From a virus, in the IMG/VR virus record IMGVR_UViG_3300045988_154248: a stretch of DNA of 64,000 bases. One strand, written 5' to 3'. Position numbers and translations under genes: made by a program. This document shows positions 1 through 64,000 of the stretch, one piece after another. How positions within the stretch are numbered: position 1 is the stretch's first letter; each line of letters opens with the position of its first letter. The notes beneath the pieces were generated by a model. The model searched no databases. It saw only the letters and a program-made list of their open reading frames with translations, and was not told where the DNA came from.

Positions 1-337
1 TCATATCCCAAGGTGTCGTAATCATACAGTTTTTGTTGATATAAACTTCTGGTCGATATCCTAGATTGGTCAACTCATCATATTCCTGTTTGAAAATAAT
101 AGGATTTAAAATAAAATCTTCTGGCAGATATGTAGCTGCTCCATTAAATGTGCCAGATCCAAAATGATGAAAGACATGTCGAATGCCATCTGGTGACGTA
201 ACCGTATGTCCTCGTTGCGCTCCACCATTAGAACATATAACAATACTATTTTTCTTTTGAGAAAAATAATTTGTTATCAACCCTTTTCCCTCGTCGCCAA
301 ACGATCCACCAATCACAATCTTAATGTCTTTCATCAT
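1..337 (-). CDS. adenylosuccinate synthetase-like protein (PurA/PurZ family), N-terminal part; gene runs off the window start
   Basis: Own translation from ATG 337 (AGGAG SD upstream): MMKDIKIVIGGSFGDEGKGLITNYF..SNGGAQRGHT..HHFGSG. The GDEGKG P-loop and GHT motif are PurA-family hallmarks. Not in ORF track because there is no stop inside the window. Confidence 0.6.
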   Translation of the reverse strand, partial: MMKDIKIVIGGSFGDEGKGLITNYFSQKKNSIVICSNGGAQRGHTVTSPDGIRHVFHHFGSGTFNGAATYLPEDFILNPIIFKQEYDELTNLGYRPEVYINKNCMITTPWDM

Positions 338-350
338 TTTGTCTCCTATT

Positions 351-1232
351 CTACCAAACGATTTCTCCAGAAGTAGAAATCATTACATTCGTATTTGTCT
401 CATTATTTTCTACTTCACCAACAATAATATCAACAATAGCATCTGCGATATTATTCATATTTACATTTCTAAAATGTTTATCATCCATATATTCTTTGAA
501 CGAATTTTCAATTGACTCCTGCCGATAATTATATCCGCCATGTTCAACATTGAGATGATAGAGATTGAATTTCTCCGATGTTTCTTTATACAAATCTCTT
601 GTCTCTACATCTGCCTGTAAACTATCCCCTGTAATACTTTTCATACTACATCTAAGGCCTTCTAAAGGAAGATATGGGTTAAGCATTTCGTCTCCCATGG
701 TGATAATGATGCCTTTCCTATTGCGATTTAAACAATCGAGTTTTGTATGATGAAGACCAAAATACCATGCAGCAGTATAGGATTCAAATCTATTTCCGCC
801 ACCGCCAAATTCAAAATACAATTTATCAAGCTGCTCTGCGATTCTAATGTCAGACTCAAATTGAGACGCCTGGATCGGATATCTATCGTAAGCTAAATCT
901 CCAATACCCATAATCATAAACTCAACATCTGCAATTTTCTCATACAGCTTTGTCATTACTTCATTTAACGTTTTAGATACTTCAACTGCTGCGTCGCCCA
1001 TACTACCCGTAACGTCTAGCGCCAAGATAACAGGTAAAGTATTCGGGTGTTCTGCAGAATCACAGCACTCTCTAATTACATTCTTAGGATCTAAAGCATG
1101 ATCAAGCGTTACTGCCTTAAACATATCCTGGTTAGAATATAAACCTCTGATTTTACCATCGTCTGATACATCAAGACCTTTCGTTACTGAATAACTTACA
1201 AAATCATCTGACTTCCAACTTCCGCATCCCAT
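351..1232 (-). CDS. von Willebrand factor A (vWA) domain protein
   Basis: ORF track 293 aa; MIDAS-like DxTGS motif (LALDVTGSMGD); tightly packed with neighbours. Confidence 0.6.
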   Translation of the reverse strand: MGCGSWKSDDFVSYSVTKGLDVSDDGKIRGLYSNQDMFKAVTLDHALDPKNVIRECCDSAEHPNTLPVILALDVTGSMGDAAVEVSKTLNEVMTKLYEKIADVEFMIMGIGDLAYDRYPIQASQFESDIRIAEQLDKLYFEFGGGGNRFESYTAAWYFGLHHTKLDCLNRNRKGIIITMGDEMLNPYLPLEGLRCSMKSITGDSLQADVETRDLYKETSEKFNLYHLNVEHGGYNYRQESIENSFKEYMDDKHFRNVNMNNIADAIVDIIVGEVENNETNTNVMISTSGEIVW

Positions 1233-1234
1233 AA

Positions 1235-1846
1235 TTATTCTTCCCCCTCTGCTTCATCTGTATCATCTTCGTCACTCATATCAAAATCAAACATTCCATC
1301 AAACATTTCAGACATGCCATTTCCTCCACCCATCATCATAAAAGGAAGCATTGCGCTCATATTACCAAATGTCATAGAACCATTTGTCCCATCGTTACCA
1401 TTCATCATCTGAGAAAACATCATATATTTAAAAATGTTATTTGTTCCTTTTTTACTCTTAAACATATCGTTTCCAAACATGGAAACAATTTTTCCATAAA
1501 AATATGTATTTCCCATAAATACATGACGTTCTGGAAGAATCATATCTACCGCAGAGTCTTCATAATTAACGACTGTAATTTTATTTTTATCCGCTTCGAT
1601 GACACACTTTGGTTTACCATTAACAAGAATGATGTCCCCTTTTTCAACTTTGTTAGTTGGAATAACAAAGAAAAACTCTTCTCCGATGTCGAATACAAAG
1701 TTGTTACAATTTGTAAGTTTTCCTGTCTTTACGTTATAGGTTTTGTATCCAGTGCTTGTCTTAACAGCGATATCACCATTCATAGACAATCTGCACATTC
1801 CGTTTCCTACCTTGCCAAACATACCATTTAAAAAATTGTTCATCAT
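1235..1846 (-). CDS. hypothetical protein, Gly/Met/Asn-rich with acidic tail
   Basis: ORF track 203 aa; C-terminal half GNDGTNGSM..MMMGGGNGM ending DEDDTDEAEGEE; 2-nt gap to next gene. Confidence 0.55.
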   Translation of the reverse strand: MMNNFLNGMFGKVGNGMCRLSMNGDIAVKTSTGYKTYNVKTGKLTNCNNFVFDIGEEFFFVIPTNKVEKGDIILVNGKPKCVIEADKNKITVVNYEDSAVDMILPERHVFMGNTYFYGKIVSMFGNDMFKSKKGTNNIFKYMMFSQMMNGNDGTNGSMTFGNMSAMLPFMMMGGGNGMSEMFDGMFDFDMSDEDDTDEAEGEE

Positions 1847-1916
1847 ATTACTTTTCCTCCTAAAATTTTATTTGTTTTTATATTGTTCTCTCCTATGAAA
1901 ACAACATTCTATCGGA

Positions 1917-2393
1917 TTATTTTCGATCTTCCAACGGAATAACCATGTCTATATTCTTTAGAATTTGCATGATGTTCCAAGGTTTTCCAGTGAATTCCTT
2001 GTCTACATCAATAAATCTTTCTACTAAATCTCTAATTGGAACTGTTTTATTTTCGTCAAGCATTTTCTTTTCGTAATACATATCACTTTCAGTGTTTTTG
2101 TATAATCCAGTTAATGCCAAATAATCAATAATTTCTTTGTTTGTCATAGGCTCTTTATTTTCGTCGTCTTCTGTACTATTTTCATCTTCATTTATTTTTT
2201 CGATAAAATTTTGATACTTTTGAGCGATACCAAAGCATCTATTGCTTAATATGTTTGTTTCATTAAGGTGAGGCTTATATCCATTCTGCTCAAGATCCAT
2301 AAGGATTTTATTCTGATTTCGTAATACTCTGCTCAATGATTCAAACAATGTTTGTATTTCGTATTCTTCTAAATTTTCCATGCTTGTACTCAT
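1917..2393 (-). CDS. hypothetical protein
   Basis: ORF track 158 aa; co-directional, tightly packed. Confidence 0.55.
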   Translation of the reverse strand: MSTSMENLEEYEIQTLFESLSRVLRNQNKILMDLEQNGYKPHLNETNILSNRCFGIAQKYQNFIEKINEDENSTEDDENKEPMTNKEIIDYLALTGLYKNTESDMYYEKKMLDENKTVPIRDLVERFIDVDKEFTGKPWNIMQILKNIDMVIPLEDRK

Positions 2394-2395
2394 AT

Positions 2396-2599
2396 TTATG
2401 CTCCTGTATTTGCAATCAATACGACCTGTTCTTGATCTAAATTTATTTTCTGCACCACAACGTCCGTAGCTTTTCGAAAATCATCAGAACTCCATCTTGC
2501 TTTTCTTTCTGCATGTTTTTCGTCTTCTGCTATAACTACCATGGCATAATCTTGACACCATTCAGTTTGTTTAATTTTCACCAAATACACATTCATCAT
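2396..2599 (-). CDS. hypothetical protein
   Basis: ORF track 67 aa; its first ~25 codons have a degenerate second copy at 4165-4245. Confidence 0.55.
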   Translation of the reverse strand: MMNVYLVKIKQTEWCQDYAMVVIAEDEKHAERKARWSSDDFRKATDVVVQKINLDQEQVVLIANTGA

Positions 2600-2809
2600 T
2601 TATCTTACTATGTCCTCACTATTCATTGGTTTATTGTCTTCTTCAATCCTTTTATACAGTTCTCTTTCCAGATTTACAATACCTTTGACATAACCAGCAA
2701 TCTCATCATTTGATGATTCATCCGTAATATCAGATACTTTTCTCCTGATCTGTCGAAATGCTTCCAGCTGTAATTCTTCTACTGTCATATACATTAGTCC
2801 CTCTTTCAT
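2600..2809 (-). CDS. hypothetical protein
   Basis: ORF track 69 aa; abuts neighbours with no gap. Confidence 0.5.
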   Translation of the reverse strand: MKEGLMYMTVEELQLEAFRQIRRKVSDITDESSNDEIAGYVKGIVNLERELYKRIEEDNKPMNSEDIVR

Positions 2810-2810
2810 A

Positions 2811-3203
2811 TTAAGTTGGCATATTTATTTCTTTTGTATTTTCTTTAAAACAATATGCTTCGGCTTCTTCTCGTGTTTTGAAAAGATTCTTTTTTGAACG
2901 ATTACGAACTGGAAGATCGTATCTATTTTCTCCCAGTGCATGAACTCTATATTTGATCTTATCCGAACCATCACTGTAAAATGCTACGTCAATTCTATCG
3001 ACAACAGCTTTACATACATCAAGAACTGACTGTTTTTGATTAACTATATTACCAGTAGCATTGCAATTTCTGCATTGAATTTCATATCCATTATAGGTAA
3101 AATGTCCTTTACCTTCACATACAGGACATATGTACTGCGTTTTCTTTTTATACGTTGTCCAACATTCTTCTCCAATTTCAAAGCCATTATTTATTGTACG
3201 CAT
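2811..3203 (-). CDS. zinc-finger protein (DnaJ-type CxxCxGxG repeats)
   Basis: CPVCEGKGH..CRNCNATG motifs. Start moved to ATG 3203 behind AAGGAGAA SD; the track start 3239 would overlap the upstream gene. Confidence 0.55.
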   Translation of the reverse strand: MRTINNGFEIGEECWTTYKKKTQYICPVCEGKGHFTYNGYEIQCRNCNATGNIVNQKQSVLDVCKAVVDRIDVAFYSDGSDKIKYRVHALGENRYDLPVRNRSKKNLFKTREEAEAYCFKENTKEINMPT

Positions 3204-3217
3204 GATCGTTCTCCTTT

Positions 3218-3502
3218 TTATGCTACTTTGTTGACCCATTCTTTGAATCTTCGGAAATCCTCTTTACTCATACAGATATCTGCATAATAAAAATCTTTAT
3301 TACGGATAACAGCCCAAATTTTTCTCAGCTTTGTTGAAAAGGTATGACCTTGTTCTTTGTAAAAATTACCATTGGTAAATACCATAAAAACATAGTCATC
3401 AGTTTCAGTATCATGATCTAATTTAATATGAACTCCTTCATCACAACCACAACTGCAATTTACAACCAGTTCATCTTCTTCAAAATTTGTTAATACTGCC
3501 AT
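3218..3502 (-). CDS. hypothetical protein
   Basis: ORF track frame; start moved to ATG 3502 behind AGGAGA SD. Confidence 0.5.
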   Translation of the reverse strand: MAVLTNFEEDELVVNCSCGCDEGVHIKLDHDTETDDYVFMVFTNGNFYKEQGHTFSTKLRKIWAVIRNKDFYYADICMSKEDFRRFKEWVNKVA

Positions 3503-3516
3503 AATCTTGTTCTCCT

Positions 3517-3696
3517 TTAATTTGATTGATATTTTTTCTCCATACCACATTTCTTACAACGGTATGTTTTTTCATGATATCTTGGCATTGATTCTAGCCT
3601 TCCCCAAAAATCATAACCATAAATATTGGTATCGAATATTAATTCCCATTCATGCTTACAAAAACAGGATCGAATATAATTGATTAACCGTCGCAT
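3517..3696 (-). CDS. small Cys-containing hypothetical protein (59 aa)
   Basis: Own call below the track cut-off: MRRLINYIRSCFCKHEW..YRCKKCGMEKKYQSN; AGGAGA SD upstream of ATG 3696. Confidence 0.45.
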   Translation of the reverse strand: MRRLINYIRSCFCKHEWELIFDTNIYGYDFWGRLESMPRYHEKTYRCKKCGMEKKYQSN

Positions 3697-3700
3697 TTTA

Positions 3701-3916
3701 TTATTCTCCTAATGTTTTCGATATAATTTTAAAATCGTCCTCTTGCATAATGATTTCAAAAACTTTCTGTAGAACTTCTAAAGCTTCATAATTCGTATAC
3801 ATTAAGTCTCCTTCATCATTTAAAATCTTTGAAGGTGTCTCAGATAATTTATCTAAAAATAATTCAAGCAAATTATTTTCGAATTCTTCTGTAATATCAT
3901 CTTTTGTAAAATTCAT
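3701..3916 (-). CDS. hypothetical protein (acidic)
   Basis: ORF track 71 aa; 4-nt overlap with upstream gene. Confidence 0.55.
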   Translation of the reverse strand: MNFTKDDITEEFENNLLELFLDKLSETPSKILNDEGDLMYTNYEALEVLQKVFEIIMQEDDFKIISKTLGE

Positions 3917-4170
3917 GACTCATATCCACCAATATTTTTAGGATATGGTGGAGATTCCCATTTAGCACCGCATGTATGACATTCAAATTTTTTATACTTC
4001 CAAATTGTATTTTTCTCCCAAAATCTCAACCACGAAAATTTATTGTTATTTTTATCATGTTTTCCATACCAAGTAGTCTCCCAATCCCAGACACCTTTAG
4101 AACTATGGCTATTATCACAACCAAACCTTTCTTTTTCTCCACAAAAACGGGAAAATGCCATATTTTTCAA
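3913..4170 (-). CDS. hypothetical protein
   Basis: ORF track 85 aa (non-ATG start); first in-frame ATG at 4161 is the likelier start. Confidence 0.5.
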   Translation of the reverse strand: MKNMAFSRFCGEKERFGCDNSHSSKGVWDWETTWYGKHDKNNNKFSWLRFWEKNTIWKYKKFECHTCGAKWESPPYPKNIGGYES

Positions 4171-4248
4171 GAATTTTATCTTCTGCTACAACAACCATGG
4201 CGTAATCCTGACACCAGCTTTTTCGCTTAATACTTACTAGATATACAT

Positions 4249-4764
4249 TCAAAGTTTATATCCCCTTTCTTTACGATCAAAGATACGCTTTTGTTCACAA
4301 CTTCCGTTTGGATATCTTGCAGGATTTTCTACCGTTTTCATACATCTGCAAAAATATTTACATGTATCACATTCGCAATTTTTATCGAACTTATGTTTTT
4401 TGTAATAATTATTACCCCAATTGTTCTCGTTTAAAGGCAAACTCAATTCTTTAGAATATAAGCGATCAAATTTTTCCATAAATTCATCAACTTCTTTTCT
4501 AAATTCAGTTCTATGCGTATAATAATAATAGATATAATTGTCATCGTCCAAGATATCTGGCACCCAATGAGGGGATGACAATTTGTATTTACTTAGAACT
4601 TCAATGCCACAATTTATTCTAGTTTTGTCATTCAGTGACATTTTTTCCCCTCTCATATACCTCTCAATTGCTTCTTCATTAACACCAACTATTTTCATGA
4701 ATTGATCTATATCAATATTTTTGTCCCTTAAATATCCAGGCAAACTATTATACATGTCCATCAT
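4249..4764 (-). CDS. hypothetical protein with Cys-rich C-terminus
   Basis: ORF track 171 aa; CECDTCKYFCRC cluster. Confidence 0.55.
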   Translation of the reverse strand: MMDMYNSLPGYLRDKNIDIDQFMKIVGVNEEAIERYMRGEKMSLNDKTRINCGIEVLSKYKLSSPHWVPDILDDDNYIYYYYTHRTEFRKEVDEFMEKFDRLYSKELSLPLNENNWGNNYYKKHKFDKNCECDTCKYFCRCMKTVENPARYPNGSCEQKRIFDRKERGYKL

Positions 4765-4779
4765 AAAACCCTCCTTGTC

Positions 4780-5010
4780 TTAAACAAATGCTATAACAAC
4801 TTTTCGAGCCACAATATTTTCAAACTCTTGCGGAAACATTGATTTGCCATAGATGCTGTTTAGAAATTGATTTAATGACTTTGAATCTTTAAATTTATGA
4901 CATGTTCTAAATTCATCCATGAAATACAGCGTTCCTACAGAGTCATTTCTTGTATGCAAGAATTCTCCATCTTTATTTTGTAATACAAAATACTGTTCTC
5001 TAATTTCCAT
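4780..5010 (-). CDS. hypothetical protein
   Basis: ORF track 76 aa; co-directional. Confidence 0.5.
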   Translation of the reverse strand: MEIREQYFVLQNKDGEFLHTRNDSVGTLYFMDEFRTCHKFKDSKSLNQFLNSIYGKSMFPQEFENIVARKVVIAFV

Positions 5011-5030
5011 CTTCTTGCTAACCTTCGCCT

Positions 5031-5726
5031 CTATCTATATTTTCTCTTATCTTTCTTTTCTCTGGTACGAAGGATAAATTTCTTATAATCTTCATAGGAT
5101 GCAAACTGAATATATTTTCCTTCCATAACATCAAAACACTTACTCTCGTGTGCAAGTTCGTATTCATTAGAAGAAATCATAATATATAATTCGATGCCAA
5201 ATTCTTTTGCGTCCTTAATAACAAGATCAAAAAAATCCTTCATCTCAATTACATTATCAATTGAATAGCCAGAGTCCATTGCATCAAGTAGAATCCAGCG
5301 TTCGTTCGATACGTTATTCTCTTCGTTATCATCTTTTAACGCGAGCGTCTTTGCCAACGCATTGAATCTATCTCCATTATCACCAGTTTCAACAAATTTT
5401 CTTAACTTTGATGCAATCTTAGAAAGATTTAAAGAAATATTTTCCCCTTCAGAAGAACACAATGCTGTAGCCGTAAAAGAAAGATTTCCATAAAATATAC
5501 TTTCACTAATAGAATTATTCCCACCGTCTTTTTCATTATCATAATAAAATACTGGTATATCTTCTTTTTTAAGCTCAGATTTAATATTATGTAGAAGTGT
5601 TGTCTTGCCAGATCCGTTACAGCCAACCAGGACTGTTAATCCTTGTTGAATCTCAATCTGCTTTTTACGACATGTTGAAAATCCTGCGTCATATGGATCA
5701 CGCCATGTTTTGATTATTCTGCTCAT
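5031..5726 (-). CDS. ABC/SMC-type P-loop ATPase
   Basis: Walker A GCNGSGKTT, signature-like SSEGEN, Walker B WILLDAMDSG; 231 aa. Confidence 0.6.
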   Translation of the reverse strand: MSRIIKTWRDPYDAGFSTCRKKQIEIQQGLTVLVGCNGSGKTTLLHNIKSELKKEDIPVFYYDNEKDGGNNSISESIFYGNLSFTATALCSSEGENISLNLSKIASKLRKFVETGDNGDRFNALAKTLALKDDNEENNVSNERWILLDAMDSGYSIDNVIEMKDFFDLVIKDAKEFGIELYIMISSNEYELAHESKCFDVMEGKYIQFASYEDYKKFILRTREKKDKRKYR

Positions 5727-5738
5727 TTACATTCCTCT

Positions 5739-5996
5739 CTATTCAAAAATACAAATTATACCATTATTATCGACACCTGCAGTCTCATCAAAATAAATAT
5801 AGGGCCATGAAATCCCTGAAATAACGTCAAAATTCATATCATGTGTAGCAATTTCTTTATCACCATATTTCTCCATCGCTTTCTGTAGCAGTTCGATAAA
5901 GTCCGAAATTTTATATACATTGTCTTTATCGAATGTCAATGCTTTTGTTATATGTTTATCAAGACATTCGAAATCTTCCTCGATGATCTTATTCAT
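5739..5996 (-). CDS. hypothetical protein
   Basis: Track frame; start moved to ATG 5996 (GAGGAG SD), giving an 8-nt overlap with the upstream stop. Confidence 0.5.
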   Translation of the reverse strand: MNKIIEEDFECLDKHITKALTFDKDNVYKISDFIELLQKAMEKYGDKEIATHDMNFDVISGISWPYIYFDETAGVDNNGIICIFE

Positions 5997-6267
5997 CCAT
6001 ATCTCCTCTACAAATTTTATTAGCATTTTCTTTGCCGTACACAACTTCATCTGCCAGTTTTCGAGAAATACGGCTAACCTGCTTTAATCCCTCTCTGATA
6101 ATCGTTCCGCTTGGCTGCTGATGATTTTTGATAAATCCGATCCACTGATCTTCGTTTAGAATGTTTCTTTCACTTTCATATACTACTGCATAGCCTAGTT
6201 CCCGTTTTGCAAGGCAAAGTGTGTTGATCATGCAGTCGATATCATCTAATACATCTTTAATCGGCAT
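5989..6267 (-). CDS. hypothetical protein
   Basis: ORF track 92 aa; first gene after the terminator at 6344-6394. Confidence 0.5.
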   Translation of the reverse strand: MPIKDVLDDIDCMINTLCLAKRELGYAVVYESERNILNEDQWIGFIKNHQQPSGTIIREGLKQVSRISRKLADEVVYGKENANKICRGDMDE

Positions 6268-6343
6268 TGGTTTTTGTCCTCTCTTTATGTAAATAGTTAT
6301 ATGTTTCTATGTAAGATTATTCTCCTATGATCCGTTTATAAAA

Positions 6344-6394
6344 AGCGTTCTACAATTTATATTCTTAATAGGTTAGAATTGATTGTAGAACGCT
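6344..6394 (-). terminator. intrinsic terminator closing the NAD operon
   Basis: Perfect 13-bp stem agcgttctacaat / attgtagaacgct (6344-6356 / 6382-6394), followed on the minus strand by TTTTTAT, 39 nt after the nadE stop. Confidence 0.6.
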
Positions 6395-6432
6395 CATGAT
6401 GGTGAATTGTTGTGGTTATTTTAGAATGCAAA

Positions 6433-7191
6433 TCAGTCTAAATATGATTTCAGACCACTTTCAAAATATGGAATTGGTCTTCTCTTGAATCTGTATTTTT
6501 CAACCCTTGCATCGATAATAGCTTTTACTGCAGCATCATCAATTTCACCTGTTCTTGCATACCGATCGAATACAGAATATTTAAATCCAAGAGCGCTTTC
6601 ATCAGAAGATCCACATAATCCGTCTGACGGCGTTTTGTCAACCATCTTTTTCAGTAGAATCGTCTCATATCCAATAGCTTTTACTTCCTGTACTGTGAAA
6701 TCCTTTAATGGTGCAAAGTCTCCTACTGCATCGCCCCAGCGAGTTTCCCAAGATAAGAGTGTTTCCGAAAGATTGCATGTATTAGCAACTCGTCCATTCA
6801 TACTCTGTGAAATTGCATAAAGTGTTGCCATTCTGATTCGAGGAGGCAGATTAATTGATGTCTGTTTTGACCAATGATCACCAATTTGTGGTCTGATTTC
6901 GTGCTTTAGCGCAAGAATTGCTGGATGAATATCTACAGTACAGTATTCAATACCTAAATGTTTAGCAACTTCATAGGCATCTTCAATATCTGTCTGTTCT
7001 CCGTCTGGCATGAGCACACCTAAAACTCTATTCTTTCCAAGAGCTTCCACACAGAGAGCCGCAACAATGCTTGAATCTTTACCCCCTGAAAGACCTACTG
7101 TGGCAATACAATCTTTCCCATTCTGCTCAAAGAACATTTTAATCCACTCGACAATCTTATTTTTTGTTTCTTTTGCATCAAAAGTATACAT
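6433..7191 (-). CDS. nadE: NH3-dependent NAD+ synthetase
   Basis: PP-loop VGLSGGKDSS, then INLPPRIRMATLYA, GDFAPLKDF, KTPSDGL..SDE..LGF..Y. Start set at ATG 7191 behind AAAGGAGAGGAGAA. Confidence 0.85.
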   Translation of the reverse strand: MYTFDAKETKNKIVEWIKMFFEQNGKDCIATVGLSGGKDSSIVAALCVEALGKNRVLGVLMPDGEQTDIEDAYEVAKHLGIEYCTVDIHPAILALKHEIRPQIGDHWSKQTSINLPPRIRMATLYAISQSMNGRVANTCNLSETLLSWETRWGDAVGDFAPLKDFTVQEVKAIGYETILLKKMVDKTPSDGLCGSSDESALGFKYSVFDRYARTGEIDDAAVKAIIDARVEKYRFKRRPIPYFESGLKSYLD

Positions 7192-7208
7192 ATCTATTCT
7201 CCTCTCCT

Positions 7209-7715
7209 TTACTGATTTAATTTCCACAGTTCAACATGAGTATCAAGTTCATTAAAAATCTTCTGTATCATTGAATATACTTCGTCCCAATCTGCTCCAC
7301 CACGATCACAGCCGATCTTATATGGCATAGCAATTGTTGCACTAAAATTATTGTTCCTTTCATGTGCTTTCCAACACATAGTTCTAAAACACTTTTCTAA
7401 TGCTTCCAGAGAAGTATATTGTTTTCCGTCATATCCATAGTTATCTTGTGCAAAGAAATTACAAATCCACTGTTCATTACTTGGAATTGCAATCGATCCA
7501 CAGTCGTATCCAATATATTTTGGCTTGACTGGTACAATTTGTACTTTCCCCAGCATATCCGATGATGCTACCTTTTTATATTCTTCGTATACATGTGGAA
7601 ATCGCTGTCTGACCTGCAAAGCCACGCCAGATCCCATCTTTCCCATACAATTTACCTGATGACAAATAAATTTTGCATCCGTATCAAATAAATTTCCTTC
7701 GATAATTTCAATCAT
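7209..7715 (-). CDS. macrodomain protein (ADP-ribose binding/hydrolase fold)
   Basis: IEGNLFDTDAKFICHQVNCMGKMGSGVALQV is a typical macro/Appr-1''-p processing N-terminus. Start at ATG 7715 behind GGAGAA. Confidence 0.75.
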   Translation of the reverse strand: MIEIIEGNLFDTDAKFICHQVNCMGKMGSGVALQVRQRFPHVYEEYKKVASSDMLGKVQIVPVKPKYIGYDCGSIAIPSNEQWICNFFAQDNYGYDGKQYTSLEALEKCFRTMCWKAHERNNNFSATIAMPYKIGCDRGGADWDEVYSMIQKIFNELDTHVELWKLNQ

Positions 7716-9180
7716 GATTTTCTCCATTTAGTCTTTCACGAATCTCTTCAAAAGTCTGTTCTTTTACTAATTCTCCATCTTTAAAGACGAGTTTCAGTTC
7801 ATTTTCTTCTGGCATTGTATCTTCTGCATAACCATCATGACACACGAATTTATTTTCTTCTTTTACTACACAGCAAAGTCCTTTATGAGATTTCTTCAGA
7901 TTATTTTTATCTGTTTTTGGATTCTTCTGAATGGTATATTCTTTGCCATCAATTACACAATAAGTGCTCTTCATTGCAAATCCAAAAGTATCTCTTGTTA
8001 AGCAAACCATTCCATCTTCTGGCGTACACATTGCAGAGAAAGAAAACGCACCTACTCCAAAAAGAATCGCATCTGCTGCAAATCCTAATCCTTCAAGCTG
8101 TGTCCAAATCTCTTTGATCTTACTGTACTGACAACCATCTCCGTAAATGATTCCAATCTTTGGATTTAACTCCTTATAACCTTTTGAGTTTACAGTTCCA
8201 CCAAAAATCTGATATAATTTCTGAACAGTTTTTACTGAAATTTCAACGATATCGCCGCTATCAGGACGTACAAGGAATTTGCCATTATGCTCTTCGATTT
8301 CTTTTCTCAGTTTTGGAAGTGTTTCGTCAATAAGGTTCCAGTAATCAAATGTATCAGAGACATAACTGAAAGATGTATTCTTATATGTATCAGTCAGTAA
8401 TCTTCTTAACAGATTTTCTTCTGTCTCGCATACAGCCAGATTACTGCATACGGTTGCATGTTCCAGGCTAACTGCTCCAATACCAATATGGTTCTTAGCA
8501 CAATCAGCATCGTACATTTTATCAATATACTGAGTTGCAGGAATTGTAGAAGTTTTATTGAAAGATAGCAGCCATGAAGAACTTGCATGAACTCCGTTCT
8601 CAATGCCGAGTCCTCTGAATCCAAAATCCGCCATAGCCATTGCAGGATTAGCACCATCTGTAGTTTTCTCGTAAAATTCATTTGCAAGTGTTTTATATTT
8701 ATGACCTACAGTTGCCCAGTTGCATGTCCCAAAAATAAAAGACTGCATAATGCATTCCAGCCATTGTACCGTCCATGCGAAATCCGGATGTGCGTTACTC
8801 ATCTCAATACACGGGACTCCCATTGTTACAACAGATCCTTCTGGAAGAGCTTTGATCTCTACAGGTAAATACTGCAGATCCCATAATTTTTCGATACGTC
8901 CAAGATCATAACTCTGAGAACCGATCTGATTATCCAGATATTCTTTATATTCTGCAATAACTTCTTTTTTGGGTCTTTTGAAGAAAGTTTCATTTGCTAA
9001 ATCAATCATATATTCCTTAATAAAACCCTGTAATCCAAAGAATACAACTTCATTCAGATTTTTGAACATTGATTTTCTAGGAGTAATATAAGAAGTTAAT
9101 TTTGTAAGACCCTTTGGAAGAGCATCAGGATTTGTATTTTTATATGTATCTGCCATCAGCATAAAAGAAATGTTTCTCAT
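7708..9180 (-). CDS. nicotinamide phosphoribosyltransferase-like enzyme (NAMPT/NadV family; possible Namat)
   Basis: ADTYK, LVRPDSGD and IIYGDG motifs of the NAMPT family. Start set at ATG 9180 (GGAGG SD), directly after the upstream stop. Confidence 0.8.
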   Translation of the reverse strand: MRNISFMLMADTYKNTNPDALPKGLTKLTSYITPRKSMFKNLNEVVFFGLQGFIKEYMIDLANETFFKRPKKEVIAEYKEYLDNQIGSQSYDLGRIEKLWDLQYLPVEIKALPEGSVVTMGVPCIEMSNAHPDFAWTVQWLECIMQSFIFGTCNWATVGHKYKTLANEFYEKTTDGANPAMAMADFGFRGLGIENGVHASSSWLLSFNKTSTIPATQYIDKMYDADCAKNHIGIGAVSLEHATVCSNLAVCETEENLLRRLLTDTYKNTSFSYVSDTFDYWNLIDETLPKLRKEIEEHNGKFLVRPDSGDIVEISVKTVQKLYQIFGGTVNSKGYKELNPKIGIIYGDGCQYSKIKEIWTQLEGLGFAADAILFGVGAFSFSAMCTPEDGMVCLTRDTFGFAMKSTYCVIDGKEYTIQKNPKTDKNNLKKSHKGLCCVVKEENKFVCHDGYAEDTMPEENELKLVFKDGELVKEQTFEEIRERLNGENHD

Positions 9181-9181
9181 T

Positions 9182-9997
9182 TTAGACCTCCATAACTGTG
9201 ATTTTATCGTGTTTTCCTGTGAAAAGACTGTCTGTTGTAAATAATCTTTCAACTGTTCCATCTTCAAGTGATTTGATTAATGTTCCTTTTTCTCTATCAA
9301 GAACTGAATTTTCGGTATGTGATGCATAAGCATAAATTCTATCTACACCACGTTCTTTCAACGCTTTTGCACTATAATATAAAGAACCGCCATATGAAAT
9401 GATGTCATCAATCATCAAAACTTTTTTACCTTTAAGATCAATATCGTTATCTCTGATTTTGAGTCCAAGAATTTTTCCTGTATTCCAATCTCGATTTTTC
9501 TCACCATAGCAATACGGAATGTCAGAAAACAATCCAGAATATCTTTTCGAACTACCGGCATCCGGAAAATAAAGAATAAGATTTTCTTTACTAATCTGCT
9601 CAATTACTTCATCAATATATTCTCTTGGATTAAAAACATATACTCTATTCAAAAGCGCTGCTCCAACATTACTATGAACATCAAGTACCTCTACTCTATC
9701 AAATTCGAGCCAATTAATAACATCAGCGAACCCTTTTAATGTAAAAACCTCGCCCTGATCATGGATTCTGTCCATTCTGGCATTCGGAAGATAAAACATT
9801 GTAAGATCAATTGATTTAATATATGGAAAATTTTTTAAATGTTTTGTAATATAAATCAGCGCTGAAAGTTCTTCTTCTTTCTCATACTTCCATGTAATGT
9901 TGTTATATTTCTGATAAAAACAATCGTCTAATACGATTCTCTGTGTTCCATCTGGAAAGTGTTCTACTTTTACTTCTTTCCCATTTAAAATGATCAT
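9182..9997 (-). CDS. ribose-phosphate pyrophosphokinase-like enzyme (Prs family; possible ADPR-PP synthetase Adps)
   Basis: FPDAGSSKRY and PRPP-loop VLMIDDIISYGGSL; start at ATG 9997 behind GGAGAAT. Confidence 0.75.
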   Translation of the reverse strand: MIILNGKEVKVEHFPDGTQRIVLDDCFYQKYNNITWKYEKEEELSALIYITKHLKNFPYIKSIDLTMFYLPNARMDRIHDQGEVFTLKGFADVINWLEFDRVEVLDVHSNVGAALLNRVYVFNPREYIDEVIEQISKENLILYFPDAGSSKRYSGLFSDIPYCYGEKNRDWNTGKILGLKIRDNDIDLKGKKVLMIDDIISYGGSLYYSAKALKERGVDRIYAYASHTENSVLDREKGTLIKSLEDGTVERLFTTDSLFTGKHDKITVMEV

Positions 9998-10001
9998 ATC
10001 T

Positions 10002-10514
10002 TTATTCTCCAATCACATTAATCTGGCAGCTTTTCATGGCTTCGAGTGCCGCCTTATGTTTTTCTGGTGTAGATCCCGCGCAACAGCCTGCGTCTACTGT
10101 AATTTCCGTATTTGGAAACATAGCTTTAAGGACTAATGCATTTGAAATTACACATATATCCGTACACAAACCGACCAGATCGATATCACCATCTCCAATC
10201 CATGTCATATTTCTCCACTGCAAAGTTCCAAAAGTACTTTTGTTTACATATCTGCAGTTAGGAACCTCAATGTCGCTCACAACCTTCCATCCTCTTGTTC
10301 CAAAAACACAATGTTTTACTGGAAGTTTTCTTCCCTCCAGAGTATTTAAGTAATCGTCATAATGCGTATCTCTTGTAAAAATAATTTGATCTCCACGATT
10401 ATAATACTCTTCAATTTTCTTTTTCACATTCGGAATAATCGCCTGTGCTTCTTCCGATCCAAGGCTACCATTTACGAAATCATTCTGCACATCTACTACA
10501 ATTAAAGTTCTCAT
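10002..10514 (-). CDS. pncA: nicotinamidase / isochorismatase-family hydrolase
   Basis: LIVVDVQNDF..GSL N-terminus and catalytic-Cys context GLCTDICV; 170 aa. Confidence 0.75.
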   Translation of the reverse strand: MRTLIVVDVQNDFVNGSLGSEEAQAIIPNVKKKIEEYYNRGDQIIFTRDTHYDDYLNTLEGRKLPVKHCVFGTRGWKVVSDIEVPNCRYVNKSTFGTLQWRNMTWIGDGDIDLVGLCTDICVISNALVLKAMFPNTEITVDAGCCAGSTPEKHKAALEAMKSCQINVIGE

Positions 10515-10717
10515 TGTTTATTCTCCTCTCTTACTTCGTCAAATCTCTTTACCCAGTCCTCAAATGACACATCGTCTCCCACTGTGCCATCGTATTTACA
10601 CATCCAATATAGAGTTTTCTTTCTCTCGTATTCCAAGTCATCTCTTAAATTATGAATAATTGATTGAGCAAAATCTTTCATGTGATTGTATTCGCTTTTT
10701 AAGACTAATCCAAACAT
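10511..10717 (-). CDS. hypothetical protein
   Basis: ORF track 68 aa; 4-nt overlap with pncA-like start. Confidence 0.5.
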   Translation of the reverse strand: MFGLVLKSEYNHMKDFAQSIIHNLRDDLEYERKKTLYWMCKYDGTVGDDVSFEDWVKRFDEVREENKQ

Positions 10718-10854
10718 TAAATTTCCTCTTTATCTTCTGCAAGTTTATTCCAAACACTTGCAATCTCATCATTTACTTCACAGGTCGTTTTACCATCGAT
10801 TGAAATTCCAATTTCATCCAGATATTCCTTTAATTCAGACATCGTATTTTTCAT
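10717..10854 (-). CDS. small hypothetical protein (45 aa)
   Basis: Own call: MKNTMSELKEYLDEIGISIDGKTTCEV..; GGAGAA SD; TAATG overlap with next gene. Confidence 0.4.
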   Translation of the reverse strand: MKNTMSELKEYLDEIGISIDGKTTCEVNDEIASVWNKLAEDKEEI

Positions 10855-10879
10855 TATTTTTTCTCCTTTTTTCAATATT

Positions 10880-11044
10880 TTAGTAATAATTACTATTTTC
10901 TAATTTCGATTCTTTTTTATATCTTTCGATGTATTCTCGGACACGTTCATACGCTGCAGGAATGCTAATATGTTCTTGCAGTAAAAGTTTCTCTACAGCT
11001 GTTCGTTCCATAAGAATTTTTCGATCGTGTTCTTCTTGATTCAT
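10880..11044 (-). CDS. small hypothetical protein (54 aa)
   Basis: Own call: MNQEEHDRKILMERTAVEKLLLQEH..; GGTGA SD-like upstream. Confidence 0.4.
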   Translation of the reverse strand: MNQEEHDRKILMERTAVEKLLLQEHISIPAAYERVREYIERYKKESKLENSNYY

Positions 11045-11098
11045 ACTGATCACCTTATAAGTTTGGCTGACCAGTTTACACCAGCCAGCCGTTTCTTT

Positions 11099-11479
11099 TT
11101 AGTCTAATTCATCAAGCATTTTCTGCAGATCTTCTACGGAAGCGTTTTGAAGTGCCTCATCCTGCTTAGTAGCAATGATCTGCATAATTTTCTGTTTCTT
11201 CTCTTTACGTTCTGCAGCTTCCTGCTGATTTTTCTTTTCTTCAAGTTTCTCGTTAAAGATATATTTTACAATCTCAATCTTGGTCGCAAGAATATCATCT
11301 TCCGCAGATTTAGTCTGAAGCAGACTTTCTTCATCCGTCTTCTTTACTTCTGCATTCAGCGTCTTAAACACTGTATCCAGCGATCCAAGCGAAAGATCAT
11401 ATAAATCTTCTACTGCAATCTGTCCCTTATACGGGAAACGATATTTACCTTTTACTGCTTTTTCAAACATGTCACCCAT
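11099..11479 (-). CDS. hypothetical coiled-coil protein
   Basis: ORF track 126 aa; Lys/Glu-rich heptad-like sequence. Confidence 0.55.
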   Translation of the reverse strand: MGDMFEKAVKGKYRFPYKGQIAVEDLYDLSLGSLDTVFKTLNAEVKKTDEESLLQTKSAEDDILATKIEIVKYIFNEKLEEKKNQQEAAERKEKKQKIMQIIATKQDEALQNASVEDLQKMLDELD

Positions 11480-11496
11480 AATTTTATTCTCCTTTA

Positions 11497-13560
11497 TTAA
11501 AATTTAATTTTAATGGTTCTTTCTGTTGCACCTTTTACTTTAACGATAAGCTCATTACGCTGCGTCAGACTGAATCCAACTCCAGAGAGCTGATCATCGA
11601 CGTCTGTTACACTACACTTTGCGCCAAGTGCCTCAAATACTTTACGATGTGGAACTAATTCATTCTTAAGATATTCCACAAAGAAACCATTCGGCTGTTC
11701 TGGATTTACGCATCCATTCAGGAAGAAGAAAAGATGTTTATTCCCGATTCCATTCTGCTCATCAAAATAGTTCGGGCTGTAACTGATTACAGATACAGGT
11801 GTAAACTGATTTGTCTGCACTCCCCATACTTCTCTACTAGAAGTAGCCGAGTGACCAAAAAGTTTTTCTTTGATGGTAAAGTTTCCGTTCTTATCCATAA
11901 TTACTTCTGCGACGTCTACGTCTCCACGCACTGGGTTATTGTATTCAAACGAATAGATCTCGCCATCGAATTCAATTTCTGCTTTAAATCCTTTACTTCC
12001 TCGACTAGCAAACTGATTTACAAAAAATTTATAAACACCTGGCATCATTTTTAATTTATTCTGCCAAGTAATATTCTCTACTGCCGGTTTACCTGGCATC
12101 TGATTCATTGGCTGTGTAATATCAATATCAAGCTGACCACCAAGCTTCGACATAGATGGTTTTCTATCACTACCAAAATAGATTTCATGACCATTTGGTT
12201 CAATACAATGAGCATCAAGATCACTGTTATCGTTCTGATCCTCGTTCCACATAATAGAAAACCTAAGCACACCATCTACATTTCCACCAGCGTTCTTTAC
12301 ATTCTGTTTAATGTCAGAGTCAGTAATATTGCCTGTATATGCCCAGCTCAGACCATTATTCCACTTGAACATTGTTTTAGAATCAGGATCTTCTGGCGCA
12401 ATTAAAGAAACAAAATTCTTTTCATGTTTATTCTCTACAAATACTTCAACCTCTTTCGCAGTCGGAAGAACCTTTTCTACGAAATCCTGTGCAGTCACTT
12501 CTTCTACTCTAGAAAATTTCTTTGGATTAACTGCTACAGATTTTGACATCTCTGTAAAAATGTCTCCTCCACCAGAAATTCTCTTCGCTGCATCTTTATT
12601 AGAAAATAGAATATTATTTACTGTGATATCATCCAGATTTGCAAAGCGACGTTTCAGAGAATCCATATATCCAAGTTCTGTCAACGTTTTCTTTGCATCG
12701 TCCAGCATTCTCTGAGTATAAATTGGCTTACTCCTTTTATAGTTGCTGGGTGCTACAATCTGCTCGTATTTCTTTACTGCAAGATCGAGGCCCATTCCTT
12801 CGCTTACATTTACAAGTAGTGTTCCAATAGAATGATTTCTGATTTTACCAATAACGGCTCCTGCTTTTAGAGATTTCTCCCAGGCATAAAGATTTTTCTC
12901 TTCTTCCGGAATTTTGTCGTATTCCTTTTTGTATTTCTTGAATTCAACCAGCGGAATCCTCCACTCTGCTCCACGATACAGCGTATTGGAATTAATCAGC
13001 TCAAGAATTGTTTCCACAGAATCCATAGTGATCTCATCCAGAGAACGTTTAAATACGTTTTTAATATCTCTGTATTCACCATGGATATTACCTGCAGATC
13101 TACGAGAGTCAAATACAAACTTATCAGGAAGTCTCATATAAAAGTGATCCCACTGATGAGATTTTCCGTTGATCATTTCAAAGTTCTTATCTGTGCCAAT
13201 ATTTTTAAGCTGACTTACAAAAACATCGACTACCTCTTCGTTATGGATAAGTTTGGAAAGTGCCTTGACTACCGGCTCATAAATAGTTCCAGACATATCT
13301 ACATCCCAAATACTTTCCATTTTATTATCCTTGATTACAACCACAGCGCCGATTGTACGAATGAACTGGCGGCAGCAGGTACAGTCATGTTCTCTTCTCT
13401 CTCTAAAAATATTGTTCGTTCCTGGCGCAAAGCTATCGAGATATGTATCCCACAGCAGCTCCTTGTCTACGTCCACTTCGAATAACTTATCTGCATTTGC
13501 GGACATTTTATTGAAATGTTTCTGAAGCTTCTCCTTAAAAATTACGAACTGATCTAACAT
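11497..13560 (-). CDS. large hypothetical protein (687 aa)
   Basis: ORF track. N-terminal HDCTCCRQF Cys cluster. The C-terminal segment LRFSIMWNED..DLDAHCIEPNGHEIYF..GGQLDIDIT resembles, from memory only, YfaP/DUF2135-type beta-sandwich domains. Confidence 0.6.
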   Translation of the reverse strand: MLDQFVIFKEKLQKHFNKMSANADKLFEVDVDKELLWDTYLDSFAPGTNNIFRERREHDCTCCRQFIRTIGAVVVIKDNKMESIWDVDMSGTIYEPVVKALSKLIHNEEVVDVFVSQLKNIGTDKNFEMINGKSHQWDHFYMRLPDKFVFDSRRSAGNIHGEYRDIKNVFKRSLDEITMDSVETILELINSNTLYRGAEWRIPLVEFKKYKKEYDKIPEEEKNLYAWEKSLKAGAVIGKIRNHSIGTLLVNVSEGMGLDLAVKKYEQIVAPSNYKRSKPIYTQRMLDDAKKTLTELGYMDSLKRRFANLDDITVNNILFSNKDAAKRISGGGDIFTEMSKSVAVNPKKFSRVEEVTAQDFVEKVLPTAKEVEVFVENKHEKNFVSLIAPEDPDSKTMFKWNNGLSWAYTGNITDSDIKQNVKNAGGNVDGVLRFSIMWNEDQNDNSDLDAHCIEPNGHEIYFGSDRKPSMSKLGGQLDIDITQPMNQMPGKPAVENITWQNKLKMMPGVYKFFVNQFASRGSKGFKAEIEFDGEIYSFEYNNPVRGDVDVAEVIMDKNGNFTIKEKLFGHSATSSREVWGVQTNQFTPVSVISYSPNYFDEQNGIGNKHLFFFLNGCVNPEQPNGFFVEYLKNELVPHRKVFEALGAKCSVTDVDDQLSGVGFSLTQRNELIVKVKGATERTIKIKF

Positions 13561-13604
13561 GATATTTTCTCCTTCTTTATGTTTTTCTTCTATTTTGTTA
13601 TCTT

Positions 13605-13820
13605 TTACTCTACTTTGCTCTCTGTTTCCTTCATCTTATTGGTTGTTTCTTCTTTTACATTATTCTCCGAACTTTCTTCTTTATTATTTTCACCAACTAC
13701 ATTTGCTTTTTCTAGTTCTTTATTTTCCTTTGTACCTTCTGTAGTATTCTCTGCATCAGAAATCAGTCTTTCATTCAGAAGAAACTCTTCGATGTCGGAC
13801 ACCCAAAGCATGATACACAC
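13605..13820 (-). CDS. hypothetical acidic protein
   Basis: ORF track 71 aa; overlaps 13775-13972 in another frame, so the start is uncertain (ATG 13811 possible). Confidence 0.4.
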   Translation of the reverse strand: MCIMLWVSDIEEFLLNERLISDAENTTEGTKENKELEKANVVGENNKEESSENNVKEETTNKMKETESKVE

Positions 13821-13972
13821 TGTACTAAATCACACATGTGATGTTTTTTAATAAAGTCCTTATCTGCAGCCTGTTCGTCTGTAATTACTGTTCCACATTC
13901 ATCCATATTCTGGATCTCATGTTCTTCATAAACCTTTCCTGAATATTTTCCTAACCTTTTCATTTGTCTCAC
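13775..13972 (-). CDS. hypothetical Cys-containing protein
   Basis: ORF track 65 aa; C-terminal CDLVQCVSCFGC. Confidence 0.45.
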   Translation of the reverse strand: MRQMKRLGKYSGKVYEEHEIQNMDECGTVITDEQAADKDFIKKHHMCDLVQCVSCFGCPTSKSFF

Positions 13973-13979
13973 CTCCTTT

Positions 13980-14456
13980 TTATTTCGTTTTAATTTCGAT
14001 CTTTTTGTTGATCAGCACCTTACTGTATTCTCTCCCGTCAATAATATTCTCTGTTTGAATTTCTGTAACTTTGACTGGTTTTACACATTTTTTCGTAACA
14101 CATAATACTGCGTCACCAATCTGCAGATTATTGATGAATTTTCTCCATCCTTTAACTCTTGGCACTCGCCAAATGTATTCTTTCGTACCAATACCATCGT
14201 AATTGATATGAACACCTTTGATCAGCGCACCTGGCTGACCTTTATATACTGTCCGAATTGTTTTGGCACCATTTCTTTTCATGATAAGATATCGGATATA
14301 TCCATCTACGAGATAACCATTCTTATCCAAAATAATTGACTTGTCTTGATGATTTGTACGAAGCCAATATTTTTCAAATCGTTCCATCTTTTCTTGAGAT
14401 GGATGAGAATCAAGAAACTGATCTGAAATTTTGATGTCATCAATATTCATCTGCAT
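13980..14456 (-). CDS. ParB/sulfiredoxin-like N-terminal domain protein
   Basis: IILDKNGYLVDGYIRYLIMKRNG matches the ParB-N/Srx core (x-DG-x-xR); 158 aa. Confidence 0.5.
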   Translation of the reverse strand: MQMNIDDIKISDQFLDSHPSQEKMERFEKYWLRTNHQDKSIILDKNGYLVDGYIRYLIMKRNGAKTIRTVYKGQPGALIKGVHINYDGIGTKEYIWRVPRVKGWRKFINNLQIGDAVLCVTKKCVKPVKVTEIQTENIIDGREYSKVLINKKIEIKTK

Positions 14457-14474
14457 TATTTTATTCTCCTTTCT

Positions 14475-15977
14475 TTACGCTGCGTTTCCTTTCCCAACAA
14501 GAAAGTTTTCGAAATCTCGTTTCATGAATCTGAAATTAATACCCTGATTGGAACTATATTCATCATCTGCATTCTGATATTCTCCAATCCACTGTTCAAA
14601 TTCCTGATCCTGATTATTCTGCGCTGCATAAACCATCAATGCAATTAACGCTGTTTTACACTGCTGATAAACATTTGCAGACACTTTTGTATTCTGAAGA
14701 CACTCGTTGTAAAATTCGATGTCGTCTGGATCTACTTTCTCATTTACATGAGTATGTACAAAATCAATATCATTCTGATCAATACGATCATCAACACCAA
14801 TGATTGCAGATTCTTCACCCTCTGAATTTTCTGATGAGTCTTTGATACTTTCGCTCTCTGCATCTTCATTTGGTTTATTCTCTTTAATATGTAAAAAATC
14901 CACTAATAAAGTATGTAAATAATCAATCTTCTGCTGAATTACTTTTTTGTCCTTCGTGTGTTTATCCTGTTCTATTTCAATCCAATCAGTATCATTGACT
15001 TTGATTTCTTTCATGTCATTAAATGCAATCAGGAATTTTCCAAAATTTTCTGGTGAAACTCCTTCATCTAAGGCTCTTTTCATAAGAGTCATCCATGCCA
15101 TAAAATCTTTTGGCACAAATAATTCAGCTACTTCTGTATGATCGAGTTTATCTGCGTAAGGAATTAACATATTAAAGTATTTGTTCAGTGTATCAAATTC
15201 TTCTTCTGTTCCGTTCTCATTAAGATACTTGCAGATATCCCTTGGCGCCTTTTTCCATTCTTCTAAATGAAACATCGCCATAACGCATTCGATGATCACT
15301 CTTTCCCAGATGCCTTTTTTCTTGTCTAACTCATTCAGCATCGTACAATCTTTAAGAAAACGATTATTATCTTTAATCCGTTTAATTTTATCCGCAAATG
15401 TACCAATGTAAGTAAACGCCTTCTGGCTTACATTCATTGGAATAGTAGAGTTATACAACATGACAAGATCGCAGGTATCTTCTGGAGTACATTCCTGATA
15501 AATTGCAGCAGACAACTGACATGATCTCATTCTCTTTTTCAGTTCTGGTGGGAAATCATTATAAGTTTTATTAACCAGATCAAATGTTTTGATTTCTTTG
15601 ATCAGTTTTCCATTTTCATCTCTCATAGGTTTTCCATTTTTATCCAGTTTGTTTCCTTGATAAGTCACATATCTATTCCGGATTGATTTAGAGATCTTAT
15701 GCCCATCAAACACAAAACGTCTGAGCGCTTCTGTTCTCTGACCACCATCCACTACGTATGTAGTAGTAAGCCCATCTTCTCTTTTTTCTTCTGCAAGAAT
15801 AATGTTGGGAATGTAAATCCGTTTTGGAGATACAGTACTATAAATCAAATTATTGATCATTTCATTTGACCAACAAAACGCTCTCTGGACTGCCTGATCA
15901 ACAGTAATAACTTCCTCATCAATACTATCAACATAAGCTCCTACGCCCATCTGTTCGATTCTGTATTCATCTAACAT
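14475..15977 (-). CDS. DUF262 (GmrSD N-terminal, ParB-like) domain protein
   Basis: VVDGGQRTEALRRF is a DGQQR-type motif about 75 aa from the N-terminus; 500 aa; no obvious His-Me/HNH C-terminal nuclease motif seen. Confidence 0.55.
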   Translation of the reverse strand: MLDEYRIEQMGVGAYVDSIDEEVITVDQAVQRAFCWSNEMINNLIYSTVSPKRIYIPNIILAEEKREDGLTTTYVVDGGQRTEALRRFVFDGHKISKSIRNRYVTYQGNKLDKNGKPMRDENGKLIKEIKTFDLVNKTYNDFPPELKKRMRSCQLSAAIYQECTPEDTCDLVMLYNSTIPMNVSQKAFTYIGTFADKIKRIKDNNRFLKDCTMLNELDKKKGIWERVIIECVMAMFHLEEWKKAPRDICKYLNENGTEEEFDTLNKYFNMLIPYADKLDHTEVAELFVPKDFMAWMTLMKRALDEGVSPENFGKFLIAFNDMKEIKVNDTDWIEIEQDKHTKDKKVIQQKIDYLHTLLVDFLHIKENKPNEDAESESIKDSSENSEGEESAIIGVDDRIDQNDIDFVHTHVNEKVDPDDIEFYNECLQNTKVSANVYQQCKTALIALMVYAAQNNQDQEFEQWIGEYQNADDEYSSNQGINFRFMKRDFENFLVGKGNAA

Positions 15978-16687
15978 TAATAATCCCTCCTAAGTATTCT
16001 TGTATTTGAGTTGTTCCGGATAGCTTTTAAGCTATCGTTATAGAGTGACTTAGAAATATGTAAATTTTGAAGAATTTCTTCTTCATTAAATCCATCTGCA
16101 AGCATATGTAAAATTACACTCTGTACTCGTGATAATTTACTTGTATATTCTCTCATTAATGAAGACATTTCTTGATCATTTTGAAAGACGACATCTTCCA
16201 CGGTTTTCCCAGATACAAATGTCTCCCAGAGCTGCATTCCATCTTCGTCAATTTGAGAATAAATGGAAATATCAAATACAGGTTTCTCTTTAGGATTACC
16301 ATCTTTATCGAATTTCTGCTTTCCAGTCTCTTCGTCAATATCTGGAACAAAAACACAGCGTTTTTTACGTTCGATATCTCTTGTATATGTCCAATATTTT
16401 CTCCAAATATTTCCATATAAATACGTTTTAAAAGTGCATTTGACATCCGAATTGTATTTAAGTAAACTCGACAGAAAAACTTCTACTGCTAAACTTTCAA
16501 GTTCTGCATCATGAAGTGTCGGTAAATCTTGAGATGACTTTTTCTTTTTGTAAATCAAAGTTTTGCAGATTTTTTTAAGCTCGCGCATGTCGTTGTCTAA
16601 ATACGTTTGCTGGATCTCATCTGCTTCTTCTGGTGTAAGAAATTCTAATTTTTCTCTTTGAGTCTCTGTCAAATATTTGTATCTCAT
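15977..16687 (-). CDS. sigma-70-family (ECF-like) RNA polymerase sigma factor
   Basis: Region-2-like FKTYLYGNIWRKYWTYTRD and C-terminal region-4 HTH LSRVQSVILHMLADGFNEEEILQNLHISKSLY. Confidence 0.55.
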   Translation of the reverse strand: MRYKYLTETQREKLEFLTPEEADEIQQTYLDNDMRELKKICKTLIYKKKKSSQDLPTLHDAELESLAVEVFLSSLLKYNSDVKCTFKTYLYGNIWRKYWTYTRDIERKKRCVFVPDIDEETGKQKFDKDGNPKEKPVFDISIYSQIDEDGMQLWETFVSGKTVEDVVFQNDQEMSSLMREYTSKLSRVQSVILHMLADGFNEEEILQNLHISKSLYNDSLKAIRNNSNTRILRRDY

Positions 16688-16698
16688 TTTTGCTCACC

Positions 16699-17382
16699 CT
16701 ACCCTTCCAATATTTTCATCGCTTCGTCAAATTTTGCAGTTCTTGGTTTATAGTTTTCATATTCTCCATTGTCAGTTTTATTTAATTCAGTTTGCAGTTT
16801 TCCAAGAGAGTAATGGTACGTCAATGCATTTTTCATTGCCTGAAGTTTATAGATACATGCTTTCACATGTGCTCGATCAATAAGAATCCGCAAGAACAGA
16901 TATCCGATTTTAGCAATTCTATGTGCTTGTGGTAATTTTCCATCATGTTTATATGTATAAATAACGAGTGCATGTTTAATATCACTCTCTTCTGAATCAA
17001 GCTTAGACAAATATGTACTAAGAGATTCCAACATGTTGCTCAATTCAGATTCATCCCATGCAGCCAAACTTAAAAACTTTGTACACTCATCTTCAATCTG
17101 ATCGAGTAAGTTCAGATCAACTACAATGTCATTTTCATTTAAAAATACACCTCCATTCCCTTTTGCTTTAGGAGAAACTGTTGGCTTGTTTCCATCCTCT
17201 CCAACCATGGAATATCCATTCCGAATCCAACCTAGTTTTTTGCTACGTGCATTCAACAGATTTTTAGCCTGTTTGAATGTAAACTGTTTTGCATTGGATG
17301 ATTTTGTGGATTCCATGTACTCGCCAGGACGTATTGGATTTTCAATCACCCAATATTTTCCATTTGTGATAATGTAGTACAT
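16699..17382 (-). CDS. hypothetical protein
   Basis: ORF track 227 aa; AAGGAGTG SD before ATG 17382. Confidence 0.55.
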   Translation of the reverse strand: MYYIITNGKYWVIENPIRPGEYMESTKSSNAKQFTFKQAKNLLNARSKKLGWIRNGYSMVGEDGNKPTVSPKAKGNGGVFLNENDIVVDLNLLDQIEDECTKFLSLAAWDESELSNMLESLSTYLSKLDSEESDIKHALVIYTYKHDGKLPQAHRIAKIGYLFLRILIDRAHVKACIYKLQAMKNALTYHYSLGKLQTELNKTDNGEYENYKPRTAKFDEAMKILEG

Positions 17383-17538
17383 TTTCTGATCACTCCTTCT
17401 TTATTTAATTTTAAAAATAGGTAACTTTAATACAGGTTCTTATTTTCATTTAAAATAATAAGCACCTTTTCGTATTTGTTATTCTCCTATTCTCTTTTAA
17501 TGAAATTGTGAAATAATAGCGAACTGCTCAAGATAGAC

Positions 17539-17567
17539 TTGCAGAATTGCAAATTAATATGTATAAT
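17539..17567 (+). promoter_or_regulatory. sigma-70-type promoter on the plus strand
   Basis: TTGCAG (17539-17544), a 17-nt spacer, then TATAAT (17562-17567). Confidence 0.55.
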
Positions 17568-17573
17568 GATACT

Positions 17574-17714
17574 TAAGCAGGACATTGCCATTATTCGTTT
17601 AAGCTGCTCCAACACCTTAAACACATATGAATATTGCTTGTTTTGCTTGTTATGTACAGGAAGGGATTCATACCGTATGCGCTCCAACGCAGGTATGATT
17701 CCCTTCTTTTATTT
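17574..17714 (+). ncRNA. candidate ~140-nt small RNA (promoter-to-terminator unit, no SD-led ORF)
   Basis: Bounded by the promoter at 17539-17567 and the terminator at 17660-17714. The only internal ATG (17628) lacks an SD. Lies in a 477-nt gap between minus-strand genes. Confidence 0.45.
17660..17714 (+). terminator. intrinsic terminator (plus strand)
   Basis: Arms gaagggattcatacc (17660-17674) and ggtatgattcccttc (17692-17706) pair over 14 of 15 positions, followed by TTTTATTTT. The minus-strand reading has no T-run. Confidence 0.65.
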
Positions 17715-17859
17715 TGTTCGACAAAATTATAATACATCGAACTAATGTTCTTGTCAATATGTTTTCGAACATTTGTTTGTACTACTATAATTTTGTTTTT
17801 CCTTATATTTCCATTTTATACCTCTTGACATGTATATTCCAGCGGTAAATATTTCCATT

Positions 17860-18162
17860 TCATTCCTTTAAATGTGGTAAAATAATGTCATGCATAATAC
17901 CTTCTCGATTGATGTGTTCGATATCTTGTATCGTAGAATATAATTGCATATGTTCGATTATTTCATCTCTGTTAAGGAAAATAGTTTTTGCTTTTTTAAT
18001 TAACTTACACCCTTCTGCAGGTGTAGTTATTTTTTTACTTTCTTCATTTTGATCATAATCAATTGTATAAATAAGAATTTTGTACTTCTTGTTCTTTTTT
18101 TCAAGTTCTTTCATTTTCTGCATCGCTTGGTTGTAATCAGAGTATTCATATGCTTCTATCAT
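17860..18162 (-). CDS. hypothetical protein immediately downstream of mazF-like gene (candidate cognate antitoxin, unproven)
   Basis: ORF track 100 aa; starts 4 nt after the toxin stop. Confidence 0.5.
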   Translation of the reverse strand: MIEAYEYSDYNQAMQKMKELEKKNKKYKILIYTIDYDQNEESKKITTPAEGCKLIKKAKTIFLNRDEIIEHMQLYSTIQDIEHINREGIMHDIILPHLKE

Positions 18163-18166
18163 CTTA

Positions 18167-18538
18167 TCATCCCTCCATTAATAATGTCTGTAAACTAATC
18201 TGCATTGCTCTGTTCACTTCTTTTTGCTTTTTGGGACTAATCTCTCCGATCTTATCCAACAATCTAGCTTTATCTATTGTTTTAATTTGTTCACATGTTA
18301 CTAACGAATCGGAACTTAATCCATTCAACGCATCTTTTTCCAAAATGACATGAGTAGGAAGATTGGGCTTCCTTTTTGATGTGATTGCCACGACTATGGT
18401 TGTTGGAGAATGTTTATTCCCAATGTTATTTTGGACAACAAGTGCTGGGCGTTTTCCGCCTTGTTCAGATCCTTTCGTTTTCCCGAAATCTACCCAATAG
18501 ATTTCACCACGTTTAATTTCGCCACAATGTACATCCAT
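18167..18538 (-). CDS. mazF: MazF/PemK/EndoA-family mRNA interferase toxin
   Basis: GEIYWVDFGKTKGSEQGGKRPALVVQNNIGNKHSPTTIVVAITS matches the PemK-family core. Confidence 0.8.
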   Translation of the reverse strand: MDVHCGEIKRGEIYWVDFGKTKGSEQGGKRPALVVQNNIGNKHSPTTIVVAITSKRKPNLPTHVILEKDALNGLSSDSLVTCEQIKTIDKARLLDKIGEISPKKQKEVNRAMQISLQTLLMEG

Positions 18539-18581
18539 ACCCGGTTCCTCCTTTCTCTCTTGTTTTTCTTACGTTGAACTC

Positions 18582-18610
18582 ATTATATCAACATATCTTT
18601 AATATGTCAA
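18582..18610 (-). promoter_or_regulatory. consensus sigma-70 promoter for the mazF-like operon
   Basis: Minus strand reads TTGACA (18610-18605), a 17-nt spacer, then TATAAT (18587-18582), about 40 nt upstream of the SD. Confidence 0.65.
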
Positions 18611-18686
18611 TACTTAATATAAATATATCTTTATTATTTTCGCTATTATATTACAATTTATCTTTATTTACATAAACATATCTTTA
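18593..18686. repeat. four direct repeats (A/T)TATCTTTA, operator-like
   Basis: Copies at 18593-18601, 18625-18633, 18658-18666 (TTATCTTTA) and 18678-18686. The first lies inside the mazF promoter spacer and the last abuts the HTH-gene -35. Confidence 0.6.
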
Positions 18687-18715
18687 TGGATTTTCTTATT
18701 TAATTATGTTATAAT
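18687..18715 (+). promoter_or_regulatory. extended -10 promoter for the HTH gene
   Basis: TGtTATAAT at 18707-18715; weak -35 TGGATT at 18687-18692 with a 17-nt spacer. Confidence 0.5.
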
Positions 18716-18735
18716 CATTGACACGGAGGTGCAAT

Positions 18736-19065
18736 ATGATTAAATTAGATATCCAACATTTAATATTGACTAAGTATAAAAGTCAAGCTGCATTTGCAGA
18801 AGCTACTGATCTCTCTTTACCATCAGTGTCAAAAATTTGTTCTGGTAATATGGCAAGTATTCGCTTTGAAACTCTTGAAAAAATTTGTGAAGCATTAGAA
18901 TGCACCCCGAATGATCTACTTACTTCCGATAAAAACGAATGGGATACAAAAATTCCATCACATGTTACAGAATATATTGATCGAATGGAACATATCTCGC
19001 AAGAAATCCAGGATGCGAGTTTCCGTTATAGAGCTGCAGCATATCATAAAAAAAGCGATGACTAA
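18736..19065 (+). CDS. XRE/Cro-C1-type helix-turn-helix transcriptional regulator
   Basis: KSQAAFAEATDLSLPSVSKICSGNMASIRFETLEKICEALECTPNDLL is an HTH_3/HTH_26-like core. ATG 18736 sits behind GGAGG; divergent from mazF. Confidence 0.7.
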   Translation: MIKLDIQHLILTKYKSQAAFAEATDLSLPSVSKICSGNMASIRFETLEKICEALECTPNDLLTSDKNEWDTKIPSHVTEYIDRMEHISQEIQDASFRYRAAAYHKKSDD

Positions 19066-19081
19066 ACCAGCCATCGCTTTC

Positions 19082-19276
19082 TTACTGCTCATATTCAGAT
19101 CCGCTCAAATCCATTCGAAAATTGATTTCTTGTATACACCACCGATACAGTCTTTCTGCATTCTCATTATCTTTCCGATCTCGATCCGTAAAAATCATTA
19201 ATTCTATTACATTCTCTTCTGGCATATTCCTCAAATCTGCAGGTGTTACTGTATAGTCCAAATATTTTGGAATCAT
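19082..19276 (-). CDS. hypothetical protein
   Basis: Track frame; start set at ATG 19276 (ATGA overlap with upstream stop). Confidence 0.5.
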   Translation of the reverse strand: MIPKYLDYTVTPADLRNMPEENVIELMIFTDRDRKDNENAERLYRWCIQEINFRMDLSGSEYEQ

Positions 19277-19467
19277 TTTTCTTTCACACCGTTTCGTTTT
19301 AATATTTCTGTTACTTGAGACACGGGAATGCAAAATCTTCTGGAAACTGCTTTCTTATCATGATATTTATCGAAATCTTCTAATATATCTTTATCTGTCC
19401 ACTCTAACTGAATGGGAGCATTCATATAGTTTTCCATTGTTCTCTCCTTTTGAAATGTCTGATTCAT
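19273..19467 (-). CDS. hypothetical protein, possible HTH
   Basis: ORF track 64 aa; C-terminal KKAVSRRFCIPVSQVTEILKRNG. Confidence 0.45.
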   Translation of the reverse strand: MNQTFQKERTMENYMNAPIQLEWTDKDILEDFDKYHDKKAVSRRFCIPVSQVTEILKRNGVKEK

Positions 19468-19643
19468 TAATTGAAAACAAATTGAAAATCTTTATCGTTT
19501 ATTTCACATGTAATGAGTTCTTTGTTGTTGTCAAGAATATCTACAACAGCACTTTCATATCTTGAATAAGCTGCTGTACATTCATATTCTTTACCTTCCG
19601 TAAAATGTTCATCGGTTTTTCTACAAATAGCCTTATTGTTCAT
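19467..19643 (-). CDS. small hypothetical protein (58 aa)
   Basis: Own call: MNNKAICRKTDEHFTEGKEYECTAAYSRYES..; GGAGGG SD; TAATG overlap downstream. Confidence 0.45.
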   Translation of the reverse strand: MNNKAICRKTDEHFTEGKEYECTAAYSRYESAVVDILDNNKELITCEINDKDFQFVFN

Positions 19644-19733
19644 CTTATCCCTCCGTTTGAAGCCATTCTAACATAGTCTTTAAATTCTCCAAAGCTCATT
19701 GTAATTACTTTTACATTTTTCATATCGATCACT

Positions 19734-20267
19734 TTACCTTTCTAAATATTTTGTTGGTACTTCTTTGGTTAACCAAACATTATTCACAGACAGGAAAAAC
19801 TTGTATCCATCTCTGCACATTTGCCCTGAGTTTACTTGATATACGATTTCTTTTCCATGTCTCTTACCAACCTGTTCAGCCGTTTCCACATCTGTTGAAA
19901 GATGAACATATAACCGGCTTTTTGGAATTAACCCAATCTGATCGATTGACACTACGTATTTTTCGCCAGTTCCATGATATAAAAATTCTGGTGGCTGTTT
20001 CTCTTCTAACTCTACATCTACAGGAATCGAATGTCCTTGGTTGCATCTGATCAGTGTTTTATCTTCATTAAAAGAGTATCTTCCCTTCGAATCTGTTTCT
20101 ACGATCTCGTACAGATGATCCAGATCGAATCCAGGATTGTCTTTCCTAATCCCGTCAATCAGTTCGTCGACATTAGCCCACCCATGTTCATCCAAAGTAA
20201 TGCCAATTGCTTCTGGTTTATGTCTGAGAATCAAACACATGTATTTACTAATATTTTCTAAGTTCAT
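19734..20267 (-). CDS. kptA: RNA 2'-phosphotransferase (Tpt1/KptA family, NAD+-dependent)
   Basis: [48 protein letters not shown] and LYVHLS match the conserved Tpt1 blocks; 177 aa. Confidence 0.85.
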
Positions 20268-20281
20268 GCTTTTACTTCCTT

Positions 20282-20536
20282 TTATTTAATTTTATTTTTC
20301 AGATGCCAAACAAAATCTTTTGAATCAAGTAATGAACCTTCAAACAACTTTTCGCCTTCAGCTTCATAAATTCTCAACGATCCATCAAAACCAACCACAA
20401 TATATTTTCCGTTATATTTTTCCATGTCAATCAGTTTCCATTCAAGTGCTTGATACTGAGTTCCATCTTCCATCACATCTGCATATCCATCATATGTAAA
20501 TAACGGAATGTCAAACATATAAATTATATTATCCAT
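20282..20536 (-). CDS. hypothetical protein
   Basis: ORF track 84 aa. Confidence 0.5.
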
Positions 20537-20571
20537 ATTTTGTTTCTCCCTTTTGTTGTCTATATTAATTA

Positions 20572-20823
20572 TTATACTGTTTCTATATTTATTACTTCTA
20601 ATAAATTATCTTCCAGCCATTCGCAAATATCTTGTACTACTGCATAAGTATCTTCGTATCCATAGGAGGCATTGCTCCAGGTATAACAATCATTATATTC
20701 GTCAAACCAGATTTCTACAGATTCTCCATTTGACAAATCAAGCCTAATGGAAATTTTATCTTCTTGCTCTTCTGCATATCCCATTTCTTCGACAACATAT
20801 TTGTTAATATCTGCTTCAGTCAC
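20572..20823 (-). CDS. hypothetical acidic protein
   Basis: ORF track 83 aa; GTG start. Confidence 0.5.
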   Translation of the reverse strand: MTEADINKYVVEEMGYAEEQEDKISIRLDLSNGESVEIWFDEYNDCYTWSNASYGYEDTYAVVQDICEWLEDNLLEVINIETV

Positions 20824-20864
20824 AACATTTCACCTGCCTTCTGAAAACAATCTTTCATTTCATT

Positions 20865-21179
20865 TCATTTTATCTCGTTTATAATGTAGTCTGTTACAAT
20901 TTTACCAATAAAATACTCATAGTCACTATCATTATAATATTTTTTAAGACCTCTGAGTACTTTTTCTGCAGATTCAAAATCAGTAGCGATATCAATAGGC
21001 AATTTCCTCTTCCATATAGGCTGTTCTATCCATTTTGGTTCTTTGACTCTAAGTATACCTTCATTGTCTCGACCATACAAATTTATTCCTTTAAGATATT
21101 CCTCTTTCTTTGTGCTCTTGTTCTTTCTTTTTATAATATAATAATCAACTGTGTCTCTATATCTTTCTTCTCTGTACAT
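20865..21179 (-). CDS. hypothetical protein
   Basis: Track frame; start moved to ATG 21179 behind AAGGAGAA. Confidence 0.5.
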   Translation of the reverse strand: MYREERYRDTVDYYIIKRKNKSTKKEEYLKGINLYGRDNEGILRVKEPKWIEQPIWKRKLPIDIATDFESAEKVLRGLKKYYNDSDYEYFIGKIVTDYIINEIK

Positions 21180-21180
21180 A

Positions 21181-21540
21181 CTATTCTCCTTGCACAAAAT
21201 CACACACATTAATTTTATCTACGCATCCATAGCAATGACAGTATTTTTCACATTTCTTGCAAACGCAACTTCTTTTTCTACACTGTTTTTGTTTGGTCCA
21301 CGCAACATTTTCTCTTTCACGCTCTTCAATAAGATCTTTATGTTTTTCTATCCATCCTAGTTCCCGTTCATTCATCTTTCGAAGAATCGTTGTTCCTTCT
21401 GGATCAAGGCACCAATAATCACCATTTAGATAATATTTGACATCATAAACCCACTTATGAATATGATAATCATATCCAAAAACAAATCCAAAACTATCGT
21501 ATTTATAAGGAAGATCTTGCCATTTGTAGTTTCTGTTCAT
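21181..21540 (-). CDS. hypothetical protein with Cys-rich C-terminus
   Basis: ORF track 119 aa; CRKRSCVCKKCEKYCHCYGCVDKINVC. Confidence 0.55.
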   Translation of the reverse strand: MNRNYKWQDLPYKYDSFGFVFGYDYHIHKWVYDVKYYLNGDYWCLDPEGTTILRKMNERELGWIEKHKDLIEERERENVAWTKQKQCRKRSCVCKKCEKYCHCYGCVDKINVCDFVQGE

Positions 21541-21578
21541 CTAATACATCTCGTTTCTATATGAAAGTAAATTTTCAT

Positions 21579-21830
21579 CTATTCATAATACCCTTCTGCT
21601 TCTAGTTGCTTTTTTAAATTTTCAAAGAGTAATGCATCATTGAGCATATTTCCGAACATAATATAGTCTCCACATATGCCATCGATTTCGTATACTTCAT
21701 AGTTTTTGTCACGATCCATTGCATAATGCTCTTTAAAATATTGAGCTGCTTCAAATAAATCATTTGACATACATTCGGAAACCATTCTTGTATTGTCTGC
21801 TGTTAATTCGTTTAAACCAAATCTTTTCAT
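21579..21830 (-). CDS. hypothetical protein
   Basis: ORF track 83 aa; ATG directly follows the TAA of the upstream reading frame. Confidence 0.55.
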   Translation of the reverse strand: MKRFGLNELTADNTRMVSECMSNDLFEAAQYFKEHYAMDRDKNYEVYEIDGICGDYIMFGNMLNDALLFENLKKQLEAEGYYE

Positions 21831-22013
21831 TTATTCACTAACCTCACTCAAATCCTCCCAGCTTCCTGGTACACCAACTCTTTTTAAGTAATCATGTCAG
21901 CCATCCACAGCCACGGATTTACATTTACACCATTTAAAGTCATGTCGTGTTTCACTCTCTATAACATCGCCGCATTTATTGCAGCGAACTTTGTTCACTA
22001 AAATTTTCTTCAT
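21831..22013 (-). pseudogene. small zinc-ribbon gene interrupted by an in-frame TGA (21897-21899)
   Basis: Own translation: MKKILVNKVRCNKCGDVIESETRHDFKWCKCKSVAVDG-TGA-HDYLKRVGVPGSWEDLSEVSE-TAA. AAGGAGGG SD. The extended frame ends exactly at the next gene's ATG. Confidence 0.5.
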
Positions 22014-22045
22014 TTAAAACCCTCCTTTGAAAGCAATTTCTCATA

Positions 22046-22222
22046 CTAAAACATCTTTAATTCTGGCATATGTTTTTGAATAGCGTTACTTCCAATATTT
22101 TCCCAATCAATTTTATTTTCTGGATTAAATAAAATTTCTCTTAATACAGAAGCTCCTCCTTGGTCATTCATTTTATCTAAAATCTCCACAGCTATAATAT
22201 TTTTCACTTCTGATTCTCTCAT
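22046..22222 (-). CDS. small hypothetical protein (58 aa)
   Basis: Own call: MRESEVKNIIAVEILDKMNDQGGASVLREI..; GGAGGTG SD. Confidence 0.45.
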   Translation of the reverse strand: MRESEVKNIIAVEILDKMNDQGGASVLREILFNPENKIDWENIGSNAIQKHMPELKMF

Positions 22223-22252
22223 AATCTACACCTCCTTAGTGAAGTCTTTCAT

Positions 22253-22516
22253 CTACTCTCTAATTGTTTTATAATAACTTCCGAACCAGACATGTACCGG
22301 AGGATTTTTCGCCCCTGGCATTAAAGAACCACTTACCATTTCCATAACCTGGCCAGAATCATTCCATCCATTTGATTCCATTTCTTTTTTATGTTCCATT
22401 CTTTCTTCTTTTGAGTCGTAATAATACTGTTCTATAATCTCTGTGTACTTATCTACGCAGTTATCTCCATCCCACACAAATTTTGTTGTATTATCTTTCA
22501 TTTTAATTCTTTTCAT
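22253..22516 (-). CDS. hypothetical protein
   Basis: ORF track 87 aa. Confidence 0.5.
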   Translation of the reverse strand: MKRIKMKDNTTKFVWDGDNCVDKYTEIIEQYYYDSKEERMEHKKEMESNGWNDSGQVMEMVSGSLMPGAKNPPVHVWFGSYYKTIRE

Positions 22517-22553
22517 ATAATCATCTCCATTCTATATTAAAAACAACTTAATC

Positions 22554-22781
22554 TCATAACATTACCCATAGATTTCTCCCATAATATTCTCTTCTTATAT
22601 GAGAAATATCATTGTCAATTTTTGATAACTCAATCTTTTCAAAAGTTACATTTTTGCAGCCATCCATAGTTCTGTTTCCAAATCTATTTTTAGTACATTC
22701 AATTCCATTTGATGATTCCTCAACCATAACAGAAGTCACTTCTCGTAAATGTTTGATTTTTTGTGTTTCTTCATATGTCAT
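22554..22781 (-). CDS. hypothetical protein
   Basis: ORF track 75 aa. Confidence 0.5.
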   Translation of the reverse strand: MTYEETQKIKHLREVTSVMVEESSNGIECTKNRFGNRTMDGCKNVTFEKIELSKIDNDISHIRREYYGRNLWVML

Positions 22782-22828
22782 ATTATTCGCATCCTTTACA
22801 ATGAAAGCAATTTTTCATTTACCTCATT

Positions 22829-23521
22829 CTATTCTTTAAAATCTACAGGATTTTCAAGTTTCAAAATCTCATCCCTGTGTTCTACCAACGCTACACTTGC
22901 AATAGCATTAATCTTGTTCTGACAGAATGATTCGATTTCTCCTTTTGCTTCCATTACAGTTTTATCCATCTGTTCATTAAACGAATCAGCTATAAAATCC
23001 ATATTACATCCAAGATCCATGCTTAATTTTCTAAGCTTAGATATTATAGATTCTTTATCTGCCTTTGTTAGTGCTTTTTTCTGAGAAAATAAATCGGTTA
23101 CATCTTGGATTAACTGCTGTGATTCATTCATTGTATCTTCTGTTTTACTTTTGAATTCATCAGCGAACTGTTTCCTTTTGCTGATAAAATCACATTCAGG
23201 AATTTTGCCATCTTTTTCTGTATATCTAATAGTACAAGGTATTCCATTCCCTTGACCAAAAGATGTAATTGCCTCTGCAAACTGTGAATAACTCATCTCT
23301 ATTTCTACAATAGGACTTTTACCATAAACCCAATCTCTATTTAATCCACGTTCTATATCAGCATGTTTTACTTCCATTGTAATCACGTTACTATGTTCAA
23401 TACTACTTCCAAACAAACTTCTTTTACAACCGTTAGCTCTATTAAACATGATCGTTCCATATGCCGGATGGCTTGTTTTTGTTCCAAATTTTGTTTCTTC
23501 TACTTTATATTCTTTTTCCAT
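22829..23521 (-). CDS. hypothetical protein (230 aa)
   Basis: ORF track; co-directional; no family recognised. Confidence 0.55.
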   Translation of the reverse strand: MEKEYKVEETKFGTKTSHPAYGTIMFNRANGCKRSLFGSSIEHSNVITMEVKHADIERGLNRDWVYGKSPIVEIEMSYSQFAEAITSFGQGNGIPCTIRYTEKDGKIPECDFISKRKQFADEFKSKTEDTMNESQQLIQDVTDLFSQKKALTKADKESIISKLRKLSMDLGCNMDFIADSFNEQMDKTVMEAKGEIESFCQNKINAIASVALVEHRDEILKLENPVDFKE

Positions 23522-23576
23522 ATATGTTACCTCACTTCCTATTAGATTATTCTCCGTTTAAAGTAGGAATAAATCG

Positions 23577-23792
23577 TCATTTTATCTTGTCTGCTATTTC
23601 TCTAATTTTATCTGCGTTTAAAGGTGCTACTGCATCTGCGAGCTTTCCTTTTGTTTCCTTATAATCTTTGCTATAAGGATCAAATCCAGAAAGACAACAC
23701 CAATTATCTATTTCTTTTTTTAACTTTGCAACTTTAAAACATGCTTCATTTTGTTATTTAATTTTATTCTGTATATACTTGGGTATTTCCAT
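23577..23792 (-). pseudogene. small gene interrupted by an in-frame TAA (23754-23756)
   Basis: Own translation from ATG 23792 (GGAGAATAA SD): MEIPKYIQNKIK-TAA-QNEACFKVAKLKKEIDNWCCLSGFDPYSKDYKETKGKLADAVAPLNADKIREIADKIK-TGA. The 58 open codons after the stop contain no Met. Confidence 0.45.
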
Positions 23793-23836
23793 ACGATTTA
23801 TTCTCCTTTTCAACATCTGAAAGAAAGTTAATTTTG

Positions 23837-23932
23837 TCACCATTTAATTACATATTTTAGCTTTCCATCTTTAAACTGATACGTTCTATTTCCGACTGTC
23901 ACAAAATCATATTTATATTTTTTATTATTCAT
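23837..23932 (-). CDS. small hypothetical protein (31 aa), paralogue of 25105-25200
   Basis: Own call: MNNKKYKYDFVTVGNRTYQFKDGKLKYVIKW. A second copy reads MNNRKYKCDFVTVGNKTYQFVNGKLKWIIKW. Confidence 0.45.
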   Translation of the reverse strand: MNNKKYKYDFVTVGNRTYQFKDGKLKYVIKW

Positions 23933-23943
23933 AAAAATACCTC

Positions 23944-24216
23944 TTATTTCAACGCACCAAGATTTCTCTTGTAACTACGTTCTACTCTACCCCATAATTC
24001 TTTCAAGTAATTTTCTGCATCAACTTTAGCTTCATCAATATTAGATGACTTCATTTTAACTTTTAATTCTGTCGCTGCATCAGTCAACTGAAAATCCTTA
24101 TATCTTAATACTGCTACATTTTCACTTATTTCTTCGATGAATAATGCACTATTTTCTCCATATTCTTTCCCATTATTTTCGTTATGTATAATTTTAACTA
24201 ATTTAATTGTTTTCAT
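23944..24216 (-). CDS. hypothetical protein
   Basis: ORF track 90 aa; its C-terminal ~20 codons recur as a truncated remnant at 25211-25270. Confidence 0.55.
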   Translation of the reverse strand: MKTIKLVKIIHNENNGKEYGENSALFIEEISENVAVLRYKDFQLTDAATELKVKMKSSNIDEAKVDAENYLKELWGRVERSYKRNLGALK

Positions 24217-24574
24217 GTTGTTGTCTAATGTTCATACAACCAATCAAAGCAGAATTTAAGGACTCAAAAGATTTATTACTATCCTTATAATCAATATATC
24301 CATGCCATAAAAGTTTATTTGTAAAATTTCTTTCAAATTCAACAATCTGATAATTATCAATGCAATGTATATCAATTACTCTACCCCATGGAAATTCTTC
24401 TTTGATCAATTTGATTTTTTCTTCGTGTGTTGTTTCTTCTATATAATCTTCAGTTATTATATCTAAATTATTAGATGCATCCCAATTGATAGGACGAAAA
24501 GCAAAATCTCCACCAATATGAATAACTGTTCCGACTATCTCTTTATATTTTACAATGTCTCCAGCTTTTATAAT
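24203..24574 (-). CDS. hypothetical protein; reading frame open well upstream of the track start, no canonical start codon
   Basis: Track ORF 24203-24409 begins at TTG, but the frame stays open to 24583 (IKAGDIVKYKEIVGTVIHIGGDFAFRPINWD..). The only SD (GTGAGGT) is followed by ATT 24574 / ATA 24571. Confidence 0.45.
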   Translation of the reverse strand: MIKAGDIVKYKEIVGTVIHIGGDFAFRPINWDASNNLDIITEDYIEETTHEEKIKLIKEEFPWGRVIDIHCIDNYQIVEFERNFTNKLLWHGYIDYKDSNKSFESLNSALIGCMNIRQQHENN

Positions 24575-24588
24575 ATCTACCTCACTTT

Positions 24589-24792
24589 CTATGCTATCAA
24601 TTCAGCATTTTCATCTATTTTAACAAACTCATTTTGCTTAAACTGTTCTAATGCTATATAAATTTCTGAAATAGACTTACACCAAACAGTATCTTCATAT
24701 CCAACAAAATGTACACTGAAAATATTATCAGGATGCTCGAAGATATTATCTATAAGATTTCTGTCTTGTGTTTGCAATACAATTTTCGACAT
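24589..24792 (-). CDS. hypothetical protein
   Basis: ORF track 67 aa; GGAGGT SD. Confidence 0.5.
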   Translation of the reverse strand: MSKIVLQTQDRNLIDNIFEHPDNIFSVHFVGYEDTVWCKSISEIYIALEQFKQNEFVKIDENAELIA

Positions 24793-24814
24793 ATAAACAT
24801 ACCTCCAGTAAAAA

Positions 24815-24928
24815 TGTGGGCGACAGGACTCGAACCTGTTCTTACTTCTGTCGGCTTGTTTCCGATTTACGAGACTTGCACTCGTTTTACCTCGTCATGT
24901 CAACGCCAGCTTATGCAAATACACCCAC
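24815..24928 (-). tRNA. tRNA-like element, atypically long (114 nt); possible degenerate or insert-bearing tRNA
   Basis: Minus strand: 7-bp acceptor stem GTGGGTG/CGCCCAC (one G-U). Canonical T-arm ACAGG-TTCGAGT-CCTGT. Discriminator A; no encoded CCA. Candidate anticodon hairpin ACGAG-TGCAAGT-CTCGT would read CAA but has G at position 33. About 40 nt more than any standard tRNA. Confidence 0.4.
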
Positions 24929-24942
24929 TTAAAACCGTCACT

Positions 24943-25068
24943 CTAAAATAATTCTTTTAAATGTTTTACCGTTAAGTCCTTGTATTCGTCTACATAATAT
25001 TCATATCCCATATCTGAAAAAAGTTCTATTCTATCTAAATCAACTTTCAAATTACGAATTATATTCAC
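24943..25068 (-). CDS. small hypothetical protein (41 aa, GTG start)
   Basis: Own call: (M)NIIRNLKVDLDRIELFSDMGYEYYVDEYKDLTVKHLKELF; GAGGAGA SD. Confidence 0.4.
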   Translation of the reverse strand: MNIIRNLKVDLDRIELFSDMGYEYYVDEYKDLTVKHLKELF

Positions 25069-25104
25069 AAATATCTCCTCTCTCCCTTTGAAAGTTAAAT
25101 TTCA

Positions 25105-25200
25105 TTACCATTTGATAATCCATTTTAATTTTCCGTTTACGAACTGATATGTTTTATTTCCAACTGTCACAAAATCACATTTATATTTTCTATTATTCAT
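25105..25200 (-). CDS. small hypothetical protein (31 aa), paralogue of 23837-23932
   Basis: Own call; lies inside the second copy of the ~190-bp direct repeat. Confidence 0.45.
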   Translation of the reverse strand: MNNRKYKCDFVTVGNKTYQFVNGKLKWIIKW

Positions 25201-25210
25201 AAGTACCTCT

Positions 25211-25315
25211 TTATTTTAATGTATCAAGATTTCTCTTATAATTACGTTCTACTCTACCCCATAACTCTTTCAACTCTCTATCTGTTTTATCTTTAAAGAA
25301 ATTTTTCAAAAATAA
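25211..25315 (-). pseudogene. truncated remnant of a 23944-24216 paralogue
   Basis: Frame reads ..KDKTDRELKELWGRVERNYKRNLDTLK-TAA, compared with ..ELWGRVERSYKRNLGALK in the full-length gene. No ATG; bounded upstream by TGA. Confidence 0.5.
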
Positions 25316-25341
25316 TCATCTCCTATCATAAAAATTAAATC

Positions 25342-25562
25342 TTAGATTTGATGTGATTTTACATAATCCCAAGTTACAATTTCTGGTAGTTTATTGTATT
25401 TAAAAATTGTAACATTTTTACACCATTGCCGAATTAACTCATTTGCCTTGATTTTACACTTCTTTAAATCGTTTCCAAAGTCGCTTATAATCCACGGTTC
25501 TATTTTAGAAAATCCATTATTATACTTATCATTATAAGCAACTGAATATATTTCAATTTCAT
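25342..25562 (-). pseudogene. small gene whose ATG is out of frame with its long ORF (1-nt indel or frameshift)
   Basis: GAGGAGGA SD, then ATG 25562 opens a 20-codon junk frame. The adjacent frame encodes 72 codons (EIEIYSVAYNDKYNNGFSKIEPWIISDFGNDLKKCKIKANELIRQWCKN..) with no Met, Val or Leu start. Confidence 0.45.
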
Positions 25563-25602
25563 AAAAGTATCCTCCTCTTCATGAAAACTTGGTTTCATTT
25601 TA

Positions 25603-25824
25603 TTATTCTTCAAATTTTCTGTTATTTATAATGTCATATTTTCCATAATTTTGTTCAATTCCATTCCATAAAAATGTAAGTTTTCCATCTGGATATAGAC
25701 TTATACAAGTATTCGTAACTAGATCTGGATTTTCTTTTGAATAATAATACATTCCACCTTTTTCATGTTCGTACATTTGTACATATGTATAACCGTCCAA
25801 ATATATTTCTTTTGGATATTTCAT
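25603..25824 (-). CDS. hypothetical protein
   Basis: ORF track 73 aa. Confidence 0.5.
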   Translation of the reverse strand: MKYPKEIYLDGYTYVQMYEHEKGGMYYYSKENPDLVTNTCISLYPDGKLTFLWNGIEQNYGKYDIINNRKFEE

Positions 25825-25897
25825 ATAATCACCTCAATATTATATTCTCTATTATACCAGAAAAGGAACTGCCTTACGACAATTCCACTTCAAAAAA

Positions 25898-26140
25898 TTA
25901 TTTTACTTTTACAATTAAAATAGCGGTTCCATTATCTACATCCGGATAAATAGAAATTATTTTCATATTCCAATATTTTTCCGGCACAGAAAATTTTGTG
26001 TCGCCAATTCCTTCAATCAATCCTTGGTATAAAATATTTTCTTTTCTAAGCACATTATCATCAGTTGTAATTACAACGGAGCCTTCCCATATTGCATCAT
26101 CAAATTTCAAATCTGCCAATTCCATATATACCGCCTCCAA
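25898..26140 (-). CDS. hypothetical protein
   Basis: ORF track 80 aa. Confidence 0.5.
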   Translation of the reverse strand: MEAVYMELADLKFDDAIWEGSVVITTDDNVLRKENILYQGLIEGIGDTKFSVPEKYWNMKIISIYPDVDNGTAILIVKVK

Positions 26141-26161
26141 ATAAATTTTATCTTACAAACT

Positions 26162-26371
26162 TCATCGATCTTCGCTAACATTATAATAGGCATTATCGCT
26201 GCCGGATACTTCTTTCATTTTCCTTTCAATCAATTCTTCTCCATATCCGCAATGACATGATAAAAAATTATACATATCGAGATCTGATCCACAATAAGAA
26301 TAAACATCTCTCAGGGATATTTTTCCATCATCGTACAGTTCTTCAATATTGTCGAAATTTAATTCAGGCAT
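26162..26371 (-). CDS. hypothetical protein
   Basis: Track frame; start moved to ATG 26371, an 8-nt overlap with the upstream gene. Confidence 0.5.
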   Translation of the reverse strand: MPELNFDNIEELYDDGKISLRDVYSYCGSDLDMYNFLSCHCGYGEELIERKMKEVSGSDNAYYNVSEDR

Positions 26372-26597
26372 TTTTAATAGCTCCTTTCGCTTGCTTGTAA
26401 TCAGAATAAAACATATCATATTCTTCTTTATTGCAAACAGCTACACCAGCACACTCTTCTTCACACTCTAATTTCCATCCTTTGTCACAAAGAATATCAT
26501 ACATTTTATTAAATTTCTCTTCTTCATTAGAATTATAGGTTATATATGCTTCTCTATAATCGTGTTCTTCGTTTTTTCCTATATATTGACATTTCAT
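26364..26597 (-). CDS. hypothetical protein
   Basis: ORF track 77 aa. Confidence 0.5.
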   Translation of the reverse strand: MKCQYIGKNEEHDYREAYITYNSNEEEKFNKMYDILCDKGWKLECEEECAGVAVCNKEEYDMFYSDYKQAKGAIKNA

Positions 26598-26630
26598 AAT
26601 AGCCTACCTCTCATGAAACAATTCTTTCAG

Positions 26631-26813
26631 CTACCGTTCGCATTCCATGCAAACGTCTTTCCCATTATAGTCATCTGGCTGCTCATAATGTCCAGGAAAA
26701 CAATGCATACAACTATAACATGATTGATCCCATCCCATTGGACATTTCTTTGTCTCTTTTGCTTCATGCGTATAAATATATTTTTCTTCATAATAACTCA
26801 TAGGTTTTGACAT
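26631..26813 (-). CDS. hypothetical Cys-rich protein
   Basis: ORF track 60 aa; CPMGWDQSCYSCMHC..CMEC. Confidence 0.5.
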   Translation of the reverse strand: MSKPMSYYEEKYIYTHEAKETKKCPMGWDQSCYSCMHCFPGHYEQPDDYNGKDVCMECER

Positions 26814-26814
26814 A

Positions 26815-27123
26815 TTATACTTCCTCTTTTTCCGCTAAATCGTAATCTGAACCATTCACAAATTCTCCATCTGTATTTGTGTCACAATATTCAAGTGCAT
26901 ATTCTTCTACATCAACGCAATCAGAATGCTCGTCATATGTACATTTATATTTTGCCAATTCTGCTTTTGCTTCATTGAGCTGATCGTATGTCCATCGTTT
27001 TAATTCTTCTGGATCAGTATTTGGTCCATAAATACAATCTCCTTCAGAGTAATTTTTGAATTGCTTTTTCGTATAAGATCCTTCAGCATGTCGTAAAATA
27101 ATTGTATTATAATATTCTCCCAT
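26815..27123 (-). CDS. hypothetical acidic protein
   Basis: Track frame; start at ATG 27123 behind GGAGGAAAA. Confidence 0.5.
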   Translation of the reverse strand: MGEYYNTIILRHAEGSYTKKQFKNYSEGDCIYGPNTDPEELKRWTYDQLNEAKAELAKYKCTYDEHSDCVDVEEYALEYCDTNTDGEFVNGSDYDLAEKEEV

Positions 27124-27192
27124 TCTATTTTCCTCCAACTTTTATATAATTATTTATATTATATCATATTCCTCAGCAATAACATAGTTTTT

Positions 27193-28158
27193 CTATGCAG
27201 TTTCACCCAACAGAATTTTTCTAAACAGGCTTTCAAAAATTGGAACACAAATACTATTGCCAGCCTGTTTATATAATGCTATTTTATATCTTCCTCGTTT
27301 CTGTTGTACAGATGCAGCTGCTTCATAATCCTGATCCGTATATCCCATAAGTCGCCAGCATTCTCTTTCTGTAAGATATCTATACTTTCCATTATGTAAG
27401 TCAATTACCTGTGCAGGTGTCCGATCCTGGCGAGTCGTGATTGTATAAGCATATTGGTCAATTACAGTTGCTCTTCTAATTCCGGATGCGCCAATACATT
27501 CCAGAATGCTCGGTTGTGTTACCTCATATACTGGATCAACTTTCTGTTCCAAAAACTCGTGAATATCTCTCATTGGCGTTCTAATCAAATCAGAAAAATC
27601 AAATTTCTTTCCTTTTAAACAACTTACAGTGAAATAGCGTTCTCTTGCTTGTGGAATACCAAACTCTCTTGCGTCTAATAGTTCATATGTACTTGTATAT
27701 CCAAGTTTACTTAATTCTTCCATATATCTGTCGTGATTATGCACCATATATTTACTTCTGACATTTTTAACATTTTCCCAAATCACATATTTTGGTTTCC
27801 ATTCTCCCATCTGTTTAATAATATTAATTGTTTCCCACATAAGACTCGATCTTGTCCCAGACCCTTCTTCTGCGCCAGCTCCATGATTTGTTCTTCCATT
27901 TCCAGTAGCTGTGCCTTGATGCCCAGCGACAGACATATCCTGGCAAGGAGAACCATGTATCAGAATATCTGGACGAAGATTGTATCCGACCACTGTTTGC
28001 GTTTTATACGAAAGATCTTTTGCGAACATTGCATTATATGATCTGACTGCTGCTTCGTCAATTTCAACATAATCAATTGATTTAACAGGAATACCGATAT
28101 TCCGTAATGCGCACCGTGGACTTCCAATTCCACCGAATAATTCTAAAATTTGTACCAT
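27193..28158 (-). CDS. DNA (cytosine-5)-methyltransferase
   Basis: Motif I ELFGGIG, motif IV GSPCQDMS, motif VI WENVKNV, motif X QAGNSI; no adjacent restriction endonuclease recognised. Confidence 0.85.
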   Translation of the reverse strand: MVQILELFGGIGSPRCALRNIGIPVKSIDYVEIDEAAVRSYNAMFAKDLSYKTQTVVGYNLRPDILIHGSPCQDMSVAGHQGTATGNGRTNHGAGAEEGSGTRSSLMWETINIIKQMGEWKPKYVIWENVKNVRSKYMVHNHDRYMEELSKLGYTSTYELLDAREFGIPQARERYFTVSCLKGKKFDFSDLIRTPMRDIHEFLEQKVDPVYEVTQPSILECIGASGIRRATVIDQYAYTITTRQDRTPAQVIDLHNGKYRYLTERECWRLMGYTDQDYEAAASVQQKRGRYKIALYKQAGNSICVPIFESLFRKILLGETA

Positions 28159-28215
28159 AATAATTTCCTTTCTTATATAAGGCGGTAAACAGGAAGTCTA
28201 CCGCCTCGTTGATGT

Positions 28216-29220
28216 TTAGATAATATTTTTCATGATTTCTACAGATTCTTTTTGTGCTTTTTCTTCCATTCCTCTTACATATAACAGCGTTGTATTAATT
28301 GATGCATGATGTAAATTTTTCTGTACAAGCACAATATCACCCGTTGCGTTGTACAATGTAGTACCATATGTTGCCCTTAGTTTATGTGGACTAATTGTTT
28401 TTCCTTTTATATTACAAGCATATTTTTTTGTAATATCTGAAATTGCACTTGTTGACAATCTCTTCCCGGTTTTCCCAAGAAATAGAGCCGGTGTATCGCA
28501 TACTGTTACAAGTTGATCTCTGTATGATAACCATTTCTGCAATTCATCCAAAACTTTCGGAATTAAAATGAATGTATGAACTTTTTTCCCCTTGTCTGTT
28601 ACAATCAAAGTTCCTTTATCCATATTTAAGTTTTCTATATCCATATTAGATAACGCTGCACAACGCACACCTGTAGAAAGGAAAAGTTTTATGACTGCAA
28701 TATCCCTTTGTGACCAAATAGCTGATGGTTTTCTTGTTTTTCCTGTTAGCTTATGATCAACATTATAAAGATACGTTTGTGTTTCTTCTAGTGTCAAATA
28801 GCTCTTTTCTCTTCTTTCTATTGTTCTCTGTTGCTCTCTCTTTTTTGGCTTCGCAATTTCTTCCATATAATTTTTCGAAAAAATTTTATATGCAAACATA
28901 CATTTTGAAAAAAGTTTTAGTGCAGAATAAACTGCAATTTGATAAGAAGAAACTGTTTCTAATCCATTGTCTTTATCTTGTATTTTTGCCATATAGGATA
29001 CAAAATCTCTCAGTTCAAGATCTTCTTCTTTTTCTTTTTCTGTGAACTTTAGAAATTTTAATACATCACACATGTAAACATATTTTGTCTTTTCTGATAA
29101 ATCATGCATATATAAAAGGAAGTCTTGTAGATTCTTAGACTTCCCTTTCATAATATTTTCGATTTTTCGTTTATATTTAAGTTTTTCTTCCTCTAAGCCT
29201 GTCTGGACTCTTTCATTCAT
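28216..29220 (-). CDS. tyrosine recombinase / phage integrase family
   Basis: TGVRCAAL (Arg I region), HKLRATYGT, LHHASINTTLLYV (His..Tyr). Start at ATG 29220 behind GGAGGAATAAA. Confidence 0.8.
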   Translation of the reverse strand: MNERVQTGLEEEKLKYKRKIENIMKGKSKNLQDFLLYMHDLSEKTKYVYMCDVLKFLKFTEKEKEEDLELRDFVSYMAKIQDKDNGLETVSSYQIAVYSALKLFSKCMFAYKIFSKNYMEEIAKPKKREQQRTIERREKSYLTLEETQTYLYNVDHKLTGKTRKPSAIWSQRDIAVIKLFLSTGVRCAALSNMDIENLNMDKGTLIVTDKGKKVHTFILIPKVLDELQKWLSYRDQLVTVCDTPALFLGKTGKRLSTSAISDITKKYACNIKGKTISPHKLRATYGTTLYNATGDIVLVQKNLHHASINTTLLYVRGMEEKAQKESVEIMKNII

Positions 29221-29233
29221 TTTATTCCTCCAA

Positions 29234-29326
29234 TCATAAATCGGCAATTGCAGCAATAATTATAATAATAATGACTCCAATTGCGACAAAGGTTCCATAG
29301 TATCCAACGGCATATTCAAGTGACAT
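29234..29326 (-). CDS. small membrane peptide (30 aa)
   Basis: Own call: MSLEYAVGYYGTFVAIGVIIIIIIAAIADL; GGAGGAAG SD. Confidence 0.4.
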   Translation of the reverse strand: MSLEYAVGYYGTFVAIGVIIIIIIAAIADL

Positions 29327-29349
29327 AATATCTTCCTCCTAGAATTCAA

Positions 29350-29652
29350 CTATTCAAAAATGTATGACGGAAATATCAGCTCTAACTCTTCTTTTGAAAT
29401 TTCCATATTTTTGTTTTGGCTTTTAAATTCTTCATCGAACTGATGATTTAATTTCAAAACATTATAAGCACTTTCAATCACCCACTCCCTGATGAACTCC
29501 ATATCTGATTCCGACAAATCATATCCATATAGTTCTACATATCTTATCAACTTCTTTCTTATACTTGTTTGTGTTGGGTGCCATTTCTTTTCTAAATTCT
29601 CGAACTTACGCACATCTGTTTGACAATATTCCTTGAACGTTTTTCTTTTCAT
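29350..29652 (-). CDS. hypothetical protein
   Basis: Track frame; start at ATG 29652 behind AAAGGAGAA. Confidence 0.5.
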   Translation of the reverse strand: MKRKTFKEYCQTDVRKFENLEKKWHPTQTSIRKKLIRYVELYGYDLSESDMEFIREWVIESAYNVLKLNHQFDEEFKSQNKNMEISKEELELIFPSYIFE

Positions 29653-29671
29653 ACATTCTCCTTTCTTTGCA

Positions 29672-29701
29672 ACAAAAAACCGGCACATTTCTGTACCGGT
29701 T
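29672..29701 (-). terminator. intrinsic terminator (minus strand)
   Basis: Stem aaccggcaca / tgtaccggtt (one mismatch), 4-nt loop, followed on the minus strand by TTTTTTG. Confidence 0.55.
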
Positions 29702-29881
29702 AATAACGTTTCTCTTTTCTGATTTTATTCAATTTTTCTTTCTTTTGATTGATGTGTCGTACTTTTGCTCGTGATTTATACTTATCACAATGTTGACAAT
29801 AATGATTGTGATCTGCTTCTCTCCCTTTACTACATTATCCTGCACAAATATAGTATAAGCATGGCGTTTCTCTTGTCTTAC

Positions 29882-30145
29882 TCATCTTTTATCTACACCT
29901 ATCGGCATGATAATATAACCAGAAATACGGAATCCTCTGGACGCAAGTTCTTTTAAATCTGTTGCAATTCTACCTTCTTTCAATAATTTATGCATATTAC
30001 AATGGATAGTGCCTTTGCTTTTAATTCCAACACCTTTTCCAATCTCGTCATAAGACGGAGCATAACCATGCTCAAAAATGTAGTCTTTGCAAAATTCATA
30101 GATTTTATCTGTTGTGTCCTGTATGTTATCATATTTGTTTACCAT
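29882..30145 (-). CDS. LexA-like winged-helix DNA-binding protein (no peptidase domain)
   Basis: IFEHGYAPSYDEIGKGVGIKSKGTIHCNMHKLLKEGRI resembles the LexA N-terminal DNA-binding domain; 87 aa. Confidence 0.45.
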   Translation of the reverse strand: MVNKYDNIQDTTDKIYEFCKDYIFEHGYAPSYDEIGKGVGIKSKGTIHCNMHKLLKEGRIATDLKELASRGFRISGYIIMPIGVDKR

Positions 30146-30147
30146 AA

Positions 30148-30918
30148 TTATTCTCCCTTCTTTTTAAAAACATCACTGACCTGCCACGAAATCATCTCAT
30201 TTCCAAGCTCAATAATTCTATCCTTGAAATTTTGAACAAAATCCGCTGTAATAACTTTTGCAATATTTACATTGGTTGGTTCTATACCATCTTCGACCAA
30301 TGCATTTATAATATCATCTTTTGTCCATGTAGTGTTCATATCTTTACATTTTTCTAGTTCATATCTCAAAATCGTTTCTTCAATAGTGTCAAAATCAACA
30401 CATCCATAACCAATTCTCTCTCCGTTTTCAGCTAAATATAACATATAAAACATTCCTTCATTTTCGCCATTACCCCGCAACTCATCAATGTTATTGCCAT
30501 ACACAATATCAATTAAATTCCCTTCCCATGGATGCTCTGTATAAAAATCACAATCATATCCATCTTCTGTATCGTATCTGTCATCTTCTTCTGTTACAAT
30601 CATCATATACTTTTTATCTGTTTTCATATTCTTTACCTCCGTTTGATGAATATTTTTTATAACACAACGCTGGACAAATCTTTTATACCATCCGCCATTT
30701 ATAATTTGTTCTTGAATCACATAATCGGATTCTGAATTTTCTTGAAATGATTTACTGGCTTCATACCCCATATTATATAAAGTTTCTTCTAAACTATTGG
30801 CTGCAATTTCACTATCTGTGAATGCATATGCTCGTCCATAAGAATCAATACCAGATCCACAGAAGTTATCACCCAAATGTGTTAAAATGTATTTTAGCAT
30901 TCTTTGCTTTTCATTCAT
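30148..30918 (-). CDS. hypothetical protein (256 aa)
   Basis: ORF track; 2-nt gap to the downstream gene (29882-30145). Confidence 0.55.
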   Translation of the reverse strand: MNEKQRMLKYILTHLGDNFCGSGIDSYGRAYAFTDSEIAANSLEETLYNMGYEASKSFQENSESDYVIQEQIINGGWYKRFVQRCVIKNIHQTEVKNMKTDKKYMMIVTEEDDRYDTEDGYDCDFYTEHPWEGNLIDIVYGNNIDELRGNGENEGMFYMLYLAENGERIGYGCVDFDTIEETILRYELEKCKDMNTTWTKDDIINALVEDGIEPTNVNIAKVITADFVQNFKDRIIELGNEMISWQVSDVFKKKGE

Positions 30919-30945
30919 TTATAATCCTCCAATCAAATTCGACTT

Positions 30946-31380
30946 TCATCTCTCTATTATAATTTTGTTTGCATGATCATAACTGTATCCCTTCTTGTTT
31001 ACAAACTTATCGAGCGCTTTGAACATATCCATTTCAAGCTGTTCTACCCAATTATTCGCATTCCAGTCCACACAAACAGTGTAATTAAGATATTCGCCAA
31101 GATCCCAGCTTTCATCGTCTTCTCCTGTTTTAATGCACGTAAAATAATCAATTGCAGGTCTCTTGTCTTCTGGAACTGCTTTCTCACTACACTGACAATA
31201 TGCATAAATATTTACTTCCACATCCATATAACCGATTTCCAAAACAGCTTCACTTAAATATGGCTCGTTTTCTGGATATAAACCTTTCATACAGTTGTTC
31301 CGAATATCATCAATAAGATCTTCAATACCATTCAGCCGGAATCTATAATCATTTCTATGTTTCGCTTCTTCGAATGTCAT
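30946..31380 (-). CDS. hypothetical protein
   Basis: ORF track 144 aa. Confidence 0.55.
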   Translation of the reverse strand: MTFEEAKHRNDYRFRLNGIEDLIDDIRNNCMKGLYPENEPYLSEAVLEIGYMDVEVNIYAYCQCSEKAVPEDKRPAIDYFTCIKTGEDDESWDLGEYLNYTVCVDWNANNWVEQLEMDMFKALDKFVNKKGYSYDHANKIIIER

Positions 31381-31641
31381 TTATTCCTCCACCTTTCTCA
31401 TAGCAATTTCAATCCGTGAACCGTCTGGAAAATTCCATAACTTTTCAAAAATCGAAAAATCGAAATCTGCGAATGTCAGATATTTTGTATTTTTATCTCC
31501 AGCTATCCTTATGTAAATTGTCTTTCTTTTTAAAATTGCTCCTCTTGTACTCTCTTTCATTAGATTAAGTTCTTGATACTGATTTCCGTTATAATTATTG
31601 ATTCCAACAGGTGTTATATACTGATTCCACATTCTTTTCAT
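31381..31641 (-). CDS. hypothetical protein
   Basis: Track frame; start at ATG 31641 behind AGGGGTG. Confidence 0.5.
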   Translation of the reverse strand: MKRMWNQYITPVGINNYNGNQYQELNLMKESTRGAILKRKTIYIRIAGDKNTKYLTFADFDFSIFEKLWNFPDGSRIEIAMRKVEE

Positions 31642-31652
31642 ATTATTCACCC

Positions 31653-31871
31653 CTAACAAATTCCGTTTTCTCTAAATTCTACAAGTAGCCCATACATCCG
31701 TCCTTTCTTTTCAAAGAAATCGTTCCAATTAGATAATTCTTCGATCGAATAATTCTGATTGTACATATCTGCTTGCCATTCAATTGCTTTATCTCTCCAC
31801 TTTACTTTTTGTTTTACATAACTTTCATGTCGTGATAACGCTCTATGTTTTGTATAATCTGACTGTCTCAT
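31653..31871 (-). CDS. hypothetical protein
   Basis: ORF track 72 aa. Confidence 0.5.
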   Translation of the reverse strand: MRQSDYTKHRALSRHESYVKQKVKWRDKAIEWQADMYNQNYSIEELSNWNDFFEKKGRMYGLLVEFRENGIC

Positions 31872-31925
31872 AATCTATTCTCCTTTTCTGCAATTAAAAA
31901 ACAGACAACATATAGTTATCTGTTT

Positions 31926-32129
31926 CTACACATCAAAATTATATTCTGGATAAAGATATTCCAAATTCAAATCTTCCTCGAACCAGCAATGATCTGAAAT
32001 ATCCGGAATATCTACAATTACATGATCTGAGTGTGTTTCTTTTATTTCTCCATTATGCCATTTACCTGTGTCTGGATCATGATACTTAACTTTTTGTTTT
32101 ACCTTGAATAAATGTGTTAAATTTGCCAT
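31926..32129 (-). CDS. hypothetical protein
   Basis: ORF track 67 aa. Confidence 0.5.
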   Translation of the reverse strand: MANLTHLFKVKQKVKYHDPDTGKWHNGEIKETHSDHVIVDIPDISDHCWFEEDLNLEYLYPEYNFDV

Positions 32130-32350
32130 AATTTCTCATCTCCGTTTCTTGGGTCAATATAATCATCGCCATATTCTTCTTGATCTTCTTTATTGTAGAT
32201 AATGCTTACATCACATTTTGGAATGTTATATTTATTATCATGTTTCCATTCTGAGAATAGTTTTCTTGCTTCATTTTCACTTGATGCGCAAAATTGAATC
32301 GACCCATAGCCATCTACATTTTCATCATAACAAAATTGATATGTATACAT
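32117..32350 (-). CDS. hypothetical protein
   Basis: ORF track 77 aa. Confidence 0.5.
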   Translation of the reverse strand: MYTYQFCYDENVDGYGSIQFCASSENEARKLFSEWKHDNKYNIPKCDVSIIYNKEDQEEYGDDYIDPRNGDEKLWQI

Positions 32351-32379
32351 ACATTTAGACCTCCGTTATAAAAATAATT

Positions 32380-32775
32380 CTATAATATAAAGTGCAATTT
32401 TGTTCCAGTAATTTTTCCATTTTTATATGATGAATCAAGTAATCTATATAATCCTGTTTCTTTTTCTTTTCCATTGTAGCTTTCTAGAAAATCTTTATAA
32501 TTACCTTCATACATCTCATTATAAATTTCATCAAAATCACGATTATCCACATCTCCAGTTACCTCAACATAACCGCCTTTCTCTTTGTAAGACACATTAT
32601 GTAACAATACAACTTCATCACTGTTAATTGTATTTTGAATATCGGCATATGCTTTAAGTAACATGCCTTTCTTACCACAAACATCAAAATCAAAATAATA
32701 TGCATCTAGTTCTAATGTTCCTTGTATATAATCCTCGTATACTTGCTCTTTAATTTCGCTTTTTGTATATAGCAT
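32380..32775 (-). CDS. hypothetical protein
   Basis: ORF track 131 aa. Confidence 0.55.
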   Translation of the reverse strand: MLYTKSEIKEQVYEDYIQGTLELDAYYFDFDVCGKKGMLLKAYADIQNTINSDEVVLLHNVSYKEKGGYVEVTGDVDNRDFDEIYNEMYEGNYKDFLESYNGKEKETGLYRLLDSSYKNGKITGTKLHFIL

Positions 32776-32847
32776 ATAATAACCTCCACTTTTTCATATT
32801 TGGTTTTATCTGTGTTATAATACTATTTAAATCTCCGTTTTTATGTA

Positions 32848-33087
32848 TTATCTTTGTTTTATATATACGTTCTCCATATTTTCAATCCGTCCACATAGTA
32901 AGTTCAATACCAATTTCAATTTTTCCATATCATTATATTCGAATGCCAATATAAGACCTTGAAGTGTTTTATTTCTATATTCTTCATCATCATATACATC
33001 TGACAAACATGAGCAAATTCTTTTTGCTAACTTTTTCGTCATTCGCTTCTTTTTCCCAGTCATACACCGGAATGTCATCAATAACAT
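32848..33087 (-). CDS. hypothetical protein (start uncertain; ATG 33042 possible)
   Basis: ORF track 79 aa; overlaps the 3' end of 32990-33325 in another frame. Confidence 0.4.
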   Translation of the reverse strand: MLLMTFRCMTGKKKRMTKKLAKRICSCLSDVYDDEEYRNKTLQGLILAFEYNDMEKLKLVLNLLCGRIENMENVYIKQR

Positions 33088-33325
33088 CTGCGTCTCTATC
33101 CATTCGGATCAAGTCAATTCCATTTATCCATGCATACTGAAGTAAGATCCGTAAATCTTTTGGCATATCACTGATATTGGTTTCGTTTTTATCTGGAACA
33201 CTCATAAAAATACCTTCTTCATATTCATAGGTATATGGTGGTTCCATGGCACTGAGTCCTTCAAGTGTTTTCTGTTTTAAATGTGCTGTACTAATTTCTA
33301 GATATTTTCTTTCATTTGTTTTCAT
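32990..33325 (-). CDS. hypothetical protein
   Basis: ORF track 111 aa; first gene after the terminator at 33376-33412. Confidence 0.55.
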   Translation of the reverse strand: MKTNERKYLEISTAHLKQKTLEGLSAMEPPYTYEYEEGIFMSVPDKNETNISDMPKDLRILLQYAWINGIDLIRMDRDADVIDDIPVYDWEKEANDEKVSKKNLLMFVRCI

Positions 33326-33375
33326 ATTTTGATTCTCCCTTCTGAAATCCTTGTTTCATTTTTCTATTATTCTCC

Positions 33376-33412
33376 AACAAAAAGGAACCATACACTATTT
33401 TGTATGATTCCT
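33376..33412 (-). terminator. intrinsic terminator (minus strand)
   Basis: Stem aggaaccataca / tgtatgattcct (one mismatch), then TTTTTG on the minus strand. Confidence 0.6.
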
Positions 33413-33437
33413 TCGTTAATTTTATTCTGGCAATATT

Positions 33438-33677
33438 TTATAAGTTAATTGGTTCATCATTCTCATCATATTCAATCGGATAAATCTTCGCTGCATAACC
33501 AATATTTTTTAATTTATCATAAATTTCCATTGTAATTGTTTCGCCACCTACTGACCATTCAAGCGAAAATCTACTATCATTGTTTTCAATGATTTCAATC
33601 AAATGATCTAATAATTCTTCTGTATTACTTGCTCTTTCCATCTGTTCTTTAATATTATTCATAATCATAAATAGCAC
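33438..33677 (-). CDS. hypothetical acidic protein
   Basis: ORF track 79 aa. Confidence 0.5.
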   Translation of the reverse strand: MLFMIMNNIKEQMERASNTEELLDHLIEIIENNDSRFSLEWSVGGETITMEIYDKLKNIGYAAKIYPIEYDENDEPINL

Positions 33678-33695
33678 CTCCTTGAAATGCGGTTT

Positions 33696-33989
33696 TCATT
33701 TACTCAATACTTTCCATTTATCAATATTTTCAGTATCAAAAAACGAATGTAATTCCTCTTCTGATAATGGTGTAATTCCATAAACACCATCATATCCAAA
33801 TTTTTTCAAATCATCTTTTATAAACTCTTCTGCTTCTTCAAAAGTTGGATAATGATCTGCTTTGATTGCTATACTATACTCCGTATCAATAAGACCTCTA
33901 TTGATTTCACATCCATTTTCTGCTCCATTTTTAATTTCTTCTTCTGTTGCCTTTACTCCGCAATTTAATTCGTAATATTTAATCTTCAT
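33696..33989 (-). CDS. hypothetical protein
   Basis: Track frame; start at ATG 33989 behind GGGAGGAA. Confidence 0.5.
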   Translation of the reverse strand: MKIKYYELNCGVKATEEEIKNGAENGCEINRGLIDTEYSIAIKADHYPTFEEAEEFIKDDLKKFGYDGVYGITPLSEEELHSFFDTENIDKWKVLSK

Positions 33990-34362
33990 AATATTCCTCC
34001 CAATCTTCTTCACTTAACGATTTCCATAATTCAAGACTCATTTCCTCGCACGCTTCCATATCCTCATAAACATCTTTCATATCATATGGTGCGCCATTTG
34101 TTCCATGCCCTGTATTGTCTAGCCACAAATAAGCCTCATAGCTGCAATCATAATTATCATAATAATCTTTAATGTTATTTAATAGTGCGTATACATTATT
34201 ATCTTCCATCTCTGCCTCAAAATTGAAATCTTGACCTGCCGGACTATATTTAGAAAATTCATAAGAAAAATTATCTCCGTCATTTGATTCAACATCAACT
34301 TCCCATCCGTTTTCTTCTGCAATTTCTACAATTCTATCTCTCATGGCTTGTAATTTATTCAT
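33979..34362 (-). CDS. hypothetical acidic protein
   Basis: ORF track 127 aa. Confidence 0.55.
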   Translation of the reverse strand: MNKLQAMRDRIVEIAEENGWEVDVESNDGDNFSYEFSKYSPAGQDFNFEAEMEDNNVYALLNNIKDYYDNYDCSYEAYLWLDNTGHGTNGAPYDMKDVYEDMEACEEMSLELWKSLSEEDWEEYYED

Positions 34363-34389
34363 ACCATCTACCTCCGATCAAATATATTG

Positions 34390-34551
34390 TTATTCACATT
34401 CTATACAATTATTTTCAATTTCTTCTTCTGTTTTCCATTCTTCAAGTCCAACGCATCTGCATTCACAACTATCTTTTTCATCACAGTAAAAGCAACATTT
34501 AGAGCATTTACTATCTTCTGGAACAGAAACATCAATTAAACATTTCAACAT
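34390..34551 (-). CDS. small Cys-rich protein (53 aa)
   Basis: Own call: MLKCLIDVSVPEDSKCSKCCFYCDEKDSCECRCVGLEEW..NNCIECE; GAGGTG SD. Confidence 0.45.
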   Translation of the reverse strand: MLKCLIDVSVPEDSKCSKCCFYCDEKDSCECRCVGLEEWKTEEEIENNCIECE

Positions 34552-34580
34552 ATTATCACCTCACCAAAATAATTAATCTT

Positions 34581-35906
34581 CTATAAATGAGCAAATCCAA
34601 AATATTGCACAAAAGAAAGACACCCTCTGTAGAAGGATGTATAATTGAAGTACCAACAAACAACATACTCACTCAAACAAGGGGGTGTCCGTTGCAAACA
34701 GTATACATCATTCCAAACATATTTACAATTACCTGAAAGCATTAAATCTCGGATTATTTTTATCCGATGTGTATCTGAACCACTTATTGACCATCATCCT
34801 GTCTGTTTTTCTCCGGGGATACCGGGGAAAAACAGTTGATTTCCAAGAAGTCAGCCATTGCCACAGGACAACGACCGCTTATTTCCTGAATCACGGAAAA
34901 TGGAAGGACGATGCATTGCAGGATGTTTTAAAAAGCAGCATCCTCCAAGCCATTTATAGGGAAGCACAGCGTTCCGGACAACCGATTTACTGTATTGTGG
35001 ATGATACGATTGCTTCACATACCCGGCCTTCGTCACAGGCGGTTCATCCAATCGAAGCTGCGTATTTTCATCAATCACATTTAAAAGGCTGTCAGGATTA
35101 TGGGCATCAGGTTGTCTCCGTTATGCTTTCCTGCAACGGGATTACCCTGAATTATGCAGTCATCCTGTACGATAAATCAAGATCAAAGATCCAGATTGTA
35201 CAGGAGATCGCGGAAGAACTTCCCGCTGCGCCGGTCATTTCCTACTTTCTTTGTGACAGCTGGTATACTACTGCAAAAGTGATGGACCGTTTTATTCGGA
35301 AAGGATTCTATACGGTTGGGGCATTAAAGACCAACCGAATCCTTTATCCATGCGGGATCCGTCAAAAAGCCAGTGCATTTGCCCTTCATTTGCGGAAAAC
35401 AGACCCGGATGTCAGCCTCGTGACCGTTGGCAGCCGTGAATTCTATGTATACCGCTATGAAGGGGAGTTGAATGGCATTCCAAATGCAGCGGTGATCCTC
35501 AGCTATCCGAAGGATGGATTTGGGAATCCCAAAGCATTGCGTGTATTTCTCTCTACAAATGCAGAGTTATCCACGCAGGAGATCCTGGACACCTATACGA
35601 AACGGTGGCCGATTGAATTATTTTTCCGGCAGAGCAAAAGTAAACTTGCGCTGGATAGTTATCAAATCCGATCCCGTCAGGGAATCCAAAGGTATTGGCT
35701 GATCATGTCGTTGGTCCACTATTTGTGCTGTATGCATTCTGGAAACTACTGCACATTCGAAGAGGGATACGCATCCTTGAAGCAGCAGCTAAAGCAGGAA
35801 CAGTTTGCAAACCTGTACCGCCTCATAAAAAGCAGCGCCTCATTCGAAGAAGCTTTTAAGTTTGTGGGATAAGTTTGTGCAAAATTCGATATTTGCTCAT
35901 TTATAG
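34581..35906 (+). mobile_element. insertion sequence, IS4/IS701-like, 1326 bp, intact
   Basis: Terminal inverted repeats CTATAAATGAGCAAAT (16/16, extending imperfectly to ~33 nt). 7-bp direct target duplication TAATCTT at 34574-34580 and 35907-35913. Single DDE transposase ORF. Visibly higher G+C than the flanks. Confidence 0.85.
34685..35872 (+). CDS. DDE transposase (IS4/IS701 family)
   Basis: 395 aa; IVDDT, CDSWY and the Y-x2-R-x3-E-x6-K block YTKRWPIELFFRQSK. Confidence 0.8.
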   Translation: MSVANSIHHSKHIYNYLKALNLGLFLSDVYLNHLLTIILSVFLRGYRGKTVDFQEVSHCHRTTTAYFLNHGKWKDDALQDVLKSSILQAIYREAQRSGQPIYCIVDDTIASHTRPSSQAVHPIEAAYFHQSHLKGCQDYGHQVVSVMLSCNGITLNYAVILYDKSRSKIQIVQEIAEELPAAPVISYFLCDSWYTTAKVMDRFIRKGFYTVGALKTNRILYPCGIRQKASAFALHLRKTDPDVSLVTVGSREFYVYRYEGELNGIPNAAVILSYPKDGFGNPKALRVFLSTNAELSTQEILDTYTKRWPIELFFRQSKSKLALDSYQIRSRQGIQRYWLIMSLVHYLCCMHSGNYCTFEEGYASLKQQLKQEQFANLYRLIKSSASFEEAFKFVG

Positions 35907-36223
35907 TAATCTTCATAAACTCTATACATTTCCTCATATTCTTCCGACAAACTTCTCAATACATCTTTATAGATGTAAAGTTGATTATTTTCTAAATAGT
36001 TACGCAATCCTGTTTCCGTATCAAAGAATTCCTCAACTGCTGTCGAATTCGCCCATCTGTCAAAAGATACCAACGCAGCTACTCTTAACATCCATTTTCC
36101 ATTTGTTCCGCTATGTGGTTCTACAACCAGGAATAAAATTGTATCTGTTTTCGCTTGTAGTATGGCTTCGTATTCATCGACTTCATAACCGTTATCTTTG
36201 AACCAATTCTTTATAATATCCAT
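35897..36223 (-). CDS. hypothetical protein whose stop codon was replaced by the IS insertion
   Basis: The last 3 codons (YYK) and the TGA lie in the IS right end and target duplication. Removing the IS and one TSD copy restores ..RVYED-TAA. Confidence 0.55.
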   Translation of the reverse strand: MDIIKNWFKDNGYEVDEYEAILQAKTDTILFLVVEPHSGTNGKWMLRVAALVSFDRWANSTAVEEFFDTETGLRNYLENNQLYIYKDVLRSLSEEYEEMYRVYEDYYK

Positions 36224-36250
36224 GATTTTTTCCTCATTGAAATGTGCTTT

Positions 36251-36514
36251 TCATTGTGTTATTCTCGCATATTTTAATGGATATTTCGAAAAATCCAAAT
36301 ATTCAGAATTATATACACTAGGAATAAATTTTCTAAAATCATCATAGTACCATGCTTTCCATAATTCTGTTCCGGTCTTTGCAAATTCCCTAGTGGCTTC
36401 TTGAAATGCGTCATATAACGTCATGTTATATACTTCCATATTTTCTTTTGTTCTTTCTTTTACCTTTTTAGGAACTCTACCAATTATCAAATCATCGTCA
36501 TAAAACATATTCAT
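36251..36514 (-). CDS. hypothetical protein
   Basis: Track frame; start at ATG 36514 behind AAAGGAG. Confidence 0.5.
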   Translation of the reverse strand: MNMFYDDDLIIGRVPKKVKERTKENMEVYNMTLYDAFQEATREFAKTGTELWKAWYYDDFRKFIPSVYNSEYLDFSKYPLKYARITQ

Positions 36515-36543
36515 ACTCCTTTTTTTATGAGAAGTTTTCATTG

Positions 36544-36747
36544 CTATTTTACTTTGTCCAATCCAAATAAAGCATCAGGAAAACTTCTCTTTATTTCTTC
36601 AAAATTTTCAAAGCAATCTGCATATCTATCTGTGCCATCTTCTATGTTCAATACGAGAAAACTTCTATCTCCATCATTCCATAATGTTCTTGCATCATGT
36701 TCTGAAATAATATCAAACCATTTTGAAAAATATTCTTCTGTAAACAT
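36544..36747 (-). CDS. hypothetical protein
   Basis: ORF track 67 aa. Confidence 0.5.
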   Translation of the reverse strand: MFTEEYFSKWFDIISEHDARTLWNDGDRSFLVLNIEDGTDRYADCFENFEEIKRSFPDALFGLDKVK

Positions 36748-36840
36748 TTCAATTCCTCCAATCTTTTAATTTATTAGTTTATCAAACCCTATCTTATTAT
36801 TCTCTGTCTTGTTGTACTAAAAAAGCAGATAACTTTTTCG

Positions 36841-37002
36841 TCACCTGCTTTCCTTAAATATTACGAAACTGCATCTCCGTATCATTTCATAATCTCTACA
36901 TCCTTTATAATTATCACACATCCAATTATAAATCTCTGTATCAGACATATTATGAAATTTTAGAATATGTTTTCTGCATTCATCTAAGATATATTCTTCC
37001 AT
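36841..37002 (-). CDS. small hypothetical protein (53 aa)
   Basis: Own call: MEEYILDECRKHILKFHNMSDTEIYNWMCDNYKGCRDYEM..; GGAGTAAAAT SD. Confidence 0.4.
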   Translation of the reverse strand: MEEYILDECRKHILKFHNMSDTEIYNWMCDNYKGCRDYEMIRRCSFVIFKESR

Positions 37003-37005
37003 ATT

Positions 37006-37173
37006 TTACTCCTCAATTTCTTCAACATCACTTTCATCATAATGAGTATCTGCTATTGGAATACATCTATCAGATTCCAATTTTCCTTCCGCTATTCTAA
37101 GTGCTTCAGTTTCATTTTCTGCCTCTACTTCATATTCTTCATATGTTGTAAATGTCACACTATACTTCTTCAT
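37006..37173 (-). CDS. small hypothetical acidic protein (55 aa)
   Basis: Own call: MKKYSVTFTTYEEYEVEAENETEALRIAEGKLESDRC..; GGAGGAATG SD. Confidence 0.45.
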   Translation of the reverse strand: MKKYSVTFTTYEEYEVEAENETEALRIAEGKLESDRCIPIADTHYDESDVEEIEE

Positions 37174-37175
37174 AA

Positions 37176-37382
37176 TCATTCCTCCATCATTTCATTAAAT
37201 TCTATCCAACTTTCAAAAGACTCTTCCAATCCTCTCGATCGAATGGTTTCCATTTCGTCTTCTGTCATTTCATAATTTTTATCTTCACAATATTGTTGGA
37301 CTGTATCATGCTCTGCTTCTAACCACTTATCATCGTCTTCAATTTTATCGACTTCTACTAATAATTTATCAAGTTCATTCAT
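37176..37382 (-). CDS. hypothetical acidic protein
   Basis: Track frame; start at ATG 37382 behind GGAGG. Confidence 0.5.
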   Translation of the reverse strand: MNELDKLLVEVDKIEDDDKWLEAEHDTVQQYCEDKNYEMTEDEMETIRSRGLEESFESWIEFNEMMEE

Positions 37383-37476
37383 AGTAGTCAACCTCCAATT
37401 CATGTCAACAATCAATAAAGAAAATCGTTCCGTTAAATATTTATTCTCTCTTTTTTTAATGAAATTTCCGTTTCAA

Positions 37477-37629
37477 TTATATTCCAAACGCCATAAATAC
37501 AATCGCACACAGCAACATACCAAATGCTGTAATCGCTAAAGCTCCTTTAATTGTCAAGTTAACTCTTGACATATGACTTCTCATATACCAACATGTCAAA
37601 CTAATTAATGCACATGTAATTCCTCTCAT
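37477..37629 (-). CDS. small membrane protein (50 aa)
   Basis: Own call: MRGITCALISLTCWYMRSHMSRVNLTIKGALAITAFGMLLCAIVFMAFGI; overlaps the upstream stop. Confidence 0.4.
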   Translation of the reverse strand: MRGITCALISLTCWYMRSHMSRVNLTIKGALAITAFGMLLCAIVFMAFGI

Positions 37630-37808
37630 TTTTTATCTCCTTTGTTCTCAAAACCTTTCTCTTTATAAGCATATTCTCTGTCATAAACTTCTTTATAGAA
37701 TTGAATATCCTGTGCTGTTGCTCTTTTTGCTTTCTCTATACAATTTTGTAAAAAAGCCAAACTTTCTTCCTTATTCAAATGTTTTCCTCCTGATACTTTC
37801 CGTTTCAT
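37626..37808 (-). CDS. hypothetical protein
   Basis: ORF track 60 aa. Confidence 0.45.
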   Translation of the reverse strand: MKRKVSGGKHLNKEESLAFLQNCIEKAKRATAQDIQFYKEVYDREYAYKEKGFENKGDKK

Positions 37809-38122
37809 TACAACTCATAATCTCTGCATAAATCCAACACTGTATCAATAATATTCTGTACGGAATCAATTCCATACCCGCTTAACATATCGAACGAAAC
37901 GTTGTCAGATGCGTATACTAAATCACAATAATGACACCATCCATCTTCTTCGTTATTAACAAATGTAATCTCAAGATTCACTTCGTTTGTTAATGGATAT
38001 TGCCAAGCTCTGTCATCAAATGATATTGGTCTATTTCCATTTCCGCTCCACATTTCAGGGTTCATCTGATTAAAAAAATTTTTTACAATTTTTTCTGCCG
38101 TTTCTCTTTTCATTATCATCAC
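37808..38122 (-). CDS. hypothetical protein
   Basis: ORF track 104 aa; AGGAGTGATG leader. Confidence 0.55.
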   Translation of the reverse strand: MMIMKRETAEKIVKNFFNQMNPEMWSGNGNRPISFDDRAWQYPLTNEVNLEITFVNNEEDGWCHYCDLVYASDNVSFDMLSGYGIDSVQNIIDTVLDLCRDYEL

Positions 38123-38149
38123 TCCTAATTTTGAATTTTCTATTTCATT

Positions 38150-38344
38150 CTAATAAAAACATAAGACACCATCATATAAGTCCGGTGTAAATTCCTCAAT
38201 TCCCCATCGTGTAATATCTAATGGCAATCCTAAAGTTTCTAATAATTTTTTTCTTTGACATTTCATTTTTTCAAATGCATCGTTTTCATTATCTGCATAG
38301 ACAACACATCCGAAATTCTCTTGTGCTAAATAAAATACTTTCAT
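38150..38344 (-). CDS. hypothetical protein
   Basis: Track frame; start at ATG 38344 behind GGAGGAAAG. Confidence 0.5.
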   Translation of the reverse strand: MKVFYLAQENFGCVVYADNENDAFEKMKCQRKKLLETLGLPLDITRWGIEEFTPDLYDGVLCFY

Positions 38345-38371
38345 ATTGCTTTCCTCCACATAAATTTGTTT

Positions 38372-38719
38372 TCATAGATTTATTTTATCCTTGCATAAGT
38401 TATAAATAATTCCTCGTAGATCTTCAATTTCTGTTTCCGAAAGATATTCGCTTCTGTTAGTCTCCGGAATGTCATAAATATTACAACTATCATTTTCAAA
38501 CCATATTTCAAAAATATAATACCATATTCCATTATCACAATTGTATTCACAGTGGATAAAATATGAATTTCCATCTTTATCAATCAACTCTCCATCACCA
38601 ATGTCCAATGCAAAAGAAGTATCATCATTCCAATATGAATTGCATTTGAATTTTCTTCCATTTCCCCAATCTATTTCATAAAGGAGATTTTCGGTTTCTA
38701 TATATTTCATTTCTATCAC
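38372..38719 (-). CDS. hypothetical protein
   Basis: ORF track 115 aa; AGGAGTGAT leader identical to that of 37808-38122. Confidence 0.55.
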   Translation of the reverse strand: MIEMKYIETENLLYEIDWGNGRKFKCNSYWNDDTSFALDIGDGELIDKDGNSYFIHCEYNCDNGIWYYIFEIWFENDSCNIYDIPETNRSEYLSETEIEDLRGIIYNLCKDKINL

Positions 38720-38741
38720 TCCTAATTTTGAAATCTACGTT

Positions 38742-38960
38742 TCATTTAGCTGCTTCTATTACAATGGTAGAATCTTGTGTTGTGATAGACTTTATTTTCA
38801 TATCAAGAATACGATCCAATGGTTTATTAAAACCGTCTCTTTGTGTGCAAAAAACCAATTCTGCTCCATCACCATATTGCTTTCCGTCTGAGCAATCATA
38901 AATATCATAATTACAATTACAATCAAAATCATCATTATAAACTAAATCGCCAACAACCAT
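38742..38960 (-). CDS. hypothetical protein
   Basis: ORF track 72 aa. Confidence 0.5.
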   Translation of the reverse strand: MVVGDLVYNDDFDCNCNYDIYDCSDGKQYGDGAELVFCTQRDGFNKPLDRILDMKIKSITTQDSTIVIEAAK

Positions 38961-39166
38961 TCTTGTATCCTCCGATCATCAATTTCTTGTTTCTCTTTTT
39001 CGTGGATCTGTTCAAGCTCTTCATAAGTTACAGTTCGAGAATTATAACCTATACTTCTATAATATTTGGTATAATGATTTGCATTCTCTCTATCACAGCT
39101 TGTACATGTTTTTATAAATCCAGTATGCTTTTCTGTTGCAATCACGCAGACAACATTATCTTCCAT
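38942..39166 (-). CDS. hypothetical protein
   Basis: ORF track 74 aa. Confidence 0.5.
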   Translation of the reverse strand: MEDNVVCVIATEKHTGFIKTCTSCDRENANHYTKYYRSIGYNSRTVTYEELEQIHEKEKQEIDDRRIQEWLLAI

Positions 39167-39224
39167 AATTGTTTCCTCTCTTTTCTCTTTCCGTTTTCGT
39201 TTCTGAAATCATCGTTTCTTATGG

Positions 39225-39512
39225 CTAAATAAATTCTTCAACATATCCCATCGCTAACACATCTTGCATATAATTATAAAAATTTCTAGTTACAATTATT
39301 TTTTCAGGCGAATAAATAATATGTCTTTCATCGTATAATCTGTTTAGAATTTCAATTTCTTCTTCATCCATTTTTGAATAGCTCCATCCTTGACATGCAT
39401 TTTTTATTGAATAGTCTATATACGGATATAATCTAAGTTCCTTTTGTGAAATTGTTCTATTCAAGAATGCCACCGCTTTTTCTTGAATGCTATCTGTTAG
39501 TATTCCTCTCAT
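39225..39512 (-). CDS. hypothetical protein
   Basis: ORF track 95 aa. Confidence 0.5.
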   Translation of the reverse strand: MRGILTDSIQEKAVAFLNRTISQKELRLYPYIDYSIKNACQGWSYSKMDEEEIEILNRLYDERHIIYSPEKIIVTRNFYNYMQDVLAMGYVEEFI

Positions 39513-39540
39513 ATAAAAACCTCTCTTTCCTAGTAAATCC

Positions 39541-40398
39541 TCATTTCATTGTCTCAATTTTTATTAATGGTTTTATTCTTCTCCTACCAACATTTTTCCC
39601 TTGTCGTTTAAGTAACGATAAAGTTTTATTATATGTTTCAACATCTATAATTGGCTCAAAATTTCCTTTATAAGTTTCTCCACAAAAAATATTGTACCCA
39701 CAATATTGTGTTCGTGTAAGAATTTTTTGAACACTATAAGCTGTTGGGACTTTGCCTCTCTTACCTTTAAATCCTCTTTCTCTTGCTTCTTTCGCAACTT
39801 CTGATAAATTTTTTCTTAACGAATACTCAGAAAAACAAAAACGCACATATTCTGCTTCTTTTTTATTGATTTTAAATGAATCCTTTCCATCTAAATCATA
39901 TCCTAATATTTCAGAACAAGTACGTTTTCCTTGTGCGGCTCTCTCTGCCATAGCTGCACTAACTCTTTCACTTGTTAATTCTCTTTCTAGCTGTGCGAAT
40001 ACACCAACAATGCCAATCATTGCTCTACCCATTGGAGTAGATGTATCAAAAGCTTCAGTATATGAAACCATAGATATATTCCATTGTTGGAATTTTTCCA
40101 TTGTCGAATATAAATCCGATACACTTCTTGTAAATCTACTAAGTGCCCAAAATAAAACTAAATCAAATTTCCCATTTTTTGCATCATATAATAATCTATT
40201 TATATCTGGTCTATGTTCAATATCCTTTCCTGAAATTCCTTTGTCTGCATACAAATCATAAACATTATATTTCCGTTCCTCACACCATTTCCTAAGCGTT
40301 TTTTCTTGTGCATCTAAAGAATATCCTTCACGGACTTGATCGAGTGTGCTTACACGTATGTATATTGCTACTTGTTTTTTATTCTCCACATACAACAC
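39541..40398 (-). CDS. serine recombinase (resolvase catalytic domain plus recombinase domain, short form)
   Basis: VAIYIRVSTLDQ (catalytic Ser), DLVLFWALSRFTRS, GVFAQLERELTSERV. At 285 aa it lacks the zinc-ribbon/coiled-coil of large serine integrases. Confidence 0.8.
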   Translation of the reverse strand: MLYVENKKQVAIYIRVSTLDQVREGYSLDAQEKTLRKWCEERKYNVYDLYADKGISGKDIEHRPDINRLLYDAKNGKFDLVLFWALSRFTRSVSDLYSTMEKFQQWNISMVSYTEAFDTSTPMGRAMIGIVGVFAQLERELTSERVSAAMAERAAQGKRTCSEILGYDLDGKDSFKINKKEAEYVRFCFSEYSLRKNLSEVAKEARERGFKGKRGKVPTAYSVQKILTRTQYCGYNIFCGETYKGNFEPIIDVETYNKTLSLLKRQGKNVGRRRIKPLIKIETMK

Positions 40399-40400
40399 CT

Positions 40401-40718
40401 CTATTCCTTTTTTATTCCAAATTCAAAACAAGCAGCACATCCCATTTTATCAGGGTACATGCCATCATTGTCAGCCACAATTTCCCATCCATATTCAAAA
40501 GATACTATGTTATCATATACTGCTTGTGGATTATCTTCATTACCATCCCAATCCGTAACTGGATTATCTCCATTTTTTAATGCTTCTAAATCACATATTA
40601 ACCTTCCATGTTTCCCATATTCATATCCGCTATGTAAATAATCGACTTTACCATTTTTATTAAAAACAACTAAAGTTAACCCACCGCCATTATCCTCAAT
40701 AACTTCATATTTCCTCAT
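40401..40718 (-). CDS. hypothetical protein
   Basis: Track frame; start at ATG 40718 behind GGAGGGG. Confidence 0.5.
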   Translation of the reverse strand: MRKYEVIEDNGGGLTLVVFNKNGKVDYLHSGYEYGKHGRLICDLEALKNGDNPVTDWDGNEDNPQAVYDNIVSFEYGWEIVADNDGMYPDKMGCAACFEFGIKKE

Positions 40719-40760
40719 AATATTTTTCCCCTCCAATCTTCAAATGAAAATCTTGTTTCA

Positions 40761-41012
40761 TTAATTTTCACAAATAATCTGATAACATTCTGCCTGATCT
40801 TCTGTCAATTCATACATTCCGTTCTTATCTGCATATTCACTTGGATATGTATTACACTCTGCATCTTCATCAAGCAAGATAATTGTGCAATCTTCAACAG
40901 CAGCATCTACTATTTCTTCTGCCTGTTCAATATTTTCTACTTCTTCAATTGGGACTAATATCGTTTTCTTAAAAACCATTTCCGTTGTAATTGCGTAATA
41001 TTTCTTTTTCAT
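40761..41012 (-). CDS. hypothetical acidic protein
   Basis: ORF track 83 aa. Confidence 0.5.
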   Translation of the reverse strand: MKKKYYAITTEMVFKKTILVPIEEVENIEQAEEIVDAAVEDCTIILLDEDAECNTYPSEYADKNGMYELTEDQAECYQIICEN

Positions 41013-41066
41013 AAAAACTATCTCCTTTCCTGAAATTCATATACAGAAAATACTTTTCTCTTCTTT

Positions 41067-41171
41067 TCAGTTACAAGGATTTTCCGCAATTTTCACTGCC
41101 TGTTCCTTTGTTTTTGCGTCTACAGATATACCTAATTCTTCATTTTCAAAACCAACACACCATGTTTTCAT
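41067..41171 (-). CDS. small hypothetical protein (34 aa)
   Basis: Own call: MKTWCVGFENEELGISVDAKTKEQAVKIAENPCN; GGAGAAAATA SD. Confidence 0.35.
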   Translation of the reverse strand: MKTWCVGFENEELGISVDAKTKEQAVKIAENPCN

Positions 41172-41200
41172 ATTATTTTCTCCTTTGAAATTGCTATCTC

Positions 41201-41545
41201 TTAACAATAAAGCTCCCATCCTTTTCTTTGACTTCCAAGTTTCCGTTCAATTACAATACTTTCACCTTCACCTATTAAATATCCTTCTCTGCAAATTTCT
41301 GTATCTCCTAAACGAATCCATGGATAAATATAAAACTGCGTGATCTCTTTATAATTTGATAGATCATCTTTAAATCCATTTTCTCTGTTTTCTTTCAAGC
41401 ATTCCTTCCAGATCTTTTCAAATTCAGTTCTACATTTCCGCTTAGACATTCGATTTGACTTAGTAACCTCATTTCCAGCATAATAATAACCACCTTCTGC
41501 TGGTTCATAAATCGGATATTCTGAATAAAATGTTAGATATCTCAT
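41201..41545 (-). CDS. hypothetical protein
   Basis: ORF track 114 aa. Confidence 0.55.
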   Translation of the reverse strand: MRYLTFYSEYPIYEPAEGGYYYAGNEVTKSNRMSKRKCRTEFEKIWKECLKENRENGFKDDLSNYKEITQFYIYPWIRLGDTEICREGYLIGEGESIVIERKLGSQRKGWELYC

Positions 41546-41645
41546 ATTATTTTCCTTCTCTCACACAATCATCCTGCTTCTATTCCCTGATATGATAAGA
41601 TTTTGTCTTCATAATCATTTTCCCAATGTTCCATTTCCGTTCCTC

Positions 41646-41885
41646 CTAAATCCCGAGTAAATCTTCTAATTCTCTCATCCGATCATGCTTAAAACCAATA
41701 CATACAAGTGTCTGAAGAATACCTTCTGCATATCCTCTGTGATTTTCAGCTTTCATCCGTAAAGTTTCAAAATGCACTCTGTTATCGGTTTCATTTGCTT
41801 CTGTAAATTCTTTAATCGCCTGATTTGCATTTCGAATTCCTTCTTCCATAACTCTTTTACAATTTTCACATTCTGTTTTATTCAT
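41646..41885 (-). CDS. hypothetical protein
   Basis: ORF track 79 aa. Confidence 0.5.
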   Translation of the reverse strand: MNKTECENCKRVMEEGIRNANQAIKEFTEANETDNRVHFETLRMKAENHRGYAEGILQTLVCIGFKHDRMRELEDLLGI

Positions 41886-41963
41886 TTACATCGCTCTCAC
41901 TTTCTGTTATAATAACTACTCAAGGAGTTGGGGACTTACATGGAATTTCCATTGCCCCATTTG

Positions 41964-42056
41964 TTATTCATTGATATATTCCCAGGCTTCTCGTTCTGTT
42001 GGAAAAGCAATGCTGCATCCTGGGATATACCAGTTTCCGTATTTCATGTACGGCAT
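41964..42056 (-). CDS. small hypothetical protein (30 aa)
   Basis: Own call: MPYMKYGNWYIPGCSIAFPTEREAWEYINE; GGAGGTG SD. Confidence 0.35.
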   Translation of the reverse strand: MPYMKYGNWYIPGCSIAFPTEREAWEYINE

Positions 42057-42086
42057 AGCTACACACCTCCTTGTATGTATTTATAG

Positions 42087-42116
42087 AAAAAGCAGAGATG
42101 GCGTTCTCTGCTTTTA
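42087..42116 (-). terminator. intrinsic terminator (A-tract/T-tract flanked, potentially bidirectional)
   Basis: Stem agcagag / ctctgct (7 bp), 8-nt loop, TTTTT on the minus strand after the 42157-42327 gene. Confidence 0.55.
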
Positions 42117-42156
42117 TCTATCTCGTTATGTTATTCTCTCTTTTGGAATTGCTATT

Positions 42157-42327
42157 TCATCGCCATGACAAAACCGGTTCATAAACCGTATCAATCCATT
42201 TACATAAATCATCGAATTCTCTTTCCGTGATAGACCCATCATCATAGCAATCATGAACATAATCCTCAATATCTCCCTTATGTTTTCCGCGCATATTGTT
42301 TATGATATAGTTCATAATTTCTCTCAT
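42157..42327 (-). CDS. hypothetical protein
   Basis: Track frame; start at ATG 42327 (AGGAGG SD, ATGA overlap with the upstream stop). Confidence 0.5.
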   Translation of the reverse strand: MREIMNYIINNMRGKHKGDIEDYVHDCYDDGSITEREFDDLCKWIDTVYEPVLSWR

Positions 42328-42707
42328 AAAATCGCCTCCTGTTTTATCATCTTTCCATCTTCCCAATGACAAATTGGCGTACTTGAAGAAATTTCAAGAC
42401 TATCGTCGTTATTCAAATACACCTTTTCTCTCCGTAACGTAACTACTTCAAATTTATTTTCGCTTAAAGCTTTTCTGATTGCGTTTAATGCACCAGACTT
42501 CGATTTATAACTTCTATTAAATGTTGCATTTTTATTTTTATCATCAAACCCAACCACCAAATAAGAGATTTTGTAGGTTGCCTTCCAAAAATTCTTTGCG
42601 AGTGGTTCAAGAACATAATGCTCTTTCATCCATTTGAAGCTTTTTTCTGTTTTACAAATATACGGGTTGCTTCCATCAATAAAAGTAATATGCTGATATA
42701 CATTCAT
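42324..42707 (-). CDS. hypothetical protein
   Basis: ORF track 127 aa. Confidence 0.55.
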   Translation of the reverse strand: MNVYQHITFIDGSNPYICKTEKSFKWMKEHYVLEPLAKNFWKATYKISYLVVGFDDKNKNATFNRSYKSKSGALNAIRKALSENKFEVVTLRREKVYLNNDDSLEISSSTPICHWEDGKMIKQEAIL

Positions 42708-42719
42708 ATTTCTCTCCTT

Positions 42720-43118
42720 TCACACATCAACCGAAATGCAATGGTAAGCCCACCATCTTCCGTTTCTTTCAACAAGCTTGTACCAACTCGTAAATCTCTG
42801 TCCTGTGCAATCAAATGCAGAAGGAACATATTCCATATATTTATTATATTGAAACCATTCATCCGCTGTTTCCCTTGTAGTGATTTCTTCTGGAAGTTGA
42901 AGTAATTCAATATACCCGTCAATTCCATTATCATGCACAATATGTCTTTCTGGTTTTTCGTTTTCTTGTTTATAGATATCACGGATTTTTCTTTTCTTTT
43001 TGATAATTTCATCTTTAGCTATTTCATTCACGTCATATCCATAAAGCTCACACATTTCTTTACAAATTTGAAGCCAATCGTAAAGCTCATGTAATCGTTG
43101 TCTTATTATATGATCCAT
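42720..43118 (-). CDS. hypothetical protein
   Basis: ORF track 132 aa; preferred over the overlapping frame 42704-43012. Confidence 0.55.
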   Translation of the reverse strand: MDHIIRQRLHELYDWLQICKEMCELYGYDVNEIAKDEIIKKKRKIRDIYKQENEKPERHIVHDNGIDGYIELLQLPEEITTRETADEWFQYNKYMEYVPSAFDCTGQRFTSWYKLVERNGRWWAYHCISVDV

Positions 43119-43146
43119 ACTCTACACCTCCATTTTATCTATTGTC

Positions 43147-43332
43147 TTAATCTACCAGATCCGCATAGCCGCCATCATAATTCTGTTTCCACGACCTATA
43201 AACTCCGTTTGTATCAAGAAACTCTAAATAATATGCCTCTCTCCATTCCCACGGCTCCTGCCATACAATCTCTTTAATTGTACATACAATTCCTTGGCAA
43301 TGAACTACATCACCTGGTCTTAAATCTCTCAT
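43147..43332 (-). CDS. hypothetical protein
   Basis: ORF track 61 aa. Confidence 0.5.
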   Translation of the reverse strand: MRDLRPGDVVHCQGIVCTIKEIVWQEPWEWREAYYLEFLDTNGVYRSWKQNYDGGYADLVD

Positions 43333-43363
43333 TTTCTTTACTCCTTTTAAAATCTTAGTTTCT

Positions 43364-43678
43364 TCAATTTTCTACTTCCACGAGAACAGTGTATTCAATT
43401 CCATTATGTTCAAAGTTCCATTCACCGTCATATGTACAATCTGGTTCTGTGCATGTCAGTTCAAATCCATTATGGAATAATACACCTTCTGTATATGGAG
43501 CTTCTTCACAAAGTACTAACTTAATATCTGCTTCAATTCCGTTTGGAAATTTTGCGGTGTGCGTAATTGTTTCATCTCTCTTATATCCATATTTCTGATA
43601 AATTTCATCTCCTGTAAGATTGAGTAAATCATTAATTAAATTCATTTCCTCGCTTGATATTTTTATTGTTTGTACCAT
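43364..43678 (-). CDS. hypothetical protein
   Basis: ORF track 104 aa. Confidence 0.55.
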   Translation of the reverse strand: MVQTIKISSEEMNLINDLLNLTGDEIYQKYGYKRDETITHTAKFPNGIEADIKLVLCEEAPYTEGVLFHNGFELTCTEPDCTYDGEWNFEHNGIEYTVLVEVEN

Positions 43679-43724
43679 AAAATTTCCTCCAATCTACTTT
43701 TGAAATGCGAATTTCTTACTTATG

Positions 43725-44291
43725 TCACTCTTTTTCAAATTTAGTTCCCTTCCAATCTAACCCATCAATCAGATAATTGGATAACTCGTCAAGTACATCG
43801 TCGGGTGTTTCATTGATGAATCTATTCATATTTACTGTAGTTCTGTCGTGTGTATATTCATCAATAAAGTCCATGATTTCCTTTACTGTAATATCCGTTC
43901 TCTGAATTTTATAAAAATCAGGATACCATCTATCAGAAAATCTGCCGTTAAAGTAGTCTGTTGCATACTGACCTGTTTTCATAGGAACTTTAATCCCGTG
44001 ACTGTAAAAAATTTCTTCTACTGCCTTTTCTTTCTCATTTTCCTTAAATGTATCTGTATTGATTACTTTATCTTCGTATGAAGAAAAATCTGCCGAATAC
44101 ATTTCATAACAATCTTTTGATGGATCGTCCCAATCAGGCGAAATATCTGCACCAATCAGAGTTGCATTTCCACATGCTGCACAAATAAGAAGGAAGTTTT
44201 TATCAGCATCTAATGCCTTTTCAATCCTCTCATTTGGGATAGCATGAATCCGTCCACATTTACAAATTCTAATATCATACTTTCTACTCAT
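43725..44291 (-). CDS. hypothetical protein with N-terminal zinc ribbon
   Basis: ORF track 188 aa; CKCGRIH..CAACGN. Confidence 0.55.
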   Translation of the reverse strand: MSRKYDIRICKCGRIHAIPNERIEKALDADKNFLLICAACGNATLIGADISPDWDDPSKDCYEMYSADFSSYEDKVINTDTFKENEKEKAVEEIFYSHGIKVPMKTGQYATDYFNGRFSDRWYPDFYKIQRTDITVKEIMDFIDEYTHDRTTVNMNRFINETPDDVLDELSNYLIDGLDWKGTKFEKE

Positions 44292-44360
44292 ATCTTACCT
44301 TTCCTTTCCAATGAAACACGCATTTTTTATATTATATGTCCATTGTATTATTTGAAATAA

Positions 44361-44666
44361 TTATGTCGCCTTATCTAGCAAAATGTTACCGACTTCTTCC
44401 TCTGTAAGTTCTCTGATTATCTTCATTTTCTGTGTAAGAATCCAACTTCCGCCCTGGCTTTCTGGTCTGTTATAGCTTGTCCAATCTTCTACTTCACATT
44501 CGACCCATACACGCTGCTCTCCGTTTGCAAGCTTCTTGCGCCCCAAAGATTTTTGTCTAAATCTAATTTTTCTCCATACCGTAACATCACAAGTCCTCCT
44601 TTTTATAAAAACAAAGGAACAAGATTTCTCTTGTCCATTTATCATTCTCCTTTTAAATTCGGACAT
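44361..44666 (-). CDS. hypothetical protein
   Basis: ORF track 101 aa. Confidence 0.5.
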   Translation of the reverse strand: MSEFKRRMINGQEKSCSFVFIKRRTCDVTVWRKIRFRQKSLGRKKLANGEQRVWVECEVEDWTSYNRPESQGGSWILTQKMKIIRELTEEEVGNILLDKAT

Positions 44667-44815
44667 AAGTTAAGTCCACCATCAATTTCAGGAACTCTTC
44701 TATATGCATCTCTGTGAATACATTTTTCTCTTTCACATTCTGTGCAATCACATTTCTGATACTCTTCATAAGTCATTTTCCAATTTGTTTCTGCAAATCT
44801 TTCTCTTGTCATCAT
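44642..44815 (-). CDS. small Cys-rich protein (57 aa)
   Basis: Own call: MMTRERFAETNWKMTYEEYQKCDCTECEREKCIHRDAYRRVPEIDGG..; GGAGAG SD. Confidence 0.45.
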   Translation of the reverse strand: MMTRERFAETNWKMTYEEYQKCDCTECEREKCIHRDAYRRVPEIDGGLNLCPNLKGE

Positions 44816-44830
44816 ATTGTTCGCTCTCCT

Positions 44831-45280
44831 TTAAACAAAATCTTTTGCAATATCTTCTCGACTCCCACAACTTGAACAACCTTCTGTGCCATGCTTTTCA
44901 AGTATCTTCCATATTGCATTTTCCTCTTCTTCTAAAAGATTAAAACCTTCCCAATATTCTACAGTTCCGTTCTTATGTGTTTGAAGAATTCCGCTAATCC
45001 ATGTATCATTTGTCATTTTTCTTACATAATCTTCAGGATTTTTGAGTGCAATATAATCTGGTTTAATCATCACAACTGCACCATATCCATTTACACACAA
45101 GCCAAAAGCAATATCTTCTGCATAAGATTTACTATCAAACACCTTTGCTTCCTTGTTTGATTCCCACTTTGCAACATTTGTATTTGTATCAATGCTTGTT
45201 ACATATTTAATCGTATTTACGTTATCATTACCGCCAATAACTCCTATTACATATTTAATTTTCTTTGCCATATTTATCAT
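44831..45280 (-). CDS. hypothetical protein
   Basis: ORF track 149 aa. Confidence 0.55.
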   Translation of the reverse strand: MINMAKKIKYVIGVIGGNDNVNTIKYVTSIDTNTNVAKWESNKEAKVFDSKSYAEDIAFGLCVNGYGAVVMIKPDYIALKNPEDYVRKMTNDTWISGILQTHKNGTVEYWEGFNLLEEEENAIWKILEKHGTEGCSSCGSREDIAKDFV

Positions 45281-45324
45281 CCTTTCTCTTTAAGAAATCG
45301 TTCTTTCATTAGGTATCATGCAAT

Positions 45325-45594
45325 CTATAATTCCAAAATATTTATCATTGAATCCTTATAAATCTGTGTTCCGTCTGTTCTTATTTCTTTTACAAATTCT
45401 ACAAGTGGAATTCTTTTATTTCTTTCCATTTGCCATGAGTACATTTGTATCCAATCGCTTAACAGATTAAACATTGAATAATCATAAAATGGACAGCCCT
45501 TTGGTTTTACACTTTCCAAAAATTCTTTGGTCTTTGTCAATATTAATACATGAGTTGTGCCATTAAAATCAACTATAATATAATTACCTTCCAT
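45325..45594 (-). CDS. hypothetical protein
   Basis: ORF track 89 aa. Confidence 0.5.
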   Translation of the reverse strand: MEGNYIIVDFNGTTHVLILTKTKEFLESVKPKGCPFYDYSMFNLLSDWIQMYSWQMERNKRIPLVEFVKEIRTDGTQIYKDSMINILEL

Positions 45595-45607
45595 TTACAT
45601 CGCTTCC

Positions 45608-45886
45608 TTATGTTGTCACAAATACTTCATTTCCATTTGTATCAAAATATCTTTCATGAAATTTTCCATCCACATAATCAATATCCATTCTAACGTCTTC
45701 GCAACCTGTAATAAGTTCCGCATATCTCTGATCTGCCAAAGCTTGCCAGCTTTTAATTCCGTGGTCACTCTTTACATTCTTAACAAGTTTACGAACTTCA
45801 TCATAAAATGTTTCTGCATTTGTAAGTTTATTCAGTTTATCAATTCTTGTACAATCTCTCTTTTCAAAAGCAAATTTGTATGTCAT
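45608..45886 (-). CDS. hypothetical protein
   Basis: Track frame; start at ATG 45886 behind AAGGAG. Confidence 0.5.
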   Translation of the reverse strand: MTYKFAFEKRDCTRIDKLNKLTNAETFYDEVRKLVKNVKSDHGIKSWQALADQRYAELITGCEDVRMDIDYVDGKFHERYFDTNGNEVFVTT

Positions 45887-45888
45887 AT

Positions 45889-46136
45889 TCACTCGCTCCT
45901 TTTAAACCACTCAAATTCATTTGTCACATAATTCCATCTAATAAATCCATTTTTATCTTCTCTTATATTTTCACGATTTTCTAATATACATTTGAGCAAT
46001 TCTTTTGCCAACTTGTCATTCAGTCGTTTTTTATGACATTTCAAATCATTGTTAACATAGTCAAACACTTCGGAAATATCTGAATTGCCTTTGTGTATCC
46101 TCTAATAAATTCACCAGATAATTTTTCAATTTTCAT
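45889..46136 (-). pseudogene. small gene split by a frameshift near 46085-46095
   Basis: ATG 46136 gives MKIEKLSGEFIRGYTKA.., which then stops after 31 codons. The adjacent frame continues ..KGNSDISEVFDYVNNDLKCHKKRLNDKLAKELLKCILENRENIREDKNGFIRWNYVTNEFEWFKRSE-TGA (ends 45889) and has no start of its own. Confidence 0.5.
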
Positions 46137-46138
46137 AA

Positions 46139-46510
46139 CTATCCCTCCATTGTGTAATACAGATATTTGTATCTTGTATCATCCACATTTCCATTCCAAT
46201 CAATATCAAGCCATTTCAGTTCTACAACCAGGATATTGTCATCTGTTGCATAGCACTTTATAAAGGTATGTGGTCTTACATCTTTGAGTTCCAAATGACT
46301 ATCTCCATCAAATACTAAATGATTATTTGATTTTGCCACACATGTTCTTGCATGTGATTTATAATTTTCAAGCCTTCTTTGTCTTACAGCACCAATTTCT
46401 CCATCATCCATAGCAGGGCTAATCCCAATCAATAATGACTTACCACTTGTAATTCTTCTAACAAATTCTGCCTTACTAATCTCTTTAATGTTATCTCTCA
46501 TATCAATCAC
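46139..46510 (-). CDS. hypothetical protein
   Basis: ORF track 123 aa. Confidence 0.55.
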   Translation of the reverse strand: MIDMRDNIKEISKAEFVRRITSGKSLLIGISPAMDDGEIGAVRQRRLENYKSHARTCVAKSNNHLVFDGDSHLELKDVRPHTFIKCYATDDNILVVELKWLDIDWNGNVDDTRYKYLYYTMEG

Positions 46511-46519
46511 CCTCGCTTT

Positions 46520-47158
46520 CTACGCTATCTGCTTTGCTATATCTTCAATGTTTCCATTCATTACAATTACCGCATCTTTGTTGTCAGGATACTCATTCAT
46601 AAAATCTCTCAATCCCTCAAACTGCTTATTATCTGCATTTTCAATCATCTGCCTTACATTTTCGTTATGCAACTTAATCAAATAAGCTTTTTTATAATAC
46701 TGTTTGAATAAAAGATTTTCCTTTTCGCAATACTGCTTAATCACGTCAATCTGTCTCTGTTCCTCTTTCTTGATTACTTCGACTCTTGCCTTCTCATTAG
46801 CTTCTGCCTGTTCTTTTCGTTTGCGATTTCCAATTAGATAATTGAATAATGAATCTGATGCACATAAACTTTTATAAACCGCCTTTTCAATGTCGTATTC
46901 ATCTGGTTTGTCTTTTTCAATCCACCACAAGAAATTATCAATTGTTCTGTTGAAATTCTCTTCAAAGATGCACCTATTGCCAAGCTTGATATCTAAAATA
47001 TTCTTTCCATCTTTTTCGATCCGTAATGATGTATATACGTTTTCATCCGGTTTATCTGGATAAATACTCCATGTATACCTATCTTGTGTTCCATATACAA
47101 TCATTCCATATGCTTCATAAATCCGTTTCTCTTCATTTTTCAAATATACAAGTCCCAT
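46520..47158 (-). CDS. hypothetical protein
   Basis: ORF track 212 aa. Confidence 0.55.
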   Translation of the reverse strand: MGLVYLKNEEKRIYEAYGMIVYGTQDRYTWSIYPDKPDENVYTSLRIEKDGKNILDIKLGNRCIFEENFNRTIDNFLWWIEKDKPDEYDIEKAVYKSLCASDSLFNYLIGNRKRKEQAEANEKARVEVIKKEEQRQIDVIKQYCEKENLLFKQYYKKAYLIKLHNENVRQMIENADNKQFEGLRDFMNEYPDNKDAVIVMNGNIEDIAKQIA

Positions 47159-47177
47159 TTTTTACTTGCCTCCTACA

Positions 47178-47456
47178 TCATTCTAAATTTGCATTTGTAT
47201 ATTTCAACCATTTTCCTGTATAAGTTCCGTTTAATCTCTCTTCGAAAGTTCTTTTTCTCATTCCGTAGATTTCTGTAGCAACTTTATACATGTCATATAC
47301 AAGATCCTTTTTCATATCTACAATCATAAAATCTTTTGGGTTATCCATACTATCCAATACATACTGCATGAAGTCTCTAAAAGTAACCAATCTATTTGTC
47401 GTACACCAAACAATTACTTCATCTTTTTCCTTCGTTACAAATTTTACTATCTGCAT
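47178..47456 (-). CDS. hypothetical protein
   Basis: Track frame; start at ATG 47456 behind GGAAGGAGTG. Confidence 0.5.
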   Translation of the reverse strand: MQIVKFVTKEKDEVIVWCTTNRLVTFRDFMQYVLDSMDNPKDFMIVDMKKDLVYDMYKVATEIYGMRKRTFEERLNGTYTGKWLKYTNANLE

Positions 47457-47542
47457 AATATTCACTCCTTCCATTACAAAAAGCAGACACAATTCTGCAT
47501 CTGCCTTATTATTCTCCGCTCATGAAACTAATATTTTATGTA

Positions 47543-47887
47543 CTACCACTCAGGTTCTTTATCTGTTAAACCCAAGTAAAACGCATCCTTTTCGCTGTTC
47601 CAAAAATGTTCTTGCAAATCAGCAAACGATTTAGTTCCATTTTTCAACGCCTCATAATCTGCAAGTACCATATCATCTGTGTAATTTGCATATTCATTTC
47701 TGGCAATAGCAAGTCTGAACGTTTCACCCTTTCTTATCCAACCAAATCTACTTGTATTTTTCGCTATCGGATAAGCACTAATTGTATACCCATGCAAATC
47801 TGGATATTCTTCTGAATTTTCACTATGCCAATCTTCAAGCTGTATTTTTGTTCCATCTGCCATTACTGCTCTATCAATAGTCTGCAT
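47543..47887 (-). CDS. hypothetical protein
   Basis: Track frame; start at ATG 47887, just after the upstream stop. Confidence 0.5.
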   Translation of the reverse strand: MQTIDRAVMADGTKIQLEDWHSENSEEYPDLHGYTISAYPIAKNTSRFGWIRKGETFRLAIARNEYANYTDDMVLADYEALKNGTKSFADLQEHFWNSEKDAFYLGLTDKEPEW

Positions 47888-47888
47888 A

Positions 47889-48068
47889 TCAATCACTAAT
47901 CCTTTCTCTCCACTTTTTAATTCGCACAGGGTAAATTACGTTTTCTCTGTATGTTTTCAATTGTGCTTTTGCATCTGCTCTATCTTCACAATTGCACTCA
48001 ATATCCCATCCATAACCACAATTTCCTTCGATTGCATAACAATCTTTCGTCTTTCTTTTATATGCCAT
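47889..48068 (-). CDS. hypothetical protein
   Basis: Track frame; start at ATG 48068. Confidence 0.45.
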   Translation of the reverse strand: MAYKRKTKDCYAIEGNCGYGWDIECNCEDRADAKAQLKTYRENVIYPVRIKKWRERISD

Positions 48069-48070
48069 AA

Positions 48071-48475
48071 TCAATATACCTCTTCATAAAATTTAATTGT
48101 TCTTTCCTTTTCAGCTTTATATTTCGCTTTATCAGTAAATAATGTGAGATAAATATCTCCCTCACAATATGTAAATACCGCCATCTGTTCATCTGAATAA
48201 GCATAAGAGCTATAACCATTTACCTGCACTAAATCGAATTTGCATTTCTTTGCGAACTGATAGCTCAAATCAGACATCCAATGTCCACTCAACATATAGT
48301 TTCCATTTCTATCTTCTGTCTCTTCCATGAAGTTTACGTTCGCAATCCGTTTTGTATCTTCGTTCAATGGATACACTGACAAATCTAAATCGGCAATGTC
48401 ATATTCTTCTTTATCTGGGATTCTTCCAGTTTCTCTAATCATCTGATAGTATTTGTTTCTTGGTATATATTTCAT
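48071..48475 (-). CDS. hypothetical protein
   Basis: Track frame; start at ATG 48475 (TAATG overlap with the upstream stop). Confidence 0.5.
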   Translation of the reverse strand: MKYIPRNKYYQMIRETGRIPDKEEYDIADLDLSVYPLNEDTKRIANVNFMEETEDRNGNYMLSGHWMSDLSYQFAKKCKFDLVQVNGYSSYAYSDEQMAVFTYCEGDIYLTLFTDKAKYKAEKERTIKFYEEVY

Positions 48476-48918
48476 TATTTCATCCTCACTTTCATCATTT
48501 CTTTTCTGTATTCTTTTATCTGTTCCAAAGTCAACCATTCCGGTTTCTCTTCCAGTGATTTCCAAATCCGTTCCATTTCGTCACAGATTGCTTCTACACT
48601 GCCACCCCACAGATGACCTTCATAACCGTTTCCATTTCCGAGGAAATAGTTACAATCACTTCTCATTCTGTCTAATAACATGTAATCCTTTTCTCTTGGA
48701 TGCCGAATAAAAGGATCATCGCACTCAACTGGTTCTGTTACTCTATTACATGGCTCACCACAGATTTCATCCCATTCGGTTCTATAAGCACCTGTGTAGA
48801 GATTAAGTCCGTTTTCTCCATTGTTCTCGTCAAAATACAACTTCCCATTTTCATCTTCGTAGCATGGAACTTCCATGTATCCACCAAACCCAACATATTT
48901 TACTTTCATACTTTTCAA
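48475..48918 (-). CDS. hypothetical protein
   Basis: ORF track 147 aa. Confidence 0.55.
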   Translation of the reverse strand: MKSMKVKYVGFGGYMEVPCYEDENGKLYFDENNGENGLNLYTGAYRTEWDEICGEPCNRVTEPVECDDPFIRHPREKDYMLLDRMRSDCNYFLGNGNGYEGHLWGGSVEAICDEMERIWKSLEEKPEWLTLEQIKEYRKEMMKVRMK

Positions 48919-48927
48919 CCTGCCTTT

Positions 48928-49137
48928 CTATCCGATCCACTGTTTTGTTACTGTGTTATAAATCGCCCCGTTTGCATCCTGATATTCTTTGTATCTGGAA
49001 TATGTAAACCGTAAACATTTATGACCGTTCGCATAAACAATGGTCTTATTTCCATTATCAATGGCAAATCTTTCACGCCACCCAGCAGCTTCCCATGCTT
49101 CTTTCATTTCACCTCTGAATCTTCTTGCCTTCTCCAT
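48928..49137 (-). CDS. hypothetical protein
   Basis: Track frame; start at ATG 49137 behind AGGAGGAG. Confidence 0.5.
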   Translation of the reverse strand: MEKARRFRGEMKEAWEAAGWRERFAIDNGNKTIVYANGHKCLRFTYSRYKEYQDANGAIYNTVTKQWIG

Positions 49138-49139
49138 TT

Positions 49140-49394
49140 TTACTCCTCCTGTTTTCTCTTCATAATTCCATTTGCTGCCTGTACACATCCGTATAACCAA
49201 CCATTCAGGTAATCAATGTTGTAGCAATACTGCGTCCAATCTCCGTTTTTTGCCCTTTCTTCACTGGTAAAAACATAAAATCCATTACCATAATCAGCAT
49301 CTTCAATTTTAATAAAGTCGAAGTTTGCCTTATAAGACCGCAAGTTATCTTTAATAATTTCTTCCTGACGTTTTGTCATCTTCTTTTTCTCCAA
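49140..49394 (-). CDS. hypothetical protein
   Basis: ORF track 84 aa. Confidence 0.5.
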   Translation of the reverse strand: MEKKKMTKRQEEIIKDNLRSYKANFDFIKIEDADYGNGFYVFTSEERAKNGDWTQYCYNIDYLNGWLYGCVQAANGIMKRKQEE

Positions 49395-49400
49395 TTAAAT

Positions 49401-49434
49401 AAGGCAGCTAGGTATTTATTCTCCTAACTGCCTT
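49401..49434 (-). terminator. putative terminator hairpin
   Basis: 12-bp stem aaggcagctagg / cctaactgcctt (one mismatch), 10-nt loop; a similar hairpin lies at 49698-49727. Confidence 0.4.
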
Positions 49435-49441
49435 GCTGCGT

Positions 49442-49663
49442 TTAATTACTATGAATCGAATAGCGAGCATTCACTTCTTTCAAACATTCCATCATCAAAC
49501 CGAAATCATTAAATCTGTCAATATCTTTAATAACAGCTGTACTACCACATACATTAATAAAAATGCATTTTGCGTTTTCACAATAATCTACGGTCACTCT
49601 CTTATCATCCGTATACTCATTCGCTTCGAACATCTCATTCATTTTCTTAATCCAGTCATTCAT
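49442..49663 (-). CDS. hypothetical protein
   Basis: ORF track 73 aa. Confidence 0.5.
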   Translation of the reverse strand: MNDWIKKMNEMFEANEYTDDKRVTVDYCENAKCIFINVCGSTAVIKDIDRFNDFGLMMECLKEVNARYSIHSN

Positions 49664-49761
49664 GATATTTTCCTCATTACTTTCTTGTAATAAAACAGAT
49701 AGTTAGGTTTTTATTCTCCTGACTACCTTTGTTTTGCGTTGTTTTGTTTAGTTGCTAGAGC

Positions 49762-50046
49762 TTACAGACACTCTGCAAAAATCTGAAGGTTAAATTTGTT
49801 GCTTAACTTTTCAATGGTCATATCTTTGAGTTTCTTTGCAAGAGATAATTCATTTGCATCGTAAGTCCATTCCATTTCGTATCCATTTGGTGTCGCAGGG
49901 AATTTCACTTCTACACAAATTCCATTTCCATAATCCGTAACTTCTGTTACAGTTCCAAAGAAACTTTTATGATACCGTACACCATATTCTTCTTCATACT
50001 TCGTATCTGGGTTAGATACATATACTAAATCACCAACTTTAAACAT
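49762..50046 (-). CDS. hypothetical protein
   Basis: ORF track 94 aa. Confidence 0.5.
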   Translation of the reverse strand: MFKVGDLVYVSNPDTKYEEEYGVRYHKSFFGTVTEVTDYGNGICVEVKFPATPNGYEMEWTYDANELSLAKKLKDMTIEKLSNKFNLQIFAECL

Positions 50047-50078
50047 TTGCCTTCACTCCTTTTCTTGAAATCTTAATT

Positions 50079-50384
50079 TCATTGGGTTATGTTATCAAAA
50101 AAATCTAATATCTTCGTTTTTTCATAATACTGTTTCCAGTTACCGCTTAAAGTTACGCCTATACAAGTACACGGATCTGTATTATGACTTTTCGGTATCT
50201 GAAAAACGGCAATACATTCATCGTCAGTAACAGTCATATCCGAAAATATCAACTTTTCTAAGCTACATTTTGTTGCGCAGTTTTCTTTTACACCTGTACA
50301 AATTCTGTCATACTCCGACTTACACTCATCAAAAGATTTTCCTTTAATCACAACAGAATGATTTAAAACTTTAATTTCTGTCAT
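50079..50384 (-). CDS. hypothetical protein
   Basis: ORF track 101 aa. Confidence 0.5.
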   Translation of the reverse strand: MTEIKVLNHSVVIKGKSFDECKSEYDRICTGVKENCATKCSLEKLIFSDMTVTDDECIAVFQIPKSHNTDPCTCIGVTLSGNWKQYYEKTKILDFFDNITQ

Positions 50385-50420
50385 ACAATTATACCTTTCC
50401 TATGAAACACGTATTTCTAA

Positions 50421-50951
50421 CTACTTGCTAATATAAATTCTTACTGAGTTTTCGTCATCAAATGCCTTTATGACATCATCTTCCGTTTCTAAGAATGTAT
50501 AATTGATTCTGTATCTAATTCTTGCATTACTATAAAGTTTCTTGTAGAAATAATCGTCAAACTCCTTCATTGTCATTTCCGTTGGCTTGTCATTTTCAAA
50601 TACTGTCACACCATCAATTCTATTGAATGACACATATTTTCCAGAATGAATTAACTCATCGTAAGTAACTGACTTTTTCAGCATTCTCAACAAGTGCATT
50701 CCATAATCATAATAATTACAATATCTACTTCCGATTTTCAAGTCAAAGCCCTCTGATTCTTTGGATGGTTTACTATCATTTTTGAATCCTTCTGCAAACT
50801 TGATAAAATCTTCTTTTGTATAAATTTTCCCTTGCCAATCATCGTTTTTTCTGCCTTCATTGTCATTGTTACAACCTTGTAAACTCAGATGTAAAATTCT
50901 CCCATCTGATAAGTTCACAATTTTTGTTTTAAAGATAATACCATATCCCAT
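50421..50951 (-). CDS. hypothetical protein
   Basis: ORF track 176 aa. Confidence 0.55.
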   Translation of the reverse strand: MGYGIIFKTKIVNLSDGRILHLSLQGCNNDNEGRKNDDWQGKIYTKEDFIKFAEGFKNDSKPSKESEGFDLKIGSRYCNYYDYGMHLLRMLKKSVTYDELIHSGKYVSFNRIDGVTVFENDKPTEMTMKEFDDYFYKKLYSNARIRYRINYTFLETEDDVIKAFDDENSVRIYISK

Positions 50952-51015
50952 ATAATCACCATTTGTCTTTCTGATCTTCCTATGAAATGTTGCTTTCTTA
51001 CACTAAGCTATAATT

Positions 51016-51243
51016 TTAGTAACTTTTAATTGAGCCATCTGCGTTTACATGCCATTTTTCAGATGGTCTAAAGTTCTTTCCGTTGTTGATATGCAAAATC
51101 CATATGTCACCCTTCGGACAAAACCAATTAGCATGTTCCATCCGATGCTCCATACATTCTTCAAAAGAAGAAAATATATCTACAACTTCACCGCTTCTTT
51201 CGCTTGTTTCAACATATATTGCATAAAAATCAAACTTAACCAT
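51016..51243 (-). CDS. hypothetical protein
   Basis: Track frame; start at ATG 51243 behind GGGAGAATA. The track start would bury the TGAAA-N6-TTTCA motif inside the ORF. Confidence 0.5.
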   Translation of the reverse strand: MVKFDFYAIYVETSERSGEVVDIFSSFEECMEHRMEHANWFCPKGDIWILHINNGKNFRPSEKWHVNADGSIKSY

Positions 51244-51334
51244 TATTCTCCCTTCTGAAATTTCTCTTTCATCCGATGAATCCATAGAAATAACCAAAAA
51301 CTTTTTCTGGTTTATGAATAGTTACTGTGCTACA

Positions 51335-51517
51335 TTAACCATGTTTTATTACCTCAGTTTCAATTTCATTCCCATCATCATCTTCCAGCCAATATTTCAA
51401 ACCGAGATAATCTGTATCCTGTAAATTTTTCACTAACATTTTCGCTTTCGGTAAGGAAACAGTTGGCTTTAATTTTCTGGCTTGTGTTTCTACACCATTA
51501 CTTGCTACAATGTACAC
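51335..51517 (-). CDS. hypothetical protein (GTG start)
   Basis: ORF track 60 aa; GGAGG 9 nt upstream of the GTG. Confidence 0.45.
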   Translation of the reverse strand: MYIVASNGVETQARKLKPTVSLPKAKMLVKNLQDTDYLGLKYWLEDDDGNEIETEVIKHG

Positions 51518-51699
51518 ATTCCCTTGCCTCCTTCTCTTACAGATTTTCTTGTTGCAAATAATCGACCGTCAAGACTCATATATACATCAACCATTGTATT
51601 TTTTGTTCTTACATACAAGACGGTCATATGCCGCAAAGCGTCTTTCTGTACATATAGTACGGGTTCGTACCGATCAAAGATTTTTATCCAAATCACCAT
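51505..51699 (-). CDS. hypothetical protein
   Basis: ORF track 64 aa. Confidence 0.45.
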   Translation of the reverse strand: MVIWIKIFDRYEPVLYVQKDALRHMTVLYVRTKNTMVDVYMSLDGRLFATRKSVREGGKGMCTL

Positions 51700-51995
51700 A
51701 AAATCGCTTTCCTTTCTGTGATTACTAACAGCCCAAATAAAATGAACGTTACCCCTAACGGCCAGGTATCGCTTGCATATCTAATAAGTAGATACCCAAC
51801 GCCCATAAGCATCACGCAAAAGATTTTTTGTGCTATAAGTTTTTTACGCTGCCGTTCTCTTTTGCGTTTGGCTTTCGCTTTCTGGATTTCCATTTGCCGT
51901 TGTTCTTCAATATGCTGACGGTATTTTTCGTAGTTGGTAATATCAATTATGTTGTAATGATCTGGATCAAATACAGCACATTGTTGCGTTCTCAA
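51693..51995 (-). CDS. membrane protein (basic linker plus two C-terminal hydrophobic segments), TTG start
   Basis: ORF track 100 aa; AAAGGAG SD; KIFCVMLMGVGYLLI and PLGVTFILFGLLVI. Confidence 0.5.
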   Translation of the reverse strand: MRTQQCAVFDPDHYNIIDITNYEKYRQHIEEQRQMEIQKAKAKRKRERQRKKLIAQKIFCVMLMGVGYLLIRYASDTWPLGVTFILFGLLVITERKAILW

Positions 51996-52236
51996 TTCTT
52001 TTCGCTCCTTTCACTTTTTTATTCGACATAAGGTTATTCTCTTTAATCAGTCTTGCTTTTACTTCTCTGTTCAGCCGTGTGTTTACTTCAATTCTCTTGT
52101 GAGTTACACGGTTTAAATAATGTAAGTGTGATCCAGTACCATCTCTTCCGTTTACTCTTGTTTCTCTGAATCCATTAGGAAATAAATATTCCCTTTCAAA
52201 ATCCAGAACTTCCTTTGGCTTTCGTCGTCTCGACAT
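51967..52236 (-). CDS. hypothetical protein, weak HicA-like (YcfA) resemblance
   Basis: GFRETRVNGRDGTGSHLHYLNRVTHKRIEVNTRLNREVKARLIKENNL recalls the HicA GSH core. Judged from memory of the family only. Confidence 0.3.
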   Translation of the reverse strand: MSRRRKPKEVLDFEREYLFPNGFRETRVNGRDGTGSHLHYLNRVTHKRIEVNTRLNREVKARLIKENNLMSNKKVKGAKRIENATMCCI

Positions 52237-52637
52237 TATTCATCACCTCTTTTTAATAATCCGAAAAATTCTAATTCTGCATCATCCATAGCACATTCAT
52301 TCATGAAATATTCATACTGTTCTTCGTCTGTCATATTACATTCTTCCAGAAGAGTATCTTTCCATTGCGTTGCAAGTTCTTCCAGGCGTGAACGTGGAAT
52401 GTATGTAATTTCCGTTCTAGCACGAAATGAATCAATCGCATTCTGCATAACCAGATATTCTTCTCTACCATATTTTCCATACATCCATGAGCAGACAGTG
52501 TAAGCCCAACTTCCATCAGCACAGATGTCAGATACGATCTTGTACTCTTCTGTACTTTCCATTTTGATGAGTGCGTACTCTTTCTTTTGGGCAATGATTT
52601 CATAATCAAAGCCAGCTGGATTATGTCGTTTTTCCAT
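52236..52637 (-). CDS. hypothetical protein
   Basis: ORF track 133 aa; TAATG overlap with the downstream gene. Confidence 0.55.
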   Translation of the reverse strand: MEKRHNPAGFDYEIIAQKKEYALIKMESTEEYKIVSDICADGSWAYTVCSWMYGKYGREEYLVMQNAIDSFRARTEITYIPRSRLEELATQWKDTLLEECNMTDEEQYEYFMNECAMDDAELEFFGLLKRGDE

Positions 52638-52847
52638 TTTATTTTCCTCTCTTTCTTGTGATTTAAGTAATCACATTGGAACGGACAAGTTTCCTTATCC
52701 GCTCTGTCTAACTACTTAATTTTCACTTTCGCTTTCGGACAGATATTCTTCTAATCCTGCATATTCATCATCCGAAAGCAGATTCCGTAAATCATCCATT
52801 GACATAATCGTTATTCTCCTTTCTCGTTTGCGTTTTTGAGTGAAAGA

Positions 52848-52880
52848 AAACACCATCAGTTAGCTAGGCTGACGGTGTTT
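52848..52880 (-). terminator. intrinsic terminator after the HTH-ParB gene
   Basis: 12-bp stem aaacaccatcag / ctgacggtgttt (one mismatch), then TTTTCTTTC on the minus strand. Confidence 0.6.
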
Positions 52881-52984
52881 CTTCCTATATATATGTGGAG
52901 GGATAAGGTGGTGCTTTCTTATTCCGAACTCCCTATGTAAAATATGTATATGTATTGCTTGCTATGTATTATGTAAGATATGTA

Positions 52985-54100
52985 TTATTTATTGACTTCG
53001 CTTTCCAGAATGTCAAACAACTGTGCATTACTCTTAACAGGAAATACCTTACTTTCGTAGAAAGCTGCTCCGCTACAATGTTTCTTCAAAAGATTTAATG
53101 TTTCCGTTCCGTGAATGCTTTCCATCTTCAGAAGAACATTGATATTTCGCTGTGTGAATGCATTCTTTTCTGTAGATCCGCACCAATTCAATTCTTTAAT
53201 CATAACGATTGCATGTTTAAGCGATTCAGGTCTGCGCTTTGCCATTCTTAACAGATTCATGGTTGGTGTAACTTTCCCAATAGGATTTTCTTTCCGATTC
53301 AGGTCAGCCGAGATCTGGATGTTGTATGCATCGAAAATCATTTTGAAATTAATATAATCTTCTTCGTTCGCTTCAATACCAGCTCTATACATATCACTAA
53401 CCGACATAGGTTTCCTTCCTGCCTGCTGTCCTAAGAAAACTAATACGGCCTCACACATTGTTTTACAATCAATAATCTCAACCAGAATTTTTAATTTTTC
53501 TGCTTTTCCTAACAGATTGTTTTTCATAATGAATGCAGCTAATCTATGTGCGCCATCGGCTACATATAATTTTCCATCAATAAGGAACACTTTGATCGGA
53601 TCGAATTTCGATTCATTGAAATTTTCTTCAATCTCTTTTGCCTTTACCATGTCCGTACTTCTCTGCCAGTCTGGAATATGTACAAACAGTGGGTTGATTG
53701 TTATATATTTTTTATTTCCTACTGTCAAAGGATACCGTAATGCATTGCTTACTTCCGATGTTTCCATTTCTGCATCAAAATCCCTCTGTTCATTAATCCA
53801 ATTTTCGAAATCGACTGATGTCATATAATGCCGAAATCCTTTTGCTCTTCTATATTTTTCATATGTCTTTCCCATCGAATCTGAAAAGCTGTATCCTACA
53901 TCATGAATTTCGATGTCATCTTTATTAATTTTCAGGATAAAGCACAGCTTTTTCACTTTTCCTTCCGATGGGTTACTTTTGCCTGTTTCATAATTGGAAA
54001 TTGTGTTTTCAGTCACACCGAGTTCTTTTGCAAGTGCTTTCTGTGACATGCCGGCTTTCTCTCTCATCTCTGTTAATTTTACTCCATTGATTTTACACAT
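52985..54100 (-). CDS. XRE-type HTH fused to a ParB-like N-terminal (nuclease/CTPase-fold) domain
   Basis: N-terminus LTEMREKAGMSQKALAKELGVTENTISNYETGKSNPS; mid-region PIKVFLIDGKLYVADGAHRLAAF (ParB-N core). Confidence 0.65.
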   Translation of the reverse strand: MCKINGVKLTEMREKAGMSQKALAKELGVTENTISNYETGKSNPSEGKVKKLCFILKINKDDIEIHDVGYSFSDSMGKTYEKYRRAKGFRHYMTSVDFENWINEQRDFDAEMETSEVSNALRYPLTVGNKKYITINPLFVHIPDWQRSTDMVKAKEIEENFNESKFDPIKVFLIDGKLYVADGAHRLAAFIMKNNLLGKAEKLKILVEIIDCKTMCEAVLVFLGQQAGRKPMSVSDMYRAGIEANEEDYINFKMIFDAYNIQISADLNRKENPIGKVTPTMNLLRMAKRRPESLKHAIVMIKELNWCGSTEKNAFTQRNINVLLKMESIHGTETLNLLKKHCSGAAFYESKVFPVKSNAQLFDILESEVNK

Positions 54101-54203
54101 AATTTTTATCTCCTTTTTCTATGTTTTATTATTTTGAATTTCCCTTTGATTTTGAGCATAAAAATAACAGGTATATTTCAACCTGCTTTTCTATGCTCTG
54201 TGT

Positions 54204-54521
54204 TCAGTTTTCGAAACCACATAATGTATATGGTTCTAGCGTACATACCATATAACAATATATAGCATTATCATATAGTATGTCATCTTCGGCAATTCGC
54301 TTCCAATTTTCAAGCGTTGCCTTTTCATTTTCTCTTAGTCCTCCTCCGTATTCTTTCCAGATCGTATCACGACTTGCAATGTTTAGTTCTGCTAATCTAC
54401 GATCCATTTGCCTTAAAGATTCTATACGACGGTTTAGTGACCATGATTCTATTTTGCGTTGCGGAATGTAATCACCTTCTTTCTGTGGTTTTGCCTTACC
54501 GAATTTTGTAAAGAATTTCAT
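54204..54521 (-). CDS. hypothetical protein
   Basis: ORF track 105 aa. Confidence 0.5.
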   Translation of the reverse strand: MKFFTKFGKAKPQKEGDYIPQRKIESWSLNRRIESLRQMDRRLAELNIASRDTIWKEYGGGLRENEKATLENWKRIAEDDILYDNAIYCYMVCTLEPYTLCGFEN

Positions 54522-54990
54522 CCCAACCAGGAAGAAGAAATTCTGTCAGCCGATTATTGTTCATCATCGCATCGAATCCGATTTTTGTTACAATATCAAC
54601 AATTTCTTTTTTAGTAAGGATAAATTCTGGCGTTGTCTTTTTAATAGTTCTTACACAGATTTCCGCAAGTTCCCTTCCTGCTTCTTTCTGTTCATAAAAT
54701 GCATGACGGCTGATGTCATGAAACAGATCGTCTAATATTTCCTTTACCTTCTGAAGAGTAATATATTCTTCATGCAGTTTTTTGTATTTTCGTACAGACT
54801 CGTTGAATTTCCGTTCTTCCGCCAGCTTGTTGCAATACTGGACTGCTGCCGCGAACTCTGCGTCTGTCATATCACAGGTAAAGATGATAACTTCCGGTTT
54901 CTCTTTTGCTTCAAAGTCGATTCCTGACAATGCAAGATAAGAATAAAAGCTTGCACTATTTGCCACTTTGATTTCAAATACTTTTCTCAT
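54496..54990 (-). CDS. hypothetical protein
   Basis: ORF track 164 aa. Confidence 0.55.
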   Translation of the reverse strand: MRKVFEIKVANSASFYSYLALSGIDFEAKEKPEVIIFTCDMTDAEFAAAVQYCNKLAEERKFNESVRKYKKLHEEYITLQKVKEILDDLFHDISRHAFYEQKEAGRELAEICVRTIKKTTPEFILTKKEIVDIVTKIGFDAMMNNNRLTEFLLPGWDEILYKIR

Positions 54991-55073
54991 GATTTTTAAT
55001 TTCCTTTCTTAATTAATTTGATTATGTATATATTATGCATAATTATAAGTGCATAACTTATAATTCATAGTTC

Positions 55074-55247
55074 TTAGTGCGGCGAAATGATCCAGTTTCC
55101 GTTGTTCGCTTCGCCAAAAGCTACGACATAAGTAAGACATAAAGCTCCCGGAACTAGATACCAAAGACTGCTTTCTGAACTGAGCAAGAACCAGATTGCT
55201 CCGATCCATGCCAGGATATAACTTACTTTTAATAATTTGTCTCTCAT
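55074..55247 (-). CDS. small membrane protein (57 aa)
   Basis: Own call: MRDKLLKVSYILAWIGAIWFLLSSESSLWYLVPGALCLTYVVAFGEANNGNWIISPH. AAAGGAGAAAAAGGA SD; ATGA overlap with the upstream stop. Preferred over track ORF 55033-55293. Confidence 0.5.
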   Translation of the reverse strand: MRDKLLKVSYILAWIGAIWFLLSSESSLWYLVPGALCLTYVVAFGEANNGNWIISPH

Positions 55248-55624
55248 TCCTTTTTCTCCTTTGCCTTTTTGTTTTTTCTCTGGAAATAATCAAGCGGAAG
55301 CGGAATATCTTCTTTACCTTCTTCTTGAAAGAATTTAAATTCTCTTCCTTTCCATCTTCCGGTGATAGAAAGAATCAGTCTTTCCGTTCCGTCAAGCCAA
55401 TGACCTGCACCCAGGCTATAATAGTTCTTATCATTCGGAAGCATGAACAGAATGACTACTTCATCATCCCAGTCAAGCGGGATTTCATAGATTTCTGCAT
55501 TCTGTGGAATGTTTACGAGATTCATAAGTTCCCTTGCAAGTTTCGATTTATTTAAGGATCTGCAATCAGTTGCTTCTATGTTACAAATTTCCTTTACAAG
55601 TGGCATAAACTTTTCTGGTTTCAT
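55244..55624 (-). CDS. hypothetical protein
   Basis: ORF track 126 aa. Confidence 0.55.
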   Translation of the reverse strand: MKPEKFMPLVKEICNIEATDCRSLNKSKLARELMNLVNIPQNAEIYEIPLDWDDEVVILFMLPNDKNYYSLGAGHWLDGTERLILSITGRWKGREFKFFQEEGKEDIPLPLDYFQRKNKKAKEKKE

Positions 55625-55659
55625 TTTTTGGTTTCCTTTCTGTGTAGTTTCTTTTTTCT

Positions 55660-56052
55660 TTATTCTCCGAACACCTGATAGATTGTTCCATCTTTGGTGT
55701 AAATCCGAATTTTGCCTTCTGCCTTTTCTACGTCGGTGATGTCGTCCAACGCAACGTATGCCTTGTTAAAATCGTACTCGTCGGCTGATTTATAAGAGTA
55801 GAACTCATAACCGTCGGAAGTCATAAGAGACAGTTCTTCTCCGTTTGTATTCCAGTCTACAATGTCACAGACGAACGCATCGGCGTAGCTGTAGTCCTGT
55901 TCCTGGCTGTAATCGAGCTTCTGAGTTTCGCTTGTGATTTCCGTTGCGGAGTTCTGCCGTGATTCTGATGCTGTTTTGGTGGTTTTGTAAGCAGAGATTC
56001 CGGAAAAGATGGTGGTAAGGGTGAGAAGTGTTACTGTTATTTTTTTGAACAT
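55660..56052 (-). CDS. exported protein (N-terminal signal peptide)
   Basis: MFKKITVTLLTLTTIFSGISAYK is a Sec-type leader; 130 aa. Confidence 0.55.
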   Translation of the reverse strand: MFKKITVTLLTLTTIFSGISAYKTTKTASESRQNSATEITSETQKLDYSQEQDYSYADAFVCDIVDWNTNGEELSLMTSDGYEFYSYKSADEYDFNKAYVALDDITDVEKAEGKIRIYTKDGTIYQVFGE

Positions 56053-56165
56053 AGTAGTTCCTCCTTATTTTGAGTTTGCCTTGTGAAATTGAAAACTTTT
56101 GCATCAAAAAAAGACATTCTTGCTTTGCATTGCAAAAACGCCTTTTTCGGTTCTGTTATTTTGTT

Positions 56166-56402
56166 TTACAAATAGAATGTAACTTCTACTTGTGTAGGAA
56201 TCCCGAATGCAATTACATTACATACACGAGTTTCCATTGTGTTATCTTCCAGATATTTCCGTTGTTGGATTCTGGAATCATACATTCCTGTCAGTTTCCG
56301 CAAAGTATCTTCTACGTTTTCCGGTATGAACTGTTCCGCAATTTCTCTGTGACGCCGTGAAAATTTTGTCATCGGAATACAAGTAATATCATTTCTTTTC
56401 AT
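56166..56402 (-). CDS. hypothetical protein
   Basis: ORF track 78 aa. Confidence 0.45.
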   Translation of the reverse strand: MKRNDITCIPMTKFSRRHREIAEQFIPENVEDTLRKLTGMYDSRIQQRKYLEDNTMETRVCNVIAFGIPTQVEVTFYL

Positions 56403-56631
56403 TTGTGTTTCCTCCTAAGATCATTCTTGATGCTTTCAGCGCATTGTTTGCCTTGAAATTTCCAGTTTTGATAAACACAGATAATAAAGCAGGTGCTAAT
56501 TCTTCTACTAATTCTGTAGTATATAACATATTACAGATAGCATTGAAAATACCCATGGTTGCCTTGTCATTTTCTAAATGATTGCTTTTAATTGTAACCA
56601 TCATTGCGTTTTCTGCCTGGATTGCGTTCAT
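56389..56631 (-). CDS. hypothetical protein
   Basis: ORF track 80 aa. Confidence 0.5.
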   Translation of the reverse strand: MNAIQAENAMMVTIKSNHLENDKATMGIFNAICNMLYTTELVEELAPALLSVFIKTGNFKANNALKASRMILGGNTNEKK

Positions 56632-56670
56632 GTTATTCTACCTCCTGTTTTACCTTTTTACATTCTCTGC

Positions 56671-57204
56671 TTAATAGTCATAACCACAAGATAATGAAAT
56701 CATTGATGCATTACCAGAAAATTCCCAATGAGCATAAGTTGTGTGTTCTTTCCATTCCGGTTCTGACCGTCCAAAATCTCGTGCTTCCATTCCAGGAATT
56801 AATCGCTGCCCAGATCCACCGCCTTTCTTTCTTGTAACCGCGCTTTTCATCATTTTATCGAAATTTTCCGGTTTGCATTCTCTGATTGGGTGAACTGATT
56901 TCGCTTTACTTTCTTTATGAGCTTTCCAGATGCTGCACGCAAGTTTCCGTTCGAACTCATTCTTGCTATAGGTGGCGATTATATCTCGTTCCCATTCGTT
57001 ATAAACCGAATTGAAAGCCCACACATACAAATAAACGCGGTTTCCTTTATAGTTTGGGAACGAGTCACACACGTACCGAACGCCGTCATATTGAGTATAT
57101 ACGGCATTTACTGGGAAAAGTTTTCCCGCCATTCTGAATTGTTTTCTTGCAATGAGATAACGCGTATCTGAGCATTTTTTAAACACTTCTGAAATTTTAC
57201 ACAT
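56671..57204 (-). CDS. hypothetical protein
   Basis: Track frame; start at ATG 57204 behind AAGAGGG. Confidence 0.5.
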   Translation of the reverse strand: MCKISEVFKKCSDTRYLIARKQFRMAGKLFPVNAVYTQYDGVRYVCDSFPNYKGNRVYLYVWAFNSVYNEWERDIIATYSKNEFERKLACSIWKAHKESKAKSVHPIRECKPENFDKMMKSAVTRKKGGGSGQRLIPGMEARDFGRSEPEWKEHTTYAHWEFSGNASMISLSCGYDY

Positions 57205-57379
57205 GGTTTTCCCTCTTTTCTTTCTTATTTTCATTGCAAAGCTGGAAATTTAAGTACGCAAAAAAGACGTTGCACACACAACGCCCATTTTCGGGTATCA
57301 AAAAGCACTTAAAAAAATAAGTGTTGAAAATCGCCCGTAACTTTTGACGGTCACGGGCGATTATATTGCGATTGCGTGG

Positions 57380-58342
57380 TTATTTCTGTTTCTTCTGTTC
57401 AAAAGTCAGATTGCCCTTAATTTCGAACTTTCCACCCTGTTTTTTCAGGACGATTGCTTTTACAAGAACTCGTTCAAATTTCTTGTAGTTCACTGTCTTG
57501 AACAGGAATTTTCCGTTTCCGTCCTGTTCAATGTTGAAACCAGAAACAAGGGTCGCCAGGTTATTTAATTCCGTTGGGGTCATTCTGATGGAACGAGACG
57601 CAAGTACCTTATTCCCGTCCGATTTTGTGACAGAAAACCGCGAAAACAGGTTTTCCATCTCAGCGCGGAATGACAGATAAAGTTTTTTTGTATCTTCCGT
57701 TGTTTCACCTCCTGTTCGTCCTAATTCGTGACGGTAAAGCTGGGCACTCTGTAAAGGTTTTTCAAAAACCTTTTTCCAGTCCGAAACGTTGCCGGACGCA
57801 AGCGAACAGAACAGTTCAAAATGGAGCAGCTGTTTTCCAGTTCCTTTTACCTGGGCAACGTATACCGGAGAAATAATACCGGAAATTTTTTCGCACGCGT
57901 CACGCAACGCGTCACGGCGGTTAGTGAGATCCATTCTCACATCTTCTGCCGTCAGAAGAAACGCGCGGAGCTTTAAATATTCCGTACTTTCTTCCGTATC
58001 CAATTCGAATACATCACGCTTGTTTTCAAGCTCTTTTGCGCGCGCTTCAGACTTTTCAACCGTTTTCAGAAAACTTTCTAACTTGTTTTCTGAAGCGGTT
58101 TTTTCCTGTTCCATACAAGCCGCGAAAACGGCGTTTTTGTAAAGAACCGGAGTGAGAACTACACCGACAAGTGAAAGTTCATTAAAATCGGTATAAGACC
58201 GTGAGATAATCCCGTCCGAAACGAGATCGAAAACAACGCGGTTATAGACAAGCGCGGTTTCATCTACTACAAGACGAGTTCCGGAAACAAGGTTGATAGA
58301 AGCAAGTTCGTTGCGGGTTACTTTCAGAATGTTATACATCAT
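57380..58342 (-). CDS. hypothetical protein (about 320 aa, central coiled coil)
   Basis: Track frame; start at ATGATG 58342 behind AAGGAGG. A 7-bp hairpin at 58362-58380 lies just upstream. G+C clearly above the window average. Confidence 0.55.
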   Translation of the reverse strand: MMYNILKVTRNELASINLVSGTRLVVDETALVYNRVVFDLVSDGIISRSYTDFNELSLVGVVLTPVLYKNAVFAACMEQEKTASENKLESFLKTVEKSEARAKELENKRDVFELDTEESTEYLKLRAFLLTAEDVRMDLTNRRDALRDACEKISGIISPVYVAQVKGTGKQLLHFELFCSLASGNVSDWKKVFEKPLQSAQLYRHELGRTGGETTEDTKKLYLSFRAEMENLFSRFSVTKSDGNKVLASRSIRMTPTELNNLATLVSGFNIEQDGNGKFLFKTVNYKKFERVLVKAIVLKKQGGKFEIKGNLTFEQKKQK

Positions 58343-58429
58343 GGTTTTTTCCTCCTTAAATGCCGTGTACTTGACACGGCGAAACAAAATTGATAAGATA
58401 TGTATTGAAACAATTTCGGCGCTCATAAA

Positions 58430-59010
58430 CTCACGTTTTCGTCAATATTTCAAGCGGGCGACTTGAGCGCCACGACTTACGGGAAACGTCCCGCGACGTA
58501 TTTTAATGGAACACGTAAACCGAAAAGGGAGCGACTTGAGCGCCACCACTTTTTTTATTGCAATTTGTAGGGAGCGACTTGAGCGCCACCGCTACGAAAA
58601 GGTGTTTCGTTCGAATGTAGTCTGTATATCCCGTGTACAGGTGGGAAAACGCATATCATCACACGCGCCCACTTTGTTTACCACTCAAGTGCTGCTGATT
58701 TTAAGCAGATATTTGAAGACGGTTACTCGTGTTACCCGTTCGCGTACATCTCACGACGTTCGCGCGCTCAACTGGGAATAGTCCTATTCGGTATGGACTT
58801 TGTACCGGGCAAATTAGTTTGCCGAACTCATGCAAGAATAGAATGCAGATGGATTTTCCGCCATCCGCGGAGCGGTTACACGTCCGCGTAATAGATACTG
58901 AGACTAAGGTTGACAGTTACAATCCCGGGCGGTGTCCGGTATACAGAAGAAGAAACACCGCGAACGAAACGACCGTTCGCGTACCGTTTAGGCTATCACC
59001 CTTTCGGTAA
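58430..59010. other. GC-rich, hairpin-dense non-coding region (candidate large structured RNA or protein-binding array)
   Basis: No minus-strand ORF of 60 aa or more. The two plus-strand track ORFs lack an SD and are Arg/Ser/Thr-rich. GC-rich hairpins at 58480-58493, 58808-58823, 58848-58865, 58929-58961 and 58959-58981. 12-nt repeat ccgttcgcgtac at 58736 and 58973. Confidence 0.5.
58456..58590 (+). repeat. three direct repeats, core GCGACTTGAGCGCCAC
   Basis: 58527-58547 and 58570-58590 are identical 21-mers GGGAGCGACTTGAGCGCCACC; 58456-58473 shares the 16-nt core. Core-to-core spacing is 73 and 43 nt. Partial inverted copies (ccactcaagtgc at ~58681, gcgcgctcaactg at ~58761) lie downstream. 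Confidence 0.8.
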
Positions 59011-59022
59011 TTGTATTATCTC

Positions 59023-59208
59023 ATAAACATGCATAGATTGCAAGTGTTTTTTAGTGAAATTATACACAAATTATAAACATGCATAGAACTATTTTTAGTG
59101 CATATTGCTAGTTGATTAATTGTCGTTGTGTAATATACACAATAGATGCGGTATAAGTAATAGTATTATGCAGCATATTGGCAAATAGTAATATTACACA
59201 ATAGATGC
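59023..59208 (+). repeat. two pairs of direct repeats upstream of the RHH-like gene
   Basis: ATAAACATGCATAGA at 59023-59037 and 59073-59087, each followed by TTTTTAGTG. GTAATAT(T)ACACAATAGATGC at ~59129-59149 and ~59188-59208. Confidence 0.7.
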
Positions 59209-59244
59209 AATAGTTTATTGTGCAAAGTGCTGAAAATAAAATAA

Positions 59245-59460
59245 TTGAAAGAAGGTATCATATTGTCAGAAACTAACGAGTCACAATTAAAAGCTGTCAG
59301 AAAATATAACTCGCAATGTAAAAGTGTCGCAATACGCTACACTCCAAAAGAATTATCAGAATTTGAAAGGTTAGAAAGATATATTTCAGAAAATAATGTA
59401 AATAAAGCCGAATATATTAAAAATTTAATAAAAGCAGATCTGGACAAAAAGGGCTATTGA
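59245..59460 (+). CDS. small DNA-binding-like protein, possibly ribbon-helix-helix
   Basis: ORF track 71 aa (TTG start). KSVAIRYTPKELSEFERLERYISENNVNKAEYIKNLI has a beta-strand then two-helix pattern typical of CopG/Arc-type proteins. Confidence 0.4.
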   Translation: MKEGIILSETNESQLKAVRKYNSQCKSVAIRYTPKELSEFERLERYISENNVNKAEYIKNLIKADLDKKGY

Positions 59461-59486
59461 CTGCAAAGTGTACCAGAATAGAAGGT

Positions 59487-59524
59487 TGACTATTGGTCAG
59501 TTTAGAATGACTATTGGTCAGTTT
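59487..59524 (+). repeat. two perfect 17-nt iterons TGACTATTGGTCAGTTT, 21-bp period
   Basis: 59487-59503 and 59508-59524; each contains the internal palindrome TGAC-N5-GTCA. Confidence 0.8.
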
Positions 59525-59530
59525 GTAAAT

Positions 59531-59670
59531 TAGGAATGATTACTATTATTGATTTTATGGAAATGTGAGGTTTAGTACTGGTAAACTTTTTGTTTAGTAT
59601 TTGTATATGTGGAAATTGTGGATAATGTGGAAAACTTATGTAGATAACTTGATAATAGTAATCATTCCTA
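59531..59670. repeat. 19-bp perfect inverted repeat enclosing the DnaA-box cluster
   Basis: taggaatgattactattat (59531-59549) pairs with ataatagtaatcattccta (59652-59670). Confidence 0.8.
59608..59634 (+). promoter_or_regulatory. three contiguous head-to-tail DnaA-box-like 9-mers (origin-like)
   Basis: TGTGGAAAT-TGTGGATAA-TGTGGAAAA. The middle box is the exact complement of consensus TTATCCACA; the flanking boxes differ at 2 positions each. Confidence 0.6.
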
Positions 59671-59965
59671 TTTTCGATATATAAAATTTTTACATATGAC
59701 CTTACGTCACACTTTACCACCCTTTTTCAACTTGCCACCGGAACAGCGCGCGCCATGGTCAAAAATTTTTATTTTACCAAACAATAGAAAAAATTTTATC
59801 TATTGTCAAAATATTTTAAATTGTACTGAAATTGTGTTATGCCATGTAAAATACCTGTTTTTCGGGGTAAAATGACGTTGTGATCTGTTTATTGTCTGAG
59901 TAGTCAGACGGGGGGTAGTTAAAATCAGCAAATTGTCTGAATTTTCTGAAATCTCACATAGCTGG

Positions 59966-60420
59966 TTCATCTACACACTAACTCCAAAATCCATCACTCC
60001 ACCCAATCTCCCTATCTCACCACCCTCCCATTCCACCCATCCAAAAACAATCCACATTTTACCTAATAATCAAGCCCAAAACCCCATCATATCACCATAA
60101 AACCCCATATCGTACCCCTTATCGTAAACCTCAGTAATCAAGCCTTAAAATCACTCTGCCCTTCAAATTTTACTCTCCACTTTTTCACCCTCAATCAAAA
60201 ATACCCCATATAAATTCTGGCCTCAAACGATAAACATTTTACGGATTAAAAATTGCACTCTTCCTCTCTCCTTCACTATTTCAACACTCACCTATCTAAA
60301 CCATATCATATCATCACAAATCATCCTTACTATTGATCTAAGGACAAAACAGTATTATAATCAACCTAGAATCCATTCAAACACATACACCCTATAAACT
60401 GTCCACCAATACAAGAAAAG
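59966..60420 (+). other. G-depleted, C/A-rich tract (plus strand); G-run-rich on the minus strand
   Basis: Hand count: 20 G in 450 nt (59971-60420), and a 108-nt stretch with no G at all (59966-60073). The minus strand at 60002-60038 reads GGGtggaatGGGaGGGtggtgagataGGGagattGGG. Confidence 0.85.
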
Positions 60421-60429
60421 AGGAAAATC

Positions 60430-60948
60430 ATGTCATTTCGTGATGAATTGTCCAGCCTTACACCAACGCAAGAACAGTTCCAGACTAAAGCAACATCTGA
60501 AGCACAAACAAATGCCAGACTTGATTATTCTGGTGTAAAAGATCTTTTACGCTCCAAAGCACAGCATAATGAGTACACAACTATAGGCAATCATAAATAT
60601 ATCTCTTGCTATTATCCGGATTCCTATTCGGGCGAACCAGAAGCTGCAGAATATGTCAGACGAGTCTGTGAAACAAGAACAACCATGCATAGAAGAGGAT
60701 TATTTTCTGGACAAGTACAAGAAACATCATGCATAATCTCTTATGTTATTACAAACCAATCTGCATATGATGAATATTTAAAAGAATTACAAAGACTTGC
60801 TGCAGAAGATGATATTCGTATATCTGTAGTAGGATATAATAAATTAGAAAAACGCACCGAAATATCAATTCCCTGTTGTCTCGGATCAACTTTACTGGCA
60901 AACAATTATATGTACAGAATCAAACTTAGTGTCAGCATCACATTTTAA
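60430..60948 (+). CDS. hypothetical protein
   Basis: ORF track 172 aa; AGAGGAAAATC SD. Confidence 0.55.
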   Translation: MSFRDELSSLTPTQEQFQTKATSEAQTNARLDYSGVKDLLRSKAQHNEYTTIGNHKYISCYYPDSYSGEPEAAEYVRRVCETRTTMHRRGLFSGQVQETSCIISYVITNQSAYDEYLKELQRLAAEDDIRISVVGYNKLEKRTEISIPCCLGSTLLANNYMYRIKLSVSITF

Positions 60949-61303
60949 ATAGGAAATAACTCAAATAAAATAAGGGTAGATGACCATAAAAATCACCTAC
61001 CCTATACAAAAAGATACTTCTACAGATTTTAAATCAATTTTATATCCATACCCTAACAACTATCCACTAAGCACATTAAAATTTGTTCTAAACAAATAAT
61101 CTCACATACTCTCCTACGATCATACCCAAGAAATGATCTGTATCCTCTTATACCAGACACACCATGGGGGCTACTTTTAAACTCCAGCATAAAAAGATCT
61201 TCTATTTCATATATACCTATATAATATACAGAATTTACCATTTGAATGTTTGTTCGAATTATGCTAAAATTATTAATATCAAAAATATAAAGGACTGTTG
61301 GGC

Positions 61304-62074
61304 ATGAATGATTTATATAGCTTTTTCTATTGGGGAGATTACAATGCTCAGATGGCGGAATTAGCAAAAAGAGCACAGTCAGAGCCGTGGTCTTTTGGAA
61401 ATATAAACGATTATTCAATTTTAAAAAATTATATGAAACATACTTTCCAAAAACTGCAGAGTGAAGGGAAAATCGTTACAGCAAAATATTATTGTATTTT
61501 TAATACAGGCCTATATGATAATTATAACGAACCAATTTATGTATATGCAGAACCTAATAATAGATTAGGCTATTCAAGTTGGATATTTAAAGGATTCAAA
61601 GATTGTTATGAGCTAGGCGATTTAAAAATCATTGATTTACCAGAAAGAGCTGATTACTTTTTTGATCCAGGCAAACTCATATTCAACTGGCATTATCCCG
61701 TTAATGTTCATTATGAACACATCTTAGATGACCTTAATACAGCGCAGCGTTTACCAGAACGTATTCGGACAAGTGATCTTGCATTGGAAACACTAAAAGG
61801 AGTAATCGATTCTTCAATTCAAAAGGTTACTGCGAATTATAAGCTTGCTATTCCTCATTACTACAATAACAGGATTCAGCTAATGATTCCATTATATTTC
61901 AACAAAAATAATATTCCTGACGTTGCATTGGTGCTTAATGAAATAGATGGAAAGTGTTACCAAGCAAGAACATGTCTTTCCATGAAGATGGCATACATTG
62001 ATGCAAGGATTATTTCTAAGCCTGATGTGTTCTGGTTATCCTTTGATACAATTAATGCAAGAGAAGAAGAATAA
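61304..62074 (+). CDS. DUF3825-like protein (tentative)
   Basis: C-terminal YKLAIPHYYNNRIQLMIPLYF..DVALVLNEIDGKCYQARTCLSMKMAYIDARIISKPDVFWL matches my recollection of the DUF3825 core; ATG 61304. Confidence 0.45.
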   Translation: MNDLYSFFYWGDYNAQMAELAKRAQSEPWSFGNINDYSILKNYMKHTFQKLQSEGKIVTAKYYCIFNTGLYDNYNEPIYVYAEPNNRLGYSSWIFKGFKDCYELGDLKIIDLPERADYFFDPGKLIFNWHYPVNVHYEHILDDLNTAQRLPERIRTSDLALETLKGVIDSSIQKVTANYKLAIPHYYNNRIQLMIPLYFNKNNIPDVALVLNEIDGKCYQARTCLSMKMAYIDARIISKPDVFWLSFDTINAREEE

Positions 62075-62098
62075 AATAATATATGAAAATACATTCCT

Positions 62099-62135
62099 AT
62101 AGCAGATGAGAGAAATCTTGTCTGCTATTTTTTTA
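62099..62135 (+). terminator. intrinsic terminator
   Basis: 8-bp stem atagcaga / tctgctat, 14-nt loop, then TTTTTTT. Confidence 0.65.
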
Positions 62136-62455
62136 TGCTCAAAATCAAAAATTGACAAATCATAAAACACAAAAACGATTCAAATCGTATGGAGAATAAG
62201 TGAATACCAAAGCAAATCATAAATAAAAAAGGAGATATTTACTATAAATAATAATTTGAAACTGATTACAACAGAAAAATTTGTTACAGAACAGAGAATG
62301 AACAGATAGACGAACTTGGACTCCGAAAGGAGTGCAATTAATCTCATATAATAATTATATATTTATATAATAATTAATTAAGTGCAAAAAGTGGTCAAAA
62401 TCTACCCACTTAGTGGGAGTGTTTTGGAGTGTAGTGGTCAAAATCGATACACTTT

Positions 62456-63451
62456 TTGCACCATGTAAAAAATGGAGGTAAAATTATTAACGATCAAAAT
62501 TTAAAATCAATTCAAATTTCTATACCAAAAGATATACTTCACTCTTCTGCTTTTTCAAATTATGAAATTGCAGCGTACTGTTTTTTAAAAACTGTAGTGA
62601 CTGTCACATACACAACAGAACATTGTATATCTTATTCTCAGGCCAGCTATTATCTAACTGGATCTACAAAATATTCTAAACGATTCCCTGTATATATAAA
62701 AAACGGAATAGATAGACTTATTCAAAAAGGAATTATTATCCAAAAAGGAGTCGCTCAAAAAGAATATATTTTAGACTGTTCTTGCTTATGGGATGATACA
62801 AAAGATGCTCCGTTTGTTATTATTGATTTTTTTGAAATAAGAAAAATATTTCAAATAACAGACTGTAATAATTTTCAATTGCTTAGATATTTTTCAATTC
62901 TTATTGGTACGATCAGCTCTTCTATCGATGTGTGGCTCGATTCATTAGAACACAAAAGTCGTGTCGTTGGCAATATGACGATCGAATATCTGTCCGATTT
63001 ATCTGGAATTTCCATAAGAAGTATAAAAGAATATAATCGCGTTTTGGAGAAAAATCAGTTGATCTATATTTTTCGCCAAGATGATTTTTTACTATCACCT
63101 GATGAAAAAAATATTTCTCGTATGACAAACGTGTATGGTCGGCCTGCAGATAAATTATACATTGATTCTTATGCTGGATCACAGAAAAAAGAAAAGAAAT
63201 CTTACAAATGGATTAATAGTGAAGTTGAAAATGCGAATCGTAAACGTAAGCTGGCCCAAATGTATAACCAGATTGCAAAGGGTAAGGGTCAAAAATACTC
63301 TTTGGAAGAAATTCAGCAGGTATATGATTATATTCATTCTGAAAATAGCAAATATAAAGCTATGTATAAAGAGAATAAATACGAGGAGTACTTAACAAAA
63401 CAAAGAGATGAAACTGTTTTTGAAAAATTGAATTTAAAGAAAGAAGGATAA
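62456..63451 (+). CDS. hypothetical protein, possible replication-organiser/winged-helix protein; start codon uncertain
   Basis: ORF track 331 aa from TTG 62456 (no SD). The only SD (GGAGG 62474-62478) is followed in frame by ATT 62483/62486. TIEYLSDLSGISIRSIKEYNRVLEKNQLIYIF looks like a wHTH. Confidence 0.5.
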   Translation: MHHVKNGGKIINDQNLKSIQISIPKDILHSSAFSNYEIAAYCFLKTVVTVTYTTEHCISYSQASYYLTGSTKYSKRFPVYIKNGIDRLIQKGIIIQKGVAQKEYILDCSCLWDDTKDAPFVIIDFFEIRKIFQITDCNNFQLLRYFSILIGTISSSIDVWLDSLEHKSRVVGNMTIEYLSDLSGISIRSIKEYNRVLEKNQLIYIFRQDDFLLSPDEKNISRMTNVYGRPADKLYIDSYAGSQKKEKKSYKWINSEVENANRKRKLAQMYNQIAKGKGQKYSLEEIQQVYDYIHSENSKYKAMYKENKYEEYLTKQRDETVFEKLNLKKEG

Positions 63452-63452
63452 A

Positions 63453-64000
63453 ATGTCAGATACTAAACATTATTTAAAATTACTACTCACGAATATTCAT
63501 AAAAAATATTCACTAAAAGATACCATTGATAAAAACGAATATTCTTTTACTATGATGAAACTAAGTCAAAACAACATAACTCCGCAAGAGGCTTTAATGT
63601 GTTATTTAGATCAAGAATCGTCAATTCTCGACCCATCGAATGAAGTGTTGGACAATACAATTTCTTTATTGAATTATCTTTTATCTTATATTACTGCAAA
63701 TTTTAATATAAAAACCATTGCAGGTTGTTACAAAATTACGAATAGAGAAACTGGTGAAATATACATTGGAGAAACAGTCAATATGTTTGCAAGGTTCTCG
63801 CAACATATCAGTATGTTGTATAACGGTACACATCATTGCATAGCTCTTCAAGAATCATTTAATAAAAACAAAGACATTGACCGTTTTTCTTTTAAGCCTA
63901 TTTTCTTTTTTGAAACATCCTATTACAAAGGCAGAGCAGTAACAAAAACAAGAACACTATATTTAGAAGCTGCATATTATTTAACTTATCGTTATAAAAA
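63453..64000 (+). CDS. GIY-YIG domain protein, runs off the window end
   Basis: Own translation from ATG 63453: ..IAGCYKITNRETGEIYIGETVNMFARFSQH.. (GIY..YIG..R motifs about 95 aa from the N-terminus). Confidence 0.6.
   Translation, partial: MSDTKHYLKLLLTNIHKKYSLKDTIDKNEYSFTMMKLSQNNITPQEALMCYLDQESSILDPSNEVLDNTISLLNYLLSYITANFNIKTIAGCYKITNRETGEIYIGETVNMFARFSQHISMLYNGTHHCIALQESFNKNKDIDRFSFKPIFFFETSYYKGRAVTKTRTLYLEAAYYLTYRYK

Follow-up and report, generated by a model that had tools for sequence, protein, structure and literature searches.

In a 64,000-nt stretch of viral DNA (IMG/VR record IMGVR_UViG_3300045988_154248; hereafter the window, meaning the whole of this stretch), the non-coding, GC-enriched block at 58343-59010 is best read from its sequence as encoding a new, unusually large cis-regulatory leader RNA that matches no catalogued RNA family. 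On balance we hold it to be probable, if by a modest degree, that the block is the DNA of a long structured minus-strand 5' leader subject to attenuation by a countertranscript or by a factor; if this is true, it would be an unusually elaborate countertranscript or attenuation device for early or replication-type gene expression in a phage. Few structured bacterial and phage RNAs longer than 500 nt show such covariation, and unexpected biology has come from every class examined to date; large ornate RNAs of both origins have been studied by cryo-EM (PMC12286853). The present RNA, which heads a long minus-strand gene run in phages of about 100-140 kb known only from metagenomes, offers clear boundaries, a defined strand and testable switch elements, namely identical-loop hairpins, an anti-repeat and a convergent promoter.

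The block lies where transcription diverges, between a minus-strand gene starting at 58342 and a plus-strand gene starting at about 59263, and its GC content is 0.47-0.50 as against 0.28-0.40 in the flanks. A preliminary description of this DNA had pointed out both properties and had seen no credible ORF, and indeed no ORF is conserved among the homologues: the two listed ones (58506-58781 and 58729-59010) are both disrupted there by indels, and no relatives of either were found. For the spurious 91-aa ORF, weak PHROG matches were judged noise and a tblastn search of GenBank phages and PLSDB plasmids gave no match, and an upstream in-frame ATG at 58426 (348-aa ORF) was discarded as a start codon, as it is not conserved and the linker indels are not multiples of three. 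Folding energy lies below that of shuffled sequence on both strands (z = -3.6 and -3.2). The earlier observation was confirmed as real, and its set of three identities (large ornate RNA, regulatory leader, and centromere or pac array) was partly supported.

Fifteen distinct homologous blocks, 74-92% identical, were recovered on related metagenomic phage contigs of about 100-140 kb, and these 15 sequences, all from one narrow, recombining phage clade, form the alignment used throughout (A4). Among all public collections searched the distribution is very narrow, being limited to this clade: blastn and tblastn searches of the block against GenBank phages and PLSDB plasmids gave no match, an IMG/VR scan with the 16-mer described below gave mainly single chance matches, a motif scan of genome contigs gave none, a metagenome scan gave close relatives only plus two chance matches (L068 and L069), and profile-based locus searches gained no further loci. 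The proposal of a large structured RNA, for which covariation in collected homologues had been put forward as a check, is strongly supported by these 15 blocks. The conserved fold comprises 139 pairs in 25 helices, 46 of them with compensatory changes; the predicted set had numbered 142 pairs, 47 of them compensatory. Compensatory pairs (46) exceeded those in shuffled alignments (30.2) and in slid controls (3-10), which is the generic mark of a conserved structured RNA, and the covariation score was 0.306 as against 0.156. Of the cells, which are not independent events because the sequences represent a single narrow recombining clade, 98.9% were observed to pair, compared with 91.0% in shuffles and 30-46% with slid partners. 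On four of the five measures the observed value was reached by none of 500 shuffles.

The strand was assigned from pairs that are predicted on both strands and that switch between Watson-Crick and wobble forms. Twenty-one such pairs fit the minus strand only, 6 the plus strand only and 5 both, and the corresponding cell counts (58 vs. 19, again not independent events) also favor the minus strand; the asymmetry amounts to 12:2 in the core of the RNA, and counts are balanced (5:4) in the region of antisense overlap. By this strand-specific signature, which is expected of a structured RNA, selection has acted on the structure of the minus strand, and this is the sense strand for the 320-aa protein gene (57380-58342, minus strand) that lies directly downstream and is the first in the minus-strand ORF run. 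A promoter-like site at 59015-59043 on the same strand (TTGCAA-17 nt-GATAAT with an upstream TG) has a predicted start at about 59008, and its equivalent in the homologous locus L057 is TTGAAA-17-TATACT with TG; in both loci the site stops 5-7 nt ahead of the first helix. Because the structure is on the sense strand of the gene and the promoter-like site sets the 5' end at about 59008, the block would be a structured 5' leader of approximately 666 nt (58343-59008, minus strand; 545-666 nt across the family). Earlier, a regulatory leader of 57380-58342 had been one possibility among several; it now provides the best fit to the sense-strand selection, the promoter at the first helix and the want of a convincing terminator before the ribosome-binding site (RBS).

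From 5' to 3', the minus-strand leader begins with a 5' module (58888-59008) that covaries in helices 1-2 and is present in part of the family only, being replaced by other sequence in L052, L053 and L056. It contains hairpins at 59009-58982 and 58939-58925, the latter conserved, and between them one that resembles a terminator (58981-58959), with a U-rich run behind it. Of two mutually exclusive hairpins proposed previously in this region, that at 58929-58961 is not conserved, and that at 58959-58981 holds in its outermost 3-4 pairs, the inner pairs of the window being lost in the alignment; a 12-mer, CCGTTCGCGTAC, is present at both positions reported for it (58736 and 58973). The core domain (58558-58887, helices H3-H17) is supported by per-helix covariation as well as by the wobble pairs, and holds a 34-35-nt invariant segment (58773-58807) with the near-palindrome GAAUAGGACUAUUC. 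A covariance model of H3-H7 (R1) matched a single site, the block's own, at 129 bits. The possible pseudoknot that the preliminary description had drawn in the core is not conserved: GTGGG/CCCAC is a real covarying helix, but the CGTGT/ACACG arm is broken at 2 of its 5 pairs in most homologues, and the positions given were off by one (CGTGT is at 58632-58636 and GTGGG at 58641-58645).

The core is followed by a 3' domain (58412-58550), closed by helices 18-20, and by a U-rich tract (58404-58411), seen in the folds and in columns 739-752 of the alignment, which is a candidate attenuator tail; it is weak in the window (UUGUUUC) and has 4-9 U in homologues. Helix 25 is an RBS-proximal hairpin (GCCGUGU-CAAGU-ACACGGC, 58362-58380) ending 4 nt before the Shine-Dalgarno sequence (AAGGAGG, 58357-58351), which is free of sequestration in the consensus fold; CUCC beside repeats 2 and 3 was considered as an anti-Shine-Dalgarno and rejected, the sequence not being conserved. 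A terminator scan called none between RNA and gene, the U-rich tract included, and a promoter scan of the window found no separate promoter for the 320-aa gene.

The 16-mer GCGACTTGAGCGCCAC occurs three times in the block (58458, 58531 and 58574) and nowhere else in the 64 kb, against a chance expectation of 0.05, and the spacings of 73 and 43 nt reported previously were both recovered. On the minus strand each 21-mer repeat folds into a hairpin whose 4-bp stem covaries and whose 7-nt loop, CUYAAGU, is constant; across the three paralogous copies and the 15 sequences the loop varies only between C and U at its third position. The repeat 1 hairpin (58452-58478, helix 24) has 4 compensatory pairs, and its loop is CUUAAGU in 14 of the 15 family members and CUCAAGU in the window; repeat 3 (58570-58590, loop CUCAAGU) has stem pairs that interchange GC with AU and GU with AU. 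A resemblance of CUCAAGU to a tRNA-Leu-like anticodon loop (C32-U33-CAA-G37-U38) was rejected as unsupported: the stems are only 4 bp, and tRNAs reading UUR codons bear A37. A CRISPR array was also dismissed, as there are just three copies, 73 and 43 nt apart, and the intervening sequence is conserved and structured. The preliminary description had further suggested that a ParB-fold protein might bind the repeats as a centromere or pac-type array, and spacings of 73 and 43 bp, close to whole helical turns, together with an HTH-ParB-like protein (DUF6551) encoded 4 kb away, could indeed fit repeats that act as double- or single-stranded DNA (iterons, centromere or pac array), with RNA structure incidental. 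We consider this highly improbable, given that compensatory changes keep the stems paired while the loop alone is constant, that the covariation spans 25 helices, far beyond the repeats, and that the wobble asymmetry favors one strand, which is what RNA would show. Moreover, the distances between repeats differ by 1-4 nt from one homologue to another, and across the 15 sequences the repeats lack the conservation of full sequence and of helical phasing that a DNA array would show.

Repeat 2 (58527-58547) may fold in two ways on the minus strand, as a local hairpin with the loop CUCAAGU or with its 5' half (58537-58545) paired in helix H19 to an inverted half-copy, the anti-repeat (58417-58425, sense UGAGCGCCG; helices 18-20). 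It is through this pairing that the 3' domain is closed, so that the closing helix and the local hairpin of repeat 2 exclude each other. The pairing shows one double compensatory change (L054) and four U.G variants at pair 605/724. Inverted copies downstream in window numbering (58684-58690 and 58763-58775) had been suggested as possible partners of the repeats, but they are complementary in only 3 of the 15 sequences and lie within other conserved helices; the conserved inverted copy is the upstream one at 58417-58425, which had been overlooked.

A second promoter-like site lies within the leader and converges on it (58371-58399, plus strand; TTGACA-17 nt-TAAGAT with TG, predicted start at about 58406). 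Neither this site nor the anti-repeat appears in the preliminary description. With 10-11 of 12 consensus matches, it outscores every other promoter-like site in the window and in L052, L057 and L080; across these four loci it reads TTGACA-17-TAAGAT/TATAGT/TAAAAT/TACAAT, with TG in three of the four. In the alignment its hexamer positions are invariant and its spacer variable. It is kept even in L080, whose protein is approximately 30% identical. The predicted antisense RNA of about 150 nt (58406-58556, plus strand; fold z = -2.85) would end at a T-run (58550-58556) that follows repeat 2 and the closing helix and is invariant in 15 of 15 sequences; the scan did not call this run as a terminator. 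Both promoters and the transcript ends are predictions from consensus matches.

These elements can be joined in a model in which transcription would start at about 59008 on the minus strand and run into the 320-aa gene (start codon 58342). The leader may act as a regulatory switch, with repeat 2 either in its own hairpin or paired to the anti-repeat to close the 3' domain; the closing helix and the U-rich tract behind it, about 60 nt before the RBS, would form an attenuator, and the antisense RNA, with predicted loops exactly complementary to the repeat loops, and/or a protein binding the constant loops may pick the form and with it the level of operon expression. Whether such control would turn expression on or off cannot be read from sequence. 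Against an attenuator, the closing helix bounds a 110-nt multi-branched domain and not a simple hairpin.

The closest parallels to such a leader are pT181 RNA I/II, pIP501 RNA III/CopR and R1 CopA/CopT/CopB, with which it shares a long leader before the regulated gene, YUNR-type loops (here CUCA/CUUA in the sense and CUUG in the antisense strand), a helix and U-tract shortly before the RBS, and, at the leader promoter, operator-like repeats together with a gene for a small protein. Consensus match and conservation also point to the convergent promoter for a short structured antisense RNA that is found within the leaders of these systems. The window leader is nonetheless 2-6 times longer, its antisense RNA would overlap the leader at the 3' end and take in the putative terminator, three of its hairpins carry one identical loop and are accompanied by an anti-repeat, and the small gene is divergent rather than co-directional. 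In our assessment, some 25 conserved helices and a 34-nt invariant core appear to far exceed the needs of known countertranscript-controlled leaders. The element furthermore sits in a phage of about 125 kb, and the downstream protein is not a recognizable Rep: no replication initiator family or fold and no plasmid match were found.

The identity of the loops in three paralogous copies suits a shared trans factor better than a cis antisense RNA. In keeping with this, the constant-loop hairpins, and perhaps the RBS-proximal hairpin displaying UCAAGU 4 nt upstream of the Shine-Dalgarno sequence, might be sites for an RNA-binding protein as the decisive effector, with the 320-aa product or some other protein of the phage as candidate binder, in the manner of lambda N/boxB, the Bgl/Sac RAT system or a translational operator. 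The constant loops on covarying stems, the mutual exclusion of the repeat 2 hairpin and the closing helix, the terminator-like hairpins early in the leader, and the position of the leader at the head of a minus-strand ORF run spanning most of the window are all consistent with this idea. As in Bgl/Sac RAT antiterminators, the 5' half of repeat 2 doubles as the 5' strand of a terminator-like helix; in contrast to them, no CAT/PRD protein is encoded nearby, the terminator-like helix is long-range and the hairpin is present in three copies. We regard a decisive protein effector as a rather unlikely alternative, however, since no RNA-binding domain was recognized in any neighboring protein, the model of the 320-aa protein is a coiled-coil helical one without a fold match, the TTGACA of the antisense promoter, on the opposite strand, largely accounts for the RBS-proximal UCAAGU, and no further copies of the repeat hairpin occur in the 64-kb window.

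The preliminary description had also raised the ROOL/GOLLD class, with a search of the Rfam ROOL, GOLLD and HEARO models as the check. Rfam 15 (including ROOL, GOLLD, HEARO and OLE) gave no match at gathering thresholds in the whole window, and at E<=10 on 58200-59400 it gave only four noise matches, the best being mir-1473 with 22.5 bits against a gathering threshold of 95; the RNA is therefore not ROOL, GOLLD or HEARO. Additionally, no aptamer model of a riboswitch or other known class of cis-regulatory leader was recognized with Rfam. The likeness to ROOL, GOLLD, OLE and HEARO/omega-RNA consists in a size class above 500 nt, many covarying helices, a GC-rich island in an AT-rich mobile genome, and phage association. 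Unlike them, the RNA has no covariance-model match and a very narrow distribution (one phage clade recovered), and where the large ornate RNAs are free-standing genes, it reads on into an ORF as its 5' leader.

RNAs encoded 5' of a partner ORF are known from the omega-RNA and retron systems, and the block might likewise specify a large ornate non-coding RNA that stands alone and just happens to be transcribed ahead of the gene, or one that serves as subunit or scaffold in a particle formed with the 320-aa protein transcribed along with it. Such an interpretation, which we think unlikely, would draw on the length, the helices and the invariant GAAUAGGACUAUUC segment described above, on the GC enrichment within an AT-rich genome, on a U-rich tract after the 3' domain that could free an RNA of about 600 nt, on the strict synteny of RNA and 320-aa gene at every recovered locus, and on distant homologues of the protein that likewise stand behind structured leaders. 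It is opposed by the lack of a called terminator between RNA and gene and of a separate gene promoter in the scans, by a protein without sign of nucleic-acid enzymology, and by the distant leaders, which show no sequence or model similarity where an obligatory ribonucleoprotein partner should show some. Correspondingly improbable, in our view, is a new class of large ornate phage RNA whose function goes beyond that of a leader. Such an RNA might, for example, be freed at the U-rich tract as a species of about 600 nt whose three identical hairpins, with the one at the RBS, would assemble several copies of the coiled-coil protein or of a host factor, or it might multimerize through the invariant GAAUAGGACUAUUC palindrome; either way, the antisense RNA would set its level. 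If the RNA does act alone, it would add both a novel class of large RNAs and a protein family of unknown fold.

The 320-aa protein had no match in Pfam, PHROG or NCBIfam, nor in GenBank phages and PLSDB plasmids by tblastn; its relatives are 75-95% identical, plus four at 23-32%. Its AlphaFold model (pLDDT 78.7) is helical with a long coiled-coil hairpin, and fold searches of PDB and BFVD gave no informative match. Matches of residues 210-265 to giant proteins were set aside as spurious because those proteins are Ig-repeat adhesins. On the other side of the leader, an AT-rich control region (59023-59208) carries operator-like direct repeats, ATAAACATGCATAGA twice and TACACAATAGATGC twice, the first repeat sitting in the spacer of the sense promoter, and is followed by the divergent small gene (59263-59460, plus strand; about 65 aa from TTG 59263), a conserved partner of the module with homologous divergent 63-65-aa genes beside the leader in L057, L052, L079 and L080. 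We suspect that its product, for which Pfam gave nothing significant, is a small DNA-binding repressor. This layout resembles P22 immI (mnt-Pant-arc-sar-ant), P1 c4/ant and lambda pL-nutL-N, where a divergent small-protein gene likewise faces the promoter of a gene for a protein of about 300 aa, an antisense promoter lies near the gene start, and a hairpin-bearing leader heads a long early operon. The sar and c4 RNAs, 70-80 nt long, act by occluding the RBS, whereas the predicted antisense RNA here begins about 50 nt upstream of the Shine-Dalgarno sequence; moreover, Rfam gave no match to the C4 and sar families, and no ANT, KilA or Bro domain was found in the 320-aa protein.

A small divergent protein with operator-like repeats, a long leader and a countertranscript promoter together also follow the logic of rep control, and the transcript might instead serve phage-plasmid replication, as an RNA II-like pre-primer with an RNA I-like antisense RNA or as the copy-control leader of a novel initiator with a Cop-like divergent protein. 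Among annotated records, the nearest relative of a window protein belongs to the 132.5-kb Clostridioides phage pCD1602_4, and three DnaA-box-like 9-mers and 17-nt direct repeats cluster about 500 nt from the block; the DnaA-box cluster, however, is kept in some homologous loci only, the 320-aa protein is unlike known initiators in sequence or fold, and the window also encodes two integrase/recombinase genes, so that we judge a replication role very unlikely. ColE1 differs in that its antisense RNA I covers the 5' end of RNA II and in that no protein gene lies downstream; the structured RNA here runs directly into an RBS and ORF. What it has in common with ColE1 RNA II/RNA I/Rom is a short antisense RNA with 7-nt kissing loops (here predicted) and an adjacent small accessory protein gene, and it shares a structured RNA of about 550-650 nt with ColE1 and with the RNA-based origins known in extrachromosomal mycobacteriophage prophages (PMC7157519).

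Two distant loci, L079 and L080, share the layout of this leader: the divergent gene is again small, a promoter-like TGATATAAT site lies far ahead of their genes, at 330-380 nt, the leader is GC-enriched and folds at z = -2.5 and -4.6, respectively, and an equivalent RBS-proximal hairpin bears TTGACA on the opposite strand. Searches of both with nhmmer and the H3-H7 covariance model found nothing beyond the promoter/hairpin segment, and by-eye resemblances (GAATAG..CTATT and GTCTAAGG) were therefore dropped as chance. The leaders of these distant homologues have no detectable sequence or model similarity to that of the window. Whether it acts as a regulator or on its own, the RNA opens a way to study the pair formed by the small divergent protein and the 300-320-aa protein, which is conserved down to approximately 25-30% identity.

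The intergenic region 58343-59244 has a minus-strand gene on one side, which starts at ATG 58342 behind a Shine-Dalgarno sequence (AAGGAGG, 58357-58351) and encodes a 320-aa protein, and a small plus-strand gene on the other. GC content reaches 0.47-0.50 in 58430-59010, as against 0.28-0.30 in the AT-rich spacer to its right and 0.25-0.40 in most of the window, and the block folds better than its dinucleotide shuffles on both strands (z = -3.6 and -3.2). The preliminary description had reported a three-copy repeat family spaced by 73 and 43 nt and a 12-mer, CCGTTCGCGTAC, present twice; both were recovered as described, and this literal observation stands except that the coordinates of two short motifs were one base off. 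Copies of the 16-mer GCGACTTGAGCGCCAC begin at 58458, 58531 and 58574; no other was found in the 64 kb with up to three mismatches allowed, and chance alone would give 0.05.

Homologous blocks, gathered from contigs encoding homologues of the protein, from IMG/VR and from one metagenome scan, comprised 15 distinct versions with 74-92% identity to the window. In each recovered locus the 320-aa gene lies directly downstream of the block, and the two are about equally conserved at the nucleotide level. The part from 58343 to approximately 58887 is common to all loci; most also have the distal part (58888-59010), but L055 has lost some of it and loci of the L052/L053/L056 type carry a different sequence in its place. 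The replacing sequence in this sub-lineage, unrelated to the 5' module of the RNA, still has a GAACGG...CCGUUC hairpin, and the same loci carry, between the leader and the small divergent gene, an extra 69-aa HTH_26 gene (L052, 5052-5261). In the 15-sequence, gene-sense alignment (A4), L054 diverges most and has insertions of tens of nt at two places. Blocks in this alignment look mosaic, with L078, for example, resembling L012 or L059 depending on the helix; because segments group with different relatives, the pattern suggests that members of this phage clade recombine often.

The block is a conserved RNA structure. RNAalifold applied to A4 gave 142 pairs, 47 of which show at least one double compensatory change. 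Covariation was counted in 139 pairs and 25 helices, after removal of three dubious long-range pairs, and compared with column shuffles and with 3' partners slid by 1-3 columns. Standard pairs filled 98.9% of cells (shuffles, 91.0%; slid, 30-46%), compensatory pairs numbered 46 (shuffles, 30.2 +/- 2.7; slid, 3-10) and the covariation score was 0.306 (shuffles, 0.156; slid, 0.03-0.06), the pair-cell counts not being independent events since the 15 sequences form one mosaic-looking clade. Some helices differ entirely between sequences: GGCAA/UUGCC becomes UCCGG/CCGGA and also CACGC/GCGUG, GUGGG/CCCAC becomes AUCGG/CCGAU, and the hairpin CGGGA/UCCCG comes in three distinct compensated forms.

Since a hairpin is symmetrical and either strand can fold, the strand test was limited to pairs predicted on both. 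Plus-strand A.C cells, equivalent to G.U on the minus strand, numbered 58, as against 19 plus-strand G.T cells, and of the pairs switching between Watson-Crick and wobble, 21 were compatible with the minus strand only, 6 with the plus strand only and 5 with both (binomial p ~0.01). The bias was greatest in the core, 58558-58890 (12:2), and gone in 58407-58557 (5:4). Consensus helix H14 of the window, L012 and L077 is a helix on the minus strand only, where it has two G.U pairs; on the plus strand these become two A.C mismatches. As the wobble asymmetry favours the minus strand, the structure is selected in the RNA sense to the 320-aa gene. An array acting at the level of the DNA has a low probability, being contradicted by this strand-specific wobble, by covariation of the stems and by the drifting spacing of the repeats.

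Read on the sense strand, the repeats are hairpins, each with a 4-bp stem and a 7-nt loop, CUCAAGU or CUUAAGU (58452-58478, 58527-58547 and 58570-58590), and no other hairpins of this type were found in the 64-kb window. The stems covary between G-C and A-U, the sense strand showing G.U intermediates, and the loop varies at its third base only. These loops contain YUNR (CUCA/CUUA), a U-turn motif common in recognition loops of antisense RNAs. An anti-repeat, UGAGCGCCG (58425-58417), is the inverted complement of the repeat's 5' stem and first loop bases; its pairing with repeat 2 (helices 18-20 of the consensus fold) closes a 139-nt three-hairpin domain, and the repeat 2 loop U forms a G.U pair with an anti-repeat G in four sequences, the partner being A in L054. 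This closing helix and the local hairpin of repeat 2 are mutually exclusive, and minimum-free-energy folds favour either, depending on the homologue. The closing helix has an A-run, the T-run of the antisense strand, on its 5' side and a U-rich tract on its 3' side, which reads UUGUUUC in the window and contains as many as nine U in homologues, so that the arrangement looks like a two-way terminator around a large domain.

Additionally, promoter-like sites were found on both strands. A minus-strand consensus match, TTGCAA-17-GATAAT with an upstream TG (59043-59015), places the predicted start at about 59008, the first base of helix 1; L057, although diverged in sequence, has TTGAAA-17-TATACT with TG in the equivalent place, 5-7 nt before the first helix. 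The top score of the region belongs to a plus-strand site, TTGACA-17-TAAGAT with TG (58371-58399), and the equivalent site is top-scoring in L052 (-10 TATAGT), L057 (TAAAAT) and L080 (TACAAT), the last of which keeps it even though its protein is only ~30% identical. The -35 hexamer, the TG and -10 positions 1, 2 and 6 do not vary within A4, in contrast to the spacer and the remaining positions, a conservation pattern that, judged from the alignment, is the one expected of a promoter. Transcription from about 58406 to the invariant T-run at 58550-58556 would yield a predicted antisense RNA of ~150 nt (fold z = -2.85), and the balanced wobble counts in 58407-58557 suit a segment that needs to fold on both strands. 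Elsewhere on the minus strand, a hairpin at 36820-36848 (GCAGGUGACGAAAAAGUUAUCUGC, then UUUUU) resembles an ordinary intrinsic terminator and, through its likeness to leader helix H4 (58868-58845, loop GAAAA, tail AUUCUAUUCU), is the second-best match of R1, a covariance model built from helices H3-H7; this match hints that H4 may itself be a terminator.

Taken together, the best-supported reading of these sequence features is a very large cis-regulatory leader that would combine a 3'-proximal conformational switch with a countertranscript. It would share its logic with the rep leaders of pT181, pIP501 and R1 or with a phage immunity region like P22 sar/ant; however, its size and invariant 34-nt core far exceed the needs of such countertranscript leaders, and in this respect a stand-alone or ribonucleoprotein RNA is a live alternative. 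Equally live is a protein-operated version of the leader, boxB- or RAT-like: the three paralogous loops stay identical, an identity that a cis-antisense RNA leaves unexplained and that points to a common trans factor, the simplest being a loop-recognising protein. The leader RNA has no match in Rfam 15; large catalogues of unnamed candidate structured RNAs derived from IMG/VR exist (PMC10690425) and may include fragments of it. Structured leaders with an antisense RNA are a known kind of element, but neither this scale nor the repeat/anti-repeat design is known. That it represents a genuinely new large functional RNA we consider unlikely.

The window is phage-like, with PHROG families for nicotinamide phosphoribosyltransferase, DNA methyltransferase, tyrosine integrase and serine recombinase, and a 687-aa protein 60% identical to one from the 132.5-kb Clostridioides phage pCD1602_4. 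The minus strand carries nearly every large ORF between 351 and 58342, so that the block stands at the head of a minus-strand run. The 320-aa protein belongs to no family in Pfam, PHROG or NCBIfam; a word-seeded search of 5.8 billion proteins returned relatives in 18 clusters only (75-95% identity), and exhaustive HMMER over 1.84 billion representatives added four (23-32%). AlphaFold models it as a helical protein containing a long coiled-coil hairpin (pLDDT 78.7, pTM 0.75), and the model had no significant fold match in PDB or BFVD. A 371-aa protein encoded at 52985-54100 (minus) and conserved across the homologous loci has a Cro/C1-type HTH at its N terminus together with a DUF6551 domain, and more weakly matches phrog_1033, annotated as a ParB-like partition protein (E 2.9e-6).

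Two distant loci, L079 and L080, encode 30%-identical homologues (P0020 and P0021) in a layout matching that of the window: a divergent 65-aa gene homologous to the small gene, an AT-rich region with operator-like repeats, a TGATATAAT promoter-like site 330-380 nt upstream, a GC-enriched leader (fold z = -2.5 and -4.6), a helix followed by U5-6 60-95 nt ahead of the start codon, and an RBS-proximal hairpin whose opposite strand is TTGACA. Neither leader resembles the window RNA by sequence or covariance model; by these comparisons, architecture is kept among distant loci and the RNA itself is not conserved.

The small divergent gene (59245-59460, plus; ~65 aa, probable true start TTG 59263) has 63-65-aa homologues adjoining every 320-aa-gene homologue, including the 30%-identical ones, so the two form a conserved pair; neither product matches an assigned family. 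The AT-rich divergent region 59023-59208 holds direct repeats ATAAACATGCATAGA (59023, 59073) and TACACAATAGATGC (59136, 59195) and an 11-nt inverted repeat, the first direct repeat lying within the sense-promoter spacer; these operator-like repeats are likely binding sites of the small divergent protein.

A second gene-free gap of ~970 nt (59461-60429) separates the small gene from a 172-aa gene and is 75-90% identical in nine homologous loci. Its segment 59487-59674 is origin-like, with TGACTATTGGTCAGTTT twice at 21-nt spacing (59487, 59508) and a 31-nt stretch with three minus-strand DnaA-box-like 9-mers, one of them a perfect TTATCCACA (59617-59625) and two with a single mismatch (59626, 59639), flanked by a 23-nt inverted repeat (59527-59549/59652-59674, 96% complementary); the cluster is kept in L056 and L059 and absent from six other loci. 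A role for the leader in replication control or as an RNA primer, for which there are a phage-plasmid-like relative and a precedent (PMC7157519), is of low probability, as no initiator is recognisable and this neighbouring DnaA-box cluster is not conserved. In the right half of the gap (~59960-60400) the plus strand is almost without G (GC skew to -0.85), and the 172-aa gene could have here a C-rich leader devoid of structure or a Rho-loading (rut-like) site.

Follow-up and report, generated by a model that had tools for sequence, protein, structure and literature searches.

The window, a 64,000-nt stretch of viral DNA read 5' to 3' on its + strand, carries at 59966-60420 a tract that is almost free of G on that strand. 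Sequence comparison identifies the tract as a conserved non-coding element, which extends from Bacillus SPbeta to phages of human-gut Clostridia with a YonO RNA polymerase. The tract edge falls on or near mapped DNA ends in the relatives that allow the comparison (the SPbeta group, BUCT082/083, PMBT24 and c-st). Our leading reading, to which we give a probability of about 0.5, is that the tract is a packaging or end-processing element on the inner flank of the genome terminus. The preliminary description of this DNA had missed that the tract would abut the genome terminus or packaging start, an end that is predicted for the window phage by homology. The tract appears to be undescribed before now; a search of the literature on SPbeta pac/terminase and on the T7 arrays found no such tract.

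Composition of the tract

The 455 nt at 59966-60420 comprise A164 C150 G20 T121 on the + strand, corresponding to 33% C. Recounting reproduced the figures given previously, namely 20 G in 59971-60420, no G at all across the 108 nt of 59966-60073, and 28 C (with 0 G) among the 60 nt of 60001-60060. The 108-nt run is the longest G-free run of the 64-kb window, with a runner-up of 82 nt. A shortage of G (12.65%, against 21% C) pervades the + strand of the whole window, since the minus strand carries nearly all genes between 351 and 58426. When blocks were shuffled with the local composition preserved, a G-free run of at least 108 nt arose in 8-9 of 300 cases, and the run alone therefore reaches only p~0.03. 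The excess of C over G, which is the largest in the 64-kb window, amounts to 131 per 450 nt and was reached in 0 of 300 shuffles (maximum 103); the binomial probability of 20 or fewer G in 450 nt is 2.7e-9. In addition, the tract is A+C rich with A>T, whereas the antisense strand of coding DNA shows the opposite, and the other G-poor stretches of the window are explained by being antisense to coding DNA. The tract is real, as was settled by the comparative data described below, in which the skew is kept among relatives.

The tract has no coding capacity. As had been noted, no ORF spans it, the only overlapping ORF being one of 55 aa (59933-60100), and coding under another genetic code was rejected since all three + frames are closed by TAA stops. 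Its 3' limit was likewise confirmed, with an AAGAGGA Shine-Dalgarno sequence and an ATG found at the start of gene 60430-60948. The predicted fold of the tract RNA reaches -21.5 kcal/mol over 471 nt, the folding of both strands was no better than that of shuffles, and long-range pairing between the C-poor region and the tract was not convincing. Rfam returned nothing at the gathering score for the whole window and only chance-level matches at E<=5 for 58300-61400, the RNA gene search found no tRNA, and blastn of 58900-61300 against phages and plasmids gave no match. Within the tract, TRF detected a 12-nt unit (x2) as the sole tandem repeat, with no heptamer array. The G+C content of the tract is above that of its surroundings.

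Layout of the window around the tract

The features of the region are as follows.

59410..59679, + strand: mirror flank, C-poor (8%) and G/T-rich, assigned by composition
59608..59634, - strand: three head-to-tail DnaA-box-like 9-mers (TRF period 9, 3.1 copies)
59680..59962, no strand: predicted terminal block of ~280 bp, from homology of architecture; left edge +-15 nt
59910..59925, + strand: GGGGG(G)TAGTTAAAA(Y) box, invariant in alignment A1 and family-wide, ~40-50 nt before the tract edge
59957..59992, + strand: boundary box, CATAGC followed by TGGTTCATCTACACACTAACTCCAAAATCC; family consensus TATAGCTG(A/G)TTCATCYACACACYAACTYAAAAATC
59963..60332, + strand: G-depleted A/C-rich core, ~4-5% G, 33% C, non-coding, with hardly any predicted RNA structure
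60067..60081 and 60135-60149, + strand: TAATCAAGCC box in two copies (repeat family D12)
60108..60125, + strand: tandem TATCGT-N6-TATCGT with a 12-nt period, a conserved box
60333..60361, + strand: sigma-A-type promoter-like TTGATC-17-TATAAT for the first right-arm gene, nearly invariant in relatives
60430..60948, + strand: first gene past the tract, 172 aa, no family match, narrow distribution, outside the element
60949..61200, + strand: second G-poor spacer, less pronounced (G ~3-9%), which separates the 172-aa gene from the DUF3825 gene

The mirror flank carries a 23-nt inverted repeat (59527-59549/59652-59674). To the left of their terminal blocks, PMBT24 (99585-99962; C 3%, G 44%), c-st, BUCT082 and some IMG/VR relatives show similar C-poor DNA; in many members of the family, the mirror flank is weak or missing. 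The three tandem 9-mers, which conform to the DnaA-box pattern TTWTNCACA and lie 330-350 nt left of the tract, read TGTGGAAAT, TGTGGATAA (the perfect complement of TTATCCACA) and TGTGGAAAA. The block at 59680..59962 is, judging from its architecture, probably a short direct terminal repeat or a pac block. It holds palindromic operator-like sites and TGTCAGA/TCTGACA motifs, and its motif ATATGAC..CTTTACC(A/C)CC is also found at the start of the c-st terminal direct repeat. Counterparts of the GGGGG(G)TAGTTAAAA(Y) box occur at equal distance in SPbeta (ATGGGGGTAT) and PMBT24 (GATGGGGGGTAC). The DNA end of the window phage is predicted to fall after C59962 (59962/59963). Within the tract, AAATCAAGC is conserved in the family alignment, and an inverted AACGATAA is present at 60226-60233.

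Conservation of the tract among YonO phages

We compared the window with ~60 related YonO-type RNA polymerase loci (49-100% identity), most of which contain a G-poor, A/C-rich tract of 200-890 nt. A tract with G<=6% and C>=27% was found in ~45 of 59 YonO-homologue loci, 4-9 kb upstream of the YonO gene; tracts are also present in SPbeta, Enterocloster phage PMBT24 and Clostridium phage c-st. The polarity is constant, with the G-poor strand always being the YonO-sense strand, including in c-st and SPbeta. The boxes follow the same order in 56 distinct tract versions, and the window shows this order as well: GGGGGTA, (T/C)ATAGC, TTCATCYACACAC and tandem TATCGT on a G-depleted backbone. The preliminary description had proposed looking for conservation of the skew rather than of the sequence in relatives, and this is what we observed: the sequence between the boxes is rich in indels, with G steady at 3-6%. 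A family nhmmer profile, built without the window's own lineage, matched the window at 59902-60156 (E=1.9e-23) and nowhere else in the 64 kb.

Of 53 distinct family loci, 47 have the tandem TATCGT (TATCGY) box between +40 and +200, some 100 nt inside the tract edge, and the 1.12 Mb of these loci contain no other copy. SPbeta has two ATCGTA boxes 12 nt apart (+68/+80), and in c-st, GTATCGT/ACGATAC boxes adjoin the terminal repeat; the TATCGT box is absent from PMBT24 and its close relatives. As for the polymerase itself, an 857-aa protein of the same lineage (L021/L038) is encoded 7.5 kb downstream of the tract, on the same arm and strand; it matches SPbeta yonO and PMBT24 in tblastn, and its DxDGD motif is invariant. 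The first gene downstream of the tract is unrelated in PMBT24, SPbeta and c-st, with no homology found between those of the window and PMBT24.

The yonR-yonP region of SPbeta is the homologous locus, where the block is followed in turn by a CCATAGC edge, a G-poor tract in the yonP/yonO sense, a promoter with TATAAT and the gene that opens the YonO arm. SPbeta and the window share the GGGGGTA box and tandem ATCGTA boxes, and the SPbeta promoter, TAGACA-17-TATAAT before yonP, is in the position of 60333-60361 in the window. With ~190-350 nt (at about 64190-64530 of the SPBc2 record), the tract of SPbeta is shorter than that of the window and contains more T. Its sequence similarity to the window is weak; the family profile, searched with nhmmer --max, matched SPbeta collinearly and in the right place (E=0.014). 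The SPbeta literature that we found covers the ~250-bp block alone, and not the G-depleted tract or the boxes. SPbeta, which carries the element, resides in B. subtilis 168; genetic work on rho, dnaA and terminase is routine there, so that the function of a 400-nt composition-coded element is directly testable.

Scanning metagenomes with a 15-mer yielded mostly random matches and 9 true family matches, and scans of genome contigs matched neither the SPbeta edge nor the family edge motif. We rejected pCD1602_4 as a comparator, since its many G-poor stretches are antisense to coding DNA (T>A), with no clear counterpart of the tract.

The tract edge coincides with mapped DNA ends in relatives

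The intergenic 'pac-site region' between yonR and yonP is the opening point of the SPbeta genome (Fink & Zahler 1982; bioRxiv 10.1101/2021.11.22.469490, Kohm et al.). In SPbeta, phi3T and Goe11-14, this opening point is followed by a precise block of ~250 bp with excess coverage (bioRxiv 10.1101/2021.11.22.469490). We found that the inner edge of this block (GCTATGG..., right after CCATAGC) is the exact 5' edge of the SPbeta tract. Similarly, the outer edge of the block is where the BUCT082 record begins, and the opening of the BUCT083 record falls exactly on the inner edge. The PhageTerm terminus of PMBT24 lies ~300 nt before its tract. A terminal direct repeat of 404 bp is annotated in c-st (NC_007581.1), and the 200 nt inside it contain 3% G. 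In one IMG/VR assembly, the block pattern occurs once within the contig. The authors of the SPbeta (bioRxiv 10.1101/2021.11.22.469490) and PMBT24 papers favour pac/headful packaging over an exact terminal repeat, and the terminus peak of PMBT24 is on a single strand only (PMBT24 paper). Our comparison suggests that what was published as a ~250-bp block in SPbeta-like phages may be an exact terminal repeat, short like that of c-st. The signature, GGGGGTA...TATAGC plus a G-free tract with tandem TATCGT, would mark the genome end or packaging start in a large, almost unstudied group of gut phages and phage-plasmids of 85-215 kb.

Selection against G in the tract

Among purine columns of the aligned relatives, 9.6% are A/G polymorphic in the tract, versus 21.6% in flanking non-coding DNA (Fisher p=0.0037), so that substitutions creating G are ~2-fold (2.2-fold) rarer in the tract than in the flanks; C/T and A/C changes are enriched in the tract. 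At the level of aligned sequences, this shows that G-creating changes are selected against in the tract. Selection can maintain the base composition of one strand despite sequence drift.

A neutral mutation bias, such as the deamination of cytosines in a strand that is frequently exposed close to the end, might deplete G from the + strand, and it would agree with a skew that seems to fade with distance from the edge and is weaker in the second spacer, with the C>G composition of the 172-aa gene (unlike the next genes) and with A>T in the tract. At equilibrium, however, such a bias predicts A/G polymorphism per purine site at least equal to that in the flanks, against the 2.2-fold lower value observed, and it does not account for the enrichment of C to 33% or for the conservation of specific boxes at fixed positions. 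We regard it as highly improbable. Counter-selection of G-creating changes would also be expected if the G-free strand served to bar short sites that need G together with C (the ATAGC cut site and nearly any palindromic restriction site, for example), and thereby kept cleavage precise and unique near the terminus. The few leftover G residues all lie within conserved boxes, and the edge motif includes AGC, in agreement with this idea. Nevertheless, either polarity would serve for such avoidance, yet the polarity is constant in every relative, c-st and SPbeta; C is well above background, which is unneeded; and a tract length of 190 to 890 nt is hard to justify for a local cutting rule. Motif avoidance is thus a very unlikely explanation.

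A proposed packaging or end-processing element and its rivals

In the reading that we favour, the tract would be part of a cis-acting hub arranged in the order of a variable C-poor flank with or without DnaA boxes, a terminal block of ~250-400 bp, the edge motif (T/C)ATAGC, the G-depleted tract and an early sigma-A promoter. The terminal block would most simply be a short direct terminal repeat that holds the packaging start. The boxes within the tract (TTCATCYACACAC, AAATCAAGC and TATCGT-N6-TATCGT) are putative protein-binding sites, and the tract may act as a cosB/pacB-like platform for terminase or an end-processing factor, located on the first DNA past the terminal repeat, at the end where packaging would begin. 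Terminase binding alone leaves the G depletion unexplained, because proteins that bind double-stranded DNA need no strand-biased composition. Because the constraint acts on one strand and persists despite sequence turnover, the function must in part depend on single-stranded DNA or on an enzyme that tracks along one strand; candidates are resection or strand displacement at the repeat and the passage of a helicase or a polymerase. A step of this kind at the ends of phage chromosomes, to which the one-strand selection points, is undescribed for this group.

The tract may, more tentatively, be a composition-coded 'subterminal' element with a variable mirror partner, in which the strand running 5'->3' away from the terminal repeat is kept G-free. 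Its 3'-ending strand would then be G/T-rich and C-free, in a rather telomere-like manner. One strand would work in single-stranded form during end processing, for instance while the short terminal repeats are resected and annealed, while the repeat is duplicated by strand displacement, or during helicase/primase loading. SP6, phiKMV and N4, which are short-repeat phages, have no G-depleted flank inside the left repeat, and such a flank is therefore not a general requirement of terminal repeats. If the tract does have such a role at the genome end, it would be an ancient cis-element common to Bacillus SPbeta, the C. botulinum toxin phage c-st and many human-gut Clostridia phages.

One point against the packaging reading is that the DnaA boxes beside or inside the block suit a role in replication at least equally. 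The tract might then be an accessory of a replication origin formed by the block, DnaA-dependent in some members, which we consider unlikely. The preliminary description had called this neighbourhood 'origin-like', and the label gains some support from the 9-mers at 59608-59634 and from DnaA-box clusters, which 11 of 56 relatives have in or near the block. Gene orientation and GC skew change over at the terminal block/tract region, the skew is mirrored across the block (window, PMBT24, c-st and BUCT082), pure A/T stretches are embedded beside both tracts of PMBT24, and a strand-specific constraint would suit a single-stranded phase. Against an origin, most relatives are without DnaA boxes and the mirror flank is weak, the G+C of the tract exceeds that of the surroundings and it is therefore no unwinding element, and the coincidence of mapped DNA ends with the tract edge is left unexplained. 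The G-free strand on each side could be the outward path of a DnaB-type helicase and primase, or inward G-rich transcripts could form R-loops that open or prime the origin, as the preliminary description had proposed for priming. No conserved leftward promoter was found; the minus-strand promoter-like sites at 60454-60427 and 60194-60167 are weak and the latter is not conserved. Moreover, the G runs are unconserved and cluster at the far (3') end of a leftward transcript, while the usual R-loop order places the initiation zone before the elongation zone. A G-quadruplex on the minus strand had been suggested as well, and the GGG pattern is indeed there (GGG-N6-GGG-N1-GGG-N10-GGG at 60038-60010, and a fifth GGG run to 60002). 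With a loop of 10 nt, this motif fails the 1-7 nt loop rule and passes only the relaxed rule of 1-12 nt; the segment (60010..60038, - strand) is deleted in relatives L001 and L010, where the remainder of the tract is kept, and the canonical motif occurs in 7 of 56 versions and the relaxed one in 16 of 56. This absence of conservation among aligned versions largely refutes the G-quadruplex as the functional unit, a role that we find scarcely credible.

At the RNA level, the tract had been proposed to be a long leader of gene 60430-60948. This does not agree with the location of the promoter-like TTGATC-17-TATAAT at the 3' end of the tract, with the lack of a consistent promoter into the tract family-wide, or with the unrelated first downstream genes. 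A different possibility, improbable in our view, is that + transcripts from the block meet a Rho loading (rut) zone and are ended before the early promoter, insulating the early/YonO operon. The tract has the composition of a rut site (C-rich, G-poor RNA without structure over at least 70-80 nt), but only if the + strand is transcribed; the weak predicted fold agrees with it, and of the models considered, Rho best explains why high C and low G are both selected. In B. subtilis 168, a 183-nt transcript in the yonP sense, ncr1052 (= ncr44), lies in the yonR-yonP gap (PMC2965217); by approximate mapping, it starts in the block and ends up to ~90 nt into the tract without a hairpin terminator. The SPbeta region with the TATAAT before yonP is bound by the repressor MrpR (PMC10516654), and read-through into this repressor-controlled promoter region would therefore matter. 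On the other hand, the ncr1052 signal consists of just 2 reads with approximate coordinates, no consistent promoter toward the tract exists across the family, the tract is kept in the strictly lytic PMBT24, an intrinsic terminator would suffice in 40 nt, and the conserved boxes and the DNA end at the edge are unexplained. The tract is also 5 times longer than Rho loading needs, and, unlike rut sites, it contains DNA boxes and abuts a DNA end (by homology). We also rejected the tract as a YonO promoter: the YonO start region, bracketed by published primers, has no similarity to the edge motif, and the SPbeta yonN-yonK gap, the site of the YonO transcription start, is GC-rich and not G-poor.

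Comparison with other phage termini

Phage c-st, a phage-plasmid with a YonO homologue, resembles the window in three respects: the DNA directly inside its left repeat is G-poor (3% G/200 nt), its right repeat has C-poor DNA on its left side, and TATCGT-type boxes adjoin the repeat. It differs in that its tract is very A/T-rich (C 14% only), the boxes are on the opposite side of the repeat and the edge motif is different. In T7, the SRL array reportedly adjoins the left terminal repeat at the concatemer junction. Our calculation gave ~190 nt of A/C-rich, G-poor sequence (G 8-16%, C 22-40%) for this array, which lies just inside the left repeat and has the same polarity as the window tract, with early promoters after it; the terminal repeat of the window phage itself is predicted. 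The SRL consists of a CCTAAAG-type heptamer array, a periodicity that TRF did not detect in the window tract, T7 has no mirror-image flank at the right repeat, and the two phage groups are unrelated. If the tract is a composition-coded subterminal element, the SRL would be its convergent counterpart.

Lambda cosB, SPP1 pacL/pacR and T3/T7 pacB are cis-acting stretches of a few hundred bp with repeated protein-binding boxes, and they lie on whichever side of the cut is packaged first. The window tract resembles these terminase recognition regions in its layout, terminase binding here being putative. To our knowledge, none of cosB, pacL/pacR and pacB shows a strand-specific base depletion.

The G-poor composition resumes beyond the 172-aa gene in the second spacer, which contains a hairpin at 60973-61003, and several relatives also have a second G-poor spacer 1-1.6 kb downstream.

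Composition of the tract

The tract at 59966-60420, 5' of the 172-aa gene (60430-60948), comprises A164 C150 G20 T121. It begins with the longest G-free run of the window, 108 nt (59966-60073), which includes 60001-60060 with 28 C and no G, in agreement with the base counts of the preliminary description; our ORF check of the window likewise bore out its statement that no ORF spans the tract. The GC skew falls to -0.86 across 60000-60199, and 59919-60367 is the C>G stretch with the greatest length and extremity in the 64 kb. The + strand of the entire window is G-poor (12.65% G vs 21% C), because nearly all genes in 351-58426 lie on the minus strand. The other G-poor stretches are T-rich antisense of coding DNA; the tract is A/C-rich (A>T) and is located where gene orientation has changed to the + strand. 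When blocks were shuffled with their composition preserved, ~3% of trials gave a G-free stretch of at least 108 nt, and none attained the tract's surplus of C over G, 131 per 450 nt (shuffle maximum, 103). The predicted fold of the + strand RNA is -21.5 kcal/mol over 471 nt, indicating a nearly structure-free sequence. A weaker second G-poor spacer lies 3' of the 172-aa gene, at 60949-61200.

Just past this gene, a hairpin with a 13-bp stem (60973-61003) is followed by a T-run on the minus strand only and looks, by its sequence, like a terminator for leftward transcripts.

Conservation and selection

Conservation of the skew rather than of the sequence, which the preliminary description had proposed to examine, was observed in all close relatives, including two with a 172-aa protein at only 63% identity. 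In a ten-version alignment with 40% variable columns and several indels in the C-rich parts, G still numbered 8-15 per 320-400 nt, and the remaining G's were confined to the invariant boxes TATCGTA, AATCAAGCC and AACGATAA. We then compared the substitution spectrum of the tract with that of adjacent non-coding DNA in twelve sequences. The polymorphic A/G share of purine columns was 9.6% in the tract vs 21.6% outside (Fisher p=0.0037), the C/T share of pyrimidine columns was 25.8% vs 14.5%, and A/C transversions numbered 23 in 334 columns vs 7 in 490. Since equilibrium mutation bias alone would not reduce A/G polymorphism, the spectrum indicates selection against G. Taken together, the tract is real, conserved and under selection.

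One comparison locus, L001, has a recombination breakpoint inside the tract at window position 60037 (L001:3263-5607 vs window 56302-60037); there, GC-rich DNA with a 176-aa gene on the minus strand takes the place of the entire upstream hub, and the tract is retained along with the GGGGGTGGTTAAAAC box.

The lineage and its polymerase

A blastn search with 58900-61300 found no nucleotide match in phage or plasmid collections, and the window contains no Rfam family or tRNA. By its proteins, the window groups with large Firmicutes phages and phage-plasmids, and one of these proteins, assigned to PHROG-1735, is 60% identical to a protein of Clostridioides phage pCD1602_4. The relatives, drawn from IMG/VR, ENA and Logan, are contigs of 100-215 kb.

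Proteins used for placement, and the polymerase of the lineage
7708-9267: nicotinamide phosphoribosyltransferase
14475-15977: GmrSD-like (GmrSD-N-like) protein
52985-54100: ParB-HTH protein, an HTH-ParB/DUF6551 fusion, suggesting a plasmid-prophage lifestyle like that of c-st
L021:12983-15556 (a locus of the same lineage): 857-aa YonO-type single-subunit RNA polymerase, ~7.5 kb right of the tract and past the window end

The conserved arm right of the tract encodes, in order, the 172-aa gene, DUF3825, a Bro-N or 331-aa gene, a 359-aa gene, a UvrD/PcrA helicase, a dCMP deaminase and the 857-aa protein. The last is 51% identical to the polymerase of Enterocloster phage PMBT24 and 35% to that of Clostridium botulinum phage c-st; its match to SPbeta yonO has E values of about 1e-14 to 1e-18. 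It carries an invariant DxDGD motif, connecting a large gut-phage group to SPbeta, PMBT24 and c-st.

Architecture across the family

A YonO alignment searched against IMG/VR yielded 80 loci, 59 of which were scanned for the tract. A tract with G<=6% and C>=27% was present in about 45 of these, 4-9 kb upstream of the YonO gene; its length is 200-570 nt when windows are tested strictly and reaches 890 nt under a looser test. The G-poor strand is the YonO-sense strand in every case. A tandem TATCGY box occurs at +40..+200 in 47/53 loci and is absent elsewhere in their 1.12 Mb. A family profile built without the window's own lineage had its sole hit in the 64 kb at 59902-60156 (E=1.9e-23). A single architecture is common to 56 distinct versions.

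Order of elements in the 56 versions
1: palindromic operator-like sites
2: GGGGGTAGTTAAAAC box
3: variable spacer of ~30-40 nt
4: edge, TATAGCTG(A/G)TTCATCYACACACYAACTYAAAAATC
5: variable spacer without G
6: AAATCAAGC
7: TTATCGTACCCCATATCGT(M)AAA
8: further G-poor DNA
9: sigma-A-type promoter

Genome ends in related phages

In the 99,962-bp PMBT24 record, extreme skew is confined to three tracts. Two of them border the junction of the record, one C-poor (99585-99962; G 44%, C 3%) and the other G-poor (275-767; G 4%, C 32%), and GGGGGGTAC and TATAGCTG boxes lie at about 250-307. Position 1 is the PhageTerm terminus, termed a 'pac site' (PMC11035940). Many + strand 'hypothetical proteins' of 30-40 aa are annotated in non-coding regions of this record (OQ326496.2; 608-998, 5281-5699, 98261-99355), the G-poor tract included, where the ORFs are spurious, as TAG/TGA stops are missing there.

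In SPbeta, a stretch of ~350-400 nt directly abutting the yonP promoter on its 5' side is poor in G and rich in C when read in the yonP/yonO sense. It contains ATGGGGGTAT, the CCATAGC edge, two copies of ATCGTA 12 nt apart, AGCCTTAAAT, CTTCAAATTTACTC and three inverted copies of TACGAT, all of which the window has in identical order; the family profile gave a collinear match at this spot (E=0.014). The genomes of SPbeta, phi3T and Goe11-14 open between yonR and yonP, with a precise excess-coverage block of ~250 bp, equal in all isolates, packaging toward yonP, and nearly no permutation in SPbeta itself (Kohm et al., bioRxiv 10.1101/2021.11.22.469490). Since the supplementary block sequence of that study starts with GCTATGGGTAC, the reverse complement of the edge, the SPbeta block ends exactly where the tract starts. 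Of two independent Bacillus phage records, BUCT082 begins at the outer edge of the block, with only 3 C in its last 120 nt, and BUCT083 is opened precisely at the inner edge. Phage c-st, which encodes YonO, has an annotated 404-bp terminal direct repeat. Its left copy is followed inward by 200 nt with 6 G, and its right copy is preceded by 346 nt that are 19% G and 9% C and carry GTATCGT/ACGATAC boxes.

Most simply, the block would be a short terminal repeat with exact ends, and the tract its inner flank at the packaging-start end. In the window, an end would then be expected after C59962, and a block of ~280 bp starting near 59680. The region near 59680 and the start of the c-st repeat have ATATGAC..CTTTACC(A/C)CC in common.

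The heptamer ATCTGTT, the T7 class II pause/concatemer-junction signal, occurs in the predicted block (59877-59890). SPbeta has it too, on the opposite strand and at the inner edge of its block (about 12540-12550 of L035, the SPbeta locus). This occurrence is probably due to chance, because YonO is unrelated to T7 RNA polymerase.

Candidate functions of the tract

A dsDNA-binding protein does not need strand-specific composition over hundreds of nucleotides; such a constraint suggests a stage at which the DNA is single-stranded, or an enzyme that tracks along one strand. Because of the ends mapped in relatives, the role we favour is in the start of packaging and the formation of ends, in which the conserved boxes might form a cosB/pacB-like platform and the G-free backbone would serve a step with one strand displaced, resected or tracked. 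Three other proposals each explain part of the data: motif avoidance, an accessory to a replication origin, and a Rho-loading (rut) zone acting as an insulator. The Rho insulator fits the tract composition best, and a single experimental result hints weakly at it: a transcript of 183 nt in the yonP sense, ncr1052, was detected in B. subtilis 168 between yonR and yonP (PMC2965217), but its signal amounts to just 2 reads and its position is approximate. As for an origin, the neighbourhood was reasonably called origin-like in the preliminary description, given three head-to-tail DnaA-box-like 9-mers at 59608-59634, one a perfect TTATCCACA complement, and DnaA-box clusters in 11/56 relatives (3-4 boxes, 12-nt spacing), inside the block of several (e.g. 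L057, L065, L083, L092, L102); packaging and replication functions may be co-located. R-loop priming, as suggested in the preliminary description, may also play a part, but no conserved leftward promoter was found.

Two other ideas of the preliminary description were not supported. The proposed G-quadruplex motif is not conserved: its segment is deleted in relatives L001 and L010, it is canonical in only 7/56 versions, and one of its loops in the window is 10 nt. A leader for 60430-60948 is not supported either: the promoter lies at the 3' end of the tract, no consistent promoter feeds the tract across the family, and PMBT24, SPbeta and c-st each have an unrelated first gene past it (yonP, 64 aa, in SPbeta; CST001 in c-st). 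The tract probably belongs to a genome terminus and packaging-origin hub and is neither a gene leader nor a G-quadruplex.

The closest classical analogue is the T7 SRL array, which is likewise A/C-rich and G-poor; it lies directly inside the left terminal repeat of T7 and precedes early promoters, but differs in being a heptamer array. No similar flank was found in SP6, phiKMV or N4, so the tract is not general to terminal repeats. We found no description of it in the searched literature, and it is best called a terminus-flanking cis element, itself a known kind. Its function is open to direct test in SPbeta.

Other features of the hub

The C-poor mirror flank (59410-59679) varies across lineages; it is pronounced in some but weak in the majority. 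At the closing end of the tract lies a conserved TTGATC-17-TATAAT site (60333-60361); the corresponding yonP promoter region of SPbeta is bound by the master repressor MrpR (PMC10516654).

Operator-like repeats, some palindromic, occur at 59263-59300, 59487-59524 and 59891-59949 (TGACTATTGGTCAGTTT twice, several TGTCAGA/TCTGACA), and PMBT24 and L100-type phages carry TTGTCAGAAAAT / TTGTCTGATAATTC at the equivalent place 5' of the GGGGG box. A + strand 71-aa gene (59245-59460; 63-71 aa in relatives), inside the hub and left of the C-poor flank, gave no family match; its product could be a small DNA-binding protein for the nearby repeats.

Upstream of a minus-strand 348-aa gene, the 580-nt non-coding stretch 58427-59010 has 45-50% G+C vs about 34% for the genome, with three copies of GCGACTTGAGCGCCAC (58452-58594) and terminator-like minus-strand hairpins. 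Its minus-strand RNA fold (z=-2.3) could represent a structured leader or non-coding RNA, and SPbeta also has a 1.7-kb GC-rich non-coding gap, between yonN and yonK, where an unannotated RNA has been reported.
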